Part shown: positions 1 through 50,950 of the stretch, in pieces
How positions within the stretch are numbered: the first letter of the stretch is position 1
How the letters are laid out: each line of letters starts with the position of its first letter
Source of the DNA: Candidatus Iainarchaeum sp.
GTDB lineage: Archaea > Micrarchaeota > Micrarchaeia > Anstonellales > Bilamarchaeaceae
Assembly (NCBI GenBank): GCA_028711485.1
Contig: JAQTSF010000001.1
Location: forward strand, 1 to 50,950
Length of the DNA stretch: 50,950 nucleotides
Reading direction: 5' to 3'
The notes under the pieces: model-generated
What the model was told of the DNA's origin: nothing
Database searches by the model: none
What the model saw: only the letters and a program-made list of their open reading frames with translations
Position numbers and translations under genes: made by a program

Positions 1-540
1 TGCATCATATTTTGAACGTAATTTATGGGAAAATAGTTTTGCTGCTTTTCCAGTTATATTTGTTTTTTGGCATTTTTTAGAGATAAAACCATCTGAACTA
101 GAAGCTACTTTTAATGCAATAAAAGGTAGGTGTTTTTTAGTATAATGAAAAAAAACCTCGTTTAAATTTTCTGATTCTTTACTTAGGAGACTTGAAGCAG
201 TAATTATTTTATTTTTCCTTAAAACTTCTTCTCCTTTAACTTTGGTTGTTGGATCTTTTACACCAAAAATTACTTTTGAAATGCTATATTTTATTATTGC
301 AGCTGTACAGGGAGGGGTTTTACCATAATGAGAACAAGGTTCTAGTGTTACATATAGAATTGACCCTTTTATTAAGGATTTATTTTTAACTGAATTTATT
401 GCTTCTATTTCAGCGTGGGGAAGACCTGCTCTTTTGTGGAATCCTTTCCCAATTATTTTATTATTTTTAACAATGACTGCTCCTACATATGGATTTGGTG
501 AAGGAAATCCTTTTTTGGCAAGCTCAAGAGCAATAGACAT
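1..540 (-). CDS. ribD: Riboflavin biosynthesis protein RibD (pyrimidine deaminase + reductase), first 180 codons; gene runs off the left edge
   Basis: Not in the supplied ORF track because it is open to position 1. My minus-strand translation from ATG 540 gives MSIALELAKKGFPSPNPYVGAVIV...GLPHAEIEAI...YVTLEPCSHYGKTPPC (CDA-type HAE and PCx8C zinc motifs). LPFIALKVASSSDGFIS follows, typical of the RibD reductase domain. Confidence 0.85.
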   Translation of the reverse strand, partial: MSIALELAKKGFPSPNPYVGAVIVKNNKIIGKGFHKRAGLPHAEIEAINSVKNKSLIKGSILYVTLEPCSHYGKTPPCTAAIIKYSISKVIFGVKDPTTKVKGEEVLRKNKIITASSLLSKESENLNEVFFHYTKKHLPFIALKVASSSDGFISKKCQKTNITGKAAKLFSHKLRSKYDA

Positions 541-576
541 AAAATATTTGTCTTGATTATTCATTTGGTTGTTATT

Positions 577-1047
577 ATGGTGGAAAAATTATATAGGTTG
601 CTATATCCTATGAGGGTAGTGTTTGTAGGGTCAGGAAATAAAGAAAAATCAAATATTATGGCTGCTGCTTGGTGTTATCCGCTTTCTTTTGATCCACCAA
701 TGTTTGGTGTTTCTATAAGTAAAAATAGATATACTTATGAATTAATAGAAAAATACAAAAAATTTAGTATAAATATTCCTGGTTTTGGATTGAAAGAAGC
801 TGTTTGGATTGTTGGAAAAGAAAGTGGAAGAGATTTAGATAAAATAGAAAAAGCTGGTTTAAGTGTTGAATTTATAGATAATGGATCCCCATTGGTAAAA
901 GAATGTAATTCTAGTTTAGATTGTAAATTAGTTGATAATATTGAAATGGGGGATCATGTGATGTTTGTTGGTAAAGTGGTAAATTTTTTGAAAAGAAAAG
1001 AAGGAAATGGGATTTATCAAAAGGGTGCTGAATTAGTAGAGTTTTAG
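577..1047 (+). CDS. Flavin reductase-like FMN-binding protein
   Basis: ORF track 553..1047 starts at TTG; the first ATG is at 577 (MVEKLYRLLYPMRVVFVGSG). NIMAAAWCYPLSFDPPMFGVSISK...FSINIP fits the flavin-reductase-like domain pattern. Divergent from ribD. Confidence 0.65.
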   Translation: MVEKLYRLLYPMRVVFVGSGNKEKSNIMAAAWCYPLSFDPPMFGVSISKNRYTYELIEKYKKFSINIPGFGLKEAVWIVGKESGRDLDKIEKAGLSVEFIDNGSPLVKECNSSLDCKLVDNIEMGDHVMFVGKVVNFLKRKEGNGIYQKGAELVEF

Positions 1048-1049
1048 GA

Positions 1050-1610
1050 TTATAACCAGTGACCTAATTTATCTTTTTTTGTAGTTAAATAATTCTTTGA
1101 GTGTTCAGATGGAGGAATTATTAAAGGAATTCTTTCGGTTATAATTACTCCGTTGGTAGATAATTGATCCATTTTATCAGGATTATTTGTAAGTAATCTT
1201 ATTTTTTTTATATTAAAAAAATCTAAAATTTTTTTTACTTCTTTATAAGATCTTAAATCAGAAGCAAAGCCAAGCTGATGATTTGCATCAACTGTATCTA
1301 AACCACCATCCTGGAGTTCGTAGGCTTTTATTTTATTATTTAGGCCTATTCCTCTTCCTTCTTGATTCCTTAAATAGATGAGTAGACCACCTTCTTTTGA
1401 AATCAATTCTAAAGATTTATCCAATTGTTTTTTGCAATCACATCTTAAAGATTGGAAAATTTCACTTGTTAGACATTCGGAATGAACTCTTACCAAAATA
1501 TTTTCTGTATTAAAAATATCACCTTTTACAAGAGCTATCAAATCATCTGAAAAAGAATAAATTGTGAATTGACCGAAAGAGGTTGGGAGTACTGCTTTTG
1601 GGATGTTCAT
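1050..1610 (-). CDS. ribA: GTP cyclohydrolase II
   Basis: VRVHSECLTSEIFQSLRCDCKKQL (zinc Cys triad), NQEGRGIGLNNKIKAYELQDGGLDTVDAN, LLTNNP. Confidence 0.85.
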   Translation of the reverse strand: MNIPKAVLPTSFGQFTIYSFSDDLIALVKGDIFNTENILVRVHSECLTSEIFQSLRCDCKKQLDKSLELISKEGGLLIYLRNQEGRGIGLNNKIKAYELQDGGLDTVDANHQLGFASDLRSYKEVKKILDFFNIKKIRLLTNNPDKMDQLSTNGVIITERIPLIIPPSEHSKNYLTTKKDKLGHWL

Positions 1611-1617
1611 ACTATCA

Positions 1618-2508
1618 CTATTTTTTTAGACTTTGAATTAATTTTATTGCTGCGTCTACAGCTCTTTCTGCGTATTCTTTTTTTCTTGCTTCTGCCTGCT
1701 CCTCTGTTGCTCCCGGACCGATTATCCCTAAAGCAATTGGTTTGTTAAATTCTAAGGAGAGCTTAATTAATGCCTGAGCTGTTGAATGACCAATCACCTC
1801 ATCATGTAATGTGTCTCCTTTTATTATTGCACCTAAGACCACTACCCCATCATTAGTCTTATCATAAAGAAGTTTCTTAGCTGCAAGAGGAACATCATAT
1901 GCGCCAGGAACGCGTATTATTGTAATATTATTAGTATTGATTATTGTTTGAGAGTTAATATGTTCTATTGCAAATTTTTCCATTTCTTTTGTGATTTGAG
2001 AGTTAAATTCACAAACTACAAAGGCAAGTTTAATTTTCTTTTCTTTGTTTGGGGTTACTTCTCCTTCATCTTCTTTACCTTGTCTAATGCCTTTTCCTGC
2101 ATTCTTAATTAATTTTTCTGGAGAAATGGATAAATCAATTAAATTATGAATGTGTTTTCTTATTCTGCTATTACAAATTTCAAAAAATTCTTTTTCATTC
2201 CAGGCTTCGTTTTCATGGACAAAAACCTCGATTATGTGTTTATTTGTAAGTAATTTTGCTTGTTGAATTCCTAGAGAAGCCTCATGCCCGCATTGAGTAT
2301 CTATTGGTGCTCCTCCAACCATACCTAATGCAATTACAGAATCACAACCAGAGTCTAGAAGTATTTTACACTCTACTGCAAGGTCTTTTACCCCCGGAAC
2401 GGTTTTTCTGATATGTTTAATATTTGAATAAGATTTTTCTAGTTCATCAATTGCAATTTCTCCCATATTTACTCTGGAAAACATCGTATCTATAATACCA
2501 ACTTTCAT
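1618..2508 (-). CDS. Fusion of archaeal-type riboflavin synthase (N-terminal) and 6,7-dimethyl-8-ribityllumazine synthase (C-terminal)
   Basis: ORF track 1618..2544. The likely start is MKVGIIDTMFSRV at 2508, which removes the overlap with ribB. The N half (IRKTVPGVKDL...HEASLG...NKHIIEVFVHE...AGKGIRQG) resembles the Methanocaldococcus-type riboflavin synthase as I recall it. The C half (FVVCEFNSQIT...RVPGAYDVPLAAKKLL...DGVVVLGAIIKGDTLHDEVI...ALGIIGPG) is RibH-like. Confidence 0.8.
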   Translation of the reverse strand: MKVGIIDTMFSRVNMGEIAIDELEKSYSNIKHIRKTVPGVKDLAVECKILLDSGCDSVIALGMVGGAPIDTQCGHEASLGIQQAKLLTNKHIIEVFVHENEAWNEKEFFEICNSRIRKHIHNLIDLSISPEKLIKNAGKGIRQGKEDEGEVTPNKEKKIKLAFVVCEFNSQITKEMEKFAIEHINSQTIINTNNITIIRVPGAYDVPLAAKKLLYDKTNDGVVVLGAIIKGDTLHDEVIGHSTAQALIKLSLEFNKPIALGIIGPGATEEQAEARKKEYAERAVDAAIKLIQSLKK

Positions 2509-2512
2509 AAAT

Positions 2513-3157
2513 TCACCTAAACAATTCTTTTTCTTTTGAGGCATCGATTAGAAGAAAATCATTTTCTTTGGCAAAAACTTTTGCAGATTCAATTGAAAGT
2601 GCGTTGCCATCCTCTCCGAGCATTTCACAGATAACTGCTATTGGAAGAAGACCGGCTTTCTTACATAAAAAAGTGCTTAATTCTGTGTGACCTCTTCTTA
2701 ATTGTAATGACTTTGCTGAGCGTAGTAAAAAGACGTGCCCTGGGGAATAGAATTCATTATAGAATTTTTCTTTGTTTTTGGATTCGAGAGTATTATAAAA
2801 TTCTAAAATTGTTTTTGCACGGTCTTTATCTGTGATTCCTGTAAAGGTTTTCCTATGATTTATAGATAAAGAAAATGCTGGTTTATCCCCATAAGGGGTT
2901 TTTGAAATTTTAAGAGAGGAGTATTGCTCTGGAAGAACTTCTGAAATAAAGGGAATGTTTAGAAAATCTGAAAGTTCGGCAGATGTTGAAACACAAATTA
3001 AGCCGCCTGCATGTGTTCTTAGGAATTGGATTTGTTTGTAAGTAATCTTTTTAGGGTAAAAAAGCATGTCTATTTCATCTTCTCTTTTTCCTCCATCATA
3101 AAGAAGAATTGGGGTGTGAGATAAAAGTGAAGTTTTTATTTGAATTAAATCGACCAT
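2513..3157 (-). CDS. ribB: 3,4-dihydroxy-2-butanone 4-phosphate synthase
   Basis: YDGGKREDEIDMLF, THAGGLICV, RRGHTELS...AVICEML motifs. Confidence 0.85.
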   Translation of the reverse strand: MVDLIQIKTSLLSHTPILLYDGGKREDEIDMLFYPKKITYKQIQFLRTHAGGLICVSTSAELSDFLNIPFISEVLPEQYSSLKISKTPYGDKPAFSLSINHRKTFTGITDKDRAKTILEFYNTLESKNKEKFYNEFYSPGHVFLLRSAKSLQLRRGHTELSTFLCKKAGLLPIAVICEMLGEDGNALSIESAKVFAKENDFLLIDASKEKELFR

Positions 3158-3172
3158 AGATATATATAGTTA

Positions 3173-3194
3173 AATTACTATTAAAATAGTAATT
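3173..3194. promoter_or_regulatory. Perfect palindrome AATTACTATT-aa-AATAGTAATT upstream of the ribB-ribCH-ribA operon; candidate operator
   Basis: 10-bp arms, read directly, 16-37 nt upstream of the ribB ATG (3157, minus strand) and overlapping the expected TATA region. The 9-mer ATTACTATT recurs at 20947-20955 upstream of ribK. Confidence 0.4.
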
Positions 3195-3210
3195 ACTTAA
3201 AAATTGGTAA

Positions 3211-4677
3211 TTATTTAAAGGTGGAAAGTTTGGTCTGCCCGAGAGGCTTCTTTTCCCCTACTATAATATACCCATCTTTCTTAAAAGAAATGTTCGAGAG
3301 AATGCTTTTCATTTTTTTCTCCCGGTTGATAGATGCCCAGTAAAAATATTCATCCCTACTTTTCCGTGTAATTAAAATATATACTTCACCTTGAGAGAAA
3401 CGCCCGGTTCTCCCTCTTCTTTGAATTGAACGAATTTCACTAGGAATGGGTTCATAAAAAATTACTACATCTACTGCAGGTATATCTAAACCTTCTTCGC
3501 CTACGGAAGAAGAACATAATATGTTAAATTTTCCTTCTCTGAAATCAGATAGAGTTTCTTCTTGAAGTTTTTTTGTGAAATTATCCTTTTTTCCCATAAA
3601 AACCCGGGAATTAAAATTGTTTTTATTTAGGTGTTTAGATATTAGAGTTATTTGATCACGATATTGTGCAAAAACAATAATTTTCTTATTTTTAAGAGTA
3701 GAAAGAATGGTTGTTAATAGTTCTAATTTTGGATGGGATTGAGAGGGTAGTAGTAAAATTCTTTTTATTAGGGGATTGTTTAGAAGAATTTTAGAAGATT
3801 TTGTGGTTTTTTCACTTAACCGATTGATATATTGTTGAAGAACTTGTAGTGATTGAGTTTCTAGAAGTTCAACCATATGTAATAGATTTAGTAAAAGTGC
3901 GTAGTTCAAAAGAGCAATAAATTTGGTTTTTTTAGAGGATTTTAGTATTCTAACCCTTAAATGCATAAATTGGGTTTTGGATTTGAGAGGTGGAGGAAAA
4001 CCGAAAGCTGCCAGAACTTTTGCGTATTTTGAGATAAGAGACTCCAAATCTCGTTTTATTAACATGTACGTTGGTGGAAGATCTACAAACTGCCAAAAGA
4101 TATTTGTTTGATGTGTATAGGGTTTTACATCAATATCTGTGGTGGTACGAAGTTCTACGTTTTTGATATACAGATTAGAAAGAACCTCTTCTATTCTTTC
4201 TTTTCTTCCGCCGGGAGAAGCAGTTAATGAAACTATTAATGCATTATCTTTTACTTTTTCAGCTATTTTTACATAGGCATAATCCCCAACAGCTCTATGA
4301 CCCTCATCAAATATAATTAAGGAAAATTGAGGGGAAAGTAATTTGTTTTTTAAATCATTGTTAATTGTTTGGGGTGTGGCGACGATAATTTTCTTATTAT
4401 ATTCCTCTTTTCGTTTTTTTGGTGGAAGATCTCCTGTAACTATAGTTACATTAGTTTTTTCACTATCTAAAATTGAGGTAATAGAGTTAAAATGTTGAAG
4501 AACTAGTGGTTTTGTAGGCGCCAAAAATAAGCATCTCCCAGAGGAAATTTTATCCTTGATTAACATAAGTGCAATTAGTGTTTTACCTAGTCCCGTCGGA
4601 AGAACAACTAAAGTATTACCTTTACGTAGAATAGAATCAAAAATATTTTTCTGATATTCACGAGGGGTTAGATTCAT
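3211..4677 (-). CDS. Hef/FANCM-like SF2 helicase (helicase part only, no ERCC4 nuclease domain)
   Basis: ORF track 3211..4746 starts at GTG; ATG at 4677 gives MNLTPREYQ. Motifs LPTGLGKT (Walker A), FDEGH (DExH), SSSVGEEGLDIP, QRRGRTGR. Confidence 0.75.
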   Translation of the reverse strand: MNLTPREYQKNIFDSILRKGNTLVVLPTGLGKTLIALMLIKDKISSGRCLFLAPTKPLVLQHFNSITSILDSEKTNVTIVTGDLPPKKRKEEYNKKIIVATPQTINNDLKNKLLSPQFSLIIFDEGHRAVGDYAYVKIAEKVKDNALIVSLTASPGGRKERIEEVLSNLYIKNVELRTTTDIDVKPYTHQTNIFWQFVDLPPTYMLIKRDLESLISKYAKVLAAFGFPPPLKSKTQFMHLRVRILKSSKKTKFIALLNYALLLNLLHMVELLETQSLQVLQQYINRLSEKTTKSSKILLNNPLIKRILLLPSQSHPKLELLTTILSTLKNKKIIVFAQYRDQITLISKHLNKNNFNSRVFMGKKDNFTKKLQEETLSDFREGKFNILCSSSVGEEGLDIPAVDVVIFYEPIPSEIRSIQRRGRTGRFSQGEVYILITRKSRDEYFYWASINREKKMKSILSNISFKKDGYIIVGEKKPLGQTKLSTFK

Positions 4678-4789
4678 TAATAATAAATATATTGAAAAGT
4701 AATAAAAATAGAGTTTAGAGTTAATTGATAGGGGTTGGTTTTCCACTATTAAGTTTATTTTTTTATTTTTTATTTTTATTGTTTGTTAT

Positions 4790-4805
4790 TGTAACTATAG
4801 TTACA
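4790..4805. promoter_or_regulatory. Perfect 16-bp palindrome TGTAACTATAGTTACA in a divergent intergenic region
   Basis: Read directly. Lies between the Hef-like gene start and the small ORF at 4836. Confidence 0.3.
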
Positions 4806-4835
4806 TTTTTATTATTTATGTTTTATTATTACTTT

Positions 4836-5072
4836 ATGTTTTATGTTTATTTCTATGATTTAACTCCAAAATCTCCAAGAAATTACAACAAATTAAAAAG
4901 GAAATTCTACTATCATTTAAATAAATTAAAAATAGATAAAAGTTATTGGAAAAACAAATCTGTCCTCGTAATTCCTCCTGAAATGGAAGGGATTATGGAT
5001 TCATTTTTTATCTCTTTTAAGCCAGAAATAGAAGTATATAAATTACAAACAAAATTTATTGAAGAAATTTAA
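4836..5072 (+). CDS. Small hypothetical protein (78 aa); possible Cas2/VapD-like ferredoxin-fold pattern
   Basis: ORF track 4725..5072, but the first 37 codons are Phe/Tyr/Leu low complexity from an AT-rich spacer; the start taken here is an internal ATG at 4836. MFYVYFYDL..NYNKLKRKFYYHLNKL..NKSVLVIP..IEVYKL..IEEI loosely follows the beta-alpha-beta-beta-alpha-beta layout of Cas2 as I remember it. Weak. Confidence 0.3.
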   Translation: MFYVYFYDLTPKSPRNYNKLKRKFYYHLNKLKIDKSYWKNKSVLVIPPEMEGIMDSFFISFKPEIEVYKLQTKFIEEI

Positions 5073-5095
5073 TAGTGGAAATTAAGGGTCTCTCT

Positions 5096-6640
5096 TTAAA
5101 TCTCTACTTCACAATAAACAACATTAAAATTAATACCGTGTTCTTCTAGAACTTTTTTTGATATCTCTCCTACAACTCCAATTTTCCCCCCATTTTCAAT
5201 TATTTCTCCCCCTCTTCCCTTTTCAAAACTCTCTAATATACAATTATTTATTTTCAATTCCCTACCCAACTCTTCAAACAGAACCTGAACCACTCCACGT
5301 ATATTATTAAAATCAACTTTATTATCCATAATAGAAAAGACTACTCTTTTTTGCTCCTCTTTATTCTCATAACAAACCCCTATTTCATATATCTTTTGAG
5401 GTAAACCACCTGTTTTGTTATCCATCAAAACCTTCAAAAATGATTCAAAAAAATCTCTTTTTATATATCCATACTCTTCATTACAAGGATTTAGTACCTC
5501 TAATCCTTTTTTGTCTTTGCTTAGTACGGGTGTAACAATTTCTAAAAAACCAATTCCATTCAAAATTTCTCGTATTTCTCTTTCTAAAACACTCCTTTTA
5601 GAGTATTTTCCAACTGTAAAAAAATTTGGTATATTTGGTTCTATTTTTTCATAACCATAACCAATCAAAACATCTTCTATAATATCAATATAACTAATTA
5701 TATCTCCTCTATAAGGTGGGATTTCTATCGCATTTTTTATAAAATATCCCATTTTTTCAAGACTTTCCTCTACTTCTTTCTTTTTCATTTCAAATCCAAC
5801 AAGAGCATTTATTTTTTTTAAATCAATTTTTTCTTTTTTATATTCTAATTTTGGATATATTTCTTTTCCTATTTTTACCTGATATATTTCTCCTCCAATA
5901 TCTACAAGACTGCAAGCAAGTATATTCAATGCATTTTCAACACTTTCTTTATGGGTACCTGTAACATCTATCAATATATTTTTTGTATTTTTACCTAATT
6001 TTGTCCTATCCTCATTTATTATTGGAGGAAAAGACAACACCTTTCCACTATTTTTTTCATAAATTAACGGATACTTTCCTTCTTTAACAAGATGTTTATA
6101 TTCAACTCCTTTTGGATGCGTTTCAAGAATCTCTTTTATTGTCATTTCCTCTTGAGATTCTAAAGGAACAAATTTATACTCTTTAACTGCTTCATAAATC
6201 AAGGGAAATGTTATAACATCCAAATTATGTAACCCTATTGCAATTTTCTTCCTTTTCCTCCCAAAAGTTTCATGCATTTTTTCTTGCGCATCAATCAATC
6301 CTAATAATTCTTCCTCATCAATATTCACATTTTTAACAACACACATTGCAATATACGGGCGGACATCTTTCACATTTTCTTTTACAAACAACTCATAATC
6401 TGATTTTTTTGAAACATATTTTTTATTCTTTTTTCCAACAAAATTTTCAATAGCTCGTATAATTCCTTGAACCAAATAACAGTCTGGGCGATTGGGTGTA
6501 ACCTCTATTTTTATATCCTCTTCTGAAAATTCACAAGGAAGGCCCAACCCATCTAAAATTTCCTTTATTTTATCTTTTTTTAAGTTTGTTTTTTCTTCCA
6601 AATATCTTATTTTAACATTTACTACAGCCAACAAAAACAC
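5096..6640 (-). CDS. pheT: Phenylalanine--tRNA ligase beta subunit (archaeal type)
   Basis: Archaeal PheT length and layout; EVTPNRPDC B3/4 motif and a B5-like middle region. Confidence 0.85.
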   Translation of the reverse strand: MFLLAVVNVKIRYLEEKTNLKKDKIKEILDGLGLPCEFSEEDIKIEVTPNRPDCYLVQGIIRAIENFVGKKNKKYVSKKSDYELFVKENVKDVRPYIAMCVVKNVNIDEEELLGLIDAQEKMHETFGRKRKKIAIGLHNLDVITFPLIYEAVKEYKFVPLESQEEMTIKEILETHPKGVEYKHLVKEGKYPLIYEKNSGKVLSFPPIINEDRTKLGKNTKNILIDVTGTHKESVENALNILACSLVDIGGEIYQVKIGKEIYPKLEYKKEKIDLKKINALVGFEMKKKEVEESLEKMGYFIKNAIEIPPYRGDIISYIDIIEDVLIGYGYEKIEPNIPNFFTVGKYSKRSVLEREIREILNGIGFLEIVTPVLSKDKKGLEVLNPCNEEYGYIKRDFFESFLKVLMDNKTGGLPQKIYEIGVCYENKEEQKRVVFSIMDNKVDFNNIRGVVQVLFEELGRELKINNCILESFEKGRGGEIIENGGKIGVVGEISKKVLEEHGINFNVVYCEVEI

Positions 6641-8015
6641 CTTTTTTTTCCTTTTCTTTTTGAGCTATTCCCTTCACATATTCTGAAAAATATTCTCCAT
6701 TTAAACATCCAGTACAGATATTTTTCCCTAATGCTTTTTTTAATCCATCTAAACTCAAATAACCCAAACTTTCAACATCCAAATACTTTCTTATTTCTTC
6801 AATTTCTTTATTATTTGCTATCAATTCTTCATATGTAGGCATATCTACCCCATAAAAACAAGGATGTTTGATAGGTGGGCAAGTTATTCTCAAATGTACT
6901 TCTTTTGCACCTGCTTTTCTAACCATTTTTATTATTTCTCGCATTGTAGTTCCTCTTACAATACTATCATCTATAAGAATAATTCTTTTTCCCTCTAATA
7001 CAGATTTTATTGGATTAAGCTTTCTTTTAACAGCTTCCCTTCTCTTATCCTGTCTCATCATAATAAAAGTTCTTCCAATATATCTATTTTTTATCAAACC
7101 CTCATCATAGGGTATCCCACTACTTTCTGAAAATGCCATAGCAGCAGTTCGTGAAGTGTCTGGCACCGGAACAACAATATCTGCATCTGCAGGATGTTCT
7201 TTAGCAAGTATTTTTCCTAATTCTCTCCTAACATCATTAACTGAAAGATCATTAATTATAGAATCTGGCCTTGAAAAATATACATATTCAAACATACAAT
7301 TTTTTTGCTCTTTTTTAATTATCTCTTTTTTTTCAATTCTTCCATTATCTATAATTAACAATTCTCCCCCAAATATTTGGCCGGAGTATTCAAATCCTAA
7401 TACATCAAAAATAACCGACTCTGAACCAAAACAATATTCCCCATCACGTTTTCCCATAACTAAAGGTCTTATTGCATGGGGGTCTCTAAATATTACCAAT
7501 TTTCCATTAATTATTGCTACTACAGAATACGATCCAACAGTTTTTTCCATCAGTATCTTTACAGCTTCTTCAATACTTTTTCCTTTTTTCATTTCTTCAT
7601 AAATTAAGTATACAAAAGGTTCACTATCCACAGTCCCCCTAAATTCATATCCTTTTTCTTCCAATTCCTTTCTTAATTCAATATAATTAGAAACATGTCC
7701 GTTGTGTGCTAATGCGATATTTTTATATTGTACAGGCTGAACATCTTCAATTTTACATCTTCCTGTAGTGGGATACCTCGTATGCCCTATTCCAATATTC
7801 CCAACTATCTTCAAATCTTCTTCTTTTGTTGTTTCTGAAACTAATCCCAAACCAACCCGTCTTTCCAAATTTCCTTTATTATAAATAACAAAACCATTTG
7901 CATCTTGTCCTCTATGTTGGATGGACATTAATCCATCATACATAATAATTCCCATTTCTTTTTCTTCTTTTAAATAAACAGCAATAATTCCACATTCCTC
8001 TCTAATATTTTTCAT
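6612..8015 (-). CDS. purF: Amidophosphoribosyltransferase
   Basis: Propeptide then CGIIAVY Ntn nucleophile, IILIDDSIVRGTT PRTase motif, C-terminal Cys ligands. Confidence 0.9.
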   Translation of the reverse strand: MKNIREECGIIAVYLKEEKEMGIIMYDGLMSIQHRGQDANGFVIYNKGNLERRVGLGLVSETTKEEDLKIVGNIGIGHTRYPTTGRCKIEDVQPVQYKNIALAHNGHVSNYIELRKELEEKGYEFRGTVDSEPFVYLIYEEMKKGKSIEEAVKILMEKTVGSYSVVAIINGKLVIFRDPHAIRPLVMGKRDGEYCFGSESVIFDVLGFEYSGQIFGGELLIIDNGRIEKKEIIKKEQKNCMFEYVYFSRPDSIINDLSVNDVRRELGKILAKEHPADADIVVPVPDTSRTAAMAFSESSGIPYDEGLIKNRYIGRTFIMMRQDKRREAVKRKLNPIKSVLEGKRIILIDDSIVRGTTMREIIKMVRKAGAKEVHLRITCPPIKHPCFYGVDMPTYEELIANNKEIEEIRKYLDVESLGYLSLDGLKKALGKNICTGCLNGEYFSEYVKGIAQKEKEKKGVFVGCSKC

Positions 8016-8111
8016 AATATCACTAGCGCACTAAATTTTTTATACTACTATCTATATTGAATGCAAAATATTATTAAGAGTTTAGAAATAGAAAAATAAA
8101 AAAAATAAAAA

Positions 8112-8939
8112 TTAGTTTAGTTTTGAAATCGGGTCAATACAGGAATTCCCTCCTTCAAGACACAAAGCTATTTTATCTTCCAACGCTTTACCTACAGAAT
8201 CATAAGAATAACCTACCCAGGTCTCTTCATCTAAGAATGTCATAGGAACTCCACCTGCGGTTTTCCCATATGCAGTTGCCATTACATTGAAGAACTGTGC
8301 ATTGTTCTGGTTTTTCCAAACTTCACAAGATTTTATCAGTAACTCTGGATGTTTACTTTCTAATTCTCTAAGAAGTACTTTTTCATTTGAACAATGTGGA
8401 CAACCATCCCCCCAGAAAAAGTACATTACAACTGTTTTTCCAGAAAGGTCAGTTACTGTACCATCAACACCATTAACACATTCATTTTCTTCGCTTCCAC
8501 CAGAATCATTTACTGGATCATACAATCCAATTTCTTTTAAATATGCATCAATTTCTGCTTCGTATTCTACGAATGGTATTTCAGAAATCAACATCAATGT
8601 TTCATAATCTGTTGTAGTATACACTTTGAGATTTTGTACTCCCACAGTAATATTATGTACGATGATTTCCTCTTTTTCAACAGAATTTACAGAAGCGGTT
8701 TCTTTACTCCCAAATGAAGCTAAGTATAATTTTTCCATCAATGTTTTTACCTTATTTACTTTTGTTTGATCTGGAGTAAAAACATCTTCTCCATTTTCAG
8801 TAGTGTCGGGTTTAACTACCCAACCAAATCCAAATCCAATTAATAATGCCAGAACTCCAACAATAAATAACGGATTTATACTATTCCCCGAGCAACAAGG
8901 CATTTCCTCTACAGTTTCTTTTTCTTTTTTAGAAGCCAT
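8112..8939 (-). CDS. Membrane-anchored thioredoxin-fold protein (CPHC active site)
   Basis: N-terminal TM helix (LFIVGVLALLIGFGFGWVV); C-terminal VVMYFFWGDGCPHCSNEK thioredoxin-like CxxC. Confidence 0.6.
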   Translation of the reverse strand: MASKKEKETVEEMPCCSGNSINPLFIVGVLALLIGFGFGWVVKPDTTENGEDVFTPDQTKVNKVKTLMEKLYLASFGSKETASVNSVEKEEIIVHNITVGVQNLKVYTTTDYETLMLISEIPFVEYEAEIDAYLKEIGLYDPVNDSGGSEENECVNGVDGTVTDLSGKTVVMYFFWGDGCPHCSNEKVLLRELESKHPELLIKSCEVWKNQNNAQFFNVMATAYGKTAGGVPMTFLDEETWVGYSYDSVGKALEDKIALCLEGGNSCIDPISKLN

Positions 8940-9073
8940 ATTTTCACTTCCCAGTGTATATTTTTATAATTACTCTTCTTTTTTCAAACTTCGTTTTATA
9001 ACGTATATAATTACCACTATTTTTAAAAACTTCTATTACTTTATTTTCTATTGCTTTTTATATAATTATAATT

Positions 9074-9238
9074 GATTTATGAGGTTTTCACATGCGTGAT
9101 CCGTTTTAAACGTTGGTACGTTTAAAATATCCCGCATTAAGGTATTAAAGAGGTTTTCACATGCGTGATAATTCGAACTGACAATACAAGTTCAAATATC
9201 CCGCATTAAAGTATTTATGAGGTGTTCACATGCGTGAT
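9074..9238 (+). repeat. Triplicated SD + ATG-CGT-GAT module (43-nt block, period 69 nt) with two divergent 26-nt hairpin-forming inserts and two mini-ORFs
   Basis: Blocks at 9127-9169 and 9196-9238 differ at 4 positions; a partial copy is at 9074-9100. Mini-ORFs are MRDPF* (9092-9109) and MRDNSN* (9161-9181). Hairpin 9104-9127 has a 10-bp perfect stem. Confidence 0.8.
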
Positions 9239-10393
9239 GTAGCTATTATTGGAGTAGGAATGACCTCCTTTGGAGAACATTGGAGTAAAGGATTCAGGGA
9301 ACTTGTAGTGGAAGCAGGAACAAATGCATTAAAAGATGCTGGAATTTCAGGAGAAAAAGTAGATGCTGGTTTTGTAGGAACAATGGCTTCAGGTAAATTA
9401 ATTGGACAAGAACACATTGGTGCTCTAATTGCTGATTTTATGGGTCTTAACCCCATTCCAATTACGAGAGTGGAAGGAGCATGTGCATCAGGCTCTCTTG
9501 CATTAAGACAAGGAATTATGGCAGTAAGTTCAGGGATGCACGATACTGTAGTTGTTGGTGGAGTAGAAAAAATGACGGATTTAGGTACTACTGGAGTCAC
9601 CACCGCATTGGGTGGAGCTGGAGATCAAGAATGGGAGCTTTTTTTTGGTGCAACTTTTCCCGCATTATACGCCCTTATGGCAAGAAGACATATGATTGAT
9701 TTTGGAACAACTGAAGAAATGCTTGCTTCTGTTTCAGTTAAAAATCACAAACACGGTTCAATGAATCCCAATGCTCAATTCCAAAACCAAATAACCCTCC
9801 AAGATGTTTTAAATTCCAAAATGGTTGCAAATCCATTAAAAATTCTCGACTGTTCACCTATCTCTGACGGAGCTGCAGCATTAGTTTTAGTTCCTTTAGA
9901 AAAAGCACATAGTTATACAAAAAAACCAGTAAGAATTTTAGCATCTGCACAAGCAAGTGATACTATCTCTTTACATTCCAGAGAGAGTCTTACTGGAGTA
10001 AAATCAGCTCAAATAGCTTCTCAGAATGCTTATAAATATGCTAAACTTTCACCAAAAAATATTGACGTTGCAGAGGTTCATGATTGCTTCTCAATAGCAG
10101 AAATAATGGCAATAGAAGACTTAGGATTTTTTAAGAAAGGAGAAGGCGGCATTGCTTCATTAGAAGGGAGAACTTCTCTTGGAGGAGAAATTCCAATTAA
10201 TACCTCTGGTGGATTAAAAGCATGCGGTCACCCTGTGGGTGCAACAGGGGTAAAACAATTAGTGGAATTATATTGGCAGCTTAAAGGTGATGCAGGAAAC
10301 AGACAGGTAAAAGATGCAAACATTGGACTTTCCCATAATGTTGGGGGGAGTGGAGCAACAACAGTTGTTCATATTGTAAAAGGTGAGTGGTAA
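9230..10393 (+). CDS. Archaeal thiolase (acetyl-CoA C-acetyltransferase family)
   Basis: MRDVAIIGVGMTSFG, EGACASGSLA (catalytic Cys), VHDCFS, GGLKACGHPVGATG. Confidence 0.85.
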   Translation: MRDVAIIGVGMTSFGEHWSKGFRELVVEAGTNALKDAGISGEKVDAGFVGTMASGKLIGQEHIGALIADFMGLNPIPITRVEGACASGSLALRQGIMAVSSGMHDTVVVGGVEKMTDLGTTGVTTALGGAGDQEWELFFGATFPALYALMARRHMIDFGTTEEMLASVSVKNHKHGSMNPNAQFQNQITLQDVLNSKMVANPLKILDCSPISDGAAALVLVPLEKAHSYTKKPVRILASAQASDTISLHSRESLTGVKSAQIASQNAYKYAKLSPKNIDVAEVHDCFSIAEIMAIEDLGFFKKGEGGIASLEGRTSLGGEIPINTSGGLKACGHPVGATGVKQLVELYWQLKGDAGNRQVKDANIGLSHNVGGSGATTVVHIVKGEW

Positions 10394-10394
10394 T

Positions 10395-10796
10395 ATGAAA
10401 AGTTCTATTTCATTAACTTGGAGAAGGATTCCAGAGAGATATAGATTAGAAGGAAACGAGTGTATTAATTGCAAAACTGCATTTTTTCCTCCTAGGAATA
10501 TCTGCCCGAAATGCAGGAGAAAAGGAATTTTAAAACCAAAAAAATTTTCAGGAAAAGGGAGCATTTATTCTTATACTGAAATAGATATTCCACCTGAAGG
10601 TTTTGAAAATCAAGCTCCATATGTCCTTGCAATAATCGACTTGGTTGAGGGATCTAAAATTCTCGGTCAGATCGTTGATGCTCGTTTAGATGAGGTTCGT
10701 GTTGGTAGCAAAGTAGAACATGTTTTTAGGATGATACAAAAAGACGACCCCGAAGGGCTAATCCATTATGGGTTTAAATTTAAATTAGTTAAATAG
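10395..10796 (+). CDS. DUF35 zinc-ribbon/OB-fold protein (thiolase partner)
   Basis: ORF track 10383 starts at GTG; ATG at 10395 is preceded by AGGTGA. CINCKTAFFPPRNICPKC zinc ribbon followed by an OB-like C-terminus; overlaps or abuts the thiolase gene. Confidence 0.75.
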   Translation: MKSSISLTWRRIPERYRLEGNECINCKTAFFPPRNICPKCRRKGILKPKKFSGKGSIYSYTEIDIPPEGFENQAPYVLAIIDLVEGSKILGQIVDARLDEVRVGSKVEHVFRMIQKDDPEGLIHYGFKFKLVK

Positions 10797-10837
10797 AAAA
10801 CAACACTATTTTTATTTTTTCTATTTATTCTATACTT

Positions 10838-11617
10838 ATGGAAACTCATGCTGCTGTGCTTTCAGGATTTGGTTTAAATTCAGAATATGAAACTGCTTAT
10901 GCAATAAAACTTTCAGGGGGAAATGTAGATATTATTCATTTAAATCAATTTATAGACGCACCATCTCTTCTACATACTTATAATTTTTTAGTTCTTCCAG
11001 GAGGATTTTCGTATTCTGATCATTTAGGTGCCGCAAAGGTTTTTTCCAATAAACTCTTTTTTAAGCTTAAAAAAGAACTTTCTGAATTTATAAGTGAAAA
11101 AAAACTTATTCTAGGAATTTGTAATGGTTTTCAAATGCTTGTAAAACTAGGTCTTTTACCCTATTCTGATTTTAAACAAAAAGTAACTCTTAGTTACAAT
11201 GATTCTGGAAAATTTGAGGATAGGTGGGTAAGATTAAAAGCAAATAAAAATTCTCCATGCATCTATACTAAAGATATTGATTTTTTCGATTTGCCTGTTC
11301 GTCACGGAGAAGGTAAATTAATAATCCCCAATCAGGAAATATTGTTTGATATTTTAAATCACAATCTTTTCCCATTACAATATGTGGATTCAGAAGGAAA
11401 ACTTTCAGGGTATCCATTCAATCCGAACGGTTCCATAAATAATATTGCTGGGTTGTGCGATCCTACCGGAAGAATTTTTGGATTGATGCCCCATCCTGAA
11501 TGTTATAATACATTTGCAAACCATCCATTATGGACTTCTCTTTCCTCTAAAGAAATAAGAGAAGGACATGGATTAAAGATTTTTAAAAATGCAGTAAATT
11601 ATCTTAAAACCCAATAA
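10838..11617 (+). CDS. purQ: Phosphoribosylformylglycinamidine synthase, glutamine amidotransferase subunit
   Basis: LVLPGGFSYSD, GICNGFQMLVKLGLLP (Cys nucleophile), GLMPHPE. Confidence 0.85.
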   Translation: METHAAVLSGFGLNSEYETAYAIKLSGGNVDIIHLNQFIDAPSLLHTYNFLVLPGGFSYSDHLGAAKVFSNKLFFKLKKELSEFISEKKLILGICNGFQMLVKLGLLPYSDFKQKVTLSYNDSGKFEDRWVRLKANKNSPCIYTKDIDFFDLPVRHGEGKLIIPNQEILFDILNHNLFPLQYVDSEGKLSGYPFNPNGSINNIAGLCDPTGRIFGLMPHPECYNTFANHPLWTSLSSKEIREGHGLKIFKNAVNYLKTQ

Positions 11618-11707
11618 TTTTAACTTATCAAAAATAGACAACACAGACAAACAACGAAATCTATTTAAATGATTGTCTTAATAGTATTTTAGTCAATTGG
11701 TGCACAT

Positions 11708-11779
11708 ATGAATAAGATAAAATTGGAAATCAGTGTGAACTGTTGTTCACAACTCTCTAACTTTAAGGTGAGATCATGA
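11708..11779 (+). promoter_or_regulatory. 23-codon upstream ORF (MNKIKLEISVNCCSQLSNFKVRS) with an internal palindrome; its stop overlaps the main start (ATGA)
   Basis: GGTG lies 5 nt upstream of ATG 11708. The first 8 codons encode the same peptide as the downstream gene using 5 synonymous third-position changes. TGTGAAC-tgtt-GTTCACA is at 11734-11751, and TGA 11777-11779 overlaps ATG 11776-11778. Confidence 0.5.
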
Positions 11780-12459
11780 ATAAAATTAAGTTAGAGATCG
11801 CTGGAGAAATTTCACTTTCAACTGACCCCGGATCTACAATGAGAAAATGGAGAGAAATATTTGGTATAAGTCAGGTTGAACTTGCCAATTACTTAAATAT
11901 AACTGTTTCAACTATAAGTGATTATGAAGGTAATAGGAGAAAATCTCCTGGTTCGGCAATAATAAGAAGATTTGTGAATTCATTATTTGATATTGATCTA
12001 AAGAAAGGCGGTTTGATTTCAAGAAAATTAACTGAGAATGAGAAAACCACAAACGATTTTTTTGAGGTCCACGAATTTGCCAGAAGTATTAAATTATCTG
12101 ATTTTATTTCTCTAATAGATGGTAAAATCCATACAAATAAAGAATTAATAGATTCCAAAAAAATCTATGGTTATACTCTTATAGATAGTATAAAAACTAT
12201 TTTAGAAATGCCTTTTTCCTATTTTACTTCTCTTTATGGAAATATAAGTGAAAGGGTATTCCTATTCACAGGAGTTTCAACAGGTAGAAGTCCTTTAGTT
12301 GTAGTTAGGGTAAGTCCAAACAAACCTTCAGCGGTAGTTCTTCATGGAGTTGAAAAAATAGATAAACTTGCGCTTAAAATTTCAGAAAGAGAACAGATTC
12401 CGATAATTTCAACAAAAATGTCTATAAATGAAATAAAAGAAAAATTAAATAGTATATAG
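11776..12459 (+). CDS. XRE-family HTH transcriptional regulator with uncharacterised C-terminal domain
   Basis: MRKWREIFGISQVELANYLNITVSTISDYEGNRR is a Cro/C1-type HTH. The C-terminal 150 aa are unassigned. Confidence 0.65.
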   Translation: MNKIKLEIAGEISLSTDPGSTMRKWREIFGISQVELANYLNITVSTISDYEGNRRKSPGSAIIRRFVNSLFDIDLKKGGLISRKLTENEKTTNDFFEVHEFARSIKLSDFISLIDGKIHTNKELIDSKKIYGYTLIDSIKTILEMPFSYFTSLYGNISERVFLFTGVSTGRSPLVVVRVSPNKPSAVVLHGVEKIDKLALKISEREQIPIISTKMSINEIKEKLNSI

Positions 12460-12502
12460 TTATTTTTTATTGTATTGTAAATTCTATCAAATTTTCAATA
12501 CA

Positions 12503-12525
12503 GACAAAATTTATGAAATTTTGTC
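12503..12525. terminator. Perfect hairpin GACAAAATTT-atg-AAATTTTGTC between convergent genes
   Basis: 10-bp stem read directly. It straddles the guaAa stop codon, 44 nt after the HTH gene stop. A role in archaeal termination is uncertain. Confidence 0.3.
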
Positions 12526-13092
12526 CACTAATGAAAGAAAATTACTTATTATATTTTCTCCGTACTCAGTATGCCAAACTTCTGGGTGAAATTGCACTCC
12601 ATAAATTTTCTTTTTCTTATGCTTTATCGCTTCATATGCACATACTTCAGAATGAGCTAGAGGTATAAATTCTTCAGGTATTTTTTTTACTTCATCAAAA
12701 TGTGAAACCCATACATTAAATTCTTTTGCTACACCTTTAAACAAATCATTTTCTTGATCAATAGTAATTTTAGTTATTCCATATTCCGCACTTTTTCCTT
12801 TTTGCACAATCCCCCCAAATTCATGGGCTATAAATTGATGCCCTAAACAAACTCCTAAAATCGGAAGATTTAATTCATTATTTTTTGCTTTTTCAACAAT
12901 TTCCTTTGCAATACCCAAATCATCTTTATACGCATTTCCAGGTCCGCCGCTCAATATAAATGCAGCTGCATTTTTTAATTCTTTAAAATTCACATCTCTT
13001 CTTTTTATCTCAGGAGAATACCCCAAATCTCTAACAGTTCTCCAGATAACATGAGTATATTGACTTCCTAAATCAATTATATATACAACCAT
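12511..13092 (-). CDS. guaA: GMP synthase subunit A (glutamine amidotransferase)
   Basis: GVCLGHQFIA, VQFHPEV; 193 aa; directly downstream of subunit B (split archaeal arrangement). Confidence 0.85.
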   Translation of the reverse strand: MVVYIIDLGSQYTHVIWRTVRDLGYSPEIKRRDVNFKELKNAAAFILSGGPGNAYKDDLGIAKEIVEKAKNNELNLPILGVCLGHQFIAHEFGGIVQKGKSAEYGITKITIDQENDLFKGVAKEFNVWVSHFDEVKKIPEEFIPLAHSEVCAYEAIKHKKKKIYGVQFHPEVWHTEYGENIISNFLSLVDKIS

Positions 13093-14049
13093 TTATTCCA
13101 TCTCAATTGTTGCAGGAGGTTTATTTGTTATATCATAAAAAACCCTTCCAACCTCTTTTATTTCATTAGTTATTCTTGTAGATATTCTTTCAAGTACTTT
13201 TGGAGGAAAATGTGAAAAATTAGCAGTCATACCATCCAATGATCTCACTGCACGTATAACTATCGTATATTGATACGCTCTCTCATCTCCACGTACCCCC
13301 ACTGTTTTTATAGGAAACATTGCTGCAAAATATTGCCATGGTTTTTCAATTTCTTTTTTCTCACTTGCCTTTTCAATCTCTTCCTCTACAATAACCGAGG
13401 CTTTTCGTACTATTTCTACTTTTTCAGGAGTTACTTCTCCAACAACTCTCACGGCAAGTGCAGGCCCTGGAAAAGGCTGTCTCTCACTTAATTCTTCTTT
13501 CAATCCCAATTCTCTTGCAACCATTCTTACCTCGTGTTTATATAAATCTCTGAGCGGTTCGCATAATTTTAATTTCATATCCAAAGGAAGTCCTGCCACA
13601 TTATGGTGTGATTTTATAGTGTCTCTTCCACCACCACCACTTTCAATCCAATCCGGACCTATTGTTCCCTGAACTAAAAAAGACACTTTCTCTTCTTTCG
13701 CAATTTTTTGGAATACTTCTATAAATTCCTTTCCAATTATTTTTCTTTTTTCTTCAGGGTTAGTTATTCCTTTAAGTTCTTTAAAAAATTTATCACTTGC
13801 ATTTTCTACTTTTATATTTATACCCGCTCTTTTAAGGGTTTTTTCAACTTTTTCTGTTTCATTTTCCCTCATAAGACCGGTATCAACAAAAACACAAACA
13901 AGATTCTTTCCAATTGCCTTTCCTACAAGAACCGAAGCAACAGTGCTGTCCACCCCTCCAGAAATACCTGCAATTGCTTTTTCTTTACCTATTTGTTCTT
14001 TTATCTTAGGAATAGTTTCTTCTATAAATTTTTTAGGATTAAAAGGCAT
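13093..14049 (-). CDS. guaA: GMP synthase subunit B (ATP pyrophosphatase)
   Basis: ISGGVDSTVASVL PP-loop; C-terminal dimerisation domain ending PPATIEME. Confidence 0.9.
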   Translation of the reverse strand: MPFNPKKFIEETIPKIKEQIGKEKAIAGISGGVDSTVASVLVGKAIGKNLVCVFVDTGLMRENETEKVEKTLKRAGINIKVENASDKFFKELKGITNPEEKRKIIGKEFIEVFQKIAKEEKVSFLVQGTIGPDWIESGGGGRDTIKSHHNVAGLPLDMKLKLCEPLRDLYKHEVRMVARELGLKEELSERQPFPGPALAVRVVGEVTPEKVEIVRKASVIVEEEIEKASEKKEIEKPWQYFAAMFPIKTVGVRGDERAYQYTIVIRAVRSLDGMTANFSHFPPKVLERISTRITNEIKEVGRVFYDITNKPPATIEME

Positions 14050-14103
14050 ATCTAGATATTATGGGAATGCTTTTATAATGTTTTTTCTTATTTATATTCC
14101 CTT

Positions 14104-15711
14104 ATGGGAGAGAAAAAACCAAAATTAATCTTTGTTGCAGGATCAATAATGTCTGGTCTTGGAAAAGGAATATTAACTGCTTCAATAGCAAAACTTCTTC
14201 AATCCAGAGGATATTCAATAATACCAATAAAATTTGACGGATATTTGAATGTAGATTGCGGAACAATGAATCCATTTCGACATGGTGAAGTTTTTGTATT
14301 AGATGACGGTTCTGAAGTTGATTTGGATTTTGGAACCTATGAACGTTTTCTAAACATTTCATTGAATCAAAACAATAGCATAACTGGAGGAAAATTATTC
14401 CGGGCGCTCTTGGAAAAGGAAAGAAGAGGAGATTTTCTAGGGAGAGATGTTCAATTTATTCCACACCTAACTAATGAGATAAAAGAAAGAATCAGTACTG
14501 TTTCAAAAGAAACAAATGCTGATATTATAATAGTTGAAATTGGTGGAACTGTAGGCGATATGGAAAATGGTTATTTTTTAGAAGCAGTTCGTCAATTATA
14601 TAATGAAAATCCTGAATCCTTATTTGTTCAATTAACTTACGTACCCAGTATTTCACAAGGAGAACAAAAAACAAAACCAACCCAACAAGCCAATCGTTTA
14701 ATACAAAGTATGGGAATAAAACCAGACATTATTGTATGTAGGGAACAGGAGCCTTTGAAAAAAGAGGCAAAAGAAAAAATATCTTTATTTTGCGATGTTC
14801 CGATCGAAGCTATTTTTGACGATCCTATGGTGGATACTGTTTATGAACTTCCTTTAGTTCTTGAAAAACAAGGAATTTATGAGGTAATTTCAAAAAAATT
14901 AAATCTTATGAAAAAAGAAGAAGATCTTAAAAATTGGAGAACGCTTGTTTCTAGAATAAAAAATCCGACCAAAGGAACATTAAGAATTGGTGTTATTGGC
15001 AAATATACTGAGGTAAAAGATGCGTATTTAAGCATAAAAGAAGCTCTTCTTCATTCAGCAGCAAATTTAGGAGTAAGTATCATTGTTGATTGGTTGGAAT
15101 CCACTGATTTTGAGGAAAAAAATGATTATTCAAGTCTGAAAAAATTAGATGGTATTATAGTTCCTGGTGGTTTTGGGAAAAGAGGTATAGAAGGAAAAAT
15201 TACTGCAATAAAATTTGCAAGAGAAAACAATATCCCATTCCTCGGTTTATGTTTGGGGATGCAACTCATGGTTGTTGAATTTGCGAGAAATGTTTGCTCT
15301 CTTGAAGAAGCAAATTCAAAAGAATTTAATGCAAATACACCTCACCCAATAATTTGCCTTCTTCCAGAACAGCATAGAATAATTGAAAAAGGAGGAACAA
15401 TGAGATTAGGAGCTTATGACGCCAAATTAGAAAAAGGAACATTTACGTATAAAACCTATAATCAGGAAACTATTTCTGAAAGGCACAGGCATAGATACGA
15501 GGTTAATCCTGATTATGTAGATAAATTAAAAGAAAAAGGACTAATAATTTCAGGAGTGCATACAAAAAATAACATTGTAGAAATCGCAGAATGGCCAAAT
15601 AATTATGGATTTGGTGTTGCTACTCAGGCACACATAGAACTTAAAAGTAGGTTAGAAAATCCAGCTCCATTATTTTTATCATTTATAAAAGCAGCAATGA
15701 AAGAGAAATGA
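14104..15711 (+). CDS. pyrG: CTP synthase
   Basis: GSIMSGLGKG, GGTVGDMEN, GLCLGMQ, HRHRYEVN. Confidence 0.95.
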   Translation: MGEKKPKLIFVAGSIMSGLGKGILTASIAKLLQSRGYSIIPIKFDGYLNVDCGTMNPFRHGEVFVLDDGSEVDLDFGTYERFLNISLNQNNSITGGKLFRALLEKERRGDFLGRDVQFIPHLTNEIKERISTVSKETNADIIIVEIGGTVGDMENGYFLEAVRQLYNENPESLFVQLTYVPSISQGEQKTKPTQQANRLIQSMGIKPDIIVCREQEPLKKEAKEKISLFCDVPIEAIFDDPMVDTVYELPLVLEKQGIYEVISKKLNLMKKEEDLKNWRTLVSRIKNPTKGTLRIGVIGKYTEVKDAYLSIKEALLHSAANLGVSIIVDWLESTDFEEKNDYSSLKKLDGIIVPGGFGKRGIEGKITAIKFARENNIPFLGLCLGMQLMVVEFARNVCSLEEANSKEFNANTPHPIICLLPEQHRIIEKGGTMRLGAYDAKLEKGTFTYKTYNQETISERHRHRYEVNPDYVDKLKEKGLIISGVHTKNNIVEIAEWPNNYGFGVATQAHIELKSRLENPAPLFLSFIKAAMKEK

Positions 15712-15712
15712 A

Positions 15713-17401
15713 TTATTTAGTTAATCTTCTCAATTCAAACCATTTATTATTAACTATAAAATTAATTATTGTTTTTACCATTCCTTTAATATATACACTG
15801 AATCTTCTAAATTTTAATTTTGCTTTTTCCCAGAATCTGTATTTTGGATTCGCACTTCTTGATTTAACTATTCTTAAAACTCCTTGTTCATCAACCTCAG
15901 AAAATACAACTGCACTTAATCTAACTTCTTTTCTTTCCATTCCACCAACAATTTCTATTGATTTTGGTTTTCTATTTTCTGATGTTAATCTTTGCACCAG
16001 TGTTGGCGCCATTAATACTCTGGTGAACCCTGCTCCAAAACCATCTCCACCAAGTAAATACTCTGCACTTCTTCTCTTTGGACTGCGTCCATCTCTTCCA
16101 CCAAAAGGTTTTGTTTCATGTTCATCACTTTCATAATGCGTATCTAGGCCTATTCTACTGAACAAATGCGCAAATGCCATATTAACTGCATTTGGTGTTG
16201 CTACTACCCCACTACGTGGTCCAAAAAATTCATTAATAGATGAAGGTATTGCATTAGCCAGCCAATAATTACCAACCTGCATTCTATCATGAGAACTTAG
16301 ATTGTTAAAAGCAGCTATCGAAGTGCACATTCTTGCAAAACCAATTGCTTCAAAAGGTTCCAGTAATCCTGTTTCAACTGCGCTAAACATTCCTGTAATA
16401 TGCAATCTAGGATCCAATCCATGACCATTCCTCTCTAAAAGTTGCAAAAATCCATCCGAAATATGCATCTCTTGTATTGCTCCATGAGCAACTAATAAAG
16501 CAACCTTACCTTTTTTTCTTAAGGGTTCAAGAACACGAAACATTTCAATCATATGCATTCCTGAGAAATAAGGAGGCATTTTAAGATCAGGGTCTCTTCT
16601 TTCTAAAATTTCTCTTCTAACCATTTCTACAGTTCTTATACTATCACACATTATTACAACATGAGGTCCGTTTAATACTCCTACAGTCATTGTAAGTTCA
16701 AAACCAGGCACATAAGTCATTCCAATAGCCCTCCCAATACTCTTAAGCATTCTATGCATTCTTTCATTAGAACTATTGTGTGGTGTTGGGCAAAAAACAT
16801 CTGTATTATACACCATTAATCTTCTAAGAATATCTGCCATTTTTGATCCCCCATCATCAAAGATAACATCGCTTGATCTAAAAAGATGATTTGCATGGAA
16901 ATGTACCTGCATTCTATAATCTTCTGCTCCTTTATAAGCTGCAGTTTGAACTATTTCATTAACCACTCTTGCAACCTCTCTTTCACTGCTTCCAGGGTTC
17001 AAAACCCTTTTTATAAAAATTTCTTCTGGAGGAAGAAACAATGCTCCTTCATCAGCTCTTGGATTAGTATAAACAACTTCAACATTTCCTTCATTTTCTC
17101 TAAAGTAAACAAAAAAATTAGATCGTGCTTTACCAACACCTAAATTATAAACAACTTCATTAGCTTTTACTACTCCTGTTTTTTCCTCAGAACCTATAAG
17201 ACCATGTTTTCTTAATTCCCCATCTATATCTTTAGCAACTATTCTTCCAAATCCAACTCTACCCATCATTCTATCAAATAGTTCTATAATCTGATTTTTT
17301 TGTAATCTCCTTCCACCCAAAAGCCCTATTTTTGCTATTAACCCAATTCGTTCTGGAGCATTGGAAGGTTGTTTTCCATGTGTCGCTATAAGTTGTTTCA
17401 T
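15713..17401 (-). CDS. Conserved-looking 562-aa protein of unknown function (HxHxxH motif, basic C-terminal tail)
   Basis: Long uninterrupted ORF with complex, enzyme-like composition (R/G/H/M/A-rich, unlike neighbouring K/I/N-rich proteins). QVHFHANHLFRSSD; no P-loop and no Cys cluster. I cannot place it in a family. TATA-like run TTTATATATAAATATAT lies about 9-27 nt upstream of the ATG on the minus strand. Confidence 0.75.
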   Translation of the reverse strand: MKQLIATHGKQPSNAPERIGLIAKIGLLGGRRLQKNQIIELFDRMMGRVGFGRIVAKDIDGELRKHGLIGSEEKTGVVKANEVVYNLGVGKARSNFFVYFRENEGNVEVVYTNPRADEGALFLPPEEIFIKRVLNPGSSEREVARVVNEIVQTAAYKGAEDYRMQVHFHANHLFRSSDVIFDDGGSKMADILRRLMVYNTDVFCPTPHNSSNERMHRMLKSIGRAIGMTYVPGFELTMTVGVLNGPHVVIMCDSIRTVEMVRREILERRDPDLKMPPYFSGMHMIEMFRVLEPLRKKGKVALLVAHGAIQEMHISDGFLQLLERNGHGLDPRLHITGMFSAVETGLLEPFEAIGFARMCTSIAAFNNLSSHDRMQVGNYWLANAIPSSINEFFGPRSGVVATPNAVNMAFAHLFSRIGLDTHYESDEHETKPFGGRDGRSPKRRSAEYLLGGDGFGAGFTRVLMAPTLVQRLTSENRKPKSIEIVGGMERKEVRLSAVVFSEVDEQGVLRIVKSRSANPKYRFWEKAKLKFRRFSVYIKGMVKTIINFIVNNKWFELRRLTK

Positions 17402-17448
17402 AAATACACATATATATTTATATATAAACTTTATAAAAACCTATCTTT

Positions 17449-17602
17449 CATAGCCTTTTAGTTTCTAAGTATAAACTAGTTTGAAAAGGCTATGTCCGAC
17501 AGAACGTCGCAACGTTCTGTGGACCATTGAAACTTGGCGAAGCAAGTTTCAATATTTGACGGGTAACGTCCCGTCAAACCATAGAACGACACGTCGTTCT
17601 AT
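17449..17602. other. Back-to-back array of five different perfect hairpins (candidate structured RNA or DNA cruciform cluster)
   Basis: A 17449-17494 (11 bp). B 17495-17523 (12 bp plus one bulge). C 17526-17553 (11 bp). D 17555-17578 (9 bp). E 17581-17602 (9 bp). Linkers are 0-2 nt and all stem pairs are Watson-Crick. Confidence 0.85.
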
Positions 17603-17659
17603 TGGTAACCCAAAACCAGCTTCTCTTCTAACTAATAAATAATAGATCAAAAAGATGGA

Positions 17660-17760
17660 TGGACTCGCCCAGATTTGAACTGGGGACCTTCACCATGTCA
17701 AGGTGACGTCATACCGTTATCCGCTTTGAAATTAATTTCAAAGCTCTAGACCACGAGTCC
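17660..17760 (-). tRNA. tRNA-Val (anticodon GAC) with a ~28-nt non-canonical intron in the D-loop
   Basis: Folded by hand. Acceptor GGACTCG/CGAGTCC, anticodon arm TCACC-TTGACAT-GGTGA, T arm CCCAG-TTCAAAT-CTGGG. Removing 17716-17743 gives a 73-nt tRNA with D-loop AGAGGGTA. Confidence 0.8.
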
Positions 17761-17844
17761 TAAAACAAGATAACTCTTAATTATTCTCCAATTTCTTTTT
17801 AATTCTTATCCCTTAATATAATTCTCAAACTTTTTGGTGATAAA

Positions 17845-19005
17845 ATGTCTTCAAAGAACTATTTATTTACTTCCGAATCCGTAACTGAGGGACATCCCGA
17901 TAAAATATGCGATCAGATTTCTGATGCAATACTAGATGAACTTATAAAACAGGATCCAAAATCAAGAGTTGCCGTTGAAACTGCAGTAACTACTGGTTTA
18001 GTTTTGGTCATGGGTGAAATAACAACAAAAGGATATGTTGAAATTCCTCAAATTGTTAGGGAAGTGATAAAAGATATAGGTTATACTTCACCAGAATATC
18101 AATTTGATTACCAATCCTGCGGTGTGCTCGTCTCTATTCATTCTCAGTCTCCGGATATTGCACAGGGAGTTAATGAAAAAATTGAGCATGAACAAGGTGC
18201 AGGAGACCAGGGAATAATGTTTGGCTACGCATCAAAGGAAACACCAGAACTTATGCCTCTTCCTATAATTCTTGCCCACAATCTTGCAAAAAAATTATCT
18301 GAAGTTAGAAAAAATAAAACAATCTCATACCTGCGTCCAGATGGAAAAACACAAGTAACTGTAGAATATGAAAATTATACTCCAAAAAGAATACATACAA
18401 TTGTTATTGCTGCGCAACACAATCCAGATGTTTCTTTAGATCAAATAAAGAAAGATATAACTAAACACGTAATAACTCCAGTTTGTAGTTCCTTAATGGA
18501 TTCAAATACAATTATTCATATTAACGGAACAGGGAAGTTTGTTATAGGTGGTCCGACCGGAGATTCCGGAGTTACAGGAAGAAAAATAATTGTAGATACT
18601 TATGGGGGAAAAGGACACCACGGTGGAGGTTGCTTTTCCGGAAAAGATCCTTCAAAAGTTGACCGCTCAGGAGCTTATTTTGCAAGGTATGTTGCAAAAA
18701 ACATCGTAGCTGCAGGTCTTGCAGATATTTGTGAAGTTCAAATTTCCTATGTTATAGGGGTTTCAAAACCATTATCTGTTTTTGTAGATACTCGAGGAAC
18801 AAATAAAATCCCGGTTGAAAAAATTCAGGAGCTAATTCAGGAAAATTTTTCATTCAAACCAAAAGACATGATTGAAAAATTAGATTTACTCAGGCCTATT
18901 TACAAGAAAACTGCTTCCTATGGTCATTTTGGAAGAAATGAACCCGAATTTACTTGGGAAAAAACAGATATGGCAGAAACATTGAGAAAAAAAGCTGGAC
19001 TCTAA
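17845..19005 (+). CDS. metK: S-adenosylmethionine synthase, bacterial/eukaryotic type
   Basis: [48 protein letters not shown]. Confidence 0.95.
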
Positions 19006-20221
19006 TTTTTATTTTCCAACCCTTCTATTTGTTCTTTGGCATATTTAACAATATTTTCTCCATACATAATTTCATGTTCCTGTGAAAATATATCATCCAG
19101 CCATTTAACAGGTTCATTATACTTTATCATCATAATTTCTCCTAGATAAGCCGGATCTCTTGATTGATGATATTTAAAAACAGCTGTTTTTTTATCATCT
19201 GATGTTACATATATTATTTCTATTTTTCCACTAACGTGAGACATTATATACCTGAAAGTTTTTGCAATTCCACTTAATTTTTCTTTGGCTTTTTCAATTA
19301 TTCTGTATCCTTCTGAAATAGGAATATAAAAGTGCATTGCACCTTTGACAGGTCTGCACTGGAAAATATAATATGGCCTGATACCTACTTCGGTTATCTT
19401 CTCAAATAAATTTATAAGAACTTCCTCATCATCATTTACCCCACGTATAAATACTGTTTGTGATAGAATTGAAATCCCTAATTTAATTAATTTTTTATGA
19501 GCCATTATTGATTTTTGGTCTAATTCTCTTGGATGGTCTATATGCGAAACCACATAAATTTTTTTACCTTTTTTATTATATCTTTTTAGAATCCTCATTA
19601 ATTCCGGATCTGAAAATCTGCTAGGCAAATATACCGGCATCTTGCTTCCAAATCTTATTACATTAATATGTGGTATAGCAAATAACCTATCCAATATTTT
19701 TTCTATTTCATGATTATCCAACATAAAAGAATCTCCACCCGACAAAAGGATATTTTTTATTTCGGGGTGTTTTTTGATATATTCAACTGCGCCATCTAAT
19801 TCATTTACTTTTTCTGAGTCTTTCCCAACAAATCTTCTTCTAAAACAAAACCTGCAGAAAGAGGCACAAATATCACTTATCAGCATAAGTGCTGTGGGTC
19901 CGTATTTATGCTGCAATCCTTTAACTCCTGTTTTTTCTAAATTTATTTTCTCCCCGCTTTGATCCTTTAGTCCTATAGTTGCCAATTCTTCAGAATCCGG
20001 AAAAACAATTTTAATTAATGGATCGTCATGATTATTCCAGTTATAAGTGAAGCATAATGTCTGGTTATTCCTACAGGATAGGAACAGTTAATTTGTTTTA
20101 TCTGATGCTTATCGATCTTTTTGTGTTTCATTAATTCTGGAAATTTAGTGATTATCTCTTCTGCTCGGATAGATCGTGCTAATTCCAATTTCCAATTTGA
20201 ATTATTTTTCATATAATACAT
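19002..20221 (-). pseudogene. KamA-family radical SAM aminomutase-like gene interrupted by a frameshift
   Basis: ORF 20015..20221 ends ...YPVGITRHYASLITGIIMTIH*. The adjacent frame reads (N)WNNHDDPLIKIVFPDSEEL and continues into ORF 19002..19985, which carries CASFCRFCFRR (CxxxCxxC). The frames switch at cttataactgg (about 20037-20047, minus strand). Confidence 0.7.
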
Positions 20222-20292
20222 TTGAATCTAAAAATATAAAAGTTTATATTATACTACAATTGTGGAAATAATTTTCGTCAATAAAAAGAAAA

Positions 20293-20910
20293 TCAATCAA
20301 CTTCAATTATAATTTTTCCCTTTAATTTCTTTCTTAAATTTTCTTTTGCAACAATTTCAATAACATCTTTTTCATGGTGTGTTCTTAATGGAAAAACAAT
20401 AACACAATTTATTTTGTTTATCCTAGCAGGATAGCAGAACAATTCACCAAAACTTCTATTTTTAGTGGCAAAACCCTTTATTATTATAAGATCCTTTGTA
20501 AGTATTCTCTCTCTCTTTCCAATATCTTCTTTCCTTATCTTTACATTCAATGTTCCAGGATAAGGTACAAATCCAAAATTTTTTTCTATATTCTTCTTAT
20601 AATGCTCTAAGGACATATAATATTTCCCTTGTCCAGCACCCTCTATTATTTTTCCTTTAAGTTGCATTTTTTTAATTTCAAATATCTTTTTTAGTTCCAA
20701 ATATTCCTCCTTTACCATCCCAAATCCAAGATCAGTTACTTTTATATCTTTTCCAACTCTTTTCAAAATTTCCCCTTTTTCCAATTCAATAATTCTCCTA
20801 GAAGCATTCTGTTGGGACATCCCACAAATTTCAGCAATTTGACTCGTAGAAATTCTAATATACCCAACATGAGCTCCTTTTTTCAACAGGGCAAAGAGAA
20901 TTTCATCCAT
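20293..20910 (-). CDS. ribK: HTH-fused CTP-dependent riboflavin kinase (RbkR-type)
   Basis: N-terminal winged HTH (STSQIAEICGMSQQNASRRIIELEK). C-terminal archaeal riboflavin kinase with PYPGTLNV and RTHH motifs. Confidence 0.8.
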   Translation of the reverse strand: MDEILFALLKKGAHVGYIRISTSQIAEICGMSQQNASRRIIELEKGEILKRVGKDIKVTDLGFGMVKEEYLELKKIFEIKKMQLKGKIIEGAGQGKYYMSLEHYKKNIEKNFGFVPYPGTLNVKIRKEDIGKRERILTKDLIIIKGFATKNRSFGELFCYPARINKINCVIVFPLRTHHEKDVIEIVAKENLRKKLKGKIIIEVD

Positions 20911-20959
20911 ATTCCAATTTCAATATCTTTTTTTATAATCTTTTGCATTACTATTTGAT

Positions 20960-21559
20960 ATGAAAAAAATGGATTTTGAGTCTCTTTCCCTCACAATATT
21001 CCCAGAGGTTTATCCTCCATCTGAGGATTCTTTTCTTCTTGCAAAACACTCCAAAACTCTCAAAGGAAAAATTCTTGATATTGGTTGTGGATGTGGAATC
21101 CAATCCTTAATAAATGCTAAAAACAATCCAGAAAACAAGATTTTAGGAATTGATAAATCAAAAATTGCAGTTGAAAATTCTATTTTTAATGCTAATTCAA
21201 ATAATCTAAAAAATGCCAAATTCCTAGAGTCTGATCTTTTTTCAAATGTTTCCGGAACTTTTGATGCTATAATTTTCAATCCCCCCTATCTTCCAACTTC
21301 CGAAAAGGAAGTTTTAAACTCTGTTGAAAATTTAGCATATGACGGCGGAGAAGATGGCAGAAAAGTACTGGATATTTTTTTAAATAAATTTTCAGATTAT
21401 TTAAATAAAAAAGGAACTCTACTTTTGTTACATAGTTCATTAAACAATCCTGAGAAAACTATAGAATTTTTGGATTCAATGAGTTTTTCAACATCAATAC
21501 TTAGCAGAGAATCATTCTTTTTTGAAAAACTATTTGTTATCAAATCCACAAGAAGATAG
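20960..21559 (+). CDS. HemK/Mtq2-family N5-glutamine methyltransferase
   Basis: ILDIGCGCGIQS SAM motif and IIFNPPYLP (NPPY). Confidence 0.75.
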   Translation: MKKMDFESLSLTIFPEVYPPSEDSFLLAKHSKTLKGKILDIGCGCGIQSLINAKNNPENKILGIDKSKIAVENSIFNANSNNLKNAKFLESDLFSNVSGTFDAIIFNPPYLPTSEKEVLNSVENLAYDGGEDGRKVLDIFLNKFSDYLNKKGTLLLLHSSLNNPEKTIEFLDSMSFSTSILSRESFFFEKLFVIKSTRR

Positions 21560-22261
21560 CTAGCTATTGTTTTTCAAAACTTCAATAATCATTACAGCCT
21601 CTTTTTTCTTAATTCTCGCCCTTCCTATAATTCTTCTAAAACTAATTTCGGCTAGTTTAGGATTTTTTGATTTTTGAGCCATTTTTTTGAATAATTTCAT
21701 AATCATCTCTCGTTCTCCCCGTTCTGCAATTCTCTCAGGATTTTTTATTTTTCTATTAGAAATAGAATATAATATTACTGCAAGTGCATGAGAGACATTT
21801 AATGTCGGATATTTATTAGAACTCTCTATTGAAACTAATACATCACAATTATTTATTTCGTTCTCATTTAGTCCTATTCCCTCTCGTCCCAATAATAATG
21901 CAATATTCTTTCCCCTATATTCCCCAATATTCTTTACAAACCCCTTCAAGGGTAAAACATCTCTTATAGTGCCCTTATTCCTTCTTAAAATTGCAGTACT
22001 TCCTACTATAAAATCATATTTAACGATCTCTTTCTCGAAATCATCAACAACTTTAGCATTTTTTAGAATTTCTTTCCCATGTTTTGAATATTTTACTGCA
22101 TCCCCGGATATTTCACATTTAGGATTCACTATCACTAATTTTTTTTGATTGAAGTTTGCCATAACCCTACAAACATAACCAATATTTCTCGCATATTCCG
22201 GTTCAACAAATATCACTGTTGTTTTCATAATCTGCCTGTTCATAGGATGTTTTTTAAACAT
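21560..22261 (-). CDS. SPOUT (TrmH/TrmJ-like) RNA 2'-O-methyltransferase
   Basis: VIFVEPEYARNIGYVCRVMANF, LLLGREGIGL, LNVSHALAVILY. The true start may be the internal MKTTVIF (22228). Confidence 0.7.
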   Translation of the reverse strand: MFKKHPMNRQIMKTTVIFVEPEYARNIGYVCRVMANFNQKKLVIVNPKCEISGDAVKYSKHGKEILKNAKVVDDFEKEIVKYDFIVGSTAILRRNKGTIRDVLPLKGFVKNIGEYRGKNIALLLGREGIGLNENEINNCDVLVSIESSNKYPTLNVSHALAVILYSISNRKIKNPERIAERGEREMIMKLFKKMAQKSKNPKLAEISFRRIIGRARIKKKEAVMIIEVLKNNS

Positions 22262-22303
22262 TAATGCTCATTATTAAACCCACAATTAATTCTCAGTGAG
22301 TGT

Positions 22304-22813
22304 ATGGATTTGGACGAATTAAAAGAAAACATAAGAAAACTAGAGGAAACAAAAAGGAAAAAAATCTCTGAAATTCGCAAGCTTAATGAAAGGAAGAGAT
22401 ATAAATCCTATGAACAGAGAGCACTTGAGCCTTTTGTTGAAAAAACCAATAATGTAAGAATCGGTCCTCTAAAAAAACAAATGAAATCATTAGAGTTCAG
22501 AATTGCAACACAAGCATACACTCCGAAAAAAGAAAGAGACATATTAAAAGAATTAAAGAAATTGGAAGCTGATTATTCAAAAGTACGCGAAATAGAAAGA
22601 GCTAGGAGAAAACTAAAACTTGTTACCGATGATATTACTTTAATAGATAAAGATATTGAACGAATAGAAGGAGATCTTAAGGTAATAAGAGATCAATTAA
22701 ATGAATTCTATAAAAAACAAAAACTCTCAAATGTTGCAAAAAGCAGGGGGATAACCCTTGGAAAATCAACAGAAGAATTTTCTCTACTTGATATGGCTGA
22801 AATAGAAGAATAA
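22304..22813 (+). CDS. Archaeal coiled-coil protein, function unknown
   Basis: Heptad-rich K/E/R sequence throughout with no catalytic motifs. Confidence 0.5.
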   Translation: MDLDELKENIRKLEETKRKKISEIRKLNERKRYKSYEQRALEPFVEKTNNVRIGPLKKQMKSLEFRIATQAYTPKKERDILKELKKLEADYSKVREIERARRKLKLVTDDITLIDKDIERIEGDLKVIRDQLNEFYKKQKLSNVAKSRGITLGKSTEEFSLLDMAEIEE

Positions 22814-22977
22814 TTTCTTCTTCTTTCAGATTTATTTTTTTATACCTTTTAATTTATTTTATATCAGACGCTGTTGACCTCATCACCAACCTTTTGACTC
22901 ATTACATACACACGGCAAAACGTTGACGAAAAACCATGCGATATATCTTTGTCAGGTTATCAGAGGTTGTTCATGTC

Positions 22978-23160
22978 ATCACAATGAGCGACCCAAGAGG
23001 AACAATCAACAACTTAAGCCTTTACTCGTTAGTGAATTGTGATTTTTGAACGTTAGTTCAAAAGTATCACAATGAGCGACCAAGGATTGACAAGCATTCC
23101 AGAGTCTTTACTCATAAGCGAATTGTGAACTGTAAGAATCAGTTCACCTAATCACAAGAT
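22978..23160 (+). repeat. Two ~88-nt units (box1 - variable 24-26 nt - box2 - variable hairpin) plus a degenerate third box1
   Basis: Box1 ATCACAATGAGCGACC is at 22978-22993 and 23066-23081. Box2 CTTTACTCNTNAGNGAATTGTGA is at 23020-23042 and 23106-23128. Hairpins are at 23044-23063 (8 bp) and 23125-23147 (8 bp). ATCACAAgat occurs at 23151. Confidence 0.8.
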
Positions 23161-23257
23161 TAATATATTTCATACTTATTAAAAACCAAACGTTATTGCA
23201 CGAATAAACAACCGAGCCCTTTAATTCTTTTTGCATCTTATCTATCTGGGATATCCT

Positions 23258-24400
23258 ATGTCTAACAGAGACCTTCAAAAACTTATTTCCATGACTTTTG
23301 ACGAAGACCCGGAGGTAAGAAAAAGAACAGCAAAGAAACTCTCAATTCTAGATGACCCTGGTGCCTTATTTGCATTAATAGAACTTTCTTATGATAAGGA
23401 TGATTCAGTAAGAGATACAGTAAAAAGAATCTTAGAAAAAAAACAATCTCAAAAAACCGAGGACATACTATCCTTTTCAGAACTTTTTTCATATAAAGAA
23501 GATGTTCAAAGTCCTGTGTCTGAAGAAGAACAAAGTGATAAGAAGAAAAGACTTCTTCATCCAATCGAATTGATATTCGAAAGAAGGTTGGGAAGCAAAT
23601 CTGAAATAGTTAAGAAAAAGATGATGCCTAGTTTGGAAAAAGTATACTTAAAGGCAGTTTCAAAAAATGGGCCAGCTTCGGAAACAGAAAGAAAATCTGC
23701 AGTTCAGGAATTTCTTACAACTTATTTGGACGCAATTTCAGACATAAATTCTTCATCAGAGACTTCTTTTATCAAAGAAACAATAAAAGAAAAGATAGAA
23801 TGCCGCGATACAATTGATTCTTTGGAAGCTCTGGAACATGTTTCTTCTAAGAGTTCATTGGATGAAGAACATATAAATTCCATATTAAAAGAAGCAGATG
23901 AACTCCTACCTAATTCTGAAGAAGAGCAAGAAACATTTCTTAAGGATGCTCCGGACAGCATTTTCAAAAAAGCATACGAACTTATGATGTATTCTGGAGG
24001 AGACATAAAATTAATGAAAAAAGAAATGAAAAGAATGATGAGGAATGCAGAAAGAGATATAAAATTAGCATTCAGATTAGCAAGCCAGAAATTTAGAGAA
24101 CACAAATTAACAAAAATAACCGAAATAAGAGAAAAAATGAGAAATATTTATACTGATGATTTGTTAATTATTTCAAAAGAACCCATTGAATTCAAGAAAC
24201 CAAGGTCCTCTACCAATGCACTAAGGATTTTAGTGGAAGATCCCCAAGGAAATGAAGGAGTAATTTACTTGTTTGACGGACGTGGGGAAACACTTTCAAA
24301 AGGAATGAAAATAAAGATCGAAAAAGGATATGCAAAAGTAATAAATGATGAAACTGCATTGACTATAGGATCTTCAGGAAGAGTATATATTGTAGTCTAA
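23258..24400 (+). CDS. HEAT-repeat protein with acidic linker and OB-fold-like C-terminus
   Basis: ORF track 23231 starts at TTG; ATG at 23258. DEDPEVRKRTAKKL..DDPGALFALIELSYDKDDSVRDTV is PBS-lyase HEAT-like. The C-terminal LRILVEDPQGNEGVIYLFDGRGETLSKGMKIKIEKGYAKV looks OB-like. Confidence 0.55.
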   Translation: MSNRDLQKLISMTFDEDPEVRKRTAKKLSILDDPGALFALIELSYDKDDSVRDTVKRILEKKQSQKTEDILSFSELFSYKEDVQSPVSEEEQSDKKKRLLHPIELIFERRLGSKSEIVKKKMMPSLEKVYLKAVSKNGPASETERKSAVQEFLTTYLDAISDINSSSETSFIKETIKEKIECRDTIDSLEALEHVSSKSSLDEEHINSILKEADELLPNSEEEQETFLKDAPDSIFKKAYELMMYSGGDIKLMKKEMKRMMRNAERDIKLAFRLASQKFREHKLTKITEIREKMRNIYTDDLLIISKEPIEFKKPRSSTNALRILVEDPQGNEGVIYLFDGRGETLSKGMKIKIEKGYAKVINDETALTIGSSGRVYIVV

Positions 24401-24463
24401 AAAGGAATTAATAAGTATTAAAAACTGTATCTATACATATTTACTTGTTTATGGTGGCTTATT

Positions 24464-24631
24464 ATGAAAACTCTTTCAAAATATGAATTCGCACGATTGA
24501 TCGGTGCAAGAGCATTACAGCTTTCTTTAGGTGCTCCTCCAACAATAAAAATTCAAGATAGTACTATAGATCCATTGAATATTGCAAGAAAAGAATTCGA
24601 AGAAAAAACCATACCTTTATCTGTAATCTAA
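24464..24631 (+). CDS. rpoK: DNA-directed RNA polymerase subunit K (Rpo6)
   Basis: 55-aa ORF below the ORF-track cutoff, translated by hand: MKTLSKYEFARLIGARALQLSLGAPPTIKIQDSTIDPLNIARKEFEEKTIPLSVI (classic RpoK/omega core). Confidence 0.8.
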   Translation: MKTLSKYEFARLIGARALQLSLGAPPTIKIQDSTIDPLNIARKEFEEKTIPLSVI

Positions 24632-25245
24632 TCATCTTTTTCTAATTCAAATGGTGCAGAATATATCTCAACAATATACTCTTCATTAATCTCTTTCAAT
24701 AATACTCTTTTTTCTTTATCCACCCATATCTTAACTTTTACTTCTTCATTAGTAACTTCAACCAAATAACTATTTCTTCCAAATATTTTTTCCTCTTTTA
24801 TAACCTCGAAAATATAACTTTCTATTACGTTATCCGTTTGTTTATCAATATACTCTACTTTCCAATTCCATCCTTCCTCCAGTGCAAGCATCCATGGTTT
24901 AAAGAATGCTACCTGAGGGTGCACAAAAGAAATATTAGAATTTCTGCTATCTGTTCCATCAGATTTAATACAAACTCCGCTATAATCAGTAAAAATATCT
25001 ACTCCCAGACATCCCATACCGCTTTTAATACTAAATTCCAAATTACCAATAACCCCCTCATTATTATACAAATAATATGCATACTTTTCTCCAGATAAAA
25101 TCGCAAGACCTTTATTCTTAATTAATTTTCCTTCTTTAACTTCTAAAAAATTTTCATCAAGATTATTATAAAACATAAAATTTGCGATTATAATTATTAA
25201 CAAAACAAATGCAATAGATATAATTGCCATTTCCTTTGTTTTCAT
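24628..25245 (-). CDS. Membrane-anchored hypothetical protein
   Basis: N-terminal TM helix (AIISIAFVLLIIIIANF); the remainder is beta-rich and unassigned. Confidence 0.5.
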   Translation of the reverse strand: MKTKEMAIISIAFVLLIIIIANFMFYNNLDENFLEVKEGKLIKNKGLAILSGEKYAYYLYNNEGVIGNLEFSIKSGMGCLGVDIFTDYSGVCIKSDGTDSRNSNISFVHPQVAFFKPWMLALEEGWNWKVEYIDKQTDNVIESYIFEVIKEEKIFGRNSYLVEVTNEEVKVKIWVDKEKRVLLKEINEEYIVEIYSAPFELEKDD

Positions 25246-25761
25246 TTACTGCCTCCTTGCAATTTTACCGAATTTATAATACGGTTGTGTTGTTGGATTT
25301 TCTAATTTATGAAAAGACATCTGTGAAATTTGCATTCCTGCATGCAACACAATTCTAAGTGGTGATAAATTCACTATCTCTAAAATTTGGTGATTGTTAC
25401 TCCCCGGTTGTATTACTGATGCGGTTATGTGCACAGTTAATCCAACTCGTGCGTATCGGCTTCTACCCTCTAAGATTCCCATAACATCAGGAGCTAAAGT
25501 TATTTTTTCCAAAGTTTTCCCAAGGCACATTTCCCCAGGATTAAGAATTATACTTTTTGATTTTATCTTTTTAGTTAGTTCTTTAAAACCCTTTTTTGAA
25601 AGATCAACTGTTTTTCCAATATATTCCTCCCTAAAAAAATGCCATTCATCACTTAATGTTAAGTCTATTGAAGCTGGTCCAAGCTGTTCTTTTTTGAAAG
25701 GAACTACCTTCAATTTTCCTGTTTTCATCAATTTCAATATATCTTTATCTGAAAGCGCCAT
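25246..25761 (-). CDS. dcd: dCTP deaminase family protein
   Basis: LGPASIDLTL, GILEGRSRYARVGL, typical length. Confidence 0.85.
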   Translation of the reverse strand: MALSDKDILKLMKTGKLKVVPFKKEQLGPASIDLTLSDEWHFFREEYIGKTVDLSKKGFKELTKKIKSKSIILNPGEMCLGKTLEKITLAPDVMGILEGRSRYARVGLTVHITASVIQPGSNNHQILEIVNLSPLRIVLHAGMQISQMSFHKLENPTTQPYYKFGKIARRQ

Positions 25762-25877
25762 ATTTAGTAAGAAGACCTAAGCACTTAAAAATCTGCCTTT
25801 TTCCTCGAAAAAACTCAAAAAAAAAAAACAGGAGTATTTATAAAGTGTTATTGAGTAAAAATACAAACGGAGATAAT

Positions 25878-28800
25878 ATGAAAAATTTTATCATTTTATT
25901 ATTCTTATTTGGAATGATTTTTAGTGCTGTTCATGAAGTTTATGTTGATGAACCTTGTTATGTAAATTCAAGTGGTGGAGAACAATACAATGTTTCTGCT
26001 CCACTAGGTTCACTCAATGAGGTATTCTATAGTCAAGTTAATGATGGAGATACTGTTATTTTATGCCCCGGAACTTACACTGATTCTTATATGTATTTTG
26101 GTAATAATAAGAGTGACACCCGTCTAACTGGTTGTGTGGATGGTGTTCATCCAAATTGTACAGGAAACAATATCTCAGATATTATTCTTATGCAAACAGG
26201 AGATGGTTTCTATAGAATAGTTTATTCAAATTATGGAAATACAATCGGTAATCTTACATTTATTTCTAATAACCTTCCTAACTCTTGGACTAGTGAATTT
26301 ATATTTGTTCAAACTAACGGAAGCCTCTTAATTGAAAATTCTAAATTTGAAATAACTCATACACTTCCATCTTCTGTATATGCGTGGAGAGTACTTGGTG
26401 GAAATAATTTAAGCGATAGTGTTATACGGAATAGTAATTTTACTTTTATGGGAAATGGTTCTAATAAACTAGCTGTTGTGGGTCTTTATAATATCAGTAA
26501 TCTTTCAATATCTAACTGTATTTTTTCAAATGTCTTGCGTGTTTTATCTAACTCCTGGGGCCAGGTTAATTATGAAAATATCTCTTTCTATGATAATACT
26601 CTTTATAACTCTCATTTTCCAAGTTATATTAGTCCATATTTCTATCGCAATCCCAACTTTATTGATTTTAATGTAAGTGATAATTTCTTCTATCAAGGAT
26701 CTACTTTATATATTCATTATGGAAATAGTATTGTACAAAATAACCAAATAAATGATTCTGATATCGGTATTATTTTTTCGAATGATTGTCTTAATGATGA
26801 AGAAACATTTGTTTCAAATAATCAAATAAATAATAGTGCGATAGGTGCACTACTATCGGGTTGCAATTTCACTCTTTCGAATAATGAATTTAACAATAAT
26901 GACGTTGGTTTGTTTTTTTCTATTCGTTCTGATTATTGGGGAAGTAGTAGTTTATGGGATTTCTCTTGGAATGGGTATAACACCGGTTATTTTAGAAATA
27001 ATGTAAGTACTAACAATTCTATAGATGGAAGTCCAATTTATTATTTTGTTGATGGAATTACCGGGGATGGTGAAACTGAACCTAATGAAAATGCTGCAAT
27101 GGTTATAATTGTAGATAGCGAAATGGAAATAGAAAATATAAATTTTACTAACGCCCTAGGCAATTCTCACGGCATTTTTGCTTTTAATTCCGAAGTCAAT
27201 TTAACCAATGTTTCAACAGGAGATAATTTTGTATCTATCAGTTTCCTCAATTCCAATGGAAGCATAAGTGAATGTGAATTTAATTATCAAGGCAATATGA
27301 ATATGAGTTCATTATATGAAGTTTTTGATAATTCTGTTTATCTAAGTTACGATACTTTTCTTGTTACTGCTATTGTTATTCTTTCAAACACCAATATTAG
27401 TACAGTAAATATTCTGGATAATTATATTTCTAATTTTCCGGCAAGTTCACTAATTATAGTTGGGGAAGAAGATACTGAAGGAGCTGTTTATTTTGATGGA
27501 AATACATTCGAAAACAACTCCTATGATTTCCCTCTTCTTTTCGGAAGTAATCCAGGAACTTGGCTTATAACTACAAATAATTTTATGGATGGAAACAAAC
27601 CTTATTTTTTCATTGAAAATCAGACTATTGATGGTGTGAGAGAGATACCTGAAGATGAAACTATAGCTATGCTGTTGTTATACGACTCTACAAATCTATC
27701 TCCTATTGAAAATATAGAAATAGATTCAAATGCACAAGTTGCACTTGTTATTTTTGATAATATGGGAGCGGAATACTATATAAATAACATATCTATCTCC
27801 ACAGATAATTTAGGAATGCTTATTCTTGGCAATTTTAGTGATCTTATTTTAAATAATATCTCGATATATGGAAAAACAGAGCCATTAGAACGTCTTGAGA
27901 CTTTATTTGATGAAAGTCTTATGGATATAGAAAATACTTTTGAGTTTTTGCAAGCACTAACAGGCATTTTCAGCGCTAGTGAAGATGATGAATCTTTTTT
28001 TAGACAAGAGGAGGAAAGTGCCCCATTTTTTTATGCTTTTGGGGTTCTTCTTATGCCCCCGTTAGAAGATGTTACAATTACTAATCTTCTAGTAGAGAAT
28101 AAAATAGTAGGTTTAAGTGCTTCTCCTTTGGGGGATGAGGCTCCTTCCTTGTTTGGGAATATACTACTCCGCAATGTTACTTTTAACTCCTGTCCTGTAG
28201 GTTTTGATTTTTATTCTGCAGAGAATATCTCAATATTTGATTCTGAGATTAATAATGCTGGAACAGGTTTAAGTATAATTAACTCCTCTAATCTGTTAAT
28301 AGATGGTTTAGAACTAACTCTTCAGCAGTACAATTTAATAAATAATTTCAATACTACATTAGGGATTTTATTTTTAGCTAATTTTAACACTTCTAATGAA
28401 AACATAACCATTTTGAATACGATTATAAATGGTGGCGGATTCGAATTTAGAGGAGGTAGTCTTGACGAAGAAACTAATGCTACTTTTGAAGTTGGTATAA
28501 TATTCGCTAACTCTTATAATAATAATCTTTCAGGGATTTTAATAGAAAATACTTCTATAAGGAATATTTTACTGGATATTCTTATTATCTCAGAAAGACA
28601 GAATCCTACAAATCATGAAATTATTTTTAGAAATGTTGAGCTTGAAGAGGGTGGCCCTATATTTAGTATTAATTACTATGGTATAGTTAATGAAACAGGT
28701 CAAAATGACACTTATGGTTCTCATTCTGGTTTTGGTATACTTAACCGTGAATTAAGTGATTTCTTATCCACCCCCTCAGGTGCAAACGATTTCAACAATA

Positions 28801-30113
28801 TTGTTTCATTCTATTCATTTGATTCGGATCATGCAGTTCTCTTAAATATCTCAAATATTTCCCTTAGCTATACCAATGAGAAACTTGCTACTTATAATAC
28901 AAATGAGGATGCACTTGGTTTCTATCTACTTGGTGAGATGACTACAATGCCATCGGCTTTATTATTTCCTTGGATAAGACTTACACCTGGTTTTGAATGT
29001 GATGAATTTAGTGTAACTCATGATACTGTAAATAATGTATTCTCCATTAATATAAATGACATGCCTGATGGGTTTGGCATTTCATCAAATCCATCAGATG
29101 AGAATAATAGTGACGATATGTCTCTGGTTTCAATGAATTTTGCAATATTTTATATGGGAAATTATTACAATCAATCCAATATTACTAATATCACGAATAT
29201 AACAAACATAAATAACTATTATGATAGTGATAGCACTACAATAAACCAATATACAGATCAACCAGGTGTAACTTACTCTTTTGAATGTCCTGGAGATAAA
29301 ATAAAAGTAATTCTTGAACAAAGTTTAGGTGCAACTGCAACGTTATACTATTATGGCTTATTGGGAACTTCTCCACCAAGTACTTCAGATACCCAACCAC
29401 TATCCAATAAACAAGTAACTCTTAACACTAAAGGATTAGGATTATATAAATTAGAAGTTTCAATCACAGGAGAAGATAAATGGGAGAAATTTATTTCTCA
29501 GTTTTGGTATTTTGGATGTGATGCTGATGGAGAAATAATAAAGCCTGTTGATCCTGATCCGAAATCAACCTGTTCAAGCAATTTAAATTGCGCGGATAAT
29601 GAAAAATGCACAAATGGAAAATGTGTAGAGATATTAGGAATATGTGGATATGCTGATAAACACCAATGGTTTACTTATGATTGTTGCTCAAGTACTGATT
29701 GTGACTCTGGTTTGATATGTACAAATCATGTATGTTCATATCCTTCCTATAGCATACTCGCAAGCGATAATGAAAACTTAGGAGATCAGGCAAAAATACG
29801 AGTAATGCTTAACGGAGAACCTGCAAAGAATACCCCAGTTGAGGTGCTTACTCCGAGCGGAAAAAAACTTCTTTTAACCACTGATGAGAATGGATATATC
29901 TCTTTAACCATGGATGAAGAAGGAGAATACAAAATATATGCCGGAAATGGTTATAAAGCAGTAAAATCCCTAAAGCCTGCAAAACCTGTTGATGAAGAAG
30001 ATAAAGAGGAAGATATATTCGGAGACAGCGGAAGTATAATCGCAGGTACAGGAGTTGCTATTGGAGCTATTCTTGTAGGAGCCGCAGCTGCATTCAGAAT
30101 CTTTAGAAAATAA
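25878..30113 (+). CDS. Giant surface (S-layer-like) protein with parallel beta-helix repeats, Cys-rich modules and a C-terminal TM anchor
   Basis: ORF track 25845 starts at GTG; ATG 25878 is preceded by GGAG and gives signal peptide MKNFIILLFLFGMIFSAV. It has NNxI/NNxF PbH1-like repeats, dozens of N-x-S/T sequons, a Cys-rich block (CSSNLNCADNEKCTNGKC...) and the anchor IIAGTGVAIGAILVGAAAAFRIFRK. Confidence 0.7.
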   Translation: MKNFIILLFLFGMIFSAVHEVYVDEPCYVNSSGGEQYNVSAPLGSLNEVFYSQVNDGDTVILCPGTYTDSYMYFGNNKSDTRLTGCVDGVHPNCTGNNISDIILMQTGDGFYRIVYSNYGNTIGNLTFISNNLPNSWTSEFIFVQTNGSLLIENSKFEITHTLPSSVYAWRVLGGNNLSDSVIRNSNFTFMGNGSNKLAVVGLYNISNLSISNCIFSNVLRVLSNSWGQVNYENISFYDNTLYNSHFPSYISPYFYRNPNFIDFNVSDNFFYQGSTLYIHYGNSIVQNNQINDSDIGIIFSNDCLNDEETFVSNNQINNSAIGALLSGCNFTLSNNEFNNNDVGLFFSIRSDYWGSSSLWDFSWNGYNTGYFRNNVSTNNSIDGSPIYYFVDGITGDGETEPNENAAMVIIVDSEMEIENINFTNALGNSHGIFAFNSEVNLTNVSTGDNFVSISFLNSNGSISECEFNYQGNMNMSSLYEVFDNSVYLSYDTFLVTAIVILSNTNISTVNILDNYISNFPASSLIIVGEEDTEGAVYFDGNTFENNSYDFPLLFGSNPGTWLITTNNFMDGNKPYFFIENQTIDGVREIPEDETIAMLLLYDSTNLSPIENIEIDSNAQVALVIFDNMGAEYYINNISISTDNLGMLILGNFSDLILNNISIYGKTEPLERLETLFDESLMDIENTFEFLQALTGIFSASEDDESFFRQEEESAPFFYAFGVLLMPPLEDVTITNLLVENKIVGLSASPLGDEAPSLFGNILLRNVTFNSCPVGFDFYSAENISIFDSEINNAGTGLSIINSSNLLIDGLELTLQQYNLINNFNTTLGILFLANFNTSNENITILNTIINGGGFEFRGGSLDEETNATFEVGIIFANSYNNNLSGILIENTSIRNILLDILIISERQNPTNHEIIFRNVELEEGGPIFSINYYGIVNETGQNDTYGSHSGFGILNRELSDFLSTPSGANDFNNIVSFYSFDSDHAVLLNISNISLSYTNEKLATYNTNEDALGFYLLGEMTTMPSALLFPWIRLTPGFECDEFSVTHDTVNNVFSININDMPDGFGISSNPSDENNSDDMSLVSMNFAIFYMGNYYNQSNITNITNITNINNYYDSDSTTINQYTDQPGVTYSFECPGDKIKVILEQSLGATATLYYYGLLGTSPPSTSDTQPLSNKQVTLNTKGLGLYKLEVSITGEDKWEKFISQFWYFGCDADGEIIKPVDPDPKSTCSSNLNCADNEKCTNGKCVEILGICGYADKHQWFTYDCCSSTDCDSGLICTNHVCSYPSYSILASDNENLGDQAKIRVMLNGEPAKNTPVEVLTPSGKKLLLTTDENGYISLTMDEEGEYKIYAGNGYKAVKSLKPAKPVDEEDKEEDIFGDSGSIIAGTGVAIGAILVGAAAAFRIFRK

Positions 30114-30207
30114 TTTTTTTTATTTTTTTATAAATTTTATTTCTATTATTAATCGCTTTCTTCTAAATAAAACAAAAGTATATAATCATAATCACTTAAT
30201 TTATATC

Positions 30208-31305
30208 ATGAGACCCGATTTATTCAAACAAGTTCTTTCTGATAAGAATAAAATTATTATTGCACAAATAGCTCCAGCAGTTCAAGTAAGTATTGGAGAG
30301 TTATTTGGTTATGAACCGGGTACTCCACTATATAAAAAATTAATTTTTGCTCTTAAGAAATTAGGAGTAAAATATGTTTTTGATACCTCTTTTGGAGCAG
30401 ATATTTGTGTAGTGGAAGAAAGCAAAGAATTCGAATCAAGAATCAAGCAGGGGGAATTCCCAATAATCAATTCTTGTTGCCCTGGAACTGTAAGTTTCCT
30501 TGAACATGCATACCCTGATTTAGTAGGTAATATGGCAACAGTAAAAAGTCCAATGGAAGTTACTGGAGCACTTATAAAATCTTATTTTGCAGAAAAAATG
30601 AACATTCTCCCAGATAATATTTTTTCAATAGCAATTATGCCCTGTGTTATAAAAAAAGCAGAGGCGCTGAGGCCGGAATTAAGGGTAAAAGGAAAGCTTA
30701 TGGTGGATGGGGTAATAACTACAAAAGAAATATCAGAAATTCTTAAAGAAAACAACATAGAACTTTCAAAGTGTGAGGATATGGACTTTGACTCTTTAAT
30801 GGGAACTGCAAGTGGTGCAGGTAAAATATTTGGTTCTTCTGGAGGGGTTGGAGAAGCAGCACTTAGAAATTATGCTTATATAAACAATCTTCCTTTAGAA
30901 AAAATAGATAAAAAAAATTTAAGAGGTGAGGAAGGAATACGAGAGATAACTTATAGCTCTGGAAAAATAGAATTTAAAATGCTTGTAATCAACTCCTTAA
31001 GAAATGCAAGTATATTGTTGAACGATAAAGAAAAACTAAAAAAATATCATTTTGTTGAAATAATGGCTTGTTTAGGTGGTTGTGTTGGAGGAGCAGGACA
31101 GCCGCAATCTACAAAAGAAAATCTTGAAAAAAGAAGAAAAGGACTATACCAAATTGATGAAGGATTAAAATTAAAAGTTCCTTCACAAAATCCAGAAATA
31201 CAAAAATTATATGAAAATTATCTGGGTTCCCCAATGAGCAGAAAGGCAAAACAACTTCTCCATACTGGATTTGAGGAAACATGTGTTGATTGTTATCAAA
31301 ATTAA
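30208..31305 (+). CDS. [FeFe]-hydrogenase H-cluster domain protein (catalytic domain only, 365 aa)
   Basis: L1-like NSCCPG, L2 MPCVIKKAE, L3 EIMACLGGCVGGAGQP. No N-terminal ferredoxin-like Cys clusters. Confidence 0.8.
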   Translation: MRPDLFKQVLSDKNKIIIAQIAPAVQVSIGELFGYEPGTPLYKKLIFALKKLGVKYVFDTSFGADICVVEESKEFESRIKQGEFPIINSCCPGTVSFLEHAYPDLVGNMATVKSPMEVTGALIKSYFAEKMNILPDNIFSIAIMPCVIKKAEALRPELRVKGKLMVDGVITTKEISEILKENNIELSKCEDMDFDSLMGTASGAGKIFGSSGGVGEAALRNYAYINNLPLEKIDKKNLRGEEGIREITYSSGKIEFKMLVINSLRNASILLNDKEKLKKYHFVEIMACLGGCVGGAGQPQSTKENLEKRRKGLYQIDEGLKLKVPSQNPEIQKLYENYLGSPMSRKAKQLLHTGFEETCVDCYQN

Positions 31306-31364
31306 ATATACTTCCGACCAGTAATTATTTAAAGTATATTTGATTATCCCTCTTAGGTGTAAAA

Positions 31365-32369
31365 ATGTTCGAGGAAATTATCAATATAACTTTCTTTATG
31401 AGCCTGCTTGGTTTTGCATTCTCATTTATTGCTCTTTTAATGCTGTGGGCATTTTTTTCAAGAATCATTGAGATGACTGCATTAAGGACCAAGATGACTT
31501 TTCTTACCAATATAATCAAGGAAGTTCAGCCTCAAATAATTGCATTTGTCTCATTAATAAGTCTTTATGTTGGGATTTTTATTTTTGATAATTCTATTCT
31601 TGAACATCAAGCCTTCAAATTATGGTCAATTGCAATCATACTTATTTCAGTAAATGTTTTATTTAAAATAATTTCTTCAGTTTTTGAACATTATGGAAAA
31701 AATATTTTTAGAGTTAAATTTACATCACGAGCACTTTTTGCGATAAAAACTTCAATAGCGGTAATCCTATATTTTATAGCATTTTTACTGATAATAGACC
31801 TTTTCAGTCCGCAACTTTCAATTGTTCTTGTTTCATTCGGAATACTTCTCCTGTTGTTAATATTTATTATCTATTATACTGAGATCAAGGACATAATTGC
31901 AGGTTTTAGAATTTACAACCGTTTCATAAGACCAGGGGATTTCGTATGTTTGGGAAGATTAAGTGGTTACATCATTGAAATCACAGGCAGAACTACAGTT
32001 GTTAAAGATATACACGGAAGAAATATCCTAATTCCGAATAGTTACATCTCCTCTAATCCAATTACTAATTTCTCAAACGCAGGTGGCAATATATGGGTTT
32101 TGAATTTCACATGTTCCTGCACTGATCTTAAAAAATTTGAAAAGCATGTTCTCTTAGCATTTTCCAATTCTTTAAGTAAATGCGATGGTCTTTTAAGAGG
32201 GTTTAGACCAGTTATAAGACATATTGGTTTTGATGATTCAAGAGATTCATACACTATTCTATTCCAAACAGTGCCTTTTGCAGAAATAGCACTTGTAAAA
32301 TCCGTTCTTGCAAATGAAATAAATAATGAATTAAAAAAGAATAAAATAAAGACATATAGCTGGGACTAA
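31365..32369 (+). CDS. MscS-family mechanosensitive channel
   Basis: N-terminal TM helices and IRPGDFVCLGRLSGYIIEITGRTTVVKDIHGRNILIPNSYISSNPITNFS. Confidence 0.75.
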   Translation: MFEEIINITFFMSLLGFAFSFIALLMLWAFFSRIIEMTALRTKMTFLTNIIKEVQPQIIAFVSLISLYVGIFIFDNSILEHQAFKLWSIAIILISVNVLFKIISSVFEHYGKNIFRVKFTSRALFAIKTSIAVILYFIAFLLIIDLFSPQLSIVLVSFGILLLLLIFIIYYTEIKDIIAGFRIYNRFIRPGDFVCLGRLSGYIIEITGRTTVVKDIHGRNILIPNSYISSNPITNFSNAGGNIWVLNFTCSCTDLKKFEKHVLLAFSNSLSKCDGLLRGFRPVIRHIGFDDSRDSYTILFQTVPFAEIALVKSVLANEINNELKKNKIKTYSWD

Positions 32370-32411
32370 AGACACCAAACAAATATAAACTCTTTTTGTT
32401 TAAATATTTCT

Positions 32412-34118
32412 GTGGATGTCATACTTGAGATAGGATTACTTGCAGCAATAGCAACCCTTATTTCTATAATTGCAAGAATGCTAAAACAGCCTTTAATTAT
32501 TGGTTATATAATATGTGGCATACTTGCCGGACCTTATGTTTTCAATCTTTTACAATCCACAGAAACAATAGAAGCATTTTCGCATATAGGAATAACTCTT
32601 CTTTTATTCATTGTCGGTCTTGGTTTGAGCCCTAAGGTTATAAAAGAAGTTGGGAAAGCCTCAGTATTTACTGGTATAGGCCAGGTTCTTTTTACCTCTC
32701 TATTTGGTTATTTAATTTGTCTTGCTCTCGGGTTCAGTGAAATTGAATCTATGTATATAGCAATAGCCCTTACTTTCAGTAGTACCATTATAATAATGAA
32801 ACTTCTTTCAGATAAGGGAGATTTAGAAACACTTTATGGGAAAATCTCCATTGGTTTCCTTATAATTCAGGATTTTATAGCAGTTATTGCATTGATGGTC
32901 ATTTCCTCTTCACAGGCAGGATCATCATATGACTTTAGTTTTATGCCCATGGTAATTACAGGGGTTTTATTGCTTGCAGGCCTGTTCGTATTCGGTGCAT
33001 TAATTTTACCAAGAATTACAAAAATTGCAGCCTCAAATCAAGAAGTTCTTTTGATTTTTGCAATAGGCTGGTCTGTTATACTTGCAGCAATTTTTCAACA
33101 GTATGGGTTTTCAATGGAAATCGGAGCACTGCTTGCAGGAATTACGCTTTCAATGTCTCCCTACAAATATGAAATAAGTGCAAGGATGAGAGTTCTAAGA
33201 GATTTTTTCATAATTTTATTTTTCGTTCTTCTTGGTTCCCAGATGGTATTTGCAGATGTTTCTGACAGAATACCTGAAATTATTCTTCTTTCATTATTCA
33301 TACTGATAGGGAACCCACTAATTGTAATGATTATTATGGGACTTCTTGGTTATACAAAAAGAACCGGACTCTTTGCAGGTTTCACAGTTGCACAGATAAG
33401 TGAATTTTCAATAATACTTGTTGCATTAGGTGCAAAGGTAGGCCATCTTTCAAATGAAATAGTTTCAATAGTAACCATTGTCGGTATCATAACTATAGCA
33501 GGTTCAACTTATATGATACTTTACTCTAGTTCTATTTACAATCTACTTTCCGGTTATCTAGGGATCTTTGAAAGAAGCGGCAAAAAAGTTGAAGAACAAA
33601 TGCATAAACCTAGAGATACATATGATATAGTGATGTTTGGTTATAACCGGATAGGTCACGGTTTATCAAAAAATTTTAGAGAAATGAAAAAGAGTTTCCT
33701 TGTTGTTGATTTCAATCCAGAAACAATAAAAATCCTTGTTGAAGAAAAAGAGCATTGTGTTTATGGTGATGCAGGAGATACCGAGTTTTTAGATAGTATA
33801 AATCTAAAGGATGCAAAAATGATTCTTTCAACAATACCTGATTTTGAAAACAATCTAATAATGGTTAGGCACGTAAGAAAATATAATAAAAAAGCAGTAA
33901 TTCTGGTAGTTTCTCATCAAATAGACCAGGCACTTGAACTTTATTCAAACGGGGTTAATTATGTCATTCTCCCGCACTTTTTGGGTGGGCAGCATGTTGC
34001 TTCATTAGTTGAAAGGTATGGTTTCAATCATAAAGCATTTTTAAAACAAGGTAAAGAGCAGATTAAACTTATAATTGAAAGGCAGAAGTTAGGCCATGAT
34101 CATCCAAAACACCTTTAA
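32412..34118 (+). CDS. CPA2 (Kef-type) cation:proton antiporter with C-terminal TrkA-N/RCK domain
   Basis: About 12 TM helices of the Na/H-exchanger type, then IVMFGYNRIGHGL Rossmann motif. Confidence 0.8.
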   Translation: MDVILEIGLLAAIATLISIIARMLKQPLIIGYIICGILAGPYVFNLLQSTETIEAFSHIGITLLLFIVGLGLSPKVIKEVGKASVFTGIGQVLFTSLFGYLICLALGFSEIESMYIAIALTFSSTIIIMKLLSDKGDLETLYGKISIGFLIIQDFIAVIALMVISSSQAGSSYDFSFMPMVITGVLLLAGLFVFGALILPRITKIAASNQEVLLIFAIGWSVILAAIFQQYGFSMEIGALLAGITLSMSPYKYEISARMRVLRDFFIILFFVLLGSQMVFADVSDRIPEIILLSLFILIGNPLIVMIIMGLLGYTKRTGLFAGFTVAQISEFSIILVALGAKVGHLSNEIVSIVTIVGIITIAGSTYMILYSSSIYNLLSGYLGIFERSGKKVEEQMHKPRDTYDIVMFGYNRIGHGLSKNFREMKKSFLVVDFNPETIKILVEEKEHCVYGDAGDTEFLDSINLKDAKMILSTIPDFENNLIMVRHVRKYNKKAVILVVSHQIDQALELYSNGVNYVILPHFLGGQHVASLVERYGFNHKAFLKQGKEQIKLIIERQKLGHDHPKHL

Positions 34119-34153
34119 ACTAGATTTTTATATTATTTGTTTCTATTTTCTTT

Positions 34154-34660
34154 ATGGAGATGATTAAACCAACACCTTCAGGATTTTTTATGAAGAAATA
34201 CTGGCATTTATTAGTTTTTCTAATATTTATAACCATTCTTAATATTCTATCTCTTTTAGGATCATTTAGTTTGGGCTGGATTTTATTTATTATTTTTGGT
34301 ATTTCAGTACTTTCTGTTTTTTCAGGGTGGGTTCATTCTAAACTTCATTCAGAAGCAACTTTATTATCAATAACTGATGATGAACTAGTACATCAAACAG
34401 GCATACTTAGTATGCAAAAGAAAAAAATACCAGTCCATAAAATAACAGATTCTTCTATAAGAAGAAGTTTTTACGATAAAATACTTAATCTGTGTTCAAT
34501 TAACTTCAGCACGAGCGGAAGTACAGGTTATGAAATTTCTATTATTGCAATGCCTTACAATGAGGCTGAATTATTCCATGACGAACTCCACAGATTAATA
34601 AGAACTAGAATGAAAAGACCTGTAGAAAAGAATTCTCCTGAAAATATTCTTGAAGAGTGA
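34154..34660 (+). CDS. Membrane protein with bacterial PH (bPH_2/YdbS-like) domain
   Basis: Two TM helices then ITDDELVHQTGILSMQKKKIPVHKITDSSIRRSFYDKILNLCSINFST. Confidence 0.6.
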   Translation: MEMIKPTPSGFFMKKYWHLLVFLIFITILNILSLLGSFSLGWILFIIFGISVLSVFSGWVHSKLHSEATLLSITDDELVHQTGILSMQKKKIPVHKITDSSIRRSFYDKILNLCSINFSTSGSTGYEISIIAMPYNEAELFHDELHRLIRTRMKRPVEKNSPENILEE

Positions 34661-34664
34661 TGTT

Positions 34665-35204
34665 ATGGATTTCCAAAATATATTTGTAATAAAACATCAA
34701 TATGGACAAAAGGAGATGCATGAACTTGCACTTATAAGTATACTAATATTCTTAATTCCTCTTATATTCGGCCATCTTAATACTCTGCCAATGCAATTTT
34801 TTGTAGGAACAACAGTTAATTTTTTATTAGTCTTATCTGCATTTTACCTCTCAGGGTGGAAAAATCTTTTCCCAATACTTCTTCCAAGCATTGCAGCTTA
34901 TTTAACCGGAATTTTATTTGGTGCAAATACTTCATTTTTATTATTTTTTATTCCATTTATCTGGCTCGGAAATTTTATTTTTGTTTATTTAAACAAGAAA
35001 ATCTCTGTTGGAGAAAATAAACCTTATCTAGGGACAATTTATTCTTCAATTGTAAAATCCTTTATTTTGTTCATTCCTGCAGTTATAATTGTATATCTTA
35101 AAATAGTTCCAGAATTATTTCTTATAGCAATGGGACCAATGCAGCTTATAACTGCTCTTTCGGGAGGTTTCCTGGCACTAGTTTTCAATAATTTTAGAAA
35201 ATAA
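34665..35204 (+). CDS. Multi-pass membrane protein (ECF S-component-like size and topology, unassigned)
   Basis: ORF track 34650 starts at TTG; ATG at 34665. Five to six hydrophobic helices and no diagnostic motif. Confidence 0.45.
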   Translation: MDFQNIFVIKHQYGQKEMHELALISILIFLIPLIFGHLNTLPMQFFVGTTVNFLLVLSAFYLSGWKNLFPILLPSIAAYLTGILFGANTSFLLFFIPFIWLGNFIFVYLNKKISVGENKPYLGTIYSSIVKSFILFIPAVIIVYLKIVPELFLIAMGPMQLITALSGGFLALVFNNFRK

Positions 35205-35271
35205 CCCGCACTAAGATTAAAAATAAAAAGTTTAATTCTTTAGATAAATTGAATTGAAAAAATAAGCATAA

Positions 35272-35601
35272 TCAAACCAATGGTTTTGATGGTAAAGTAG
35301 GAAGATTATATTTCATTCTGTAATTATCCACTATCTTCACAGTTCTTATTTCAAATTTATTCAATTGTTTTAATCCCATCCTTAAATATAAACCAAAATC
35401 AGCAAGGTTATTTGCCCCATCTTCTATTAGTTTTTTTACAACATCTTCAATTTGCTGTTTTCCACCATTATCTGTTCCAAGAACACTTAAGGCTATCGCA
35501 ACTTGATTTACAAAATGAGTTTTGTCGCTCTCGCTCATCCTGCTCCATACTTCTATTACTCTCGCTTTACTTTTAGGATCCAAATCTTTAAAATTAACCA
35601 T
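35272..35601 (-). CDS. Hypothetical protein (109 aa)
   Basis: ORF with non-repetitive composition, 3 nt downstream of the 58/61-aa ORF (operon-like). Confidence 0.45.
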   Translation of the reverse strand: MVNFKDLDPKSKARVIEVWSRMSESDKTHFVNQVAIALSVLGTDNGGKQQIEDVVKKLIEDGANNLADFGLYLRMGLKQLNKFEIRTVKIVDNYRMKYNLPTLPSKPLV

Positions 35602-35604
35602 GAG

Positions 35605-35781
35605 TCAACCCCACGTTACTCTTTTTCTATCAAAATTTTTAGCCAGGTCAGCAGCGTTTTTCATTGCTAACACACTTACAACAATACCTGGAATAATCTG
35701 AATTGCTTGAGGAATAGGAACCCCTCCTAACTTACCTTTTAGAATATGTTTTTCTAATTCAAGATATGCTCTTCCGACCAT
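35605..35781 (-). CDS. Hypothetical small protein (58 aa from ATG; 61 from TTG at 35790)
   Basis: ORF track 35605..35790. No recognisable motif. Confidence 0.35.
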   Translation of the reverse strand: MVGRAYLELEKHILKGKLGGVPIPQAIQIIPGIVVSVLAMKNAADLAKNFDRKRVTWG

Positions 35782-35820
35782 TTGAATCAAATATATTACT
35801 CATAACATCTTTATATACTT

Positions 35821-35880
35821 TTCTCACCCTAGGCAAGGGAAGGACCCCTCGCCTAATGGCTCACCCACTCCCCCCAAGTC
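35821..35880 (-). ncRNA. GC-rich island, candidate structured RNA or leader (unclassified)
   Basis: Sharp GC rise in an AT-rich spacer. The minus-strand hairpin GGCGAGGGG-ucc u-UCCCUUGCC (35832-35853) has 9 pairs including two G-U, which would be A-C mismatches on the plus strand. It is flanked by direct GGGUGAG repeats (35823-35829 and 35860-35866). Confidence 0.3.
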
Positions 35881-35970
35881 GATATATTAAAGGATTTTAT
35901 TATTCATAATATTCTATTACAAATCCCTACCATAGACACAATATCTAGAGAACTAACAAACAATTCTTTT

Positions 35971-36237
35971 CTATTCTATTTTTATATCAAAAGAAGGTTC
36001 CACTCTCATCCATTGTCCATTAATATACTGCCACAATTCCTTTGTTAAGGAGTCATAAACCAAACTTGTTTTAGCGGCTATTTCCCTTGATCTGTCAATT
36101 TCTATGAATACAAATCTTCTTGTCCATGACATTTCATCAGCAAACGGATTTCTTTCAACAATATACACCTTTTTCTTCTCTTTTTTCTTTTGGTCACACC
36201 ATTCCTTTATTCTTTTTATTTCCTCTTCATTCGCCAT
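35971..36237 (-). CDS. Hypothetical protein (88 aa)
   Basis: ORF immediately downstream of the DRG GTPase gene. No motif recognised. Confidence 0.4.
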   Translation of the reverse strand: MANEEEIKRIKEWCDQKKKEKKKVYIVERNPFADEMSWTRRFVFIEIDRSREIAAKTSLVYDSLTKELWQYINGQWMRVEPSFDIKIE

Positions 36238-36245
36238 ATGGACAC

Positions 36246-37325
36246 CTATTTAGTTACTATCTGAACAACATCTTTGTCTTCAATTATATGGTCTATCCCC
36301 ACACGTTGCCCAGGATGTTTTACACTTTTCCCCCAAATTAGTGCATACTTGAATGTTTTTTCAAGTTCTCTATGTAACTTTCTACAAACATCCCTGACAC
36401 TTTGTCCTTTTATCAATATAAGTGCTTCTTCCATATCTGCTTTTTCTCTTTTTCTTTTTGTATAAATTCTTATGAATTTTAATTTATTGTAAATTTTTTC
36501 TTTCAGTTCTTCAACTCCTTCTCCTAATTCTGCAGATATTGAAACGTATTCAAAATTAAATTTTGATTTATCTATCCCCAAATCAGCCTTATTTGCTACT
36601 ATCAAAGAAGGAATGTATACTCTACTTGATTCCAGCGCATCTATGAATCTATCCAAATCAACTTTTTCCCTGAGAACAACAGTTCCATTATGTATTCCGT
36701 ACTCATTCAAAACTGCAATTATTTCATTTTTTGATATATTTTTAAGAAAAATATTGGAACTTAATATTTGTATTCCTCCACGAATTCCCTTTTTTATCTG
36801 AACATCTGGTTTTTCTTTATCTAATCTTATGCCAAATCCATAAAGTTCATTTAGTATTATCCCATAATGCTCAGGATGTTTGCTATCTACTATAATCATA
36901 ACTAAATCTGCATTTCTTGCTACAGATATAATCTCTTTTCCCCTTCCCTTTCCTTCCATAGCTCCTTTTATTATTCCTGGGAGGTCAAGCAGTTGTATCC
37001 GTGCATCTTTGTATCTTAACATCCCTGGTATGCAGTTTAGTGTAGTGAATTCATAAGCAGCTACTTCTGATTTTGCATTCGTGAGCTTATTTAGTAAAGT
37101 GGATTTTCCAACACTAGGAAATCCTACAAAAACCACTGTGGCATCACCATCCTTTTTTACATCAAATCCCCCACCCTTCCCTGTTCCTGAAGGAGCGTAC
37201 ATATTCTTTCTTAATTTTGCTATTTTTGCTTTTAAGAGACCTATGTGATACTCTGTGGCTTTGTTCTTTTGGGTTTTTTTTATTTCCGCCTCTATTTCCA
37301 TTATTTTTTCTTCAGTGTTGCTCAT
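36246..37325 (-). CDS. Developmentally regulated GTP-binding protein (DRG/Obg family, C-terminal TGS)
   Basis: GFPSVGKSTLLNKLT (G1), DLPGII (G3), NKAD (G4), TGS-like C-terminus. Confidence 0.85.
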   Translation of the reverse strand: MSNTEEKIMEIEAEIKKTQKNKATEYHIGLLKAKIAKLRKNMYAPSGTGKGGGFDVKKDGDATVVFVGFPSVGKSTLLNKLTNAKSEVAAYEFTTLNCIPGMLRYKDARIQLLDLPGIIKGAMEGKGRGKEIISVARNADLVMIIVDSKHPEHYGIILNELYGFGIRLDKEKPDVQIKKGIRGGIQILSSNIFLKNISKNEIIAVLNEYGIHNGTVVLREKVDLDRFIDALESSRVYIPSLIVANKADLGIDKSKFNFEYVSISAELGEGVEELKEKIYNKLKFIRIYTKRKREKADMEEALILIKGQSVRDVCRKLHRELEKTFKYALIWGKSVKHPGQRVGIDHIIEDKDVVQIVTK

Positions 37326-37858
37326 TTTCTCAACTTTATTTTCTCTAATTTTTCTTTTAAATCCTTTTCATCCGAAGCAATAATTACAAAACCATGGTTC
37401 TTTATTTTAACAATCCAGCTTTTTTCAATTAATTCTCCAACTTCTTTTGCAATTTCAATACTTCCATACTCATATTCATTTGTTTCAAATTCAAATCGTT
37501 TCAATAGTAATTTATCTTCATGAAAATGCAACACTATCCGTGCATCTTTTCGTCTATTGTATATCTCGTTGTGCATTAAACTTTCAGAGGAAGGTGTTCC
37601 ACCTGATGCATAAACTTTTTCATCCTCAATTTTTTTAACAAATACAACATCCTCTTTTTTTAAATCAGTCATTCTACTTCCACTTTTTTTTATTAAAAAA
37701 CCATTTTCCATTCTTAAACTAAAATTTCCTTCATTTTTATTAACCTTAACATACCCTTTAATTATTTTGTCAATAAAGAGCATTCTCTCTAGATCTGTAT
37801 TTGCAACACTATTTTTTATTTCAATTACTTTGAATTTTACTCCGGTATATTTTTCCAT
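37322..37858 (-). CDS. Class II aldolase/adducin-domain protein (MtnB/FucA-like)
   Basis: GNFSLR..GFLIKKSGSRMTDLKKEDVVFV...PSSESLMHNEIYNRRKDARIVLHFH. Confidence 0.7.
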   Translation of the reverse strand: MEKYTGVKFKVIEIKNSVANTDLERMLFIDKIIKGYVKVNKNEGNFSLRMENGFLIKKSGSRMTDLKKEDVVFVKKIEDEKVYASGGTPSSESLMHNEIYNRRKDARIVLHFHEDKLLLKRFEFETNEYEYGSIEIAKEVGELIEKSWIVKIKNHGFVIIASDEKDLKEKLEKIKLRK

Positions 37859-38820
37859 ATCTTCCCAATCTCTTTAGGTTTTTTATGTATTCCATACTCA
37901 GTAATATATGCAGTTACATATTTTGAAGGAGTAATATCAAATGCAGGATTAAGTGCTTTTGTATTTTTTCCATATACTTTTTTTCCAAGAATCTCAAGAA
38001 CTTCTTTCTCACTTCTTTCCTCTATTTTTATTTTTTTCCCATTTTTTGTTTTACTATCAAATGTTGAAATCGGAAAACACACATAGAATGGTATTTTATT
38101 CTCCTTTGCAATAACTGCTAAGGAATAAGTTCCTATCTTATTTGCAAAATCCCCATTTTTTAATACTCTATCCGCTCCCACAAAAACACAATCTACTTTT
38201 CCATTTTCCATGAAGAAACCAGCTGAAGAATCCACAATTACTCTATGTTTAATTCTATTTTTTCCCAATTCCCAACTTGTAAGTGCTCCCTGTATTCTTG
38301 GTCTTGTTTCATTTACATATACAAATATCTTTTTTCCATTCTCTTTTGCATAAACAACTGCCCCCAAAGCAGTTCCTTCACCAGCAGTTGCAATCATTCC
38401 AGCATTACAATGAAGGAGGATATTGCTATTACTTTTTATTAAAGAAGCTCCATTTTCACTTATTTTTTTTGTTTTTTCAATAATTTTTTTATGCCATCTT
38501 TTTGCAGAATCAATTGATTTTTTTCCTTTTTTATTCTCTCTAATCATAAATTCAATTGCATTATTCAAATCTACAGCAGTAGGCCTTGCTTTTCTTAAAA
38601 ATTCACAATCCTTTACAAAATTTTTTGATATTGAAAGTCCATAAGCAGCAGCAACACCTATTGCAGGAGCTCCACGAACAACCATATTCTTAATTGCGTT
38701 AAAAACTTGTTTTATGCTCTTACACTCAATATATTTTTCTGAATAAGGCAATTTTCTTTGATCGAGCAGAAAGATTTTTCCATTTCTAAAGTCCACAGAC
38801 CGCATGTATAAAATATTCAT
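37837..38820 (-). CDS. eIF-2B alpha/beta/delta-like isomerase (ribose-1,5-bisphosphate isomerase or MtnA family)
   Basis: LLDQRKLP, MVVRGAPAIGVAAAYG, GADRVLKNGDFANKIGTY, NPAFDITP. Confidence 0.8.
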   Translation of the reverse strand: MNILYMRSVDFRNGKIFLLDQRKLPYSEKYIECKSIKQVFNAIKNMVVRGAPAIGVAAAYGLSISKNFVKDCEFLRKARPTAVDLNNAIEFMIRENKKGKKSIDSAKRWHKKIIEKTKKISENGASLIKSNSNILLHCNAGMIATAGEGTALGAVVYAKENGKKIFVYVNETRPRIQGALTSWELGKNRIKHRVIVDSSAGFFMENGKVDCVFVGADRVLKNGDFANKIGTYSLAVIAKENKIPFYVCFPISTFDSKTKNGKKIKIEERSEKEVLEILGKKVYGKNTKALNPAFDITPSKYVTAYITEYGIHKKPKEIGKIWKNIPE

Positions 38821-38853
38821 TCATCTCTTTAAATTCTTTTCAATTTTGTGGAT

Positions 38854-40266
38854 TTAGAATATAACTCCCGCTCTTCCTTTTTTGAGTGCTTCTAAAGTCA
38901 TTTTTTTGTAATTTTTCCTTTCATACTCTATTTCTTTGTATATCTCTTTTGGATCAGAATATCCCCATATTTTCAAAGCTTGTGAGAGTTCTGGATGTGT
39001 TTTTGCATACTCTGGAGCAGCTACCCCTTTCATTACTGCTTCCACTGCTTGTTTCATTGAAATTGCTCCTTTTACAGTTCCTCCAGAATGCCCATGAACT
39101 CCTGCCCCCGCTTGTATATTTGTATTCTTTCCGTGAAGTGCTATAATAGCATCCACTTTTCCTGCATCCACTCCACCAGAAGCAATGCTTAAAATAGGTT
39201 TTATATTTTTTTCAAATTCCATTTCAAGAGAGCCAAAATACAATTTTTCTTTTAAACTAAAATTCTCAGCAAGTTCATGCAGTCTTTTTATTGCAAGAGG
39301 AGAACCTTCCATTTTTCCAACTCCTGTTCCAACATGCAATTGATCTATTCCAAGAAGTCTGTAAAATTTCTCATAAACCTGGAAATTTACTCCAAAACTC
39401 CCTCTGTTTGCAGCTGCAAATCCTGCCCTATGCCCATGGATTGCAAATTTATATTTTCTTGTAATTTCCAGAATTTCCTCAACCGTACTTAATCCTAAAA
39501 TATAAATGTCCAACATTACAATTACTTTTTTATTCAATCCCATTTCATTTAGGTAATCCACTCTTTCAATCATTCTTGATTGTTTATCTGTAATTGATGA
39601 AGAATAAATATGATGCTGTCCAGTTTCTCCTTCTGCTTTTTCAATTGCGTTTACAACTTCATTCAATCGTTCTTTCCATTTGCAGAATTTCTGATCAACT
39701 AAATTTTCATCATCTTTTACTAAATCCAATCCACCCAAATAAGATTTATATGCTACATTTGCCCATTCCTTTGGTGTAAGCCCTACTTTTGGTTTTACAA
39801 TTGTTCCCATATGCGGTCTTTTTGTTTTTTCAGTACCGACCAGTTTTCTTATTCCCCCCAAACCTAGTGCTGCTCCTTTGAATCTTTTTTGATAATTTTT
39901 AGGAATTGAAATATCAAAAACATATAGTTCTTCTAATTCTTTTAACCCGAATACATTTCCTAATACTGATGCCTGAAATTGAGACAAGTTTTTCACATCA
40001 AAATGCTCTATAGGATATGCAATTTTTATGAATCCGCTTTTTGCACTAACCTTTCCAATCCAAAAAACTCTTGCTCTATATTTTTCCCATACTACATTAT
40101 TCATTGTTCTTAATCTTGTCCAGGAGCCTACACTGCTTTCTGCAGCCAAAGCCTCAGCAGTTTTTTCTATGTTCATTTGACTTTTTGTCCAAAATAGAAC
40201 TACAAAATCATTTTTTGGATCTGGTTTATATTTCAAATCAGTATAACTATATCCTCCATATGCCAT
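38854..40266 (-). CDS. rbcL: RuBisCO large subunit, form III-like
   Basis: ORF track 40293 starts at TTG; ATG 40266 is preceded by AGGTG. GTIVKPKVGL, GGLDLVKDDENL, IHGHRAG, LHVGTGVGKMEGS, ASGGVDAGK, GAGVHGHSGG. Confidence 0.85.
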   Translation of the reverse strand: MAYGGYSYTDLKYKPDPKNDFVVLFWTKSQMNIEKTAEALAAESSVGSWTRLRTMNNVVWEKYRARVFWIGKVSAKSGFIKIAYPIEHFDVKNLSQFQASVLGNVFGLKELEELYVFDISIPKNYQKRFKGAALGLGGIRKLVGTEKTKRPHMGTIVKPKVGLTPKEWANVAYKSYLGGLDLVKDDENLVDQKFCKWKERLNEVVNAIEKAEGETGQHHIYSSSITDKQSRMIERVDYLNEMGLNKKVIVMLDIYILGLSTVEEILEITRKYKFAIHGHRAGFAAANRGSFGVNFQVYEKFYRLLGIDQLHVGTGVGKMEGSPLAIKRLHELAENFSLKEKLYFGSLEMEFEKNIKPILSIASGGVDAGKVDAIIALHGKNTNIQAGAGVHGHSGGTVKGAISMKQAVEAVMKGVAAPEYAKTHPELSQALKIWGYSDPKEIYKEIEYERKNYKKMTLEALKKGRAGVIF

Positions 40267-40336
40267 AAATACACCTGAATCTGTTCTCAGCAAGGATATT
40301 TATAAAGTTTTTTGAAATTAATCTATAAGTGATAAA

Positions 40337-41089
40337 ATGTTTTCATTAAAAGGAAAAACGGCAATAATTACCGGATCTGATCGAGGAATAGGGAAAGGTA
40401 TAGCTATCGTACTCGCAAAAGCAGGTGCAAATATTGTTATAACCTCAAGACATAAGGAAAAATGTGAAAAAACAGCTTCTGAAATTGAAAAATTAGGGGT
40501 AAAAACGCTTGCAATAGAATGTGATGTAGCAAAAGAAGAAGATGTAAAACAGTTAGTAGAAAATACTGTTAAAAAATTTGGAAAGCTGGATATAATGGTA
40601 AACAATGCCGGAGTATTGCTTCAGAAACCAACCGAGGAAGTTGAACAAAATGAGTGGAATAGAATTATAGATATCAATTTGAAAGGAATTTTCCTTGGAA
40701 CAAAATATGCATTAAAACAGATGAAAAAACAAAAAAATGGAAATATTGTAAATATCGCCTCTATTGCAGCATTAAAAGGCTATCCGCAACTTTCAGTTTA
40801 CTGTGCATCAAAAGGAGGAATTGTTTCCTTTACCAAATCAGTTGCAATTGAATTTGCATCTCAAGGTATACGAATTAATGCGATTCTGCCCGGAGCAATA
40901 GAAAGCGATATGACAAAAACCGGACCAAATCCAGAGAAAACATTGGAAATGTATAAGAAACAGATTCCAATCGGCAGTATTGGAAAACCCGAGGACATTG
41001 GTTATGGAGTACTATATTTGGTTAGTGAGGAATCAAAGTATGTTACTGGTCATTCCTTGGCCATAGACGGCGGATGGTCTGTTGAATAA
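40337..41089 (+). CDS. Short-chain dehydrogenase/reductase (FabG-like)
   Basis: TGSDRGIGKG, NNAG, YCASKGG (YxxxK). Confidence 0.85.
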   Translation: MFSLKGKTAIITGSDRGIGKGIAIVLAKAGANIVITSRHKEKCEKTASEIEKLGVKTLAIECDVAKEEDVKQLVENTVKKFGKLDIMVNNAGVLLQKPTEEVEQNEWNRIIDINLKGIFLGTKYALKQMKKQKNGNIVNIASIAALKGYPQLSVYCASKGGIVSFTKSVAIEFASQGIRINAILPGAIESDMTKTGPNPEKTLEMYKKQIPIGSIGKPEDIGYGVLYLVSEESKYVTGHSLAIDGGWSVE

Positions 41090-41131
41090 ATTATAGAATA
41101 CAGGAAACTACTTTTTTTAGGAATTATTCAA

Positions 41132-41246
41132 TGCAGGGGATGGGGATCGAACCCACGAACCCACTAAGGGACTGAACTCTGAATCCAGCACGTTTAATCT
41201 TAATTTTAAATACATAAAATTAATTTGACCACTTCGTTACCCCTGC
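41132..41246 (-). tRNA. tRNA-Leu (anticodon CAG) with a ~31-nt non-canonical intron at the D-loop/D-stem junction
   Basis: Folded by hand. Acceptor GCAGGGG/CCCCTGC, D-stem ACG/CGT, anticodon arm CTGGA-TTCAGAG-TTCAG, long variable arm, T arm GTGGG-TTCGATC-CCCAT. The extra sequence at 41193-41223 contains a 9-bp AT hairpin. Confidence 0.75.
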
Positions 41247-41307
41247 AGTTTATACTACAAATAAAATCCACAATACTCTTTTAACTTATTCCTATCAATT
41301 CAGTTTA

Positions 41308-41841
41308 ATGAATAAAGAAGAAATACGTTCAAAAATGAAAGAACTATTATATTCACAGTCAAGAGAAGATGTAAAATATAAAAGTGAAATGATAATGAAT
41401 AAACTACTCTCAATAAAAGAATTTATGGAAGCTAGTTCTGTCTCAGTTTACCTTTCCAAACCCCATGAAGTTGATACAAATTATACTGTAGAACATTTGT
41501 TAGGAAAGAAAAGATTATCTGTTCCAGTAACTAATAGCAAAATAGATTTAGTTGAATTCACTTCATTCAATGATCTTGTTGCTGGAAAATTCGGAATTCT
41601 TGAACCAAAAACAAAGAGTTTTATTGATTATACTCCGGATTTAATTCTTATTCCCGGAGTTGCATTTGATATAAAAAAGAATAGATTAGGATATGGAAAA
41701 GGATTCTATGACATTTTCCTTAAAAATAAATCAATAACAAAAATTGCGCTCGCATTTGATTTTCAAATCGTTGAAAAACTTCCAAATGAAAAACATGACA
41801 TACCAATGGATTTAATAATTACTGAAAAAAGAATTATCTAG
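41308..41841 (+). CDS. 5-formyltetrahydrofolate cyclo-ligase
   Basis: LILIPGVAFDIKKNRLGYGKGFYDIFL. Confidence 0.8.
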   Translation: MNKEEIRSKMKELLYSQSREDVKYKSEMIMNKLLSIKEFMEASSVSVYLSKPHEVDTNYTVEHLLGKKRLSVPVTNSKIDLVEFTSFNDLVAGKFGILEPKTKSFIDYTPDLILIPGVAFDIKKNRLGYGKGFYDIFLKNKSITKIALAFDFQIVEKLPNEKHDIPMDLIITEKRII

Positions 41842-41849
41842 GTTAAATA

Positions 41850-42866
41850 ATGATTGAACTTGGAATATTACTTTTATTAATACTTCTTGCCCTTTCGGCT
41901 TTTTTCTCAGGATCAGAAGTAGCTCTAATATCAATGGATCGGCTTACTTTAAGAAAATTATCCAATCAAAAAGTAAAAGGAATAGCAATATTGCGAAGGG
42001 TAAGAAGAAAACCGCAAAAAATGCTTACAACCCTCTTAATAGGAAATAATATTGTAAATATCCTACTTTCTTCATTAAATACAATAATCTGTATAGAACT
42101 TTTCGGATCAATAGGTTTCGGGATTGCAGTAGGAATTACAACTTTCTTTATCTTAGTTTTTGGTGAAATATTCCCTAAAAGCTATTCTGAGGCAAACAGG
42201 GAAAAAATTGCATTGTTTTCAGCACCGATAATCCTAATTCTTTCTAAAATATTTCATCCGATAATTTTGTTATTTGATTCAATTTCAGCATTTCTATTCA
42301 AATATATCTTTAAATTCAAACCTAAAAACAGGCAGATCACAGATAAGGACATTGTTGCTTTAGTTGAATTAGGCGTAGAAGAACAGACAATCCATCCAAA
42401 AGAAAAAGAAACCATAGAAAAACTATTAAAATTCGACGAAGTTTCCATAAAAGATATCCTTATCCCAAAAAAAGATATGATTTGCGTATCTTCGGAGAAT
42501 ACAGTTGAAAAAATTCTTCCATTAATAGATAAGTCAGGATATTCAAGATATCCTGTTTATGATAAAAGAAAATCAAACATAATTGGGATAGTGCATATAA
42601 AAGAAATTCTAAGGGCAATAGAAGAAAATAGATCCAAGGATAAAATAAAATATTTAACTATAAATGCAATTCATATCCCTAGTGATGAAAAAATAAACAA
42701 AACACTTATCAAATTACAAAAAACACGTGTGCATATGGCTTTTGTAGTTAATAAAAAAAACTTCGTAATTGGATTAATTACCTTTGAAGATCTTTTAGAA
42801 GAAATATTTGGAGAAATCGAAGACGAAGAAGATGTTGTCAAAGCACTTAATTTGGTAAAAGTGTAA
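41850..42866 (+). CDS. DUF21 + CBS-pair (CNNM/CorC-type) membrane protein
   Basis: N-terminal DUF21 TM region (SGSEVALIS) followed by two CBS motifs. No CorC_HlyC C-terminal domain. Confidence 0.8.
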   Translation: MIELGILLLLILLALSAFFSGSEVALISMDRLTLRKLSNQKVKGIAILRRVRRKPQKMLTTLLIGNNIVNILLSSLNTIICIELFGSIGFGIAVGITTFFILVFGEIFPKSYSEANREKIALFSAPIILILSKIFHPIILLFDSISAFLFKYIFKFKPKNRQITDKDIVALVELGVEEQTIHPKEKETIEKLLKFDEVSIKDILIPKKDMICVSSENTVEKILPLIDKSGYSRYPVYDKRKSNIIGIVHIKEILRAIEENRSKDKIKYLTINAIHIPSDEKINKTLIKLQKTRVHMAFVVNKKNFVIGLITFEDLLEEIFGEIEDEEDVVKALNLVKV

Positions 42867-42897
42867 TCTTTTAAATTATTAATTCAAATCTATATTT

Positions 42898-43518
42898 ATG
42901 CCAAAACTTTCAATAGCTATTCTTGCAAGCGGAAGAGGTTCTAATTTTCAGTCTATAATAGATGGAATAGAAGAAGGCGAGATAGATGGAAAAATAAAAG
43001 TACTCATTACCAATAATCCAAATGCAAGGGCCATACAAAGAGCAAAAGAACACGATATCCCATATGAGGTCCTTTCAAGTGAATTATACCACAGCAGGGA
43101 AGCAATGGATGCAAGAATAAAGGAAATACTGGATTCCAATAAAATAAATCTCGTGGTTTTGGCAGGTTATATGAGAATAATAAAATCAAAATCCCTTCTT
43201 GAACAATACAAACACAAAATAATCAACATTCATCCCTCTCTTCTTCCTGCATTTAAGGGAAGTACCGATGCCCAAAAAGATGCTTATGATTATGGATGCA
43301 AGATATCTGGTCTGACCATCCATTTTGTTTCTGATGATATTGATGGTGGAGAAATAATTCTCCAAAAAGCAGTAGACATAAGCTCCTGCTCCTCAGGAGA
43401 TGAAGTTGCTGATAAAATACTTGAATATGAAAACAAATCTTATCGCGAAGTGGTTGCGATGTTCTCTAAAGGAACTTTTGAAATTAAAGGAAGACATGTA
43501 AAATATGTTCCGGATTGA
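42898..43518 (+). CDS. purN: Phosphoribosylglycinamide formyltransferase
   Basis: AILASGRGSNFQSII, NIHPSLLPAFKG, ISGLTIHFV. Confidence 0.9.
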   Translation: MPKLSIAILASGRGSNFQSIIDGIEEGEIDGKIKVLITNNPNARAIQRAKEHDIPYEVLSSELYHSREAMDARIKEILDSNKINLVVLAGYMRIIKSKSLLEQYKHKIINIHPSLLPAFKGSTDAQKDAYDYGCKISGLTIHFVSDDIDGGEIILQKAVDISSCSSGDEVADKILEYENKSYREVVAMFSKGTFEIKGRHVKYVPD

Positions 43519-44227
43519 TTCTATGACTGATATTTCCATCATTATACCCACTTTAAATGAAGAGGATAAACTAAAAAAATGCCTTCTTTCTGTTAGAAAT
43601 CAAAAAACAGATATTGATTTTGAGGTTATTATTTCTGATGGAAATAGTAATGACCGCACAAGAGAAATAGCTGAAAAATACGCAGATAAAATATTAACTG
43701 TAACAAAAAAAGGCATATGGAGAGCAAGAAATCAAGGGGCTAAAAGTGCAAAATCAGAATATCTATGTTTTATTGATGCTGATACGCTATTGCCCAGAAA
43801 TTATATTTCTTCAGTATATCCTATAATTTCAAATGATAATTCTATAGCCGCATTATCCTGTGCATTTACTTTTGATAAAACTTCAAGGACACTAAAAGCC
43901 GTGGAATCAATATGCAATAACTATTTAGCAATAAAAGGAATATCCGGAAAAGGGGAAATATTGGGATTTAATAATGTTATACGGAAAAGTTTTTTTTCTA
44001 AATTAGGCGGATTCCCGAACAGACCTCTTGAAGATGGTGCACTTTCAATAAGAATGAGGAGGCTGGGCAGGGTGATATTTCTCAACGAACCAAGAGTGAC
44101 AACCTCAGCAAGAAGGTTTGAAAATGGTGGAGTTATAAAAACCACTTTTTATTATGCAGGCCTCAGTCTTGCGACAAACATACCCCACGAGACAATAAAG
44201 AAAATTTTTTCTTATAAAAAAGTATAA
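43505..44227 (+). CDS. Family 2 glycosyltransferase
   Basis: ISIIIPTLNEE, SDGNSNDRT, FIDADT (DxD). Confidence 0.8.
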   Translation: MFRIDSMTDISIIIPTLNEEDKLKKCLLSVRNQKTDIDFEVIISDGNSNDRTREIAEKYADKILTVTKKGIWRARNQGAKSAKSEYLCFIDADTLLPRNYISSVYPIISNDNSIAALSCAFTFDKTSRTLKAVESICNNYLAIKGISGKGEILGFNNVIRKSFFSKLGGFPNRPLEDGALSIRMRRLGRVIFLNEPRVTTSARRFENGGVIKTTFYYAGLSLATNIPHETIKKIFSYKKV

Positions 44228-44228
44228 T

Positions 44229-44969
44229 TCAGCATTCTTCTATTTCTATTCCAAATTCCTGATTAATTAGATTTATTTTATCTTTCTGCCATTTATTGCA
44301 TTCCCTATCAATCAAAATTTTATTTACTTTCCCATTTCTATTTTTATTAATTGCCTGAATAAACATTTCTCTATCAAATTCTTTTATCATATATTTTGGG
44401 AGTATATGCCCAACAGCATACTTTCCATTTACTGCAATTTCTGTAAATTTTTGAGAGTAATGTCCCCCACCAATACAAAATATTTCCTCATATCTACTCT
44501 TATCTTTTAATATATCTAAAACTGCTCTTGCGACAACTTCACCAGCTTTTTCATTTCCCCATTCATTCTCACTACTTCCAATTTCGACAAAAATAATCGG
44601 TACTTTACAATTAGGACCATGATGATCTGATTCAATAAATACTGGCCAGTTGAGATTTAATTTTTTATTCCAAAAATCCATTCTTTTTATTACTTTTTTA
44701 AGCGTATTCCCATCTGCAATATTCAATGTTCTATCAGTTCCACCATATTCTGCTTTTCCCCAATTACCTGGAATATGAGCAGTTAACATTGGTTTAGGAT
44801 TTTTTGACTTGTGCGTGCTCAATACAATTATTTCATCAGTTTCAAAATCTGTTGGGACCTCAAGAACATCCTTGAAGAATTCATTTAATTTTATACTCGT
44901 GTCTATTTTTTTTATATTCTTAGCTATATTATAACTAGCTTCATTTACCTTTGTAAACATTATATCCAT
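44229..44969 (-). CDS. dtdA: D-aminoacyl-tRNA deacylase, archaeal type
   Basis: LSTHKSKNPKPMLTAHIPGNWGKAEYGG and overall DTD2-like length and layout. Confidence 0.7.
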   Translation of the reverse strand: MDIMFTKVNEASYNIAKNIKKIDTSIKLNEFFKDVLEVPTDFETDEIIVLSTHKSKNPKPMLTAHIPGNWGKAEYGGTDRTLNIADGNTLKKVIKRMDFWNKKLNLNWPVFIESDHHGPNCKVPIIFVEIGSSENEWGNEKAGEVVARAVLDILKDKSRYEEIFCIGGGHYSQKFTEIAVNGKYAVGHILPKYMIKEFDREMFIQAINKNRNGKVNKILIDRECNKWQKDKINLINQEFGIEIEEC

Positions 44970-44978
44970 CTTATTCCC

Positions 44979-45551
44979 TCAAACAAAAAGTTTCAATATA
45001 ATTATACCTATTAAAGGTATTGAAGCATTATCATTAATCGGAAGTTCTATACTTTCTATAATTGTACACGCAGCTGCTATCAATACCCCCATAGGACCTA
45101 TCAAAAAGTACACTGGAATAGATGATAAAAACATTGCAACACTACCATTTATCGTCTTTTTTTTGTTATACGGAAGTTTTTTTCTAGATTTTATACCTAC
45201 CAATGTAGACATTCCATCCCCAATACCTAGAATCCAAATAACTGATTTTATCTGATTTATATCTGAAAGAAAAGTGATTGTCAGCAAACACCCAACAACC
45301 AACCAAGCAGAGCCATAACCCACAAATCTAGGATTATCCCTTTCAAATAAATTAATTAATCCGTCTATCAAAGGAATTCTATTTTTTATAATTTTAATAT
45401 TTATTATTAGCGATCCTACTAATAGAACTAAAATAAGCATGAGTACTGTACCTGTCCTTCCGAAAAATTCCATAAAAAGTAAAACAAGGAGGGTAGCTGC
45501 CATATGTATATATTGCCTGTAATTCTCATTTTTCATTTTATCCTCCTCCAA
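44979..45551 (-). CDS. CTP-dependent polyprenol (dolichol) kinase / cytidylyltransferase family membrane protein
   Basis: GIGDGMSTLVG...KKTINGSVAMFL motif in a multi-TM protein. Confidence 0.6.
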   Translation of the reverse strand: MEEDKMKNENYRQYIHMAATLLVLLFMEFFGRTGTVLMLILVLLVGSLIINIKIIKNRIPLIDGLINLFERDNPRFVGYGSAWLVVGCLLTITFLSDINQIKSVIWILGIGDGMSTLVGIKSRKKLPYNKKKTINGSVAMFLSSIPVYFLIGPMGVLIAAACTIIESIELPINDNASIPLIGIIILKLFV

Positions 45552-46015
45552 TAATAATCCACTATTTCATATACTATCGGACTAAGTGTCATTGAAGCAG
45601 TTACATCTAGAAAAGTATGAACACCTAAATATATCCTTGTTATTGCAATAAATACTGCAAAAATCAAAAACAAAACAAATTTTTTGTTATCAAGGAAACC
45701 AAGTGCTAGAGTAAATGCGACAATTGTATGATTGCTTGGAAATGAATAACCCTGCGAGCAGTCAGTCCTCAAATTAAGTTCTTCGCAGGGACGCGGAGTT
45801 CCAATGGCAATTTTTATCAAACTGCTAAATACTAAAGCAAGAAATATGGCTGCCATAAGTTTTGTTCTTTTTTTATCATTTCTCTCAAAAATCAATAGTA
45901 AAACAAAAACCAATAATAAGAAATATAACGAATTATCCAAAAATACCGATAACTGTGTGAGCAGTGGATTATTCATATTATTTATCGCTATCGTTACTGC
46001 ATCCATACTACACAT
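45533..46015 (-). CDS. PAP2-family phosphatase
   Basis: GTPRP, PSNHT, RIYLGVHTFLDV (acid phosphatase signature). Confidence 0.75.
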   Translation of the reverse strand: MCSMDAVTIAINNMNNPLLTQLSVFLDNSLYFLLLVFVLLLIFERNDKKRTKLMAAIFLALVFSSLIKIAIGTPRPCEELNLRTDCSQGYSFPSNHTIVAFTLALGFLDNKKFVLFLIFAVFIAITRIYLGVHTFLDVTASMTLSPIVYEIVDYYWRRIK

Positions 46016-47288
46016 TCATCATTATTAAATAAAAACCTAATCCCAAAACCACCATAATAATTGTTGTAGCCAATCCTATCGATTTTCTCTCTTCTATGCT
46101 TGTTATATGTCTTCCTGCAATCATTGAGTAAATTATCAAATAAAGAGGTATTGCAGTTTCAAAAATATTTTCATCGACATCAGTTCCCAATATTCCACCA
46201 AATGTTTTTCCCATATTTTTTGTTATTGTAAGTATTATCGGTATAAGGATTGAACCAAGAATCAAAGTATATTTTTGTATAGCCAAACTGTTCGCTCTGT
46301 TCCTTTTTATTTCAAAATATCTCATAATATCCTCAGCCATTTCACTTAAAACTTTAAAATTATTATTTTCTATACTGTACCTAAACAGACTTATTGTTCT
46401 TGAAAACAATACTGATTTTTTGTTGTTTTCCATATTTTTCAGTATTTTTATTTGTCCTACATTGGATTTGAGCTGATTGTTTGCTTTTCTAAATTCCTCA
46501 GAAAGTTCACCATATCCTGCCTTTGAAACTTCATTCGTTATTTTTTCAAAAGACATTCCATGCATTTGAGACACATAAGAAAGCATATCCGGTATGTTTT
46601 CTTCTATACTTTCCCTTTTTTTCTCATGCAAATACTTTTGGTATATATAATATGCTCCAAAAACAGAAGCTAATAATACTCCAACAATTCCCAATATATA
46701 AAAAATAAAAAATGCTAGTATTATCCATAATAAAAACAAATATTCTTCATTATGTTTCTGATCATATATCAGCAATGGATAATTTTTTTCCGAAATAATA
46801 ATCAAACCCAAACTCATTATCGGAATTCCTAAAAGAAGCAATAATTGATACTCCATTTCGTTCATAACCACTCCGAAAGAAATTCCACCAAGAAAATAAA
46901 TTATAGTTAAAAACGTAGGTGCTATTACTGCTAAAACTACAAAAATAAGTCCATAAATAGAACTTTTATTGGAGTATTCCTTTATCTCATATTCCTGTCT
47001 TGAAACAAGTTCATTAGATAATCGCCTTATCCTTTTTCCTCTTTCACCCATAGAATGCGTAGTTGCAAGCTGCATCAAAGCCATCCTTATTTTATTAGAT
47101 TTTATGCTTTTCGATGCAGAACGAATAGCTTCCTCTATTGCAATACCAGATTCTGTTTTTTCAATAATTTTGAGAATAATTTTTGAACATTCCCCCTCCT
47201 CGTTTGAAATCACTTTAAGAGAGTCATAAATGCTTAATCCACTTTCTATAAGTACACTTATTCTTCTAAGAAAAAAAGCCAGTTCCAT
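46008..47288 (-). CDS. FlaJ/TadC-like (T2SS-F domain) pilus/archaellum platform membrane protein
   Basis: ORF track extends to 47369, overlapping the ATPase gene by 71 nt; the internal start MELAFFLRRISVLIESGLSIYDSL at 47288 fits the T2SSF domain start. Two helical soluble regions alternate with TM blocks. Confidence 0.6.
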   Translation of the reverse strand: MELAFFLRRISVLIESGLSIYDSLKVISNEEGECSKIILKIIEKTESGIAIEEAIRSASKSIKSNKIRMALMQLATTHSMGERGKRIRRLSNELVSRQEYEIKEYSNKSSIYGLIFVVLAVIAPTFLTIIYFLGGISFGVVMNEMEYQLLLLLGIPIMSLGLIIISEKNYPLLIYDQKHNEEYLFLLWIILAFFIFYILGIVGVLLASVFGAYYIYQKYLHEKKRESIEENIPDMLSYVSQMHGMSFEKITNEVSKAGYGELSEEFRKANNQLKSNVGQIKILKNMENNKKSVLFSRTISLFRYSIENNNFKVLSEMAEDIMRYFEIKRNRANSLAIQKYTLILGSILIPIILTITKNMGKTFGGILGTDVDENIFETAIPLYLIIYSMIAGRHITSIEERKSIGLATTIIMVVLGLGFYLIMMNV

Positions 47289-47298
47289 ATCAGCTTTT

Positions 47299-48633
47299 TT
47301 ATAATCTATCATCTTTCTCAAATCCATAGAGTGATTTTTGAACGTTTTCAAAATAATCAATAAAATCATTATCCGATTTTGAAATAATTTTCTCTCTAGT
47401 TTTTATCTCCTCAAACATTTCTTTTTTTGAAAAACCTAATTTATCTGCAATTTCTAAGACAGTATCTGATGATTTGATTTCGTTTTCATTTGCCTTAAAA
47501 TATTCCGCATATCTCGGACTTCCGATTTCAACAATCTCCCGTATTTCTCTATTTTTTCTTTTTTTCCTGTCATAAACCAGTCTTCTTTTTTGAACTAAAA
47601 TCAAATCTACAGATTTTGTTTCTGATTCAGAACAACCAAGAGATTTTAATCTCTGAACAGTTTCATCAAAACTTCTTCCATGCATAGTACAATAACTTCC
47701 GCGAGCTTGTCCTGAGAGCATTATATCCACCATTGCTTCAATTTCATCAGGTTTTCTTACTTCTCCTATTACTGTTCTATCTGGTCTCATTCTAAGGCTG
47801 TCATGCACTAAATCACTCAGTGAAATTTTCATATTTTCGTTTGTAACAAGTCTTATCTGATGTTCATGAAGTATGTTTATTTCCGGAGTTTCTTCTATTA
47901 GCAATACCCTCTCATTTTTAGGAATAAATGTAAAAAGGGAATTCATTGTAGTTGTTTTTCCACTTGCAGTATTCCCAGAAATTATCACATTACTATCAGA
48001 TTGCATTATCAATGAAAGAAAGGCCATTCCATATAAGCTAATTGCTGATTTGGAAACTAGTTCTTTAGGTGTGTATGGGTTCATTCTAAATTTTCTAATT
48101 GTTAATTCACATTGCGATATTGGTGGTGCAGTTGCATGCACTCTTGAACCATTAGGCATTACTCCATTTACTCGAGGTTTTTTCAAAGTTATTGTTCTCC
48201 CTATTTTTTTAATTATCTTGTTCACAAATTCCTTAAAAAATTCTTCATCATTAAATGCAACATTTGTTCTCATCCAACCTCTGTTTCTCTCAAAAATATA
48301 AATAGGTTTTCCTATACCAATTATGCTAATTTCCTCTATTTCATCATTGTCCATAAGCTCTTCCAGAGGTCCGAATCCGAATATATGTTTTACTGCATTC
48401 TCTAACATATATCTCTCTTGATCATAATCCAGAGTCAATCCTTCTTTTTCGCATTCAGCAGACATTATTTGTTTTATACTTTCTTCAGCTTCCTCATTAT
48501 TCATTATACTTTTTATCTTTGTCTTTTCGCCATAAACAGATTCAATTTTTTTTATAAGTTCTTCTTCCTCACTGCTCATCCTCTTTATTTTTAATTTTCT
48601 TTCACCTATTTTAAGAATCTCCCATCCGAGCAT
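47299..48633 (-). CDS. Type II/IV secretion-family ATPase (FlaI/PilB/VirB11-like)
   Basis: SGNTASGKTT (Walker A), VLLIEETPE (Walker B), IGEVR, TMHG. Confidence 0.85.
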   Translation of the reverse strand: MLGWEILKIGERKLKIKRMSSEEEELIKKIESVYGEKTKIKSIMNNEEAEESIKQIMSAECEKEGLTLDYDQERYMLENAVKHIFGFGPLEELMDNDEIEEISIIGIGKPIYIFERNRGWMRTNVAFNDEEFFKEFVNKIIKKIGRTITLKKPRVNGVMPNGSRVHATAPPISQCELTIRKFRMNPYTPKELVSKSAISLYGMAFLSLIMQSDSNVIISGNTASGKTTTMNSLFTFIPKNERVLLIEETPEINILHEHQIRLVTNENMKISLSDLVHDSLRMRPDRTVIGEVRKPDEIEAMVDIMLSGQARGSYCTMHGRSFDETVQRLKSLGCSESETKSVDLILVQKRRLVYDRKKRKNREIREIVEIGSPRYAEYFKANENEIKSSDTVLEIADKLGFSKKEMFEEIKTREKIISKSDNDFIDYFENVQKSLYGFEKDDRL

Positions 48634-48971
48634 TTTATCTCCTCCCCTTTTTTAGGAACAGAATCAGGTTTTATTGTTTCTAAGAGATATTTTGATGGTG
48701 TTTTATTTTCCACCCATTTTGAAAAAGGCCTAACTTTTATAACCTCAGTAACTTTCATATTTTTATCTATATAAATCGCATAAAATTCAGAGAATACGAA
48801 TATAGAATGGATTGGATTTTTACTTTCATTTTCAAAAACAAAAAAAATATTCCTGTCTTTTTTTCTATTAAACATAAGTCCAATTGCCTTTGAAATAAAA
48901 TTTTCTGCTATCTCACAATTTCTACATATTACCTTTCCATTACTTTTATTTTTTATATCTATAACTCTCAC
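48606..48971 (-). CDS. DUF192 family protein
   Basis: AIGLMFNRK and IHSIFV..IYID pattern typical of DUF192 (COG1430), from memory. Confidence 0.55.
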   Translation of the reverse strand: MRVIDIKNKSNGKVICRNCEIAENFISKAIGLMFNRKKDRNIFFVFENESKNPIHSIFVFSEFYAIYIDKNMKVTEVIKVRPFSKWVENKTPSKYLLETIKPDSVPKKGEEIKCSDGRFLK

Positions 48972-49673
48972 CTATTTACCAAATCTTCTTTTCCTTCTGT
49001 TAAACTCTTCAATTGCATCAAGAAAGTCATTTTTGTTAAAATCAGGCCATAATTTATCACAAAAATATAGTTCTGAATACGTGCTTTGCCAAGGAAGAAG
49101 TCCGCTTAATCTCTTTTCACCAGATGTTCTTATTATTAAATCAGGATCAGGAATGCCTTTTGTGTATAAATAATCCGAAAATGTTTTTTCATCAACTTCT
49201 GCTATTCTATCTTTTAGCATTCGATTAACGGCATCCAAAATTTCAGCCCTCCCCCCATAACTCATAAGCAGGTTAAGCTGATATTTTTTATTTTTTCTAG
49301 ATATTTCCTCTGCTTTTTCCATCATTTTTTTAATTTCATCAGGAAACAAATTTATTCTCCCAAGAAAACGAACATTAACATCAAATCTTTCTTTTTCTTC
49401 ACTTCCAATAGCCTTAACTAAATTTTTCTTGAAAAGTTCAAATAATTTTAGCATCTCTCCTTTTTCTCTTTTGAAATTTTCAAGGCTAAATCCCCACATA
49501 GTCAATATCTTTACATCCTTTTCTTTGCACCACTTGAGAACGTCTCCTATTTTTCTTATGCCTATAGCATATGCCTCTTCCTTAGAAATGTTATGTTCTT
49601 TTGCCCATCTGCGATTACCGTCAGGGATTATAGCAATATGTTCTATTTTTTCCCCGTCTTCCCCACCAGCCAT
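48972..49673 (-). CDS. uppS: cis-prenyltransferase (undecaprenyl-diphosphate synthase family)
   Basis: HIAIIPDGNRRWA, RTSGEKRLSGLLPWQSTYSELYF. Confidence 0.9.
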   Translation of the reverse strand: MAGGEDGEKIEHIAIIPDGNRRWAKEHNISKEEAYAIGIRKIGDVLKWCKEKDVKILTMWGFSLENFKREKGEMLKLFELFKKNLVKAIGSEEKERFDVNVRFLGRINLFPDEIKKMMEKAEEISRKNKKYQLNLLMSYGGRAEILDAVNRMLKDRIAEVDEKTFSDYLYTKGIPDPDLIIRTSGEKRLSGLLPWQSTYSELYFCDKLWPDFNKNDFLDAIEEFNRRKRRFGK

Positions 49674-49742
49674 AATCCTATTAACAATGATAATAAATTA
49701 AATACCTCTCGCTGATACTATTATACAAAAGAGAGTGAATTT

Positions 49743-50834
49743 ATGAAGCATTCCATATCTACTTTAGGAAGTCATTCCGCACTTGATGTTTCAGAAGGCG
49801 CAAAAAAAGAAGGATTCAATACGATTGTAGTTTGTCAAAAAGGAAGAGAATTTCCCTATTTAAATTATTATAAAACAAGGAAAAGGGGAAAAAAAGAAAT
49901 AGGAGTAATTGACGAAGTCTTGTTGCTAAATAATTTCAAAGATATAACTGGACATTCAGCCATTTCATATTTAAAAAACAAAAATTCAATTTTTGTTCCT
50001 AATCGTTCTTTTTCGGTTTATGTTGGATACGATGCAATTGAAAATAATTTTCAAATACCTATTTTCGGAAATCGAAAACTTTTACGTGCAGAGGAAAGAG
50101 ACAGCAAGAACAATCAATATGATCTAATGGAAAAAGCAGGAATGAACTATCCAAAACAAATTTCTTCTCCTGAAAAGATAAATTCCTTATCAATAATTAA
50201 GGTAAATGAAGCCGAAAGAAAATATGAGCGGTCATTCTTTTTAGCATCTTCCTATGAAGAATATAAGAAAAAAAGTTTAGAACTTATTTCTAATAAAAAA
50301 ATAACTGAAAAAGACCTTGCAACTGCAAGAATTGAGGAATTTGTGTTAGGAACTCATTTCAACTTCAATTTTTTCTATTCTCCAATACACGAGGAAATTG
50401 AACTTTTAGGTATTGATATGCGAAGACAGACCAATTTAGATGGATTCTTAAGAATTCCTGCAGACGTTCAACTTCAGGTTCTCAAACACAAGCAACCAGT
50501 AAATATCGAAGCAGGGCATGTTGCATGTACTATACGAGAATCTCTTCTAAAAGAGGCATACAACCAAGCAGAAAAACTTGTTGATGTCACCTCCAAAGAA
50601 TATTCGCCTGGAATAATCGGTCCGTTTGCACTCCAGGGTGCTATTGAAGAAAAAAATGGAAAGGAACAATTAACTATTTTTGATATCTCATTTAGAATGC
50701 CAGGATCCCCAGGCACACGTTTCACTCCTTATTCCGAGTATCTTTTTCAAGAGTCTCTTTCTTTTGGAAGAAGAATTGCAATTGAAATAAAGGACGCAGA
50801 AAAAAATAAAGAAATTAATCTGGTAACAACATGA
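49743..50834 (+). CDS. purP: 5-formaminoimidazole-4-carboxamide ribonucleotide (FAICAR) synthetase, archaeal
   Basis: ISTLGSHSALDVSEGAKKEGF N-terminus and ATP-grasp C-terminal half typical of PurP. Confidence 0.85.
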   Translation: MKHSISTLGSHSALDVSEGAKKEGFNTIVVCQKGREFPYLNYYKTRKRGKKEIGVIDEVLLLNNFKDITGHSAISYLKNKNSIFVPNRSFSVYVGYDAIENNFQIPIFGNRKLLRAEERDSKNNQYDLMEKAGMNYPKQISSPEKINSLSIIKVNEAERKYERSFFLASSYEEYKKKSLELISNKKITEKDLATARIEEFVLGTHFNFNFFYSPIHEEIELLGIDMRRQTNLDGFLRIPADVQLQVLKHKQPVNIEAGHVACTIRESLLKEAYNQAEKLVDVTSKEYSPGIIGPFALQGAIEEKNGKEQLTIFDISFRMPGSPGTRFTPYSEYLFQESLSFGRRIAIEIKDAEKNKEINLVTT

Positions 50835-50950
50835 AATTAGAATTAAGAAATGGAATAAAAATTTCTGTAGTTCCATTAAGCAGAAAAATAAAAGTAAGCG
50901 CAATTCTAAATTTTATAAACTCTTTTATAGACGAGAAGGCGTATATTCGT
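50831..50950 (+). CDS. Start of an unassigned ORF (MKLELRNGIKISVVPLSRK...), runs off the right edge
   Basis: ATG 50831 overlaps the purP stop (ATGA); the frame stays open to the window end. Too short to assign. Confidence 0.3.
   Translation, partial: MKLELRNGIKISVVPLSRKIKVSAILNFINSFIDEKAYIR

Follow-up and report, generated by a model that had tools for sequence, protein, structure and literature searches.

A tandem array of a thiolase gene's own promoter and start region, with unrelated hairpin centers, in an uncultured Micrarchaeota archaeon

The window (the whole stretch of 50,950 nucleotides that was analyzed, approximately 51 kb) is AT-rich with a [G + C] content of approximately 31%, and derives from an uncultured archaeon of the Micrarchaeota (DPANN). 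The array described here lies at the start of the first of two genes:

9230 to 10393, forward strand: thiolase gene, 387 amino acids (MRDV...), with the Pfam domains Thiolase_N and Thiolase_C_1 and homologues in Micrarchaeota
10383 to 10796, forward strand: gene for a DUF35/ChsH2-type OB-fold protein, with the Pfam domains zf-ChsH2 and OB_ChsH2_C

The DUF35/ChsH2 gene is in an operon with the thiolase gene and the gene order is the same in relatives, while the gene 5' of the thiolase (8112-8939) is divergent. In a Pfam scan of the ORFs of at least 120 amino acids in the 51-kb window, the remaining ORFs were found to encode housekeeping functions only, such as riboflavin, purine and pyrimidine synthesis and SAM synthetase, and include a form III-like RuBisCO and a ribose-1,5-bisphosphate isomerase-like gene; none of them codes for an integrase, a transposase, a Cas protein or a reverse transcriptase. 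The nearest thiolase homologues all stem from Micrarchaeota MAGs and share at most 84% amino acid identity. No relative above this value was found in a collection of 5.8 billion proteins, which makes a strain-level comparison impossible.

A repeat finder detected one direct-repeat family at the thiolase start, with copies at 9053-9100 (63%), 9122-9169 (reference) and 9191-9238 (90%), placed head-to-tail and in register at a spacing of exactly 69 and 69 nt. The sequence GAGGTKTTCACATGCGTGAT occurs three times in the window (0.00 expected from shuffles) and ATATCCCGCATTAARGTATT twice (0.02 expected), in agreement with the original prediction that the start region of the thiolase is present threefold. 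The array consists of the following parts:

9074 to 9100, forward strand: copy 0 (B0), partial, with the SD GAGGTT and ATGCGTGAT, without the A (promoter) part
9101 to 9121, forward strand: center 1, 21 nt, without counterpart in unit 2; left arm and loop of hairpin H1
9122 to 9169, forward strand: copy 1 (A1+B1), predicted full core promoter and translation-initiation region, with TATA-like TTTAAAATA (9121-9129), ATCCCGC, the SD GAGGTT (9150-9155) and ATGCGTGAT (9161-9169)
9170 to 9190, forward strand: center 2, 21 nt, unrelated to center 1; left arm and loop of hairpin H2
9191 to 9238, forward strand: copy 2 (A2+B2), putative working promoter-start module of the thiolase, with TATA-like TTCAAATAT (9191-9199), ATCCCGC, the SD GAGGTG (9219-9224) and the ATG at 9230

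When the region is divided into the units U0 (9032-9100), U1 (9101-9169) and U2 (9170-9238), conservation is distributed very unevenly. Between U1 and U2, 43 of 48 nt agree in the 3' parts and 2 of 21 in the 5' centers (Fisher p = 1.6e-10), and U0 has only its last 27 nt in common with the other two. The somewhat shorter 43-nt blocks that had been pointed out before, 9127-9169 and 9196-9238, do differ by 4 mismatches, and the partial copy of 27 nt (9074-9100) agrees with the other copies at 24/27 and 25/27 positions. In a scan of the whole window for local direct repeats of at least 24 nt with at most 2 mismatches the thiolase array was the sole locus, and no further copy of the blocks or centers exists elsewhere in the window. 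A protein-coding repeat was rejected, as stops occur in all six frames across 9040-9245, and a flip/flop inversion of the centers was rejected on reading their reverse complements. A 348-355-nt repeat at 4070-4808 proved to be two short motifs and not a duplication.

The 55 nt upstream of the thiolase were listed for approximately 85 relatives, a subset of which was aligned. The A part of the repeated block (GTTTAAAAT ATCCCGC ATT...) falls in register with the thiolase promoters of L003, L005, L006, L009 and L016, and several Micrarchaeota have a promoter layout of a TTTTAAA box, a C-rich element (GTCCCCG, GCCCCGC or GCCCCCA in the relatives) and then CAATA. The C-rich element lies at about -31 to -25, and the distance from the 9-nt TATA segment to the ATG is 32 nt both in U1 and in L003. 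A TTTAAA-type TATA box approximately 40 nt before the ATG, followed by the C-rich element, would represent a conserved thiolase promoter layout of Micrarchaeota, and the alignment shows the 48-nt block to comprise the predicted native core promoter together with the SD, the ATG and two codons. At the three variable positions of the B part, B2 has the state of the closest orthologue, L001 (TATTTAT, AGGTG), and B0 and B1 have in common a derived, weaker SD, GAGGTT; the full SD GAGGTG occurs in copy 2 only. ATGCGTGAT is the native thiolase start and is found in L001 as well. That the A block holds the native TATA and the C-rich promoter element had been missed in the original prediction.

A further candidate promoter element precedes the partial copy:

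9055 to 9069, forward strand: AT-rich TATA-like box TTTTTATATAATTAT, with the core TTTATATA at 9057-9064, 5' of copy 0

The core spans -35 to -28 relative to the ATG at 9092 and is the top-scoring TATA of the intergenic region, by a weak matrix that was trained on the window's own upstream regions and serves as supporting evidence only. Other SD-led genes of the window have a TATA at -25 to -33, a geometry like that of the array. Archaeal TATA boxes are centered approximately 26-27 nt upstream of the transcription start, so that transcription would start approximately 10 nt before each ATG, at the SD; from the TATA at 9055-9069 we infer a start near 9087. Promoter use and start positions are thus read from geometry only.

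Each junction between the copies can fold into a hairpin:

9092 to 9137, forward strand: hairpin H1, a 46-nt near-palindrome with the outer stem ATGCG.GAT/ATC.CGCAT
9161 to 9206, forward strand: hairpin H2, 46 nt, ATGCG.GATA.TT.GAACT / AGTTCAA.TATC.CGCAT, with a 9-nt loop

Both hairpins begin with the first base of a pseudo-start ATG and end with ATCCCGCAT, and they are separated by 23 nt, without a cassette between them. The inner stem of H1 is a perfect 10-11 bp (TTTTAAACGT/ACGTTTAAAA, loop TGGT), and the 10-bp palindrome claimed here is real, 9104-9113 being the perfect reverse complement of 9118-9127. H1 folds at -16.9 kcal/mol (z -4.5) and H2 at -12.7 kcal/mol (z -4.7), and none of 200 shuffles reached the stability of either one; in a sliding fold scan of both strands they rank approximately 10th and 16th among non-overlapping 46-nt windows. 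The observation that the two centers share no sequence yet both fold is therefore correct (2/21 identity, z about -4.5 for both). That the second hairpin folds was likewise seen correctly, but its description as the weaker one understates a structure that is also more extensive. In H2, the left arm complements the conserved right arm imperfectly. The region around the real start (9230-9275) is unstructured (z +0.5), and the whole 187-nt region, folded as RNA, is no more stable than shuffles (z -0.27).

Known structured elements were sought by reading the sequence. C/D box sRNAs have a C box (RUGAUGA) and a D box (CUGA) near a terminal stem, with a guide spacing of approximately 12 nt. This class was rejected, as GTGATCC and GTGATAA are near-C boxes with a lone CTGA 6 nt off, and no second C/D box pair is present in the array sequence. 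A K-turn, a bulge-helix-bulge motif and a terminator of hairpin plus T-run were rejected in the same manner.

Six-frame translation confirms the two mini-ORFs that had been predicted at the upstream copies:

9092 to 9109, forward strand: pseudo-start 1, mini-ORF MRDPF* (ATG CGT GAT CCG TTT TAA)
9161 to 9181, forward strand: pseudo-start 2, mini-ORF MRDNSN* (ATG CGT GAT AAT TCG AAC TGA)

Accessibility of the start codons was assessed by partition-function modeling of three candidate transcripts. The ATG at 9092 is paired in the model (unpaired probability 0.09), that at 9161 ranges from 0.17 to 0.61 across the modeled transcripts, and that at 9230 is alike in all three (0.25-0.31). The value for ATG 9161 varies because, in long transcripts, 9182-9193 can also pair with codons at 9299-9310 (11/12 complementarity), in competition with H2. 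Given this competition, a locking of the decoy start at 9161 is not robust.

The array appears confined to this lineage. None of the approximately 85 relatives (at most 84% amino acid identity) has a second thiolase start region, all of them having a single start, and strong hairpins upstream of the thiolase are not enriched among 80 relatives. The arrangement of blocks and hairpins, for which conservation in relatives had been suggested as a check, is conserved in none of the approximately 85 relatives. In 549 kb of relatives' loci, short-word blastn returned noise only and no GTGAT...ATCMC hairpins were found. 20-mers of the block are absent from IMG/VR and have one chance match only in JGI metagenomes, inside a bacterial ORF of 695 amino acids; blastn of 9050-9240 against phages and plasmids gave no match. 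The suggestion of a small structured RNA family gains no positive support, as there is no Rfam match at gathering thresholds nor at E <= 1 and no copy of the block elsewhere in the window or in the databases searched. Together, the lack of the array in every relative and of any database match suggests a young, lineage-restricted feature. Subtraction of 138 nt from the intergenic spacer leaves 152 nt, a length similar to that of the spacers in L086 and L001, two syntenic relatives (approximately 170-190 nt). One relative, L084 (83% amino acid identity), has its own perfect 24-nt tandem duplication directly before the SD, which indicates that the thiolase promoter is prone to duplication.

We favor, with slightly better than even confidence, the interpretation that the array is a lineage-specific local amplification of the thiolase's own 5' control module, in which a full extra copy (9122-9169) and a partial one (9074-9100) lie 69 and 138 nt 5' of the working copy (9191-9238). 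The alternatives that follow were weighed against it.

Control of the thiolase operon by uORFs and hairpins was among the original proposals. In its most explicit form, a functional cis-regulatory leader of 140 nt, starting at approximately 9087 in a thiolase-DUF35 mRNA transcribed mainly from the upstream TATA, would control translation through the mini-ORFs and alternative pairings: ATCCCGCAT at 9198-9206 would pair either with the upstream ATGCGTGAT, so that H2 forms and the start is accessible, or with 9230-9238, the real start, which would then be sequestered, in the manner of leader-peptide translational attenuation. SD, spacer and ATG are all intact at the pseudo-starts, copy 0 is preceded by the strongest canonical TATA, and H1 and H2 rank among the strongest structures in the window. 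Moreover, the pairing between A2 and the real start is present in minimum-energy folds of long transcripts, where 9182-9193 and 9299-9310, complementary at 11/12 positions, close it. On its own, however, the sequestering stem is weak (-5.1 compared to -12.7 kcal/mol for H2), the unpaired probability of ATG 9230 hardly depends on which promoter is assumed, and the 187-nt region as a whole does not fold better than shuffles. The mini-ORF peptides have nothing in common after MRD. With only two copies no covariation test is possible, and the single thiolase start in approximately 85 relatives, with no excess of upstream hairpins, argues against a conserved control element. We therefore regard this leader as unlikely.

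A second intergenic array bears on another alternative, in which the hairpins are the product of a dedicated process. The original prediction had placed a further occurrence of GAGGTKTTCAYATG at 22963-22975; the sequence there, GAGGTTGTTCATG, resembles this motif and is not an exact match. What had gone unnoticed is that the site near 22963 stands at the head of another tandem array of like design:

22882 to 23160, forward strand: comparator tandem array, intergenic, possibly related
23035 to 23074: second-array junction hairpin Ha
23121 to 23158: second-array junction hairpin Hb

Its units open with ATCAC at 22882, 22978, 23066 and 23152 (periods of 96, 88 and 86 nt), and its conserved blocks are edged by inverted repeats of 8-9 nt (ATCACAAT...ATTGTGAT) and separated by unrelated hairpin centers of 22-23 nt. 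Ha (GTGAT TTTTGAACGTTAGT...) is similar to H1 (GTGAT ccg TTTTAAACGTTGGT...), and the motif GAACTG-N8-AGTTCA of Hb is also found in H2, so that the order of the hairpins matches in the two arrays, which lie approximately 14 kb apart. The pairing register of H1 and H2 differs, and MAFFT gave no structural alignment of the four hairpins. In L089 and L090, the second array is missing 5' of the orthologous HEAT-repeat gene, and a third array was found neither in the window nor in the 549 kb of relatives' loci.

The resemblance could reflect a genome-specific process or small element that inserts hairpin segments of 21-23 nt while duplicating the flanking block, and that made both arrays, either through a mechanism of repeat duplication plus insert or as a tiny palindromic mobile or templated element. 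Such an origin, which we consider rather improbable, would account for the combination of conserved blocks, 8-9-nt terminal inverted repeats and unrelated 21-23-nt hairpin centers at both loci, for the like order of the pairs H1 and Ha (GTGAT..TTTTRAACGTTRGT) and H2 and Hb (GAACTG-N8-AGTTCA), and for the exactly conserved period and center length at the thiolase; neither array occurs in relatives. In an unbiased tile scan with the 138-nt array as query, the second array was in the top 2 of 1000 tiles (z approximately 4.7), but an AT-rich match, probably a spurious one, scored equally high. The hairpin motif patterns were derived after both loci had been seen, and in unbiased scans H1-Ha scored no higher than a non-hairpin match in a coding region, while the likeness of H2 and Hb did not rise above background. 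The SD-like motif GTGAT is common in this genome, and the centers are not flanked by target-site duplications. Genes for an integrase, a transposase, Cas1 or a reverse transcriptase are missing from the window, and ATGCGTGAT, the would-be element end, is the thiolase's native start, as in L001.

More specifically, an undescribed process or tiny non-autonomous element might duplicate a short block and deposit a hairpin insert of fixed length (21-23 nt) at the junction, comparable to the repeat duplication in CRISPR spacer integration or to long-stagger transposition. It would have acted at least at 9074-9238 and 22882-23160, on promoter-start modules of ordinary genes, with two hairpin types (TTTTRAACGTT... 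and GAACTG-N8-AGTTCA) as its signature; in this specific form we hold it to be distinctly improbable. The like design of the second array hints at a common process or element and not at independent accidents, and the array remains an unexplained lead that keeps a shared process or a tiny element family alive at low probability.

An assembly artefact, be it the joining of thiolase upstream regions from different strain variants or the expansion of a repeat, is very improbable. The sequence does come from a metagenome assembly, and the Logan assembly of run SRR22315508 breaks within the second array, at window position 23105, which indicates that the repeats trouble assemblers there. At the thiolase array, however, a single contig from this second assembler spans the copies at 100% identity over 8900-9300, so that the collapse or expansion named as a possible refutation is not borne out. 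The longest exact repeat between copies is at most 20 nt, and each copy has distinct substitutions and a unique center, which collapse or expansion of one sequence cannot yield. A mini CRISPR array or integron attC-like recombination sites, suggested superficially by the layout of a 48-nt repeat and a 21-nt spacer and by hairpins with conserved bases and variable tops as in attC sites, can be considered essentially refuted, since the repeat consists of the promoter and start codon of the thiolase itself, there are just 2.5 repeats that are 90% identical, the spacers are palindromic and, to our knowledge, shorter than any known class of CRISPR spacer, no cas, intI or cassettes are present in 51 kb, and the blocks have no match in viral collections.

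The favored amplification of the control module could have proceeded in two steps. The module would have been duplicated via slipped-strand or unequal duplication, and the centers would then have been rewritten through hairpin-templated (template-switch) mutation, in which one arm is written from the other and stems are made or repaired in a single step; the outcome would be centers that are unrelated in sequence and still foldable. The outer stem owes its existence to a chance complementarity between the C-rich promoter element ATCCCGCAT and the start ATGCGTGAT of the copy before it. Template switching has been documented to produce perfect stems and 'compensatory' changes of several bases in a single event and needs no selection on structure (PMC8794818). 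By analogy with such events, template switching at quasi-palindromes may be the most economical known process for the centers, and both the perfect 10-11 bp inner stem of H1 and the complementarity of the variable left arms to the conserved right arms (TTMAAATATCCCGCAT) fit with it.

A plain tandem duplication predicts identical centers, and the identity of 2/21 therefore requires an additional process; this supports the original statement that conserved flanks with replaced but foldable centers (2/21 compared to 43/48) do not result from one simple tandem duplication. Duplication accounts for the blocks and not for the replaced centers or the exact 69-nt period, and copy 0, which lacks the A block, requires at least one further event. 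No donor template for the centers or the A block was found beyond chance in the surrounding 2.3 kb, as the best matches, 8992-9004 (p approximately 0.05) and 9658-9667 (p approximately 0.025), do not hold up once the 20 tests are allowed for. The specific series of events that gave 2/21, 43/48 and the exact 69-nt period could not be reconstructed. None of the three readings proposed at the outset gains positive support; of these, scars of a process that rebuilds gene 5' ends comes closest, in that the block is the gene's own promoter and start and the duplication is local; dedicated machinery for such rebuilding is absent from the window.

With regard to its operation, the amplified region may be transcribed from up to three phased TATA boxes, with starts near 9087, 9151 and 9220. 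Long transcripts would then carry two decoy starts, with their ATGs in the bases of H1 and H2 and with ORFs that stop after 5-6 codons. As the third site alone combines the full GAGGTG SD with an unstructured start, translation of the thiolase presumably begins at 9230. The array, which is no conserved riboregulator, is probably neutral or affects expression mildly; most likely it arose by local mutation and has a modest influence on expression at most.

If this reading is true, the locus is a natural example of a compact DPANN genome that amplifies a promoter-start module, and of junction hairpins that can arise where RNA structure is not under selection. Accordingly, if the hairpins of two paralogous copies vary in a 'compensatory' manner, this should not be taken as proof of function. 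Should the second array be mechanistically linked, the two loci would point to an unknown process of duplication plus insert in an uncultured archaeal lineage.

Among known systems, tandem duplication of promoters and 5' regions by slipped-strand or unequal recombination resembles the array in its head-to-tail, in-register copies of promoter, ribosome-binding site and start that are restricted to one lineage. The unit is homologous to the single-copy region of relatives (L003, L005, L006, L009 and L016 for the promoter, and L001 for B2), but divergence along the unit is not uniform (2/21 compared to 43/48): the 21-nt centers are replaced while the 48-nt blocks are 90% identical, the period of 69 nt is exact and the first copy is partial. 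Quasipalindrome template switching (Ripley/Lovett; Monttinen and Loytynoja 2022, PMC8794818) has in common with the array near-perfect inverted repeats and multi-nucleotide changes that preserve pairing. It differs in that no donor segment was found for the loop-proximal parts, and without an outgroup or ancestral sequence the switch points are unassignable, so that the likeness is a mechanistic analogy.

Leader-peptide attenuation of the ermC/cat type and archaeal 5' UTRs with uORFs likewise have short ORFs with their own SD upstream of the gene, and the ability of ATCCCGCAT to pair with either of two identical partners, one of them the real start, is reminiscent of attenuation. The mini-ORFs of the array are truncated gene starts and not dedicated leader peptides, however, and its energetics give no clear switch. 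Presence and covariation in relatives, as for a conserved cis-regulatory RNA, were not found.

CRISPR arrays and attC sites share the regular periodicity of repeats and variable segments and, in the case of hairpins, conserved bases with variable tops. CRISPR arrays have at least three near-identical repeats and unique spacers of approximately 26-72 nt. The array deviates from this in both repeats and spacers, has neither cas genes nor a leader nearby in the 51-kb window, is not accompanied by an adjacent intI or cassettes in the window, and its repeat is the promoter-start module of a housekeeping gene. MITE/PATE elements are similar in having blocks bounded by 8-9-nt inverted repeats, hairpin segments and a second similar locus. 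Here one of the 'terminal repeats' is the native start codon region, and no target-site duplications, dispersed copies or transposase were found in the data searched (the window, IMG/VR, JGI metagenomes, phages and plasmids), in which only a distant resemblance at 23035-23158 was seen. Overall, the array works like an ordinary tandem duplication of a promoter and 5' end combined with quasi-palindrome turnover.

Two relatives carry repeated or foldable elements of their own upstream of the thiolase gene. In L084 (JGI 3300028843), whose thiolase is 83% identical at the amino acid level, TTTCATAATTAAATAGTTATTAAG occurs twice at approximately 1430-1500, forming a perfect 24-nt tandem duplication immediately 5' of the thiolase SD. 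This duplication is an independent event at the same promoter. In L019, a 76%-identical relative, two successive perfect hairpins (GTTGAGAAGC-acaa-GCTTCTCAAC and GTGGACGA-atcg-TCGTCCAC) are located directly 5' of the thiolase SD (approximately 2920-2985), and these have no sequence kinship with H1 and H2, the hairpins at the junctions between the thiolase start copies of the window.

Within the window, the 3' arm of H2 (CAATACAAGTTC, 9182-9193) is complementary at 11 of 12 positions to codons 24-27 of the thiolase (GAACTTGTAGTG, 9299-9310), and in the minimum-energy folds of long transcripts this pairing replaces H2. The probability of such a match arising by chance within 500 nt is ~0.3, a rough estimate that was not computed with a tool.

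Further repeats and predicted structures were identified elsewhere in the window:

22882-23160: second tandem array, intergenic and lineage-specific, with unit starts (ATCAC) at 22882, 22978, 23066 and 23152
35815-35860, minus strand: strongest 46-nt hairpin of the window (-23.3 kcal/mol), GCCAUUAGGCGAGGGGUCCUUCCCUUGCCUAGGGUGA
17640-17770, minus strand: tRNA-like sequence with acceptor GGACTCG...CGAGTCC and T arm GTCCCCAGTTCAAATCTGGGC
17479-17620, plus strand: four near-perfect hairpins in a row, inside a 440-nt ORF-free gap
4435-4450 and 4790-4805: two copies, 355 nt apart, of the 16-nt perfect palindrome TGTAACTATAGTTACA

Small ORFs, MSDPRGTINNLSLYSLVNCDF and MSDQGLTSIPESLLISEL, occur in two units of the second tandem array; behind each of them comes a strong hairpin (23035-23074, 23125-23147). 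The fold of the region has a z of -4.0. The array is missing 5' of the orthologous HEAT-repeat gene in two relatives (L089 and L090). A contig from the independent Logan assembly of the same run (SRR22315508) breaks at 23105, within the array.

The strongest hairpin lies in a 1-kb stretch (35205-36245) without any ORF of at least 120 aa. Where ORF 34650-35204 has its stop codon, AAAATAACCCGCACTAAGAT (35198-35217) is identical at 17 of 20 positions to AAAATATCCCGCATTAAGGT of the A block, the promoter part of the repeated thiolase block; this match may be due to chance.

The tRNA-like sequence shows an apparent hairpin insertion in its D region (TTTGAAATTAATTTCAAAGC), and was called neither by ARAGORN, with or without intron mode, nor by Rfam. 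The sequence probably represents a DPANN tRNA that carries an intron or is atypical in some other way. The four consecutive hairpins, with stems such as GTCCGACAGAACGT/ACGTTCTGTGGAC, TTGAAACTTG/CAAGTTTCAA, TGACGGG/CCCGTCA and ATAGAACGAC/GTCGTTCTAT, rank among the most stable local folds of the window; a search of Rfam gave nothing that matched them, and they may represent an unannotated ncRNA.

Of the two palindrome copies, one is situated within the minus-strand gene for a Hef/DEAD-type helicase (3211-4746) and the other just upstream of that gene. A second motif, TGGTGGAAGATCT, is repeated with similar spacing. The palindromes may form an operator pair.

Among the metabolic genes of the window are a [FeFe]-hydrogenase-like gene (30208-31305) and, on the minus strand, a RuBisCO large-subunit gene adjoining an IF-2B-family (ribose-1,5-bisphosphate isomerase-like) gene (37837-40293), a pairing that is typically seen in the AMP/nucleotide salvage route of archaea.

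Follow-up and report, generated by a model that had tools for sequence, protein, structure and literature searches.

Introduction

In synthetic bicistronic designs (BCD), a short first cistron with an SD of its own carries the second SD near its 3' end, its stop overlaps the second start, and structure is removed by the ribosome. Programmed bypassing is exemplified by T4 gene 60 and by the mitochondrial 'byp' elements, and in archaea oligo-T is the main intrinsic termination signal. To our knowledge, little has been documented on cis-acting translational control in archaea, next to nothing is known of it in DPANN, and we know of no way in which these lineages can yet be grown alone. BCD expression cassettes have been described (PMC5995908, PMC8601185). 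In Haloferax volcanii, overlaps of -4 or -1 nt result in strict termination-reinitiation coupling, which is abolished by a spacing of about 20 nt (PMC6728339, PMC10666635), and in the established coupling model the upstream ribosome unfolds a masked downstream RBS (PMC12548453).

The leader described here lies in a contig of an uncultivated DPANN archaeon (Micrarchaeota), Candidatus Iainarchaeum sp., and the whole stretch that was analysed (50,950 nucleotides) is referred to as the window. The literature, which was covered in part, held no account of such leaders in DPANN or other archaea, and this is not proof of absence.

Results

Architecture of the leader

All features of the leader lie on the forward (+) strand. 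A probable archaeal promoter with the BRE/TATA-like motif CGAAA-TC-TATTTAAA is found at 11655..11669, and the motif recurs before the orthologous gene at many loci, where it takes the form cgaaatctatttaaac... When the usual archaeal TATA-to-TSS distance is applied to it, the transcript probably starts near 11691-11694, about 15 nt 5' of an upstream ORF (uORF). SD1 (GGTG, 11699..11702) stands 5 nt before ATG1 of this uORF (11708..11779, with ATG at 11708 and TGA at 11777-11779), which comprises 23 codons plus TGA and encodes MNKIKLEISVNCCSQLSNFKVRS. The first eight uORF codons (A1, 11708..11731, MNKIKLEI) are an upstream copy of the first eight codons of the real gene start (A2, 11776..11799). 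The inner hairpin P2 (11734..11751, a 7-bp stem TGTGAAC/GTTCACA with the loop TGTT, predicted to be paired) is followed by the anti-start segment antiA (TCTCTAACTT, 11754..11763), the reverse complement of nt 13-22 of the main gene, and by SD2 (AGGTGA, 11766..11771), 4 nt before ATG2, so that the order from 5' to 3' is start-copy, hairpin, anti-start, SD, real start. The uORF frame runs across P2, antiA and SD2, and ends in a 4-nt overlap with the main start, ATGA (11776..11779); the two ORFs are co-directional and joined as in a termination-reinitiation pair.

The gene that the leader would regulate (11776..12459) encodes an XRE-type HTH protein of 227 aa with a match to Pfam HTH_3 (E = 2.6e-6). 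For the function of this protein, NCBIfam gave weak matches below the cut-offs, PDB gave weak, generic HTH matches, and no characterised close relative was found. The protein itself is highly conserved in Micrarchaeota, with 849 homologues, many of them at 58-88% identity. In Rfam, the whole window had no match at the gathering score, and 11600-11850 at E <= 1 had one match, a chance snoRNA hit of 19.8 bits against a threshold of 70.

The first-pass annotation had pointed out the start echo, the GGTG, the palindrome, the AGGTGA and the ATGA overlap, all of which hold on re-check. As it had stated, A1 and A2 share 19/24 nt, and their five differences (nt 9, 12, 15, 18 and 21) are all at third positions and all synonymous. 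A 19/24 echo by itself would be just mildly unusual. The roughly 0.7 Mb of Micrarchaeota DNA that was scanned holds about 12,000 candidate starts, of which 15, most of them of the HTH gene, had an upstream echo of at least 19/24, versus 5 in a downstream control. The feature is judged real because independent assemblies show this architecture again at the orthologous gene.

Distribution among Micrarchaeota

About 26 distinct Micrarchaeota contigs show the leader layout 5' of the HTH orthologue. Many other orthologues do not carry the element and look leaderless: their promoter motif stands 21-28 nt ahead of the ATG, a distance that implies an mRNA with no leader. L164 (88%) and L002 (86%), the closest relatives by protein, belong to this leaderless-looking type. 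The first-pass annotation had asked whether the uORF is conserved at orthologous loci: it persists in relatives, but the leader element is dispensable.

L126 and L125/L128 share the promoter and differ by 77 nt, so that the element behaves as a clean indel. Leaders have from 1 to 3 or more units, those of L163 being perfect 68-nt tandem repeats, and in some assemblies contigs break inside the leader. In the multi-unit leaders of L039 and of the thiolase gene in the window, one unit matches the next exactly in its start and anti-start segments, and the inner hairpins have diverged. L013 and L046 retain an A1 remnant that is able to pair with antiA and has no uORF start. A CRISPR-like repeat-spacer reading of the multi-unit leaders was rejected, since the 'spacers' are conserved hairpins.

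Conservation of the upstream start copy

Between the window and L161, A1 shows 0/24 differences while its flanks show 20/62 (32%), which has P ~1e-4 under neutrality of A1, and L161 keeps the GGTG at the same spacing although 11/18 surrounding nt differ; GGTG or GGAG precedes A1 in most other instances. Within genomes A1 is near-identical to A2 in most cases, even where species differ in amino acids, and the distance between the two copies is 0.06 within a genome versus 0.23 between genomes (0.04 versus 0.28 for the unpaired codons 2-4). Over 21 instances, the differences between A1 and A2 at the first, second and third codon positions number 0/1/26, and every one of those in the window (5), L161 (3) and L162 (5) is synonymous. 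A1 also tracks the lineage-specific replacements of the main protein at codons 2 (N/E/D/Q), 3 (K/R), 4 (I/V) and 6 (M/L/A/I).

The start codon of A1 is retained in 21/22 instances (L086 has CTG there), with ATG, TTG and GTG interchanging. In L017 the uORF is frameshifted after codon 3. Among the aligned uORFs no conserved peptide motif was found beyond the eight copied residues, the frames differing after the hairpin, and the uORF peptide after codon 8 shows 5 non-synonymous versus 3 synonymous differences between the window and L161.

Stop positions and ATGA junctions

In 20/22 aligned instances the distance from the uORF stop to the main start lies between -9 and +13 nt, and canonical stop/start overlaps of -4 or -1 occur in 6 of the 22 leaders. 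The two exceptions are L098, whose uORF stops 34 nt early, and L126, whose uORF passes the main start by 37 nt. In L161 and L162, the closest relatives of the window, the start copies are strung into chains of uORFs, with ATGA overlaps as the links: L161 has three starts with two ATGA junctions, and L162 has an ATGA junction after a 59-codon uORF, so that in the window subclade 4/4 junctions are ATGA. The frame would have stayed open by chance with a probability of 0.023 in L162 and 0.19 in unit 0 of L161. Across the 22 instances, openness of the uORF frame was not significant relative to frame 2 (21/22 open in frame 0, 19/22 in frame 2), both values being high because the anti-segment is pyrimidine-rich; openness tells something about translation only for the long uORFs, those of L161 and L162. 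The earlier suggestion that the layout suits termination-reinitiation or structure-gated coupling agrees with the ATGA overlap, the internal SD and the retention of the uORF in relatives.

Pairing and covariation of the anti-start stem

The segment antiA (11754-11763) pairs at 10/10 positions with 11788-11797 (AAGTTAGAGA, codons 5-8 of the HTH gene, P unpaired 0.03), of which it is the exact reverse complement. This segment had been overlooked in the first-pass annotation. The resulting 10-bp stem (-22..-13 with +13..+22, about -10 kcal/mol) is present in the MFE structure with a predicted pairing probability of 0.95, against 0.00 for antiA:A1, and P2 has a predicted P unpaired of 0.01 in the window. 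SD2 and AUG2 sit within the 24-nt loop of the stem (predicted P unpaired of SD2, 0.68). How strongly the antiA:A2 stem represses is uncertain, as SD2 and AUG2 lie in the loop and not in the stem.

Over 22 aligned leaders, 97.7% of the antiA:A2 cells are paired and 5/10 pairs have changed on both sides, whereas slid controls reach at most 59% and 0/500 shuffles reach the observed value. The stem follows both the synonymous and the amino-acid changes of the gene (AAGTTAGAGA/TCTCTAACTT, CTTGAGA/TCTCAAG, AAAATGGAGA/TCTCCATTTT and AAAGCGGAGA/TCTCCGCTTT). For P2, 92% of cells are paired, with compensatory changes at 6/7 pairs. Both stems stay paired over a divergence of about 25% in the start and 36% in the spacer, the GGTG of SD2 is almost invariant across the alignment, and by the compensatory changes in P2 and antiA:A2 the leader is a conserved structured RNA. 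A covariance model recovered further instances in L161, L163, L043 (twice), L013 and L162. Taken whole, the HTH leader has a folding energy no better than its shuffled versions (z = -0.31), and the thiolase leader has z = -1.51; as evidence this energy is uninformative, and the case for structure rests on covariation.

The A1 of the window pairs with antiA at just 8/10 positions, with two A.C mismatches, and complementarity has been lost in L161 too, where each anti-segment matches the next start copy downstream and not the upstream one. The first-pass annotation had noted the palindrome and suggested hairpin-gated translation; the candidate gate is not the palindrome but the stem between antiA and codons 5-8, which covaries with the synonymous changes of the gene across species.

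Start echoes at other genes

A start echo with a uORF stop overlapping the main ATG was also found at unrelated genes, namely a thiolase gene (L072) and a PIN-like gene (L016). Two further places in the window had been assigned to the same theme. The assignment stands for 9074-9238, the leader of the window thiolase, which has start copies and anti-start segments with uORFs of 5-6 codons, while 22961-23160 is only loosely related. These thiolase-leader uORFs are too short to reach the anti-segment, so coupling is not the whole story for the wider theme. An unanchored scan for direct repeats with an inverted copy between them returned HTH leaders only at strict settings and 19 matches at loose settings, against 19 in the reverse-non-complement control; it was too noisy and was replaced by scans anchored at gene starts.

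We suggest tentatively, and with some doubt, that the start-echo leader is a modular, tandemly expandable, general cis-regulator in Micrarchaeota, in which start copies and anti-start units gate several unrelated genes (the HTH regulator, the thiolase and the PIN-like gene). A ribosome might enter at the 5'-most copy and be passed on via ATGA junctions, or the pairing register might open the real start, and the number of units (1 to 3 or more), evolving fast via slippage or recombination, might tune or gate expression. If true, archaea would have a further, new class of translational control, one in which concerted evolution of gene and leader is built in.

Discussion

In the reading that we prefer, the tandem-duplicated initiation region may act as a coupled uORF, such that translation of the regulator depends on translation of the uORF; reading this from sequence, we hold it to be an evenly balanced proposition. 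A tandem duplication covering the initiation region of the gene itself (SD, start codon and first 8 codons) would have given rise to the leader, and the stem between antiA and codons 5-8 would hamper direct ribosome loading at the real start, while SD1 and A1 would stay single-stranded and recruit ribosomes. A ribosome on the 23-codon uORF would then unwind P2 and the closing stem and terminate at the UGA within the AUGA, after which the main start could be used via reinitiation or via fresh SD2-dependent initiation on the opened RNA. The output of the regulator would thereby be tied to initiation at the 5'-proximal copy, and extra units, as in L161, would make a relay.

A different use of the same parts would be a register-shift switch, in which A1 serves as a decoy that competes with A2 for the single antiA and uORF translation is secondary: a long antiA:A1 hairpin enclosing P2 would leave the real start open, antiA would close it when A1 is occupied or removed, and the balance would be set by unit number and by ribosome or 5'-end status. 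The MFE structure pairs antiA with A1 in 13/22 leaders, with the conformers differing by less than about 5 kcal/mol in most, and a switch of this kind would fit the near-identity of A1 and A2 within genomes, unpaired codons 2-4 included (0.04 versus 0.28), the A1 remnants of L013 and L046 that pair with antiA and lack a uORF start, and the L039 and window thiolase units that share start and anti-start segments while their inner hairpins diverged. The same titration logic is seen in erm(C), where a 63-bp tandem duplication with an extra SD2/IR4 makes expression constitutive (PMC3429524). The A1:antiA pairing reaches 95%, and 4 of its pairs have changed on both sides, but P1 and P1' are not independent tests, A1 being nearly the sequence of A2. 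In the window and L161, moreover, A1 is no longer complementary to antiA (8/10 and a probability of 0.00 in the window) and yet is perfectly conserved, and we know of no signal able to flip the switch; we think this alternative rather unlikely. A1 is identical to A2 in most other instances, and there the close conformer energies fit the decoy as well as coupling. The repeats could also have no regulatory role and be left over, neutral or mildly harmful, from tandem duplication or slippage where a gene start is rich in hairpins; unequal recombination or gene conversion would keep the copies alike, and gain and loss would have been repeated. This would account for the patchy distribution and the clean 77-nt indel (L126 versus L125/L128), the variable unit number with the perfect 68-nt units of L163, the contig breaks within the leader and the element-free orthologues that do well, and gene conversion would also confine the differences between A1 and A2 to third positions (0/1/26). 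It is nevertheless improbable in our view, given that compensatory changes keep P2 and the anti-start stem over about 25% start and 36% spacer divergence and that long uORFs stay open up to the ATGA. Selection on the stem itself follows from L161 and the window, where A2 and antiA have together diverged from A1; and A1, though no longer homogenised with A2 in that lineage, has 0/24 changes where its flanks have 32%.

Transcription attenuation of the pyrBI type, in which the A1-P2-antiA hairpin and the T-run of antiA (CCATTTTT) would be terminator-like and a ribosome that follows RNA polymerase closely on the uORF would prevent termination, is quite improbable. The uORF covers the hairpin, many instances have T4-T6 directly behind its 3' strand or inside that strand (TTTTTT in L009 and L086, TTTTT in L008), and the T-run exceeds the length needed for complementarity to A; against this, the window and L001 have just TTT at the site, the A1:antiA hairpin is not predicted in the window, and it is the Lys-Met codons AAAATGG that largely account for the T-run. 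The synonymous divergence of the two copies had been taken as a sign of selection on the N-terminal peptide or on its translation, and a function of the uORF peptide or the shared octapeptide, as a nascent-chain signal or small protein, would fit the 26 third-position differences versus 1 other over 21 instances, the synonymous differences of the window, L161 and L162 (5, 3 and 5) and the interchange of ATG, TTG and GTG. Such a function is very unlikely. A1 is conserved as nucleotides and A2 changes only synonymously because it encodes a conserved protein, so the pattern needs no peptide selection and is expected if A2 alone changes under protein constraint while A1 is static. A1 follows the replacements of the main protein, which points to copying or an RNA-level constraint and not to an independent peptide function, and the frameshift in L017, the CTG in L086 and the variable residues after codon 8 speak against it as well. 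Least credible of all is that the palindrome TGTGAAC-N4-GTTCACA is a DNA operator for autorepression by the HTH protein, with the repeats incidental. It is a perfect 7+7 palindrome directly before the HTH gene, and TGAAC..GTTCA occurs 3 times in the window versus 0.56 expected, but the other two copies are hairpins with different loop lengths at the 23 kb small-ORF locus. The stem drifts by compensatory changes (TTGAAC/GTTCAA, GGGC/GCCC, CCGGCC/GGCCGG) despite at least 70% protein identity, and no such palindrome is found near the promoters of leader-free orthologues; as an operator or regulon site it was rejected on these grounds.

Whether it acts by coupled translation of the uORF or otherwise, the leader offers a concrete case, defined in sequence and supported by phylogeny, for transfer to reporter systems such as Haloferax, Methanococcus or E. 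coli. In it, gene and leader are seen co-evolving at synonymous sites, so that codons 5-8 are constrained by RNA pairing as well as by the protein. For annotation, gene callers may mis-annotate such uORFs (that of L162 is called as a 59-aa gene), and the tandem units appear to break metagenome assemblies.

Comparison with known systems

Termination-reinitiation coupling as known from H. volcanii and E. coli (PMC6728339, PMC10666635, PMC12548453) shares with this locus the co-directional ORFs with a 4-nt ATGA overlap, the downstream SD within the upstream ORF and a stem of the initiation region in the path of the upstream ribosome. Here, by contrast, the upstream ORF is not a gene but a 23-codon leader copied from the downstream start, units can be chained (L161), and the stem joins the leader to codons 5-8 with SD and AUG in the loop, the coupling being the part that we infer.

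Translational bypass was rejected. A hairpin and SD-like insert between identical codons is seen here as in bypassing, and relative to L125/L128 the insert lies just after codon 8. In bypassing, however, one codon is repeated and a stop comes right after the take-off codon, whereas here the whole start region is repeated and the uORF continues for 15 codons past codon 8. No hop is needed, the downstream copy being equipped with an SD and an ATG of its own.

Like the leader-peptide attenuators of the ermC, cat and cmlA type, the locus has a short leader ORF with its own SD, and alternative pairings involve the initiation region of the regulated gene. It differs from the ermC/cat attenuators in having three segments (A1, antiA and A2) and not four, with the sequestering segment between the copies, in having no known inducer or stalling motif, and in its archaeal host; with only three segments, and with SD2/AUG2 in the loop (P unpaired about 0.7), it does not qualify as sequestration of the ermC/cat type. 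The erm(C) SD2/IR4 duplication mutants (PMC3429524), in which a second copy of the initiation region titrates the sequestering segment, follow the logic of A1, antiA and A2, but the duplicate described here is conserved and co-evolving and is not a laboratory or clinical escape mutation. With BCD cassettes the locus shares a short, SD-led first cistron that holds SD2 and whose stop overlaps the next start; it differs in being natural, in a first cistron that begins as a copy of the second, and in a dedicated, conserved stem that closes the second start. The leader is thus a natural counterpart to both the synthetic bicistronic designs and the erm(C) duplication mutants.

Anatomy of the leader of the HTH regulator gene

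The window is a contig from an uncultivated DPANN archaeon. The product of the gene at 11776-12459 is an XRE-type HTH protein of 227 aa whose conservation across the phylum is unusually high (58-88% identity). It is 100% identical to a MAG-derived database protein labelled Candidatus ainarchaeum sp., and all of its relatives were found in Micrarchaeota, Micrarchaeia or Bilamarchaeaceae MAGs, and homologue searches returned no characterised close relative. Archaeal housekeeping genes adjoin it (purF, thiolase with a DUF35-type OB-fold protein, purQ, a split GMP synthase and CTP synthase).

The leader described in the first-pass annotation was confirmed in its parts: a 23-codon uORF at 11708-11779, whose first 24 nt (A1, 11708-11731) have 19 nt in common with the start of the HTH gene (A2, 11776-11799); five differences, at nt 9, 12, 15, 18 and 21, each at a third position and synonymous; GGTG (SD1) 5 nt 5' of the uORF start (ATG1) and AGGTGA (SD2) 4 nt 5' of the main start (ATG2); a palindrome at 11734-11751; and an ATGA stop/start overlap. 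Among about 12,000 candidate starts, 15 had an upstream echo of at least 19/24 against 5 in the downstream control; taken by itself, a 19/24 echo exceeds chance only weakly.

The decisive element is an anti-start stem lying just outside the emphasis of that annotation. The segment TCTCTAACTT (antiA, 11754-11763), directly 3' of the palindrome and overlooked before, matches codons 5-8 of the real gene (AAGTTAGAGA, 11788-11797) as an exact reverse complement, and the 10-bp stem TCTCTAACTT:AAGTTAGAGA is present in the minimum-free-energy fold of the leader. In the partition function of the predicted transcript, with the transcription start inferred from the promoter motif, antiA has a pairing probability of 0.95 for the start of the real gene and of 0.00 for the upstream copy, and the palindrome forms its own hairpin (P2). 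The 24-nt loop holds SD2 and AUG2, and the isolated antiA:A2 stem-loop has a dG of -10.4 kcal/mol. The order of the leader is therefore SD1, A1, P2, antiA, SD2, A2.

A conserved motif, GCCGAAnnnnnnnTGACGnnnGTCGAAAT, followed by TATA was observed in most orthologues (about 40-70 nt 5' of the HTH start in loci L004-L034, from other Micrarchaeota); at 11628-11669 of the window, the version upstream of the TATA box is degenerate. This motif is a better candidate than the palindrome for a BRE or an autoregulatory operator.

Occurrence and origin of the element

The comparison covered 160 loci around relatives of the HTH protein, plus another eight around its nearest relatives. An upstream echo of at least 18/24 was found in 22 distinct leaders; its distance is stereotyped (64-91 nt, mostly 66-77), and the anti-segment lies at -21 to -27. 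The covariance model from these leaders detected further or degenerate copies in L161, L163, L043 (two units), L013, L162, L004 and L045, and no further copy in the window besides the HTH leader. The element is scattered within the clade of 65-88% protein identity and was not found in any locus with ≤62%. Orthologues without it (e.g., L048, L002, L164, L125/L128) carry the same promoter motif only 21-28 nt 5' of the ATG, which implies that their mRNAs are probably leaderless.

A tandem duplication of about 68 nt that took in the 5' UTR (P2, antiA, SD) together with the initial 24 nt of the coding sequence would produce exactly this layout. Perfect 68-nt tandem units in L163 (85% protein identity), three-unit leaders (L039, L090, L161 and the window thiolase) and clean indels, such as the 77-nt one after codon 8 between L126 and L125/L128, show apparent gain and loss of units by slippage or recombination. 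In L103, L108, L113, L163 and L043, the contig ends inside or immediately beside the leader; tandem units probably break short-read assemblies, so both copy number and prevalence of the element are likely under-counted. In L045:3767-3902 (and the equivalent L124 and L133), two small hairpins make up a 46-nt insert that interrupts the start copy, and an anti-start segment is lacking; the uORF still ends 1 nt 5' of the main ATG. This leader region seems to acquire small hairpins readily.

Covariation of the stems

In the 22-sequence leader alignment, 92% of cells were paired in P2, 97.7% in antiA:A2 and 95% in A1:antiA, with both-side changes in 6/7, 5/10 and 4/10 pairs, respectively. When the partners were shifted against each other by one to three columns, pairing fell to ≤59%, and the observed covariation was reached in 0/500 shuffles. 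The anti-segment follows the codon changes of the gene (TTAGAG/CTCTAA, CTTGAG/CTCAAG, ATGGAG/CTCCAT, GCGGAG/CTCCGC, ATCGAA/TTCGAT), indicating that the pairing is under selection and ruling out a fixed protein-binding motif. The leader is a real, conserved cis-element, with no match in Rfam and no description found in the searchable literature. The origin of the echo as a purely neutral duplication is unlikely given this covariation and the conservation of A1.

P2 drifts from TTGAAC/GTTCAA to GGGC/GCCC or CCGGCC/GGCCGG though the protein is highly conserved, which speaks against an operator role of the palindrome for the HTH protein. The palindrome was not found in orthologues without the leader.

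Relation of the two start copies

Inside a genome, 6% of positions differ between A1 and A2; between genomes, 23% differ in either copy and 36% in the spacer. For codons 2-4, which are unpaired with antiA, the contrast is even stronger (4% versus 28%). The nearest A2 to a given A1 was that of its own genome in 20/22 cases, amino-acid differences between species (N/E/D/Q, K/R, I/V, M/L/A/I) are mirrored in A1 as in A2, and A1/A2 differences by codon position 1/2/3 were 0/1/26. The pattern is one of concerted evolution: either the copies are homogenised, in which case the protein's constraint is passed on to A1, or selection keeps the entire initiation region the same in both copies.

The window is an outlier, with five A1/A2 differences. 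In L163 the copy ends ...AAA TTG GAA ATC with anti-segment TCCAATTTT, a state matching the A1 of the window; in the window and L161, A2 and antiA were altered together (AAG/AAA TTA GAG with CTCTAACTT) and the older sequence was kept in A1, which explains the divergence. The A1 of the window and the corresponding L161 copy are identical at 24/24 positions, against 11 differences in the 18 nt 5' of A1, nine in the 44-nt spacer and two in A2 (P ~1e-4 for zero A1 changes if A1 evolved like its flanks). The synonymous-only pattern arises because A2 is limited to synonymous change and the nucleotide sequence of A1 is held constant. It does not call for selection on the peptide, the central inference of the first-pass annotation. 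Such selection is also disfavoured by a uORF frameshifted after codon 3 (L017), by CTG where the A1 start codon is expected (L086), and by the lack of conservation of the uORF peptide beyond the start copy.

Evidence for use of the uORF

A1 keeps ATG, TTG or GTG in 21/22 leaders, usually with its own GGTG. The uORF stop lies -9 to +13 nt from the main start in 20/22 leaders (-4 or -1 overlaps in six), which is weak evidence across the whole set since the anti-segment is rich in pyrimidines and a second frame stays open in nearly as many leaders. Stop placement is informative in the subclade of the window. In L161, two ATGA overlaps join three start copies (uORFs of 34 and 23 codons), and each anti-segment matches the following start copy, not the preceding one; in L162, a 59-codon uORF (425-604) ends in ATGA on the main start. 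After spacer shuffling, these ORFs stayed open in 19% (L161) and 2.3% (L162) of trials. The gene caller of the source annotation called the L162 uORF protein-coding; leaders of this kind can thereby add spurious entries to tallies of 'hypothetical small proteins'.

Similar leaders at other genes

Start echoes also occur at genes other than the HTH regulator. The leader of the window thiolase (acetyl-CoA acetyltransferase; 9081-9238) consists of 69-nt tandem units, with three copies of SD+ATGCGTGAT spaced by 69 nt (GAGGTkTTCACATGCGTGAT: SD, start and two codons), the anti-start segment ATATCCCGCAT twice and two inner hairpins whose sequences are unrelated. Its uORFs have only 5-6 codons (MRDPF* and MRDNSN*), and in the MFE structure the real AUG is sequestered by the last anti-segment. 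Other Micrarchaeota thiolases have start echoes with an ATGA-overlapping 21-codon uORF (L072:5807-5872) or a uORF ending 5 nt 5' of the start (L077:5778-5828). At an unrelated PIN-like gene (L016:1667-1741), SD and ATG are echoed upstream, an anti-SD segment is present and the TGA of the uORF overlaps the ATG (TGATG), and L057:6116-6163 has an SD and start-codon echo with a uORF ending on or a few nt from the main ATG.

The first-pass annotation had seen the same theme at 9074-9238 and 22961-23160. This holds for the thiolase, with its start copies and anti-start segments, and only loosely for the second locus, where an 88-nt repeat contains two paralogous small ORFs (22978-23146) of 21 and 18 codons, each beginning with MSD. 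There AATTGTGAT, at the 3' end of ORF1, is the pairing partner of the unit 2 start ATCACAATG, with a TTTTGAAC-GTTA-GTTCAAAA hairpin between them (fold z-score -3.89, 0/200 shuffles). No third copy was found next to a gene start, and the locus may encode small proteins or an RNA.

Proposed mechanism and comparison with known systems

For the window leader, translational coupling is the best-supported reading of the sequence data. The closed stem-loop would hold the real start, ribosomes would load on the open 5'-proximal copy, translation through P2 and antiA would melt the stem, and after termination on the UGA within AUGA the main start would be used, either through reinitiation or through a new round of initiation that depends on SD2. 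The stem leaves SD2 and AUG2 in its loop, so the extent of the predicted repression is not fixed by the structure. The mechanistic direction of the first-pass annotation is partly right: the uORF architecture fits coupling, and the ATGA junctions recur in L161 and L162.

The chief alternative to coupling is a decoy switch, with A1 titrating antiA. This model suits the majority type, whose A1 and A2 are identical and whose two conformers are only a few kcal/mol apart, as well as L013 and L046, where an A1 remnant pairs with antiA without a uORF start, but it misfits the window, in which A1 has lost its pairing with antiA. Specific observations speak against each of four other readings: attenuation at the T-run, a functional peptide, a DNA operator and translational bypass.

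The leader would be a new form of leader-ORF and translational-coupling control, in a lineage without documented control of this kind. RNA unfolding and reinitiation are the established models of translational coupling, and the proposed coupling combines both (PMC12548453). For exactly the type of overlap present in the window leader, strict coupling was shown in an archaeon, where its efficiency collapses as the spacing grows to about 20 nt (PMC6728339, PMC10666635). The decoy logic of A1 and antiA, in turn, mirrors the erm(C) duplication mutants, a parallel that favours the decoy switch (PMC3429524).

Follow-up and report, generated by a model that had tools for sequence, protein, structure and literature searches.

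In AT-rich genomes, a raised GC content such as that of the array described here is typical of structured RNA genes, and small structured non-coding RNAs are known as GC-rich islands in AT-rich archaeal genomes, from screens of the HgcC-G type. Another set of hairpins embedded in an AT-rich setting is constituted by the double-hairpin elements or GC clusters of fungal mitochondrial genomes, which are multi-copy and mobile, and consist of adjacent hairpins rich in GC and CpG. As for the DPANN archaea, characterized by tiny genomes and short spacers, to our knowledge almost nothing is known of their non-coding RNAs or of their DNA structural elements. In bacteria, REP sequences occur in tens to hundreds of copies per genome, belong to one sequence family and carry a GTAG or CGTC tag (PMC3733652, PMC3116915). 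Furthermore, it has been described that template switching during replication can make perfect hairpins, along with compensatory-looking changes, in a single step (PMC8794818).

Here we describe an array of hairpins located at positions 17449-17605 (157 nt) of a 50,950-nt stretch of MAG sequence, hereafter the window, from a DPANN archaeon of the Iainarchaeota/Micrarchaeota group. The array is real, unusual and partly conserved, with two genomes as carriers, and it probably represents an undescribed type of either small structured RNA gene or hairpin DNA element, any function being putative. The genes around it are housekeeping ones (riboflavin genes, purF, guaA, pyrG, metK, dcd and RuBisCO form III), and a Pfam scan of the ~48 ORFs of the window retrieved no transposase, integrase, tyrosine recombinase, cas, Orc1/Cdc6 or RAYT (IS200/IS605-like TnpA) gene. 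The GC content of the host genome is 32%. The array lies among the following features:

15713..17401, minus strand: 562-aa gene, predicted PHP-fold phosphoesterase/nuclease-like (homologues, residues, Pfam, AlphaFold model)
17649..17653, minus strand: T5 tract 6 nt past the tRNA-Val 3′ end, an archaeal-type oligo-T terminator that parts the tRNA from the array
17660..17760, minus strand: tRNA-Val(GAC), with an Rfam tRNA match of 23.2 bits, below threshold, and an ARAGORN call after deletion of an insert

The 562-aa gene, called an orphan in the initial annotation, turns out to belong to a PHP-fold family: a full HMMER search with its protein retrieved 108 representative relatives, to which a further word-based search for homologues, run with a profile of 10 sequences, contributed none. 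Among 40 aligned members, H167, H169, D182, D183, H208, E235, H247, H306, D426 and H428 are invariant, a pattern (H-x-H, DD, H, E, H, H, D-x-H) that corresponds to the PHP metal-site signature, and the Pfam PHP model is reached by 4 of the 40. The AlphaFold model built on this 40-sequence alignment is confident (pLDDT 90.5), and its structural matches are RNase AM, the PHP domains of Pol III and PolC, and Endonuclease Q (EndoQ). The family usually adjoins pyrG. PADLOC gave no result for the gene, and a defence system was rejected on this basis. The PHP-family gene is to be seen as the context of the array, rather than as a demonstrated partner.

The tRNA-Val gene is real, as had been proposed, and its 3′ end lies 58 nt from the nearest hairpin. 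It is missed both by ARAGORN and at the Rfam gathering threshold because of a non-canonical D-loop insert (21-32 nt, an "intron"), which includes a perfect 22-nt palindrome at 17723-17744. Indeed, the 23.2-bit Rfam match covers the 3′ two-thirds of the molecule and, when 21-32 nt of the insert are deleted, ARAGORN calls a tRNA-Val (gac). Archaeal transcription stops at oligo-T, and the T5 of this tRNA (17653-17649) is found on the transcribed strand ~44 nt upstream of the array.

The array itself is formed of five perfect Watson-Crick hairpins placed back to back, with linkers of 0-2 nt:

17449..17494: hairpin A, arms 17449-17459 and 17484-17494, an 11-bp stem (CATAGCCTTTT/AAAAGGCTATG) closing a loop of 24 nt, which includes a weak inner hairpin
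17495..17523: hairpin B (the B-type module), arms 17499-17507 and 17512-17520, 9 bp; TCC-(G bulge)-ACAGAACGT-cgca-ACGTTCTGT-GGA, in which the TCC/GGA clamp lengthens the 9-bp stem past one bulged G
17526..17553: hairpin C, arms 17526-17536 and 17543-17553, an 11-bp stem (ATTGAAACTTG/CAAGTTTCAAT) with a 6-nt loop
17555..17578: hairpin D, arms 17555-17563 and 17570-17578, a 9-bp GC-rich stem (TTTGACGGG/CCCGTCAAA) with a 6-nt loop
17579..17605: hairpin E, arms 17581-17589 and 17594-17602, 9-10 bp; CC-ATAGAACGA-cacg-TCGTTCTAT-(T bulge)-GG, with a CC/GG clamp across a bulged T, a B-type module in the orientation opposite to B

The five consecutive inverted repeats that had been noticed here are all found in place, with arms that are 100% Watson-Crick. 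As all pairs are strictly of this kind, both strands fold equally well and the stems do not tell one strand from the other, just as the initial annotation had stated. Its description of the stems as mostly unrelated needs refining for B and E, which are the same module in opposite orientation, that is, one bulged palindrome in two inverted copies with a 55-nt spacer between them, able to cross-pair in the plus-strand MFE fold. The folding of the array goes well beyond chance: for a 221-nt stretch, the z-score of the RNA fold is -8.2 for the minus and -9.1 for the plus strand, that of the DNA fold is -10.6, and none of 200 dinucleotide shuffles matched it. When the large intergenic regions were compared, the array came top (z = -9.3, with -5.0 for the tRNA-Val). 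Moreover, the 51-kb window has 11 perfect hairpins with stems of at least 9 bp, when shuffled versions of it have 2-6; four of these hairpins belong to the array, which is the sole hairpin cluster of its sort in the 51 kb. The only ORFs across the array are TTG- or GTG-initiated frames running through the palindromes, none of them plausible, and a small protein gene was accordingly rejected.

From the compositional point of view, the count of 11 CpG in 17495-17602 (108 nt) proved exact and is the maximum of the window (99.9th percentile, 7), in a genome whose observed/expected CpG ratio is 0.52. The ACGT tetranucleotide is depleted across the window (47 observed and 147 expected), and its positions agree with those listed before. 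The GC content reaches 43% in the array, with 13% and 30% in the intergenic flanks and 48% in the adjoining tRNA. CpG richness does not hold as a conserved property, given that the homologous array described below (L082) has the GC content of its own genome and is not GC-enriched.

Indeed, a second genome (L082, with the same array in L083 and L098) carries a homologous array, as judged from the alignment of the two sequences. It occupies positions 4808-4959, comprises four back-to-back hairpins (z = -5.7 and -7.1) and is the sole hairpin cluster in 21.6 kb of that genome. The local alignment of the two arrays has a score of 35 in the plus-plus orientation and of 20 in the opposite one, whereas dinucleotide shuffles gave a mean of 17.8 (sd 2.2, maximum 26) and 1339 pieces of real DNA from these genomes a maximum of 32; we estimate p at ~1e-4, for one targeted comparison. 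The similarity culminates at one point:

17511..17535, no strand assigned: conserved core over the B-C junction, AACGTTCTGTGGACCATTGAAACTT, identical at 22 of 25 positions to L082 AAGGTTTTGTGGTCCATTGAAACTT

This core has no second occurrence in the window. Both arrays share the same order, namely a large-loop hairpin, a B-type hairpin, GGWCC, a C hairpin and one or more further hairpins, with linkers of 0-2 nt. Hairpin B is homologous to L082 4847-4870 (B′) and, reversed, to hairpin E; the outer 8 bp of hairpin C are the same in L082; for hairpin D, no clear counterpart was found in the L082 array. The B-type module can be written as CC-N-AYARAAC...GTTYTRT-GG, and its strict pattern is absent elsewhere in the 810 kb of sequence scanned. 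Its three copies (window B, window E reversed and L082 B′) retain the CC/GG clamp and the 1-nt bulge, and keep 11 of 11 pairs; in four of these pairs both partners have been substituted, and in none just one. These compensatory changes were counted over three copies from two genomes only, MAFFT misplaces the B stems, and template switching can mimic such compensation (PMC8794818).

The arms of these hairpins have not kept their spacing: those of C (ATTGAAAC/GTTTCAAT) are 12 nt apart in the window and 3 nt apart in L082, the outer triplets of B are 16 and 13 nt apart, and the loop and stem length of B also differ. This argues against a dimeric protein site on duplex DNA, while the formation of hairpins tolerates such changes. 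Dimeric transcription-factor operators were rejected on account of these shifts (12 to 3 nt in C, 3 nt in B) and of their lack of recurrence, and so was a regulon of palindromic operators, since no half-site recurs as a palindrome elsewhere in the window. The same observations weigh on a broader proposal, according to which the array would be a cis-regulatory upstream element, with regulator-bound hairpins or cruciforms, or a supercoil sink, modulating the adjacent promoter or divergent transcription from it. The array is within 2-17 nt of a core promoter in both genomes, one of its sides always adjoins the conserved TATA region of the PHP-family gene, and its orientation to the downstream TATA tract is conserved. 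Nevertheless, the promoter faced in this conserved orientation is that of the PHP gene in one case and that of a 335-aa gene in the other, orthologous promoters in ~10 genomes manage without the array, and none of its palindromes recurs upstream of other window genes. Furthermore, five different palindromes would demand several regulators in a reduced genome. With the variable arm spacing, this makes regulation in cis improbable.

How the array is distributed was analyzed by comparing the region upstream of the PHP-family gene in ~12 genomes. A search of metagenomes with a 10-sequence alignment of the PHP family had yielded four loci; a scan of genome contigs for synteny based on metK retrieved only distant Micrarchaeota and bacterial loci, which do not share the gene order. 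The order metK, tRNA-Val, PHP gene is present in three cases, that is, the window, L081 (PHP protein 56% identical) and L087/L088 (35%); the spacers of L081 and L087 have no hairpin, despite this tRNA-Val to PHP gene order. In L082/L083/L098 (40% identical) and L097, the order is tRNA-Val, a gene of 335 or 314 aa on the other strand, and the PHP gene. Short spacers without hairpins are found in L084/L092, L085/L090, L089, L091, L094 and L095/L096, and the hairpins upstream of the gene in L086 (26% identical) are unrelated to the array. The alignment of syntenic relatives, which had been suggested as a check, thus finds the hairpin potential kept in one other genome: among the ~12, only L082 (with L083 and L098) has a comparable array.

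The array is missing from ~10 related loci, among them L081 and L097, which are the closest relatives of the two carriers, and any function would therefore be dispensable. By the same token, the linkage to the neighbouring gene, for which the initial annotation had suggested a test, is weak, as ~10 loci of the same gene family do without the array, including the closest relative at 56% identity; the ten orthologous loci without it also led us to reject an obligatory partner or regulator of the PHP gene. Two histories were considered for this pattern. We favour one gain in the ancestor of the window, L081, L082 and L097, followed by two losses and an inversion, over two independent gains, because two hits in the same spacer are improbable at a density of at most one copy per 20-50 kb.

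These data bear directly on the possibility that the array is a palindrome cluster acting, if at all, at the DNA level and without an RNA product, generated and kept perfect by template switching or intrastrand correction, or else a mobile element of the REP/REPIN or double-hairpin sort. Its modules would sit in a permissive AT-rich spacer by a promoter, either inert or only shaping the local DNA. The strictly Watson-Crick pairs of both genomes, which let the two strands fold equally well, would be expected here, and the presence and absence of the array alternates among syntenic loci of both gene orders. The window array departs from its host in GC and CpG, and template switching is a documented source of perfect hairpins (PMC8794818). 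In addition, B and E are inverted copies flanking a 55-nt spacer, an arrangement reminiscent of REPINs, which are made of two inverted REPs and a spacer (PMC3116915). On the other hand, the 51 kb of the window and the 21.6 kb of the L082 genome contain a single copy each, when REPs and REPINs number hundreds per genome; no RAYT, IS200/IS605 or other transposase is found nearby; and there is no convincing target-site duplication or terminal repeat, a 6-nt AAAACC repeat flanking the window copy only. A scan of viral contigs for the core pattern and for those of the B, C and D stems gave no match, nor did blastn against phages and plasmids. Two independent insertions in the same spacer would be improbable at such a copy density, and a core 79% identical beside proteins 40% identical implies constraint. 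Taken as a whole, this explanation is unlikely but a serious contender, and the initial annotation was right to keep both an independent small-RNA locus and a DNA-level element as live options, the former being the one that we tentatively prefer, at somewhat less than an even chance.

The relation of the array to transcription was considered from the following signals:

17417..17424, plus strand: consensus TTTATATA, ~26 nt upstream of hairpin A, a candidate plus-strand promoter judged from sequence
17430..17441, minus strand: GGTTTTTATAAA, the conserved TATA box of the PHP-family gene together with a T5 tract 9 nt past hairpin A, the array member closest to it
17635..17642, minus strand: weak TATA-like TTATTTAT, ~26 nt upstream of ~17612, a candidate promoter judged from sequence

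A first consequence concerns the PHP gene. Its TATA motif (AACATTATAAAAACC) is kept across orthologous loci and lies between the array and the ATG, so that the array is not the mRNA leader of this gene, in agreement with the initial annotation. A 5′ leader or riboswitch-like element was rejected for this reason, for its antisense position in L082, where the array, placed between divergent genes, runs in the opposite sense to the tRNA and to the PHP gene alike, and for the ten orthologous loci that have no array.

A second consequence concerns the tRNA, of which the array had been suspected to be the trailer. This does not hold in L082, which has the 335-aa gene between tRNA-Val and an array inverted with respect to it (tRNA-Val(GAC) is at 8641-8713 in L082/L098). 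The carriers being not uniformly contiguous and co-oriented, and a T5 following the tRNA in the window, a 3′ trailer or any tRNA-linked element was rejected. Being separated from the tRNA-Val and the PHP mRNA and inverted relative to them in L082, the array is independent of both.

The only orientation that does remain constant is that of the array towards a downstream T5/TATA tract. The minus strand of the window corresponds by homology to the minus strand of L082 and, on these strands, both arrays stop 9-17 nt before a tract of the GGTTTTTATAAA type, which is part of the PHP gene promoter in the window but, in L082, of that of the 335-aa gene, unrelated to it. On the plus strand, no T tract follows hairpin E. 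The T5 located after hairpin A is a possible terminator for a putative minus-strand RNA of the array. The TATA-like box at 17635..17642 matches ~5 of 8 consensus positions, and such strings are common in AT-rich spacers; its L082 counterpart (TTTATTTA, 4989-4982) is a good match situated 26 nt from the first hairpin, a distance of ~26 nt being also found in the window.

A T5 after both arrays on the homologous minus strand could also be read as part of a stack of terminators or insulators, in which RNA hairpins plus T5 would keep read-through from reaching the next promoter and lend stability to the 3′ end, the read-through coming from tRNA-Val in the window and, in antisense, from pyrG in L082. 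The need to work on both strands would explain the absent G-U pairs, and hairpin clusters acting as terminators have been described in bacteria (PMC8355165). Archaeal termination, however, relies on oligo-T and factor-dependent cleavage and not on hairpins (PMC7515710), and the tRNA-Val is already provided with a T5 of its own (17653-17649). In L081 and L087 the tRNA-Val to PHP order is found without any hairpin, five hairpins would be excessive, and termination does not require conservation of the B-C core sequence. We consider it the least probable of the readings discussed here.

Our preferred, tentative reading from the sequence is thus that of a dispensable and lineage-restricted gene for a small structured RNA, with its own transcription signals. 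It was ranked first because of the folding beyond chance, the homologous array, the conserved hairpin order, the compensatory changes, the variable arm spacing (which hairpins tolerate), the orientation and the GC content of 43%; the absence of a plausible ORF and of mobile-element, Cas or Orc1 genes in the window was also counted in its favour. The array would be an autonomous module of ~160 nt proper to one DPANN (Iainarchaeota-like) subclade, whose hairpins would be kept by selection. A minus-strand promoter at the TATA-like box ~17635-17642 would direct transcription from a start near 17612, ~7 nt before hairpin E; the RNA would run through hairpins E, D, C, B and A and end in the T5 at 17439-17435, a tract that serves the next gene as its TATA box. 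This would yield a ~175-nt RNA consisting of stacked stem-loops, with the B-type hairpin (CC-bulge-AYARAAC...GTTYTRT-GG), joined via GGWCC to the ATTGAAAC/GTTTCAAT hairpin, as its conserved centre. Transcription of the array, the choice of strand, the limits of the RNA and whatever role it may have in the cell are inferred from the sequence.

Several observations count against this small RNA gene. There is no G-U among the ~95 stem pairs of the window and L082 arrays, whereas a few would be anticipated in an RNA maintained for long in an AT-rich genome. The sole possible G-U extensions are on the plus strand of L082 (fold of -55.7 vs -47.3 kcal/mol), that is, on the strand opposite to the one favoured by the T5, which counts against a minus-strand RNA. 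The weak TATA of the window, the dispensability, the lack of GC enrichment in L082, the absence of an Rfam match and the existence of only two carriers were also counted against it. In a bolder version, which we hold to be quite unlikely, the array would be the founding example of a new class of DPANN structured RNAs, with coaxially stackable stem-loops around a bulged double hairpin, Watson-Crick-only because both strands or forms matter, e.g., for a nucleic-acid enzyme, the PHP-fold protein being one candidate.

The array is a candidate for a lineage-specific small RNA, or for the first REP/REPIN-like hairpin element in DPANN archaea, with a double-hairpin core conserved next to proteins that have drifted to 40% identity. 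Furthermore, it offers a clean natural case of the question whether perfect stems are maintained by RNA selection or by template switching during replication. Its practical value is modest for now.

Several systems defined by hairpins, dyads or repeats can be set apart from the array by their own definitions. Integron attC sites are hairpins of ~57-141 nt with RYYYAAC/GTTRRRY core sites and extrahelical bases, associated with the intI integrase; the hairpins of the array measure 22-29 nt, B, E and C contain AAC/GTT without the R/Y pattern, and there is no tyrosine recombinase, so this identity was rejected. A CRISPR array or tracr-like element was rejected as well, the locus having neither direct or tandem repeats nor cas genes. 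Archaeal origins with their ORB and mini-ORB sites share with the array the dyad-symmetric elements in an intergenic spacer, and the L082 stem ATTTCCACC/GGTGGAAAT contains the TTCC...GGAA half-motifs of mini-ORBs (PMC1904270). An oriC was nevertheless rejected, since the window array lacks repeated ORB units and a TTCC/GAA core and no orc1/cdc6 is found nearby (definition in PMC1904270), and this reading is further weakened because the array is absent from syntenic relatives. Likewise, the bacterial hairpin-cluster intrinsic terminators (PMC8355165) resemble the array in their adjacent stable hairpins, their position between operons and the T tract on one strand, but the archaeal polymerase needs only oligo-T, relatives do without the array and the L082 genes are divergent.

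The remaining likenesses are closer. As in RNAs of the HgcC-G type, the window array is a GC-rich and strongly folding intergenic island with a tRNA-like composition and flanks that are TATA-like and oligo-T; unlike them, it has perfect simple stems, without internal loops, G-U pairs or long-range helices, and its host is, as far as can be told, no hyperthermophile. In agreement with the earlier view that the array belongs to no described class, no Rfam family was retrieved, whether by gathering or by E-value threshold: the window has no match at gathering thresholds, and a permissive search of 17300-17900 and of L082 4700-5010 returned only chance-level miRNA and sRNA matches far below threshold. 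The double-hairpin elements of fungal mitochondria are similar in their AT-rich setting, in their patchy presence among relatives and in their unit, the array having the double hairpin B+C; they differ in that no second copy of the array was found and that the L082 array is not GC-rich.

Finally, the bacterial REP/BIME/REPIN sequences, mobilised by RAYT, are like the array short extragenic palindromes, placed head to tail in alternating orientation, each with a bulge or mismatch and, as in REPINs, two related inverted palindromes (B and E) are found around a spacer, intergenic and dispensable. REPs come with a RAYT gene; the array amounts to one locus per ~20-50 kb examined in an archaeal host, with no transposase gene among the ~48 ORFs of the window, and it has four different stem sequences. 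Membership was rejected by copy number, the core and the B- and C-type patterns each having a single occurrence in the 50,950-nt window and another in the 21.6 kb of the second genome, as well as by the tag, CGTC being inside the loops or stems of B, D and E and not terminal, and A and C having none (definition in PMC3733652). Altogether, the array fits no described family and departs from each of those compared in what defines it, while it partly resembles BIMEs and REPINs, the organellar double-hairpin elements and the GC-island RNAs.

In the minimum-energy fold of the plus strand over 17495-17605, hairpin B of the array (five back-to-back perfect hairpins, A to E, at 17449-17605) reaches over C and D and pairs with hairpin E, creating a junction, because B and E are similar palindromes. 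This junction fold reaches -69.2 kcal/mol and the five local hairpins, folded separately, sum to roughly -66 to -67 kcal/mol, the two being nearly isoenergetic. The array could take up alternative conformations, or the junction may be a mere by-product of duplication. As for composition, CpG is strongly depleted throughout the window (observed/expected 0.52) and the tetranucleotide ACGT is about three-fold under-represented, with 47 sites found against 147 expected, four of which lie within the array. This depletion may reflect either an ACGT-specific restriction-modification system or a general avoidance of CpG.

The tRNA-Val(GAC) gene beyond hairpin E (17660-17760, minus strand) carries a non-canonical insert, as do its counterparts in two related genomes, and the position of the insert differs among the three:

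Window: insert in the D-loop
L087, a locus with a relative of the PHP-family gene, ~2830-2870: insert in the D-loop
L081, the locus of the closest relative, ~4860-4905: insert in the T-arm region

The insert in the window contains a perfect 22-nt palindrome at 17723-17744, GCTTTGAAATT|AATTTCAAAGC, and the tRNA-Val genes of L082 and L097, two further such loci, have no insert. These inserts suggest that mobile tRNA introns are present in the clade.

At L081 (2232-4733), an intein that carries a LAGLIDADG homing-endonuclease domain splits metK, whose product is 833 aa long; metK in the window (17845-19005) has no intein. In two other genomes, the spacer between tRNA-Val and the PHP-family gene holds, on the opposite strand, a gene for a protein of 314-335 aa:

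L082 3725-4732 / L098 8725-9732 (the only other array carrier): 314-335-aa gene
L097 166-1110: 314-335-aa gene

No Pfam domain was detected in its product, for which only two homologues were found among 5.8 billion proteins, and these loci lack metK, which occupies this position in the window. The gene may have been inserted at the 3′ flank of the tRNA.

Repeated, hairpin-forming units occur at two other places in the window:

9080-9240: a ~70-nt unit (GAGGTTTTCACATGCGTGAT ... ATATCCCGCATTAA) repeated in tandem about 2.3 times, directly upstream of a thiolase gene and extending into its start
9230-10393: thiolase gene
22960-23160: two tandem units of ~95 nt

In the first, both the ribosome-binding site and ATGCGTGAT recur in every upstream copy, and reading stops after five to six codons (MRDPF*, MRDNSN*). 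Each of these copies has an inner hairpin, in one case the perfect hairpin of 9104-9127, inside an outer stem formed by ATGCGTGAT/ATCCCGCAT. The layout resembles that of a leader peptide or attenuator, or else a start region that has been duplicated. In the second, each unit is closed by an 8-bp stem (ATCACAAT/ATTGTGAT), and a perfect hairpin comes after it, at 23044-23063 in one case and at 23125-23147 in the other. Next to the stem are UGAGCGA and UGA motifs, possibly degenerate forms of a C/D box or k-turn. The units (fold z-score -3.9; chance-level matches only in Rfam) may be small RNA genes.

The 562-aa protein encoded next to the array (15713-17401, minus strand), described as an orphan in the initial annotation, proves instead to found a family of about 108 representatives, whose gene is usually convergent with pyrG. 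Directly upstream of the promoter of a distant member (26% identity, GC 53%), L086 holds perfect palindromes at 46-117, AGGGAGG|CCTCCCT and ATCCACGGGCT ga AGCCCGTGGAT, unrelated in sequence to the array, in a region cut by the contig end. Pfam and NCBIfam gave no annotation for the 562-aa protein. The family bears a complete PHP metal-binding signature, and the confident structural model of the protein, which includes extra N- and C-terminal domains, resembles RNase AM, the PHP domains of Pol III and Endonuclease Q.

Follow-up and report, generated by a model that had tools for sequence, protein, structure and literature searches.

A probable box C/D sRNA gene enlarged by a long D'-C' insert and by decayed tandem modules in an intergenic spacer of a DPANN archaeon

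The intergenic spacer at 22814-23257 of the window (the whole stretch of DNA analysed here, 50,950 nt) very probably holds an archaeal box C/D sRNA transcription unit on its minus strand, and the tandem repeat visible in the spacer would be duplication debris or a trimmed 5' leader of this unit. Read along the minus strand from 22982 to 22864, the sequence is GUGAUGA-CAUGAACAACCU-CUGA ... GUGAUGA-GGUCAACAGCGU-CUGA, which gives the boxes in the canonical order C-D'-C'-D (Table 1). In the window copy and in 17 of 20 relatives, C and D' on the one side and C' and D on the other are exactly 12 nt apart; in L013, L017 and L024 the second of these distances is 14 nt. The core adds a new member to the archaeal box C/D sRNAs; what is new about it is the stem-closed insert between its two halves and the array of modules within the gene.

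Table 1 Features of the probable box C/D sRNA unit and of the adjoining HEAT gene promoter region in the window (positions of the window; promoter elements are predicted).
Feature	Positions	Strand	Basis
Box C/D sRNA, C box to D box, 119 nt	22864..22982	-	Box order, 12-nt spacings, 20 homologues, model R1
C box GUGAUGA	22976..22982	-	Sequence; UGAUGA invariant in alignment A4
Guide 1 (D' guide) CAUGAACAACCU	22964..22975	-	Reverse complement AGGTTGTTCATG gives GAGGT and the ATG of MSSQ*
D' box CUGA	22960..22963	-	Sequence, homologue table, alignment A4
D'-C' linker, 73 nt	22887..22959	-	Common to L006 and L007
C' box GUGAUGA	22880..22886	-	Sequence, homologue table, model R1
Guide 2 (D guide) GGUCAACAGCGU	22868..22879	-	Identical in L010 and L026
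D box CUGA	22864..22867	-	Sequence; invariant in family alignment
Body B, unit 1 of the earlier note (box1, variable segment, box2)	22983..23043	-	Rod-like hairpin directly upstream of the C box
Pseudo-module C, GUGAUAC-UUUUGAACUAAC-GUUC	23044..23070	-	Decayed copy of C box-guide-D'; module alignment
Body C, unit 2 of the earlier note	23071..23130	-	Second rod-like hairpin, paralogous to body B; 61/91
Pseudo-module D, GUGAUUA-GGUGAACUGAUU-CUUA	23133..23155	-	Member of family TATCAGAnGnTGTTnAnnTCATCAC; includes the 'third decayed box1'
Probable TATA element GGTTTTTAATAAG	23175..23187	-	Aligns with L006/L007 sRNA promoters; inferred
Probable HEAT gene promoter region	23217..23237	+	CCCTTTAATTCTTTTTGCATC; divergent from the sRNA promoter; inferred

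The genes around the spacer are of archaeal housekeeping type, the G+C content of the window is ~31%, and the protein encoded by the downstream HEAT gene, which is 100% identical to a protein of a MAG entered as Candidatus Iainarchaeum sp., has its relatives in Micrarchaeota (closest HEAT homologue 67% identical). The window itself is taken from a contig of a DPANN archaeon (Iainarchaeum/Micrarchaeota). An earlier note on this DNA, in which the repeat was first noticed on the plus strand, gave the spacer correctly as 444 nt; it also called this spacer by far the longest in the window, which overlooked 17402-17844 with its 443 nt. The 444 nt extend from the stop codon of a 169-aa ORF to the ATG of the HEAT gene at 23258. 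The 443-nt spacer conceals a tRNA missing from the annotation; ARAGORN, run on the window, reported no tRNA. The Logan assembly of the same sample is identical in sequence and its contig break falls inside unit 2 of the repeat, so that it gives no variant information.

A repeat screen of related loci brought up, by chance, the string CGCATGGTTTTTCGTAAACGTTTTGCC in L006 and L007, which matches the window minus strand at 22944-22918. The stretch from 22982 to 22864 is conserved in these two loci in the form GUGAUGA-CAUGAACAACCU-CUGA-UAACCUGACAA..., followed by a CGCAUGG element and by ...GUCAAAAGGUU-(G/U)UGAUGA-GGYYWACAGCGU-CUGA. A 22-mer running from the C box through guide 1 to D' brought up 17 more loci in a metagenome scan, and L001 (found by blastn) and L010 also carry the sRNA. 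The same RNA is thus present in 20 other Micrarchaeota loci, mostly as compact genes of 50-60 nt (homologue table with n=21 including the window; alignment A4 with 16 compact members). The compact form in L010, for example, reads AUGAUGA CAUGAACAACCU CUGA acc GUGAUGA GGUCAACAGCGU CUGA. Guide 1 is identical in 19 of the 20 relatives, with UAUGAACAACCU in L001, although this identity arises partly by construction, as guide 1 was part of the pattern that retrieved the 17 metagenome loci. The members of A4 all have ACAGCG in the 3' part of guide 2 and vary in its 5' part. A sequence model (R1) built from the 16 compact members, with the window left out, matches the window at 22959-22982 (model positions 5-28, E 1.5e-7) and at 22862-22889 (model positions 28-55, E 5e-7). 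The two matches lie on the minus strand in the order of the model, and the next best match in the window has E = 4.

The position of the gene is shared as well. In L010 the gene for a homologue of the 169-aa protein (DUF7121-like, 62% amino acid identity) precedes the sRNA, which lies on the opposite strand, and a HEAT gene comes next, with a spacer of ~180 nt; L001 has a DUF7121-like gene (72%) followed by the sRNA on the opposite strand. This synteny suggests that the ancestral content of the spacer was a C/D sRNA gene of ~50 nt with divergent promoters. The placement of the probable HEAT promoter region matches that of TTTAAAAT elements, which in L002 and L003 precede the ATG by ~35 nt. In neither the window nor 27 loci does any relevant Rfam family reach its gathering score; weak C/D matches are all that the minus strand of the window gives (sR30, sR9, sR3 and sR5; E 0.7-4.8). 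The C/D families of Rfam are species-specific, and a missing match therefore counts weakly against membership. Judged from these sequence comparisons, the C/D sRNA family is widespread in Micrarchaeota, absent from Rfam and unusually well conserved in both guides.

The window copy differs from the compact members in the segment between its two halves. The archaeal D'-C' K-loop usually has 3-9 nt; the linker has 3-24 nt in the compact members, 73 nt in the window, far beyond a short K-loop, and roughly 130 nt in L006 and 175 nt in L007. The ends of the linker, AACCUGAC and GUCA-AAA-GGUU, are able to pair and so to close the C'/D' motif, and they are invariant in the three long copies (window, L006 and L007), in which the inner element CGCAUGGUUUUUCGUCAACGUUUUGCC is also invariant or nearly so. 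Folding of the window RNA predicts the helix between the linker ends in the MFE as well as the centroid structure, and the L007 RNA also folds with it, while in L006 a local hairpin competes with it. Such pairing would give a stem-closed K-turn in place of the K-loop. A conserved UUUUU lies inside the linker and could terminate archaeal transcription between the two halves; the invariance and pairing of the linker ends argue that the two halves still belong to one RNA.

The repeat units lie on the 5' side of this core. As the earlier note had described, there are two of them with a period of 88 nt, containing box1 (ATCACAATGAGCGACC, at 22978 and 23066) and box2 (at 23020 and 23106) and bordered by perfect hairpins at 23044-23063 and 23125-23147; an 8-bp complementarity links the ends of box1 and box2 (ATCACAAT/ATTGTGAT), and a decayed third box1 is present at 23151. 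Neither box has another site in the 50.9-kb window (0.11 expected for box1 with ≤3 mismatches and 0 for box2), and box1...box2 gave 0 matches in the genome, metagenome and viral collections; both boxes are, as far as these scans reach, private to this contig. The units are not unrelated outside the boxes, as had been thought, since units B and C align at 61 of 91 columns and share a run of 16 identical columns (shuffle p = 0.024). Between the units box1 is identical at 16/16 positions, box2 at 20/23 and the whole unit at 67%; given this whole-unit identity and the p value, the contrast between boxes and variable part is modestly significant.

A third repeat family, TATCAGAnGnTGTTnAnnTCATCAC, was brought up by a repeat finder at 22862, 22958 and 23131; it is absent from the earlier note and proved to be the key to the gene. 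On the minus strand it reads GUGAUGA-N12-CUGA. Four modules (D, C, B and A, from the promoter side) align at a spacing of ~88-96 nt, with GTGAT and GAAC invariant. Pseudo-module D is 72% identical to the reference copy of its repeat family, and pseudo-module C is now a perfect hairpin (UUUUGAAC/GUUCAAAA). Against this alignment, box1 consists of the 3' end of a body and the first five bases of the next C box or pseudo-C box, the inner part of box2, GAGUAAAG(G/A)C, resembles GAGUCAAAAGG before the C' box in the window, L006 and L007, and the different hairpins seen after the two units are decayed guide modules paired with adjoining sequence. When bodies B and C were compared with the D'-C' linker (body A) as their possible source, clear similarity was confined to ~15 nt (ACUAAYGAGUMAAAGG).

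The probable TATA element aligns with CTTTTTAATATG of L006 and CTTTATAATATG of L007, which stand 20-21 nt upstream of the C boxes of these loci, and the window segment from promoter to module D aligns with the segments from promoter to C box in L006 and L007. Module D lies 19 nt downstream of GGTTTTTAATAAG, where L006 and L007 have their C box, and module C follows 85 nt further on. The working C box has no TATA element within 40 nt, which would make expression of the sRNA dependent on this putative upstream promoter.

We propose that a compact ancestral gene of 50-60 nt was enlarged twice in the window copy. One enlargement would be the structured 73-nt insert in the D'-C' loop, which is helix-closed and common to two relatives, and the other would be a tandem duplication of 'leader + C box-guide-D'' on the 5' side. 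The promoter-proximal modules D and C would have lost their boxes and become perfect hairpins, with modules B and A providing the working C/D' and C'/D halves. Transcription would then include the units in a 5' leader of ~170 nt, to be cut away when the RNP shields the sRNA core, and they would have no separate function. This trimmed-leader view is consistent with the finding that the maturation of archaeal C/D sRNAs from longer precursors does not depend on their flanks, which are dispensable (PMC7994747). Duplicated 3' modules also occur in L028 (3 copies, period 68), L029 (2 copies, period 67) and L015 (2 copies, period 115), and these independent duplications indicate a family prone to modular tandem duplication.

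For the units, duplication debris or a trimmed 5' leader is thus a likelier identity than guides. A guide RNA and a decaying duplication had both been offered as explanations before, and each captured part of the matter, as a guide RNA is encoded and a tandem duplication has partly decayed, but with the strand, the segments and the origin wrong. The guides are the 12-nt stretches 22964-22975 and 22868-22879 and not the 24-26-nt variable segments, and the duplicated stretch is the leader of the C/D sRNA gene itself together with a C-guide-D' module, not the leader of the HEAT gene. A blastn-short comparison of the spacer with the rest of the window gave chance matches only, among them a 16-mer at 47331, inside a coding region. 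Upstream of the HEAT genes of L001-L003 there is no orthologous copy of the repeat and the spacers are short and unrelated, which leaves two copies of the unit in one genome.

By homology, L7Ae, Nop5 and fibrillarin would join the RNA in an RNP that directs 2'-O-methylation. A box C/D RNP methylates the nucleotide opposite the fifth guide position upstream of D' or D. The predicted targets are AGGU[U]GUUCAUG for guide 1 and ACGC[U]GUUGACC for guide 2, and candidate target strings would be AGGUUGUUCAUG and ACGCUGUUGACC, with ACGCUGUUGGCC, UUAGCC and UAAGCC as co-varying versions. We take the predicted targets to be mixtures, in appearance, of the bacterial and archaeal consensus of the 16S 5' end. 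With E. coli rRNA as a proxy for that of the host, guide 1 matches best at 16S 10-21 (10/12) and guide 2 matches 16S 33-44 (9/12), the latter being one of several sites. The targets may possibly lie at the 5' end of 16S rRNA, and the part of this end near helix 3 is a predicted hotspot of archaeal methylation (PMC7994747). The predicted 16S 5' pattern GGTTGTTCATG...ACGCTGT had 15 matches in viral contigs, all of them chance-like and none rRNA-like, and no guide target was found inside the window. The 23S A-loop was tried as a target, and the test found nothing.

It is unlikely, though several observations speak for it, that the units are functional RNA elements of the minus strand, acting as leader hairpins that sequester the C box through a AUCACAAU/AUUGUGAU stem, as stable sRNAs or as guide decoys. 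Box1 and box2 exceed the average identity of the units, and both units keep a rod-like fold in which the tips differ and G.U pairs form on the minus strand only (the body B helix GGCUUAAG/CUUGGGUC has three of them, which would be C.A mismatches on the plus strand). The whole precursor, taken as a 291-nt stretch of the minus strand, folds with -80.8 kcal/mol (z = -3.7), compared to -68.2 (z = -2.4) on the plus strand, a difference that also supports the minus strand as that of the sRNA gene. The basal stem of body B, whose 3' arm AUUGUGAU overlaps the C box, would sequester that box, and 10 base pairs are possible between guide 2 and the body B tip (-12.2 kcal/mol; 13/500 shuffles do as well, with six tests made). 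Against this reading, 28 related loci and three collection scans contain no homologue of body B or C, the contrast in conservation has a p of about 0.02, and the flanks of C/D sRNAs are dispensable for maturation. Masking of the guide by the leader was rejected as weak, since 13/500 does not survive correction for six tests.

There is also a slim chance that the enlargement as such is functional, in which case the product would be a multi-domain C/D RNA of roughly 120-230 nt when mature, cut from a precursor of ~300 nt, and would serve as a counterpart of a U3-like chaperone or have its assembly gated at the C box. U3 snoRNA is likewise a long box C/D RNA that pairs with the corresponding 5' region of 18S, and the best E. 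coli proxy matches of the two guides fall within the first 45 nt of 16S. The window RNA differs from U3 in that it has no A/A'/B boxes, its compact ancestors are ordinary double guides and its targets are predicted, which makes for a resemblance and not for membership. If this reading were true, the linker element and the leader rods would add contacts to the 16S 5' domain or gate RNP assembly, the gene would represent a living intermediate that links the compact sRNAs of archaea to the long snoRNAs of eukaryotes, and the tandem arrays in L028, L029 and L015 would be a general route to new guides.

A role on the plus strand, either as the HEAT gene's long 5' leader, with a chain of mini-ORFs (MSSQ*, 21-aa and 18-aa), or as small RNAs with a TATA element and an oligo-T terminator, is very improbable. 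The mini-ORFs do exist as strings, with GAGGT 5 nt before the ATG and an overlap at ATGA, AUUGUGAUUUUU, with which unit 1 closes, looks like an archaeal terminator, the plus-strand stem could have a tandem G.A motif beside it, and a similar-looking array of start-codon boxes stands upstream of the thiolase gene (9081-9238). However, the 'strong GAGGT' and the MSSQ*/MSD starts turn out to be the reverse complement of guide 1 and D'. The string TCAGAGGTTGTTCATGTCATCA, which is the reverse complement of UGAUGA-guide 1-CUGA, supplies GAGGT, the ATG of MSSQ* and the start of box1, and it is identical in 19 of 20 related loci (one base differs in L001), where its flanks are unrelated and no such ORFs follow. 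No conserved frame or peptide with a ribosome-binding site of its own was found, the sole Shine-Dalgarno-like site being the reverse complement of guide 1 and D'; unit 2 is without one. Box2 is, as had been recognized from the start, read in different frames in the two units. The conservation of GAGGT...ATG as the complement of guide 1 and D', together with the two frames of box2, leads us to regard the mini-ORFs as by-products. In addition, the HEAT genes of relatives have upstream spacers of 70-180 nt without such leaders, and the helices of the units contain C.A mismatches on the plus strand, which folds less well.

Least credible of all is an element acting as DNA, such as a CRISPR-like mini-array, transcription-factor operators or a replication origin, with 62-nt palindromic repeats and 24-26-nt spacers: the architecture of conserved box, 24-26-nt variable segment and conserved box would fit, as would the 38-nt near-palindrome at the box2-hairpin-box1 junction, but there are just 2.5 'repeats' with differing central hairpins, no Cas- or Orc1-type domains among the neighbouring proteins checked, no turning point of GC skew along the window and no matches of the spacers in the window beyond chance, and the sequence is fully accounted for by C/D module homology. 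A CRISPR array proper would need at least three near-identical repeats, against two and a half with differing centres here. An H/ACA sRNA was rejected as well (the internal loop is one-sided, with 8 nt on the 5' and 0 nt on the 3' side, the tips lack GA motifs, and ACA follows unit B and not unit C), and neither a plus-strand K-turn nor a tRNA-like fold fits the units.

The box C/D sRNA with its decayed 5' modules can be placed among known systems. It shares the box order C-D'-C'-D and 12-nt guides with archaeal C/D sRNAs such as the sR families of Pyrococcus, Sulfolobus, Pyrobaculum and Nanoarchaeum equitans, and most members of its family are compact genes of 50-60 nt with their own TATA element and with guides conserved across genomes. 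Unlike in these sRNAs, the D'-C' spacer is helix-closed and measures roughly 70-180 nt in the copies of the window, L006 and L007, and the window copy in addition has ~170 nt of decayed modules and hairpins between promoter and C box. Modular duplications, composite sRNAs and remnants of sRNA pseudogenes have been described in Pyrobaculum (Lui et al. 2018, PMC6009581), where duplication of sRNAs or modules, decay of boxes or replacement of guides, and remnants beside working genes resemble what is seen here. In contrast to Pyrobaculum, a single transcription unit of the window holds the tandem copies, spaced regularly at ~88 nt, the decayed guides are now perfect hairpins, and the tendency recurs (window, L028, L029 and L015). 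Eukaryotic C/D snoRNAs offer a parallel for a long structured D'-C' segment with an internal stem that closes the C'/D' motif, and the polycistronic snoRNA clusters of plants and yeast for tandem copies processed from one precursor, whereas the genome here is archaeal and the promoter of archaeal type. The upstream copies have no intact boxes and could thus not be protected as separate snoRNPs.

The above analyses turn an unexplained spacer repeat into an annotated gene, in which the repeat is the visible scar of sRNA expansion. Several stages of duplication are on view together, namely working modules, modules decayed into hairpins and a lengthened D'-C' loop. Long internal inserts in C/D RNAs are usually regarded as eukaryotic, and the case bears both on the gain and loss of guides by guide RNAs and on the tolerance of the C/D RNP for long inserts. 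Given Micrarchaeota rRNA, model R1 and the exact guides allow methylation sites to be predicted for this family.

In the Logan assembly of run SRR22315508, we found a break inside unit 2 of the spacer repeat, the two ~88-nt units that precede the HEAT gene, at window positions 23105-23132. The two contigs on either side of it, from the same sample (L004 and L005), share a 28-nt overlap, with the rest identical to the window. A branch in the assembly graph, or heterogeneity among strains at the repeat, could account for this break, which yielded no variant sequence. One stretch of the spacer, GTGATTTTTGAACGTT (23039-23054), also has an exact 16-nt copy at 47331-47346, within overlapping minus-strand ORFs, which is probably due to chance, as no boxes surround it. 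Downstream of the repeat, the window HEAT gene (end 24400) is followed directly by rpoK (24464-24631), with no bPH_2 gene in the intervening 24401-24463, while in the relatives L001-L003 a bPH_2 (PF03703) gene separates HEAT from Rpb6/RpoK.

A second tandem array, similar in appearance to the spacer repeat, precedes the thiolase gene, whose ATG is at 9230. The third copy of its recurring element provides the gene's actual ribosome-binding site and start codon, and copies 1 and 2 are each followed by a different perfect hairpin (~24 nt) and by the box ATCCCGCATTAA, for which pairing with ATGCGTGAT is possible. Rfam returned no match in this array. Nor did it return any in a 369-nt stretch that is without a gene by a crude ORF call. 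In this stretch, just 3' of a TATA-like TTTAATATATC on the minus strand, there is a G+C-rich segment that may be another ncRNA, and the plus strand of the stretch carries GGTCAGCAGCGT, which differs by one base from guide 2, the D guide of the box C/D sRNA, and has no C/D boxes around it.

The window also holds an unannotated tRNA gene with anticodon GAC (Val), in which the non-canonical intron forms the perfect hairpin GCTTTGAAAT/ATTTCAAAGC. ARAGORN did not detect this gene, and the Rfam tRNA model matched it with E = 0.018, under the gathering score. Adjoining it is a multi-hairpin element, also found at three other loci (L008, L019 and L020), with a frame of helix, UCCGA, variable perfect hairpin, GGACC, further hairpins and UGGU(C/A)A. 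Rfam gives no match for the element, which may represent a cluster of terminators or else an RNA not described before.

Positions of arrays, RNA genes and structured elements in the window and in the compared loci
Feature	Locus	Position	Strand	Description
Thiolase array	window	9075-9240
GAGGT(T/G)TTCACATGCGTGAT	window	9081, 9150, 9219		three copies, period 69
tRNA-Val gene	window	17660-17765	-
Intron hairpin	window	17723-17744
Stretch without gene	window	35602-35970
GGTCAGCAGCGT	window	35646-35657	+
G+C-rich segment	window	35825-35880
Multi-hairpin element	window	17445-17625		four consecutive perfect hairpins
Multi-hairpin element	L008	6489-6600		four hairpins immediately after tRNA gene
Multi-hairpin element, shorter	L019	1-132	-	directly 3' of box C/D sRNA
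Multi-hairpin element, shorter	L020	1870-2004	-	directly 3' of box C/D sRNA
sRNA module repeat	L028	11659-11820		perfect 68-nt repeat; module end in three copies
sRNA module repeat	L029	405-505		two copies, period 67
sRNA module repeat	L015	3183-3319		two copies, period 115

Tandem copies also occur within the box C/D sRNA family itself. In three other members (L028, L029 and L015), the module C'-guide 2-D together with its trailer is duplicated in tandem, so that tandem duplication of modules recurs across the family.
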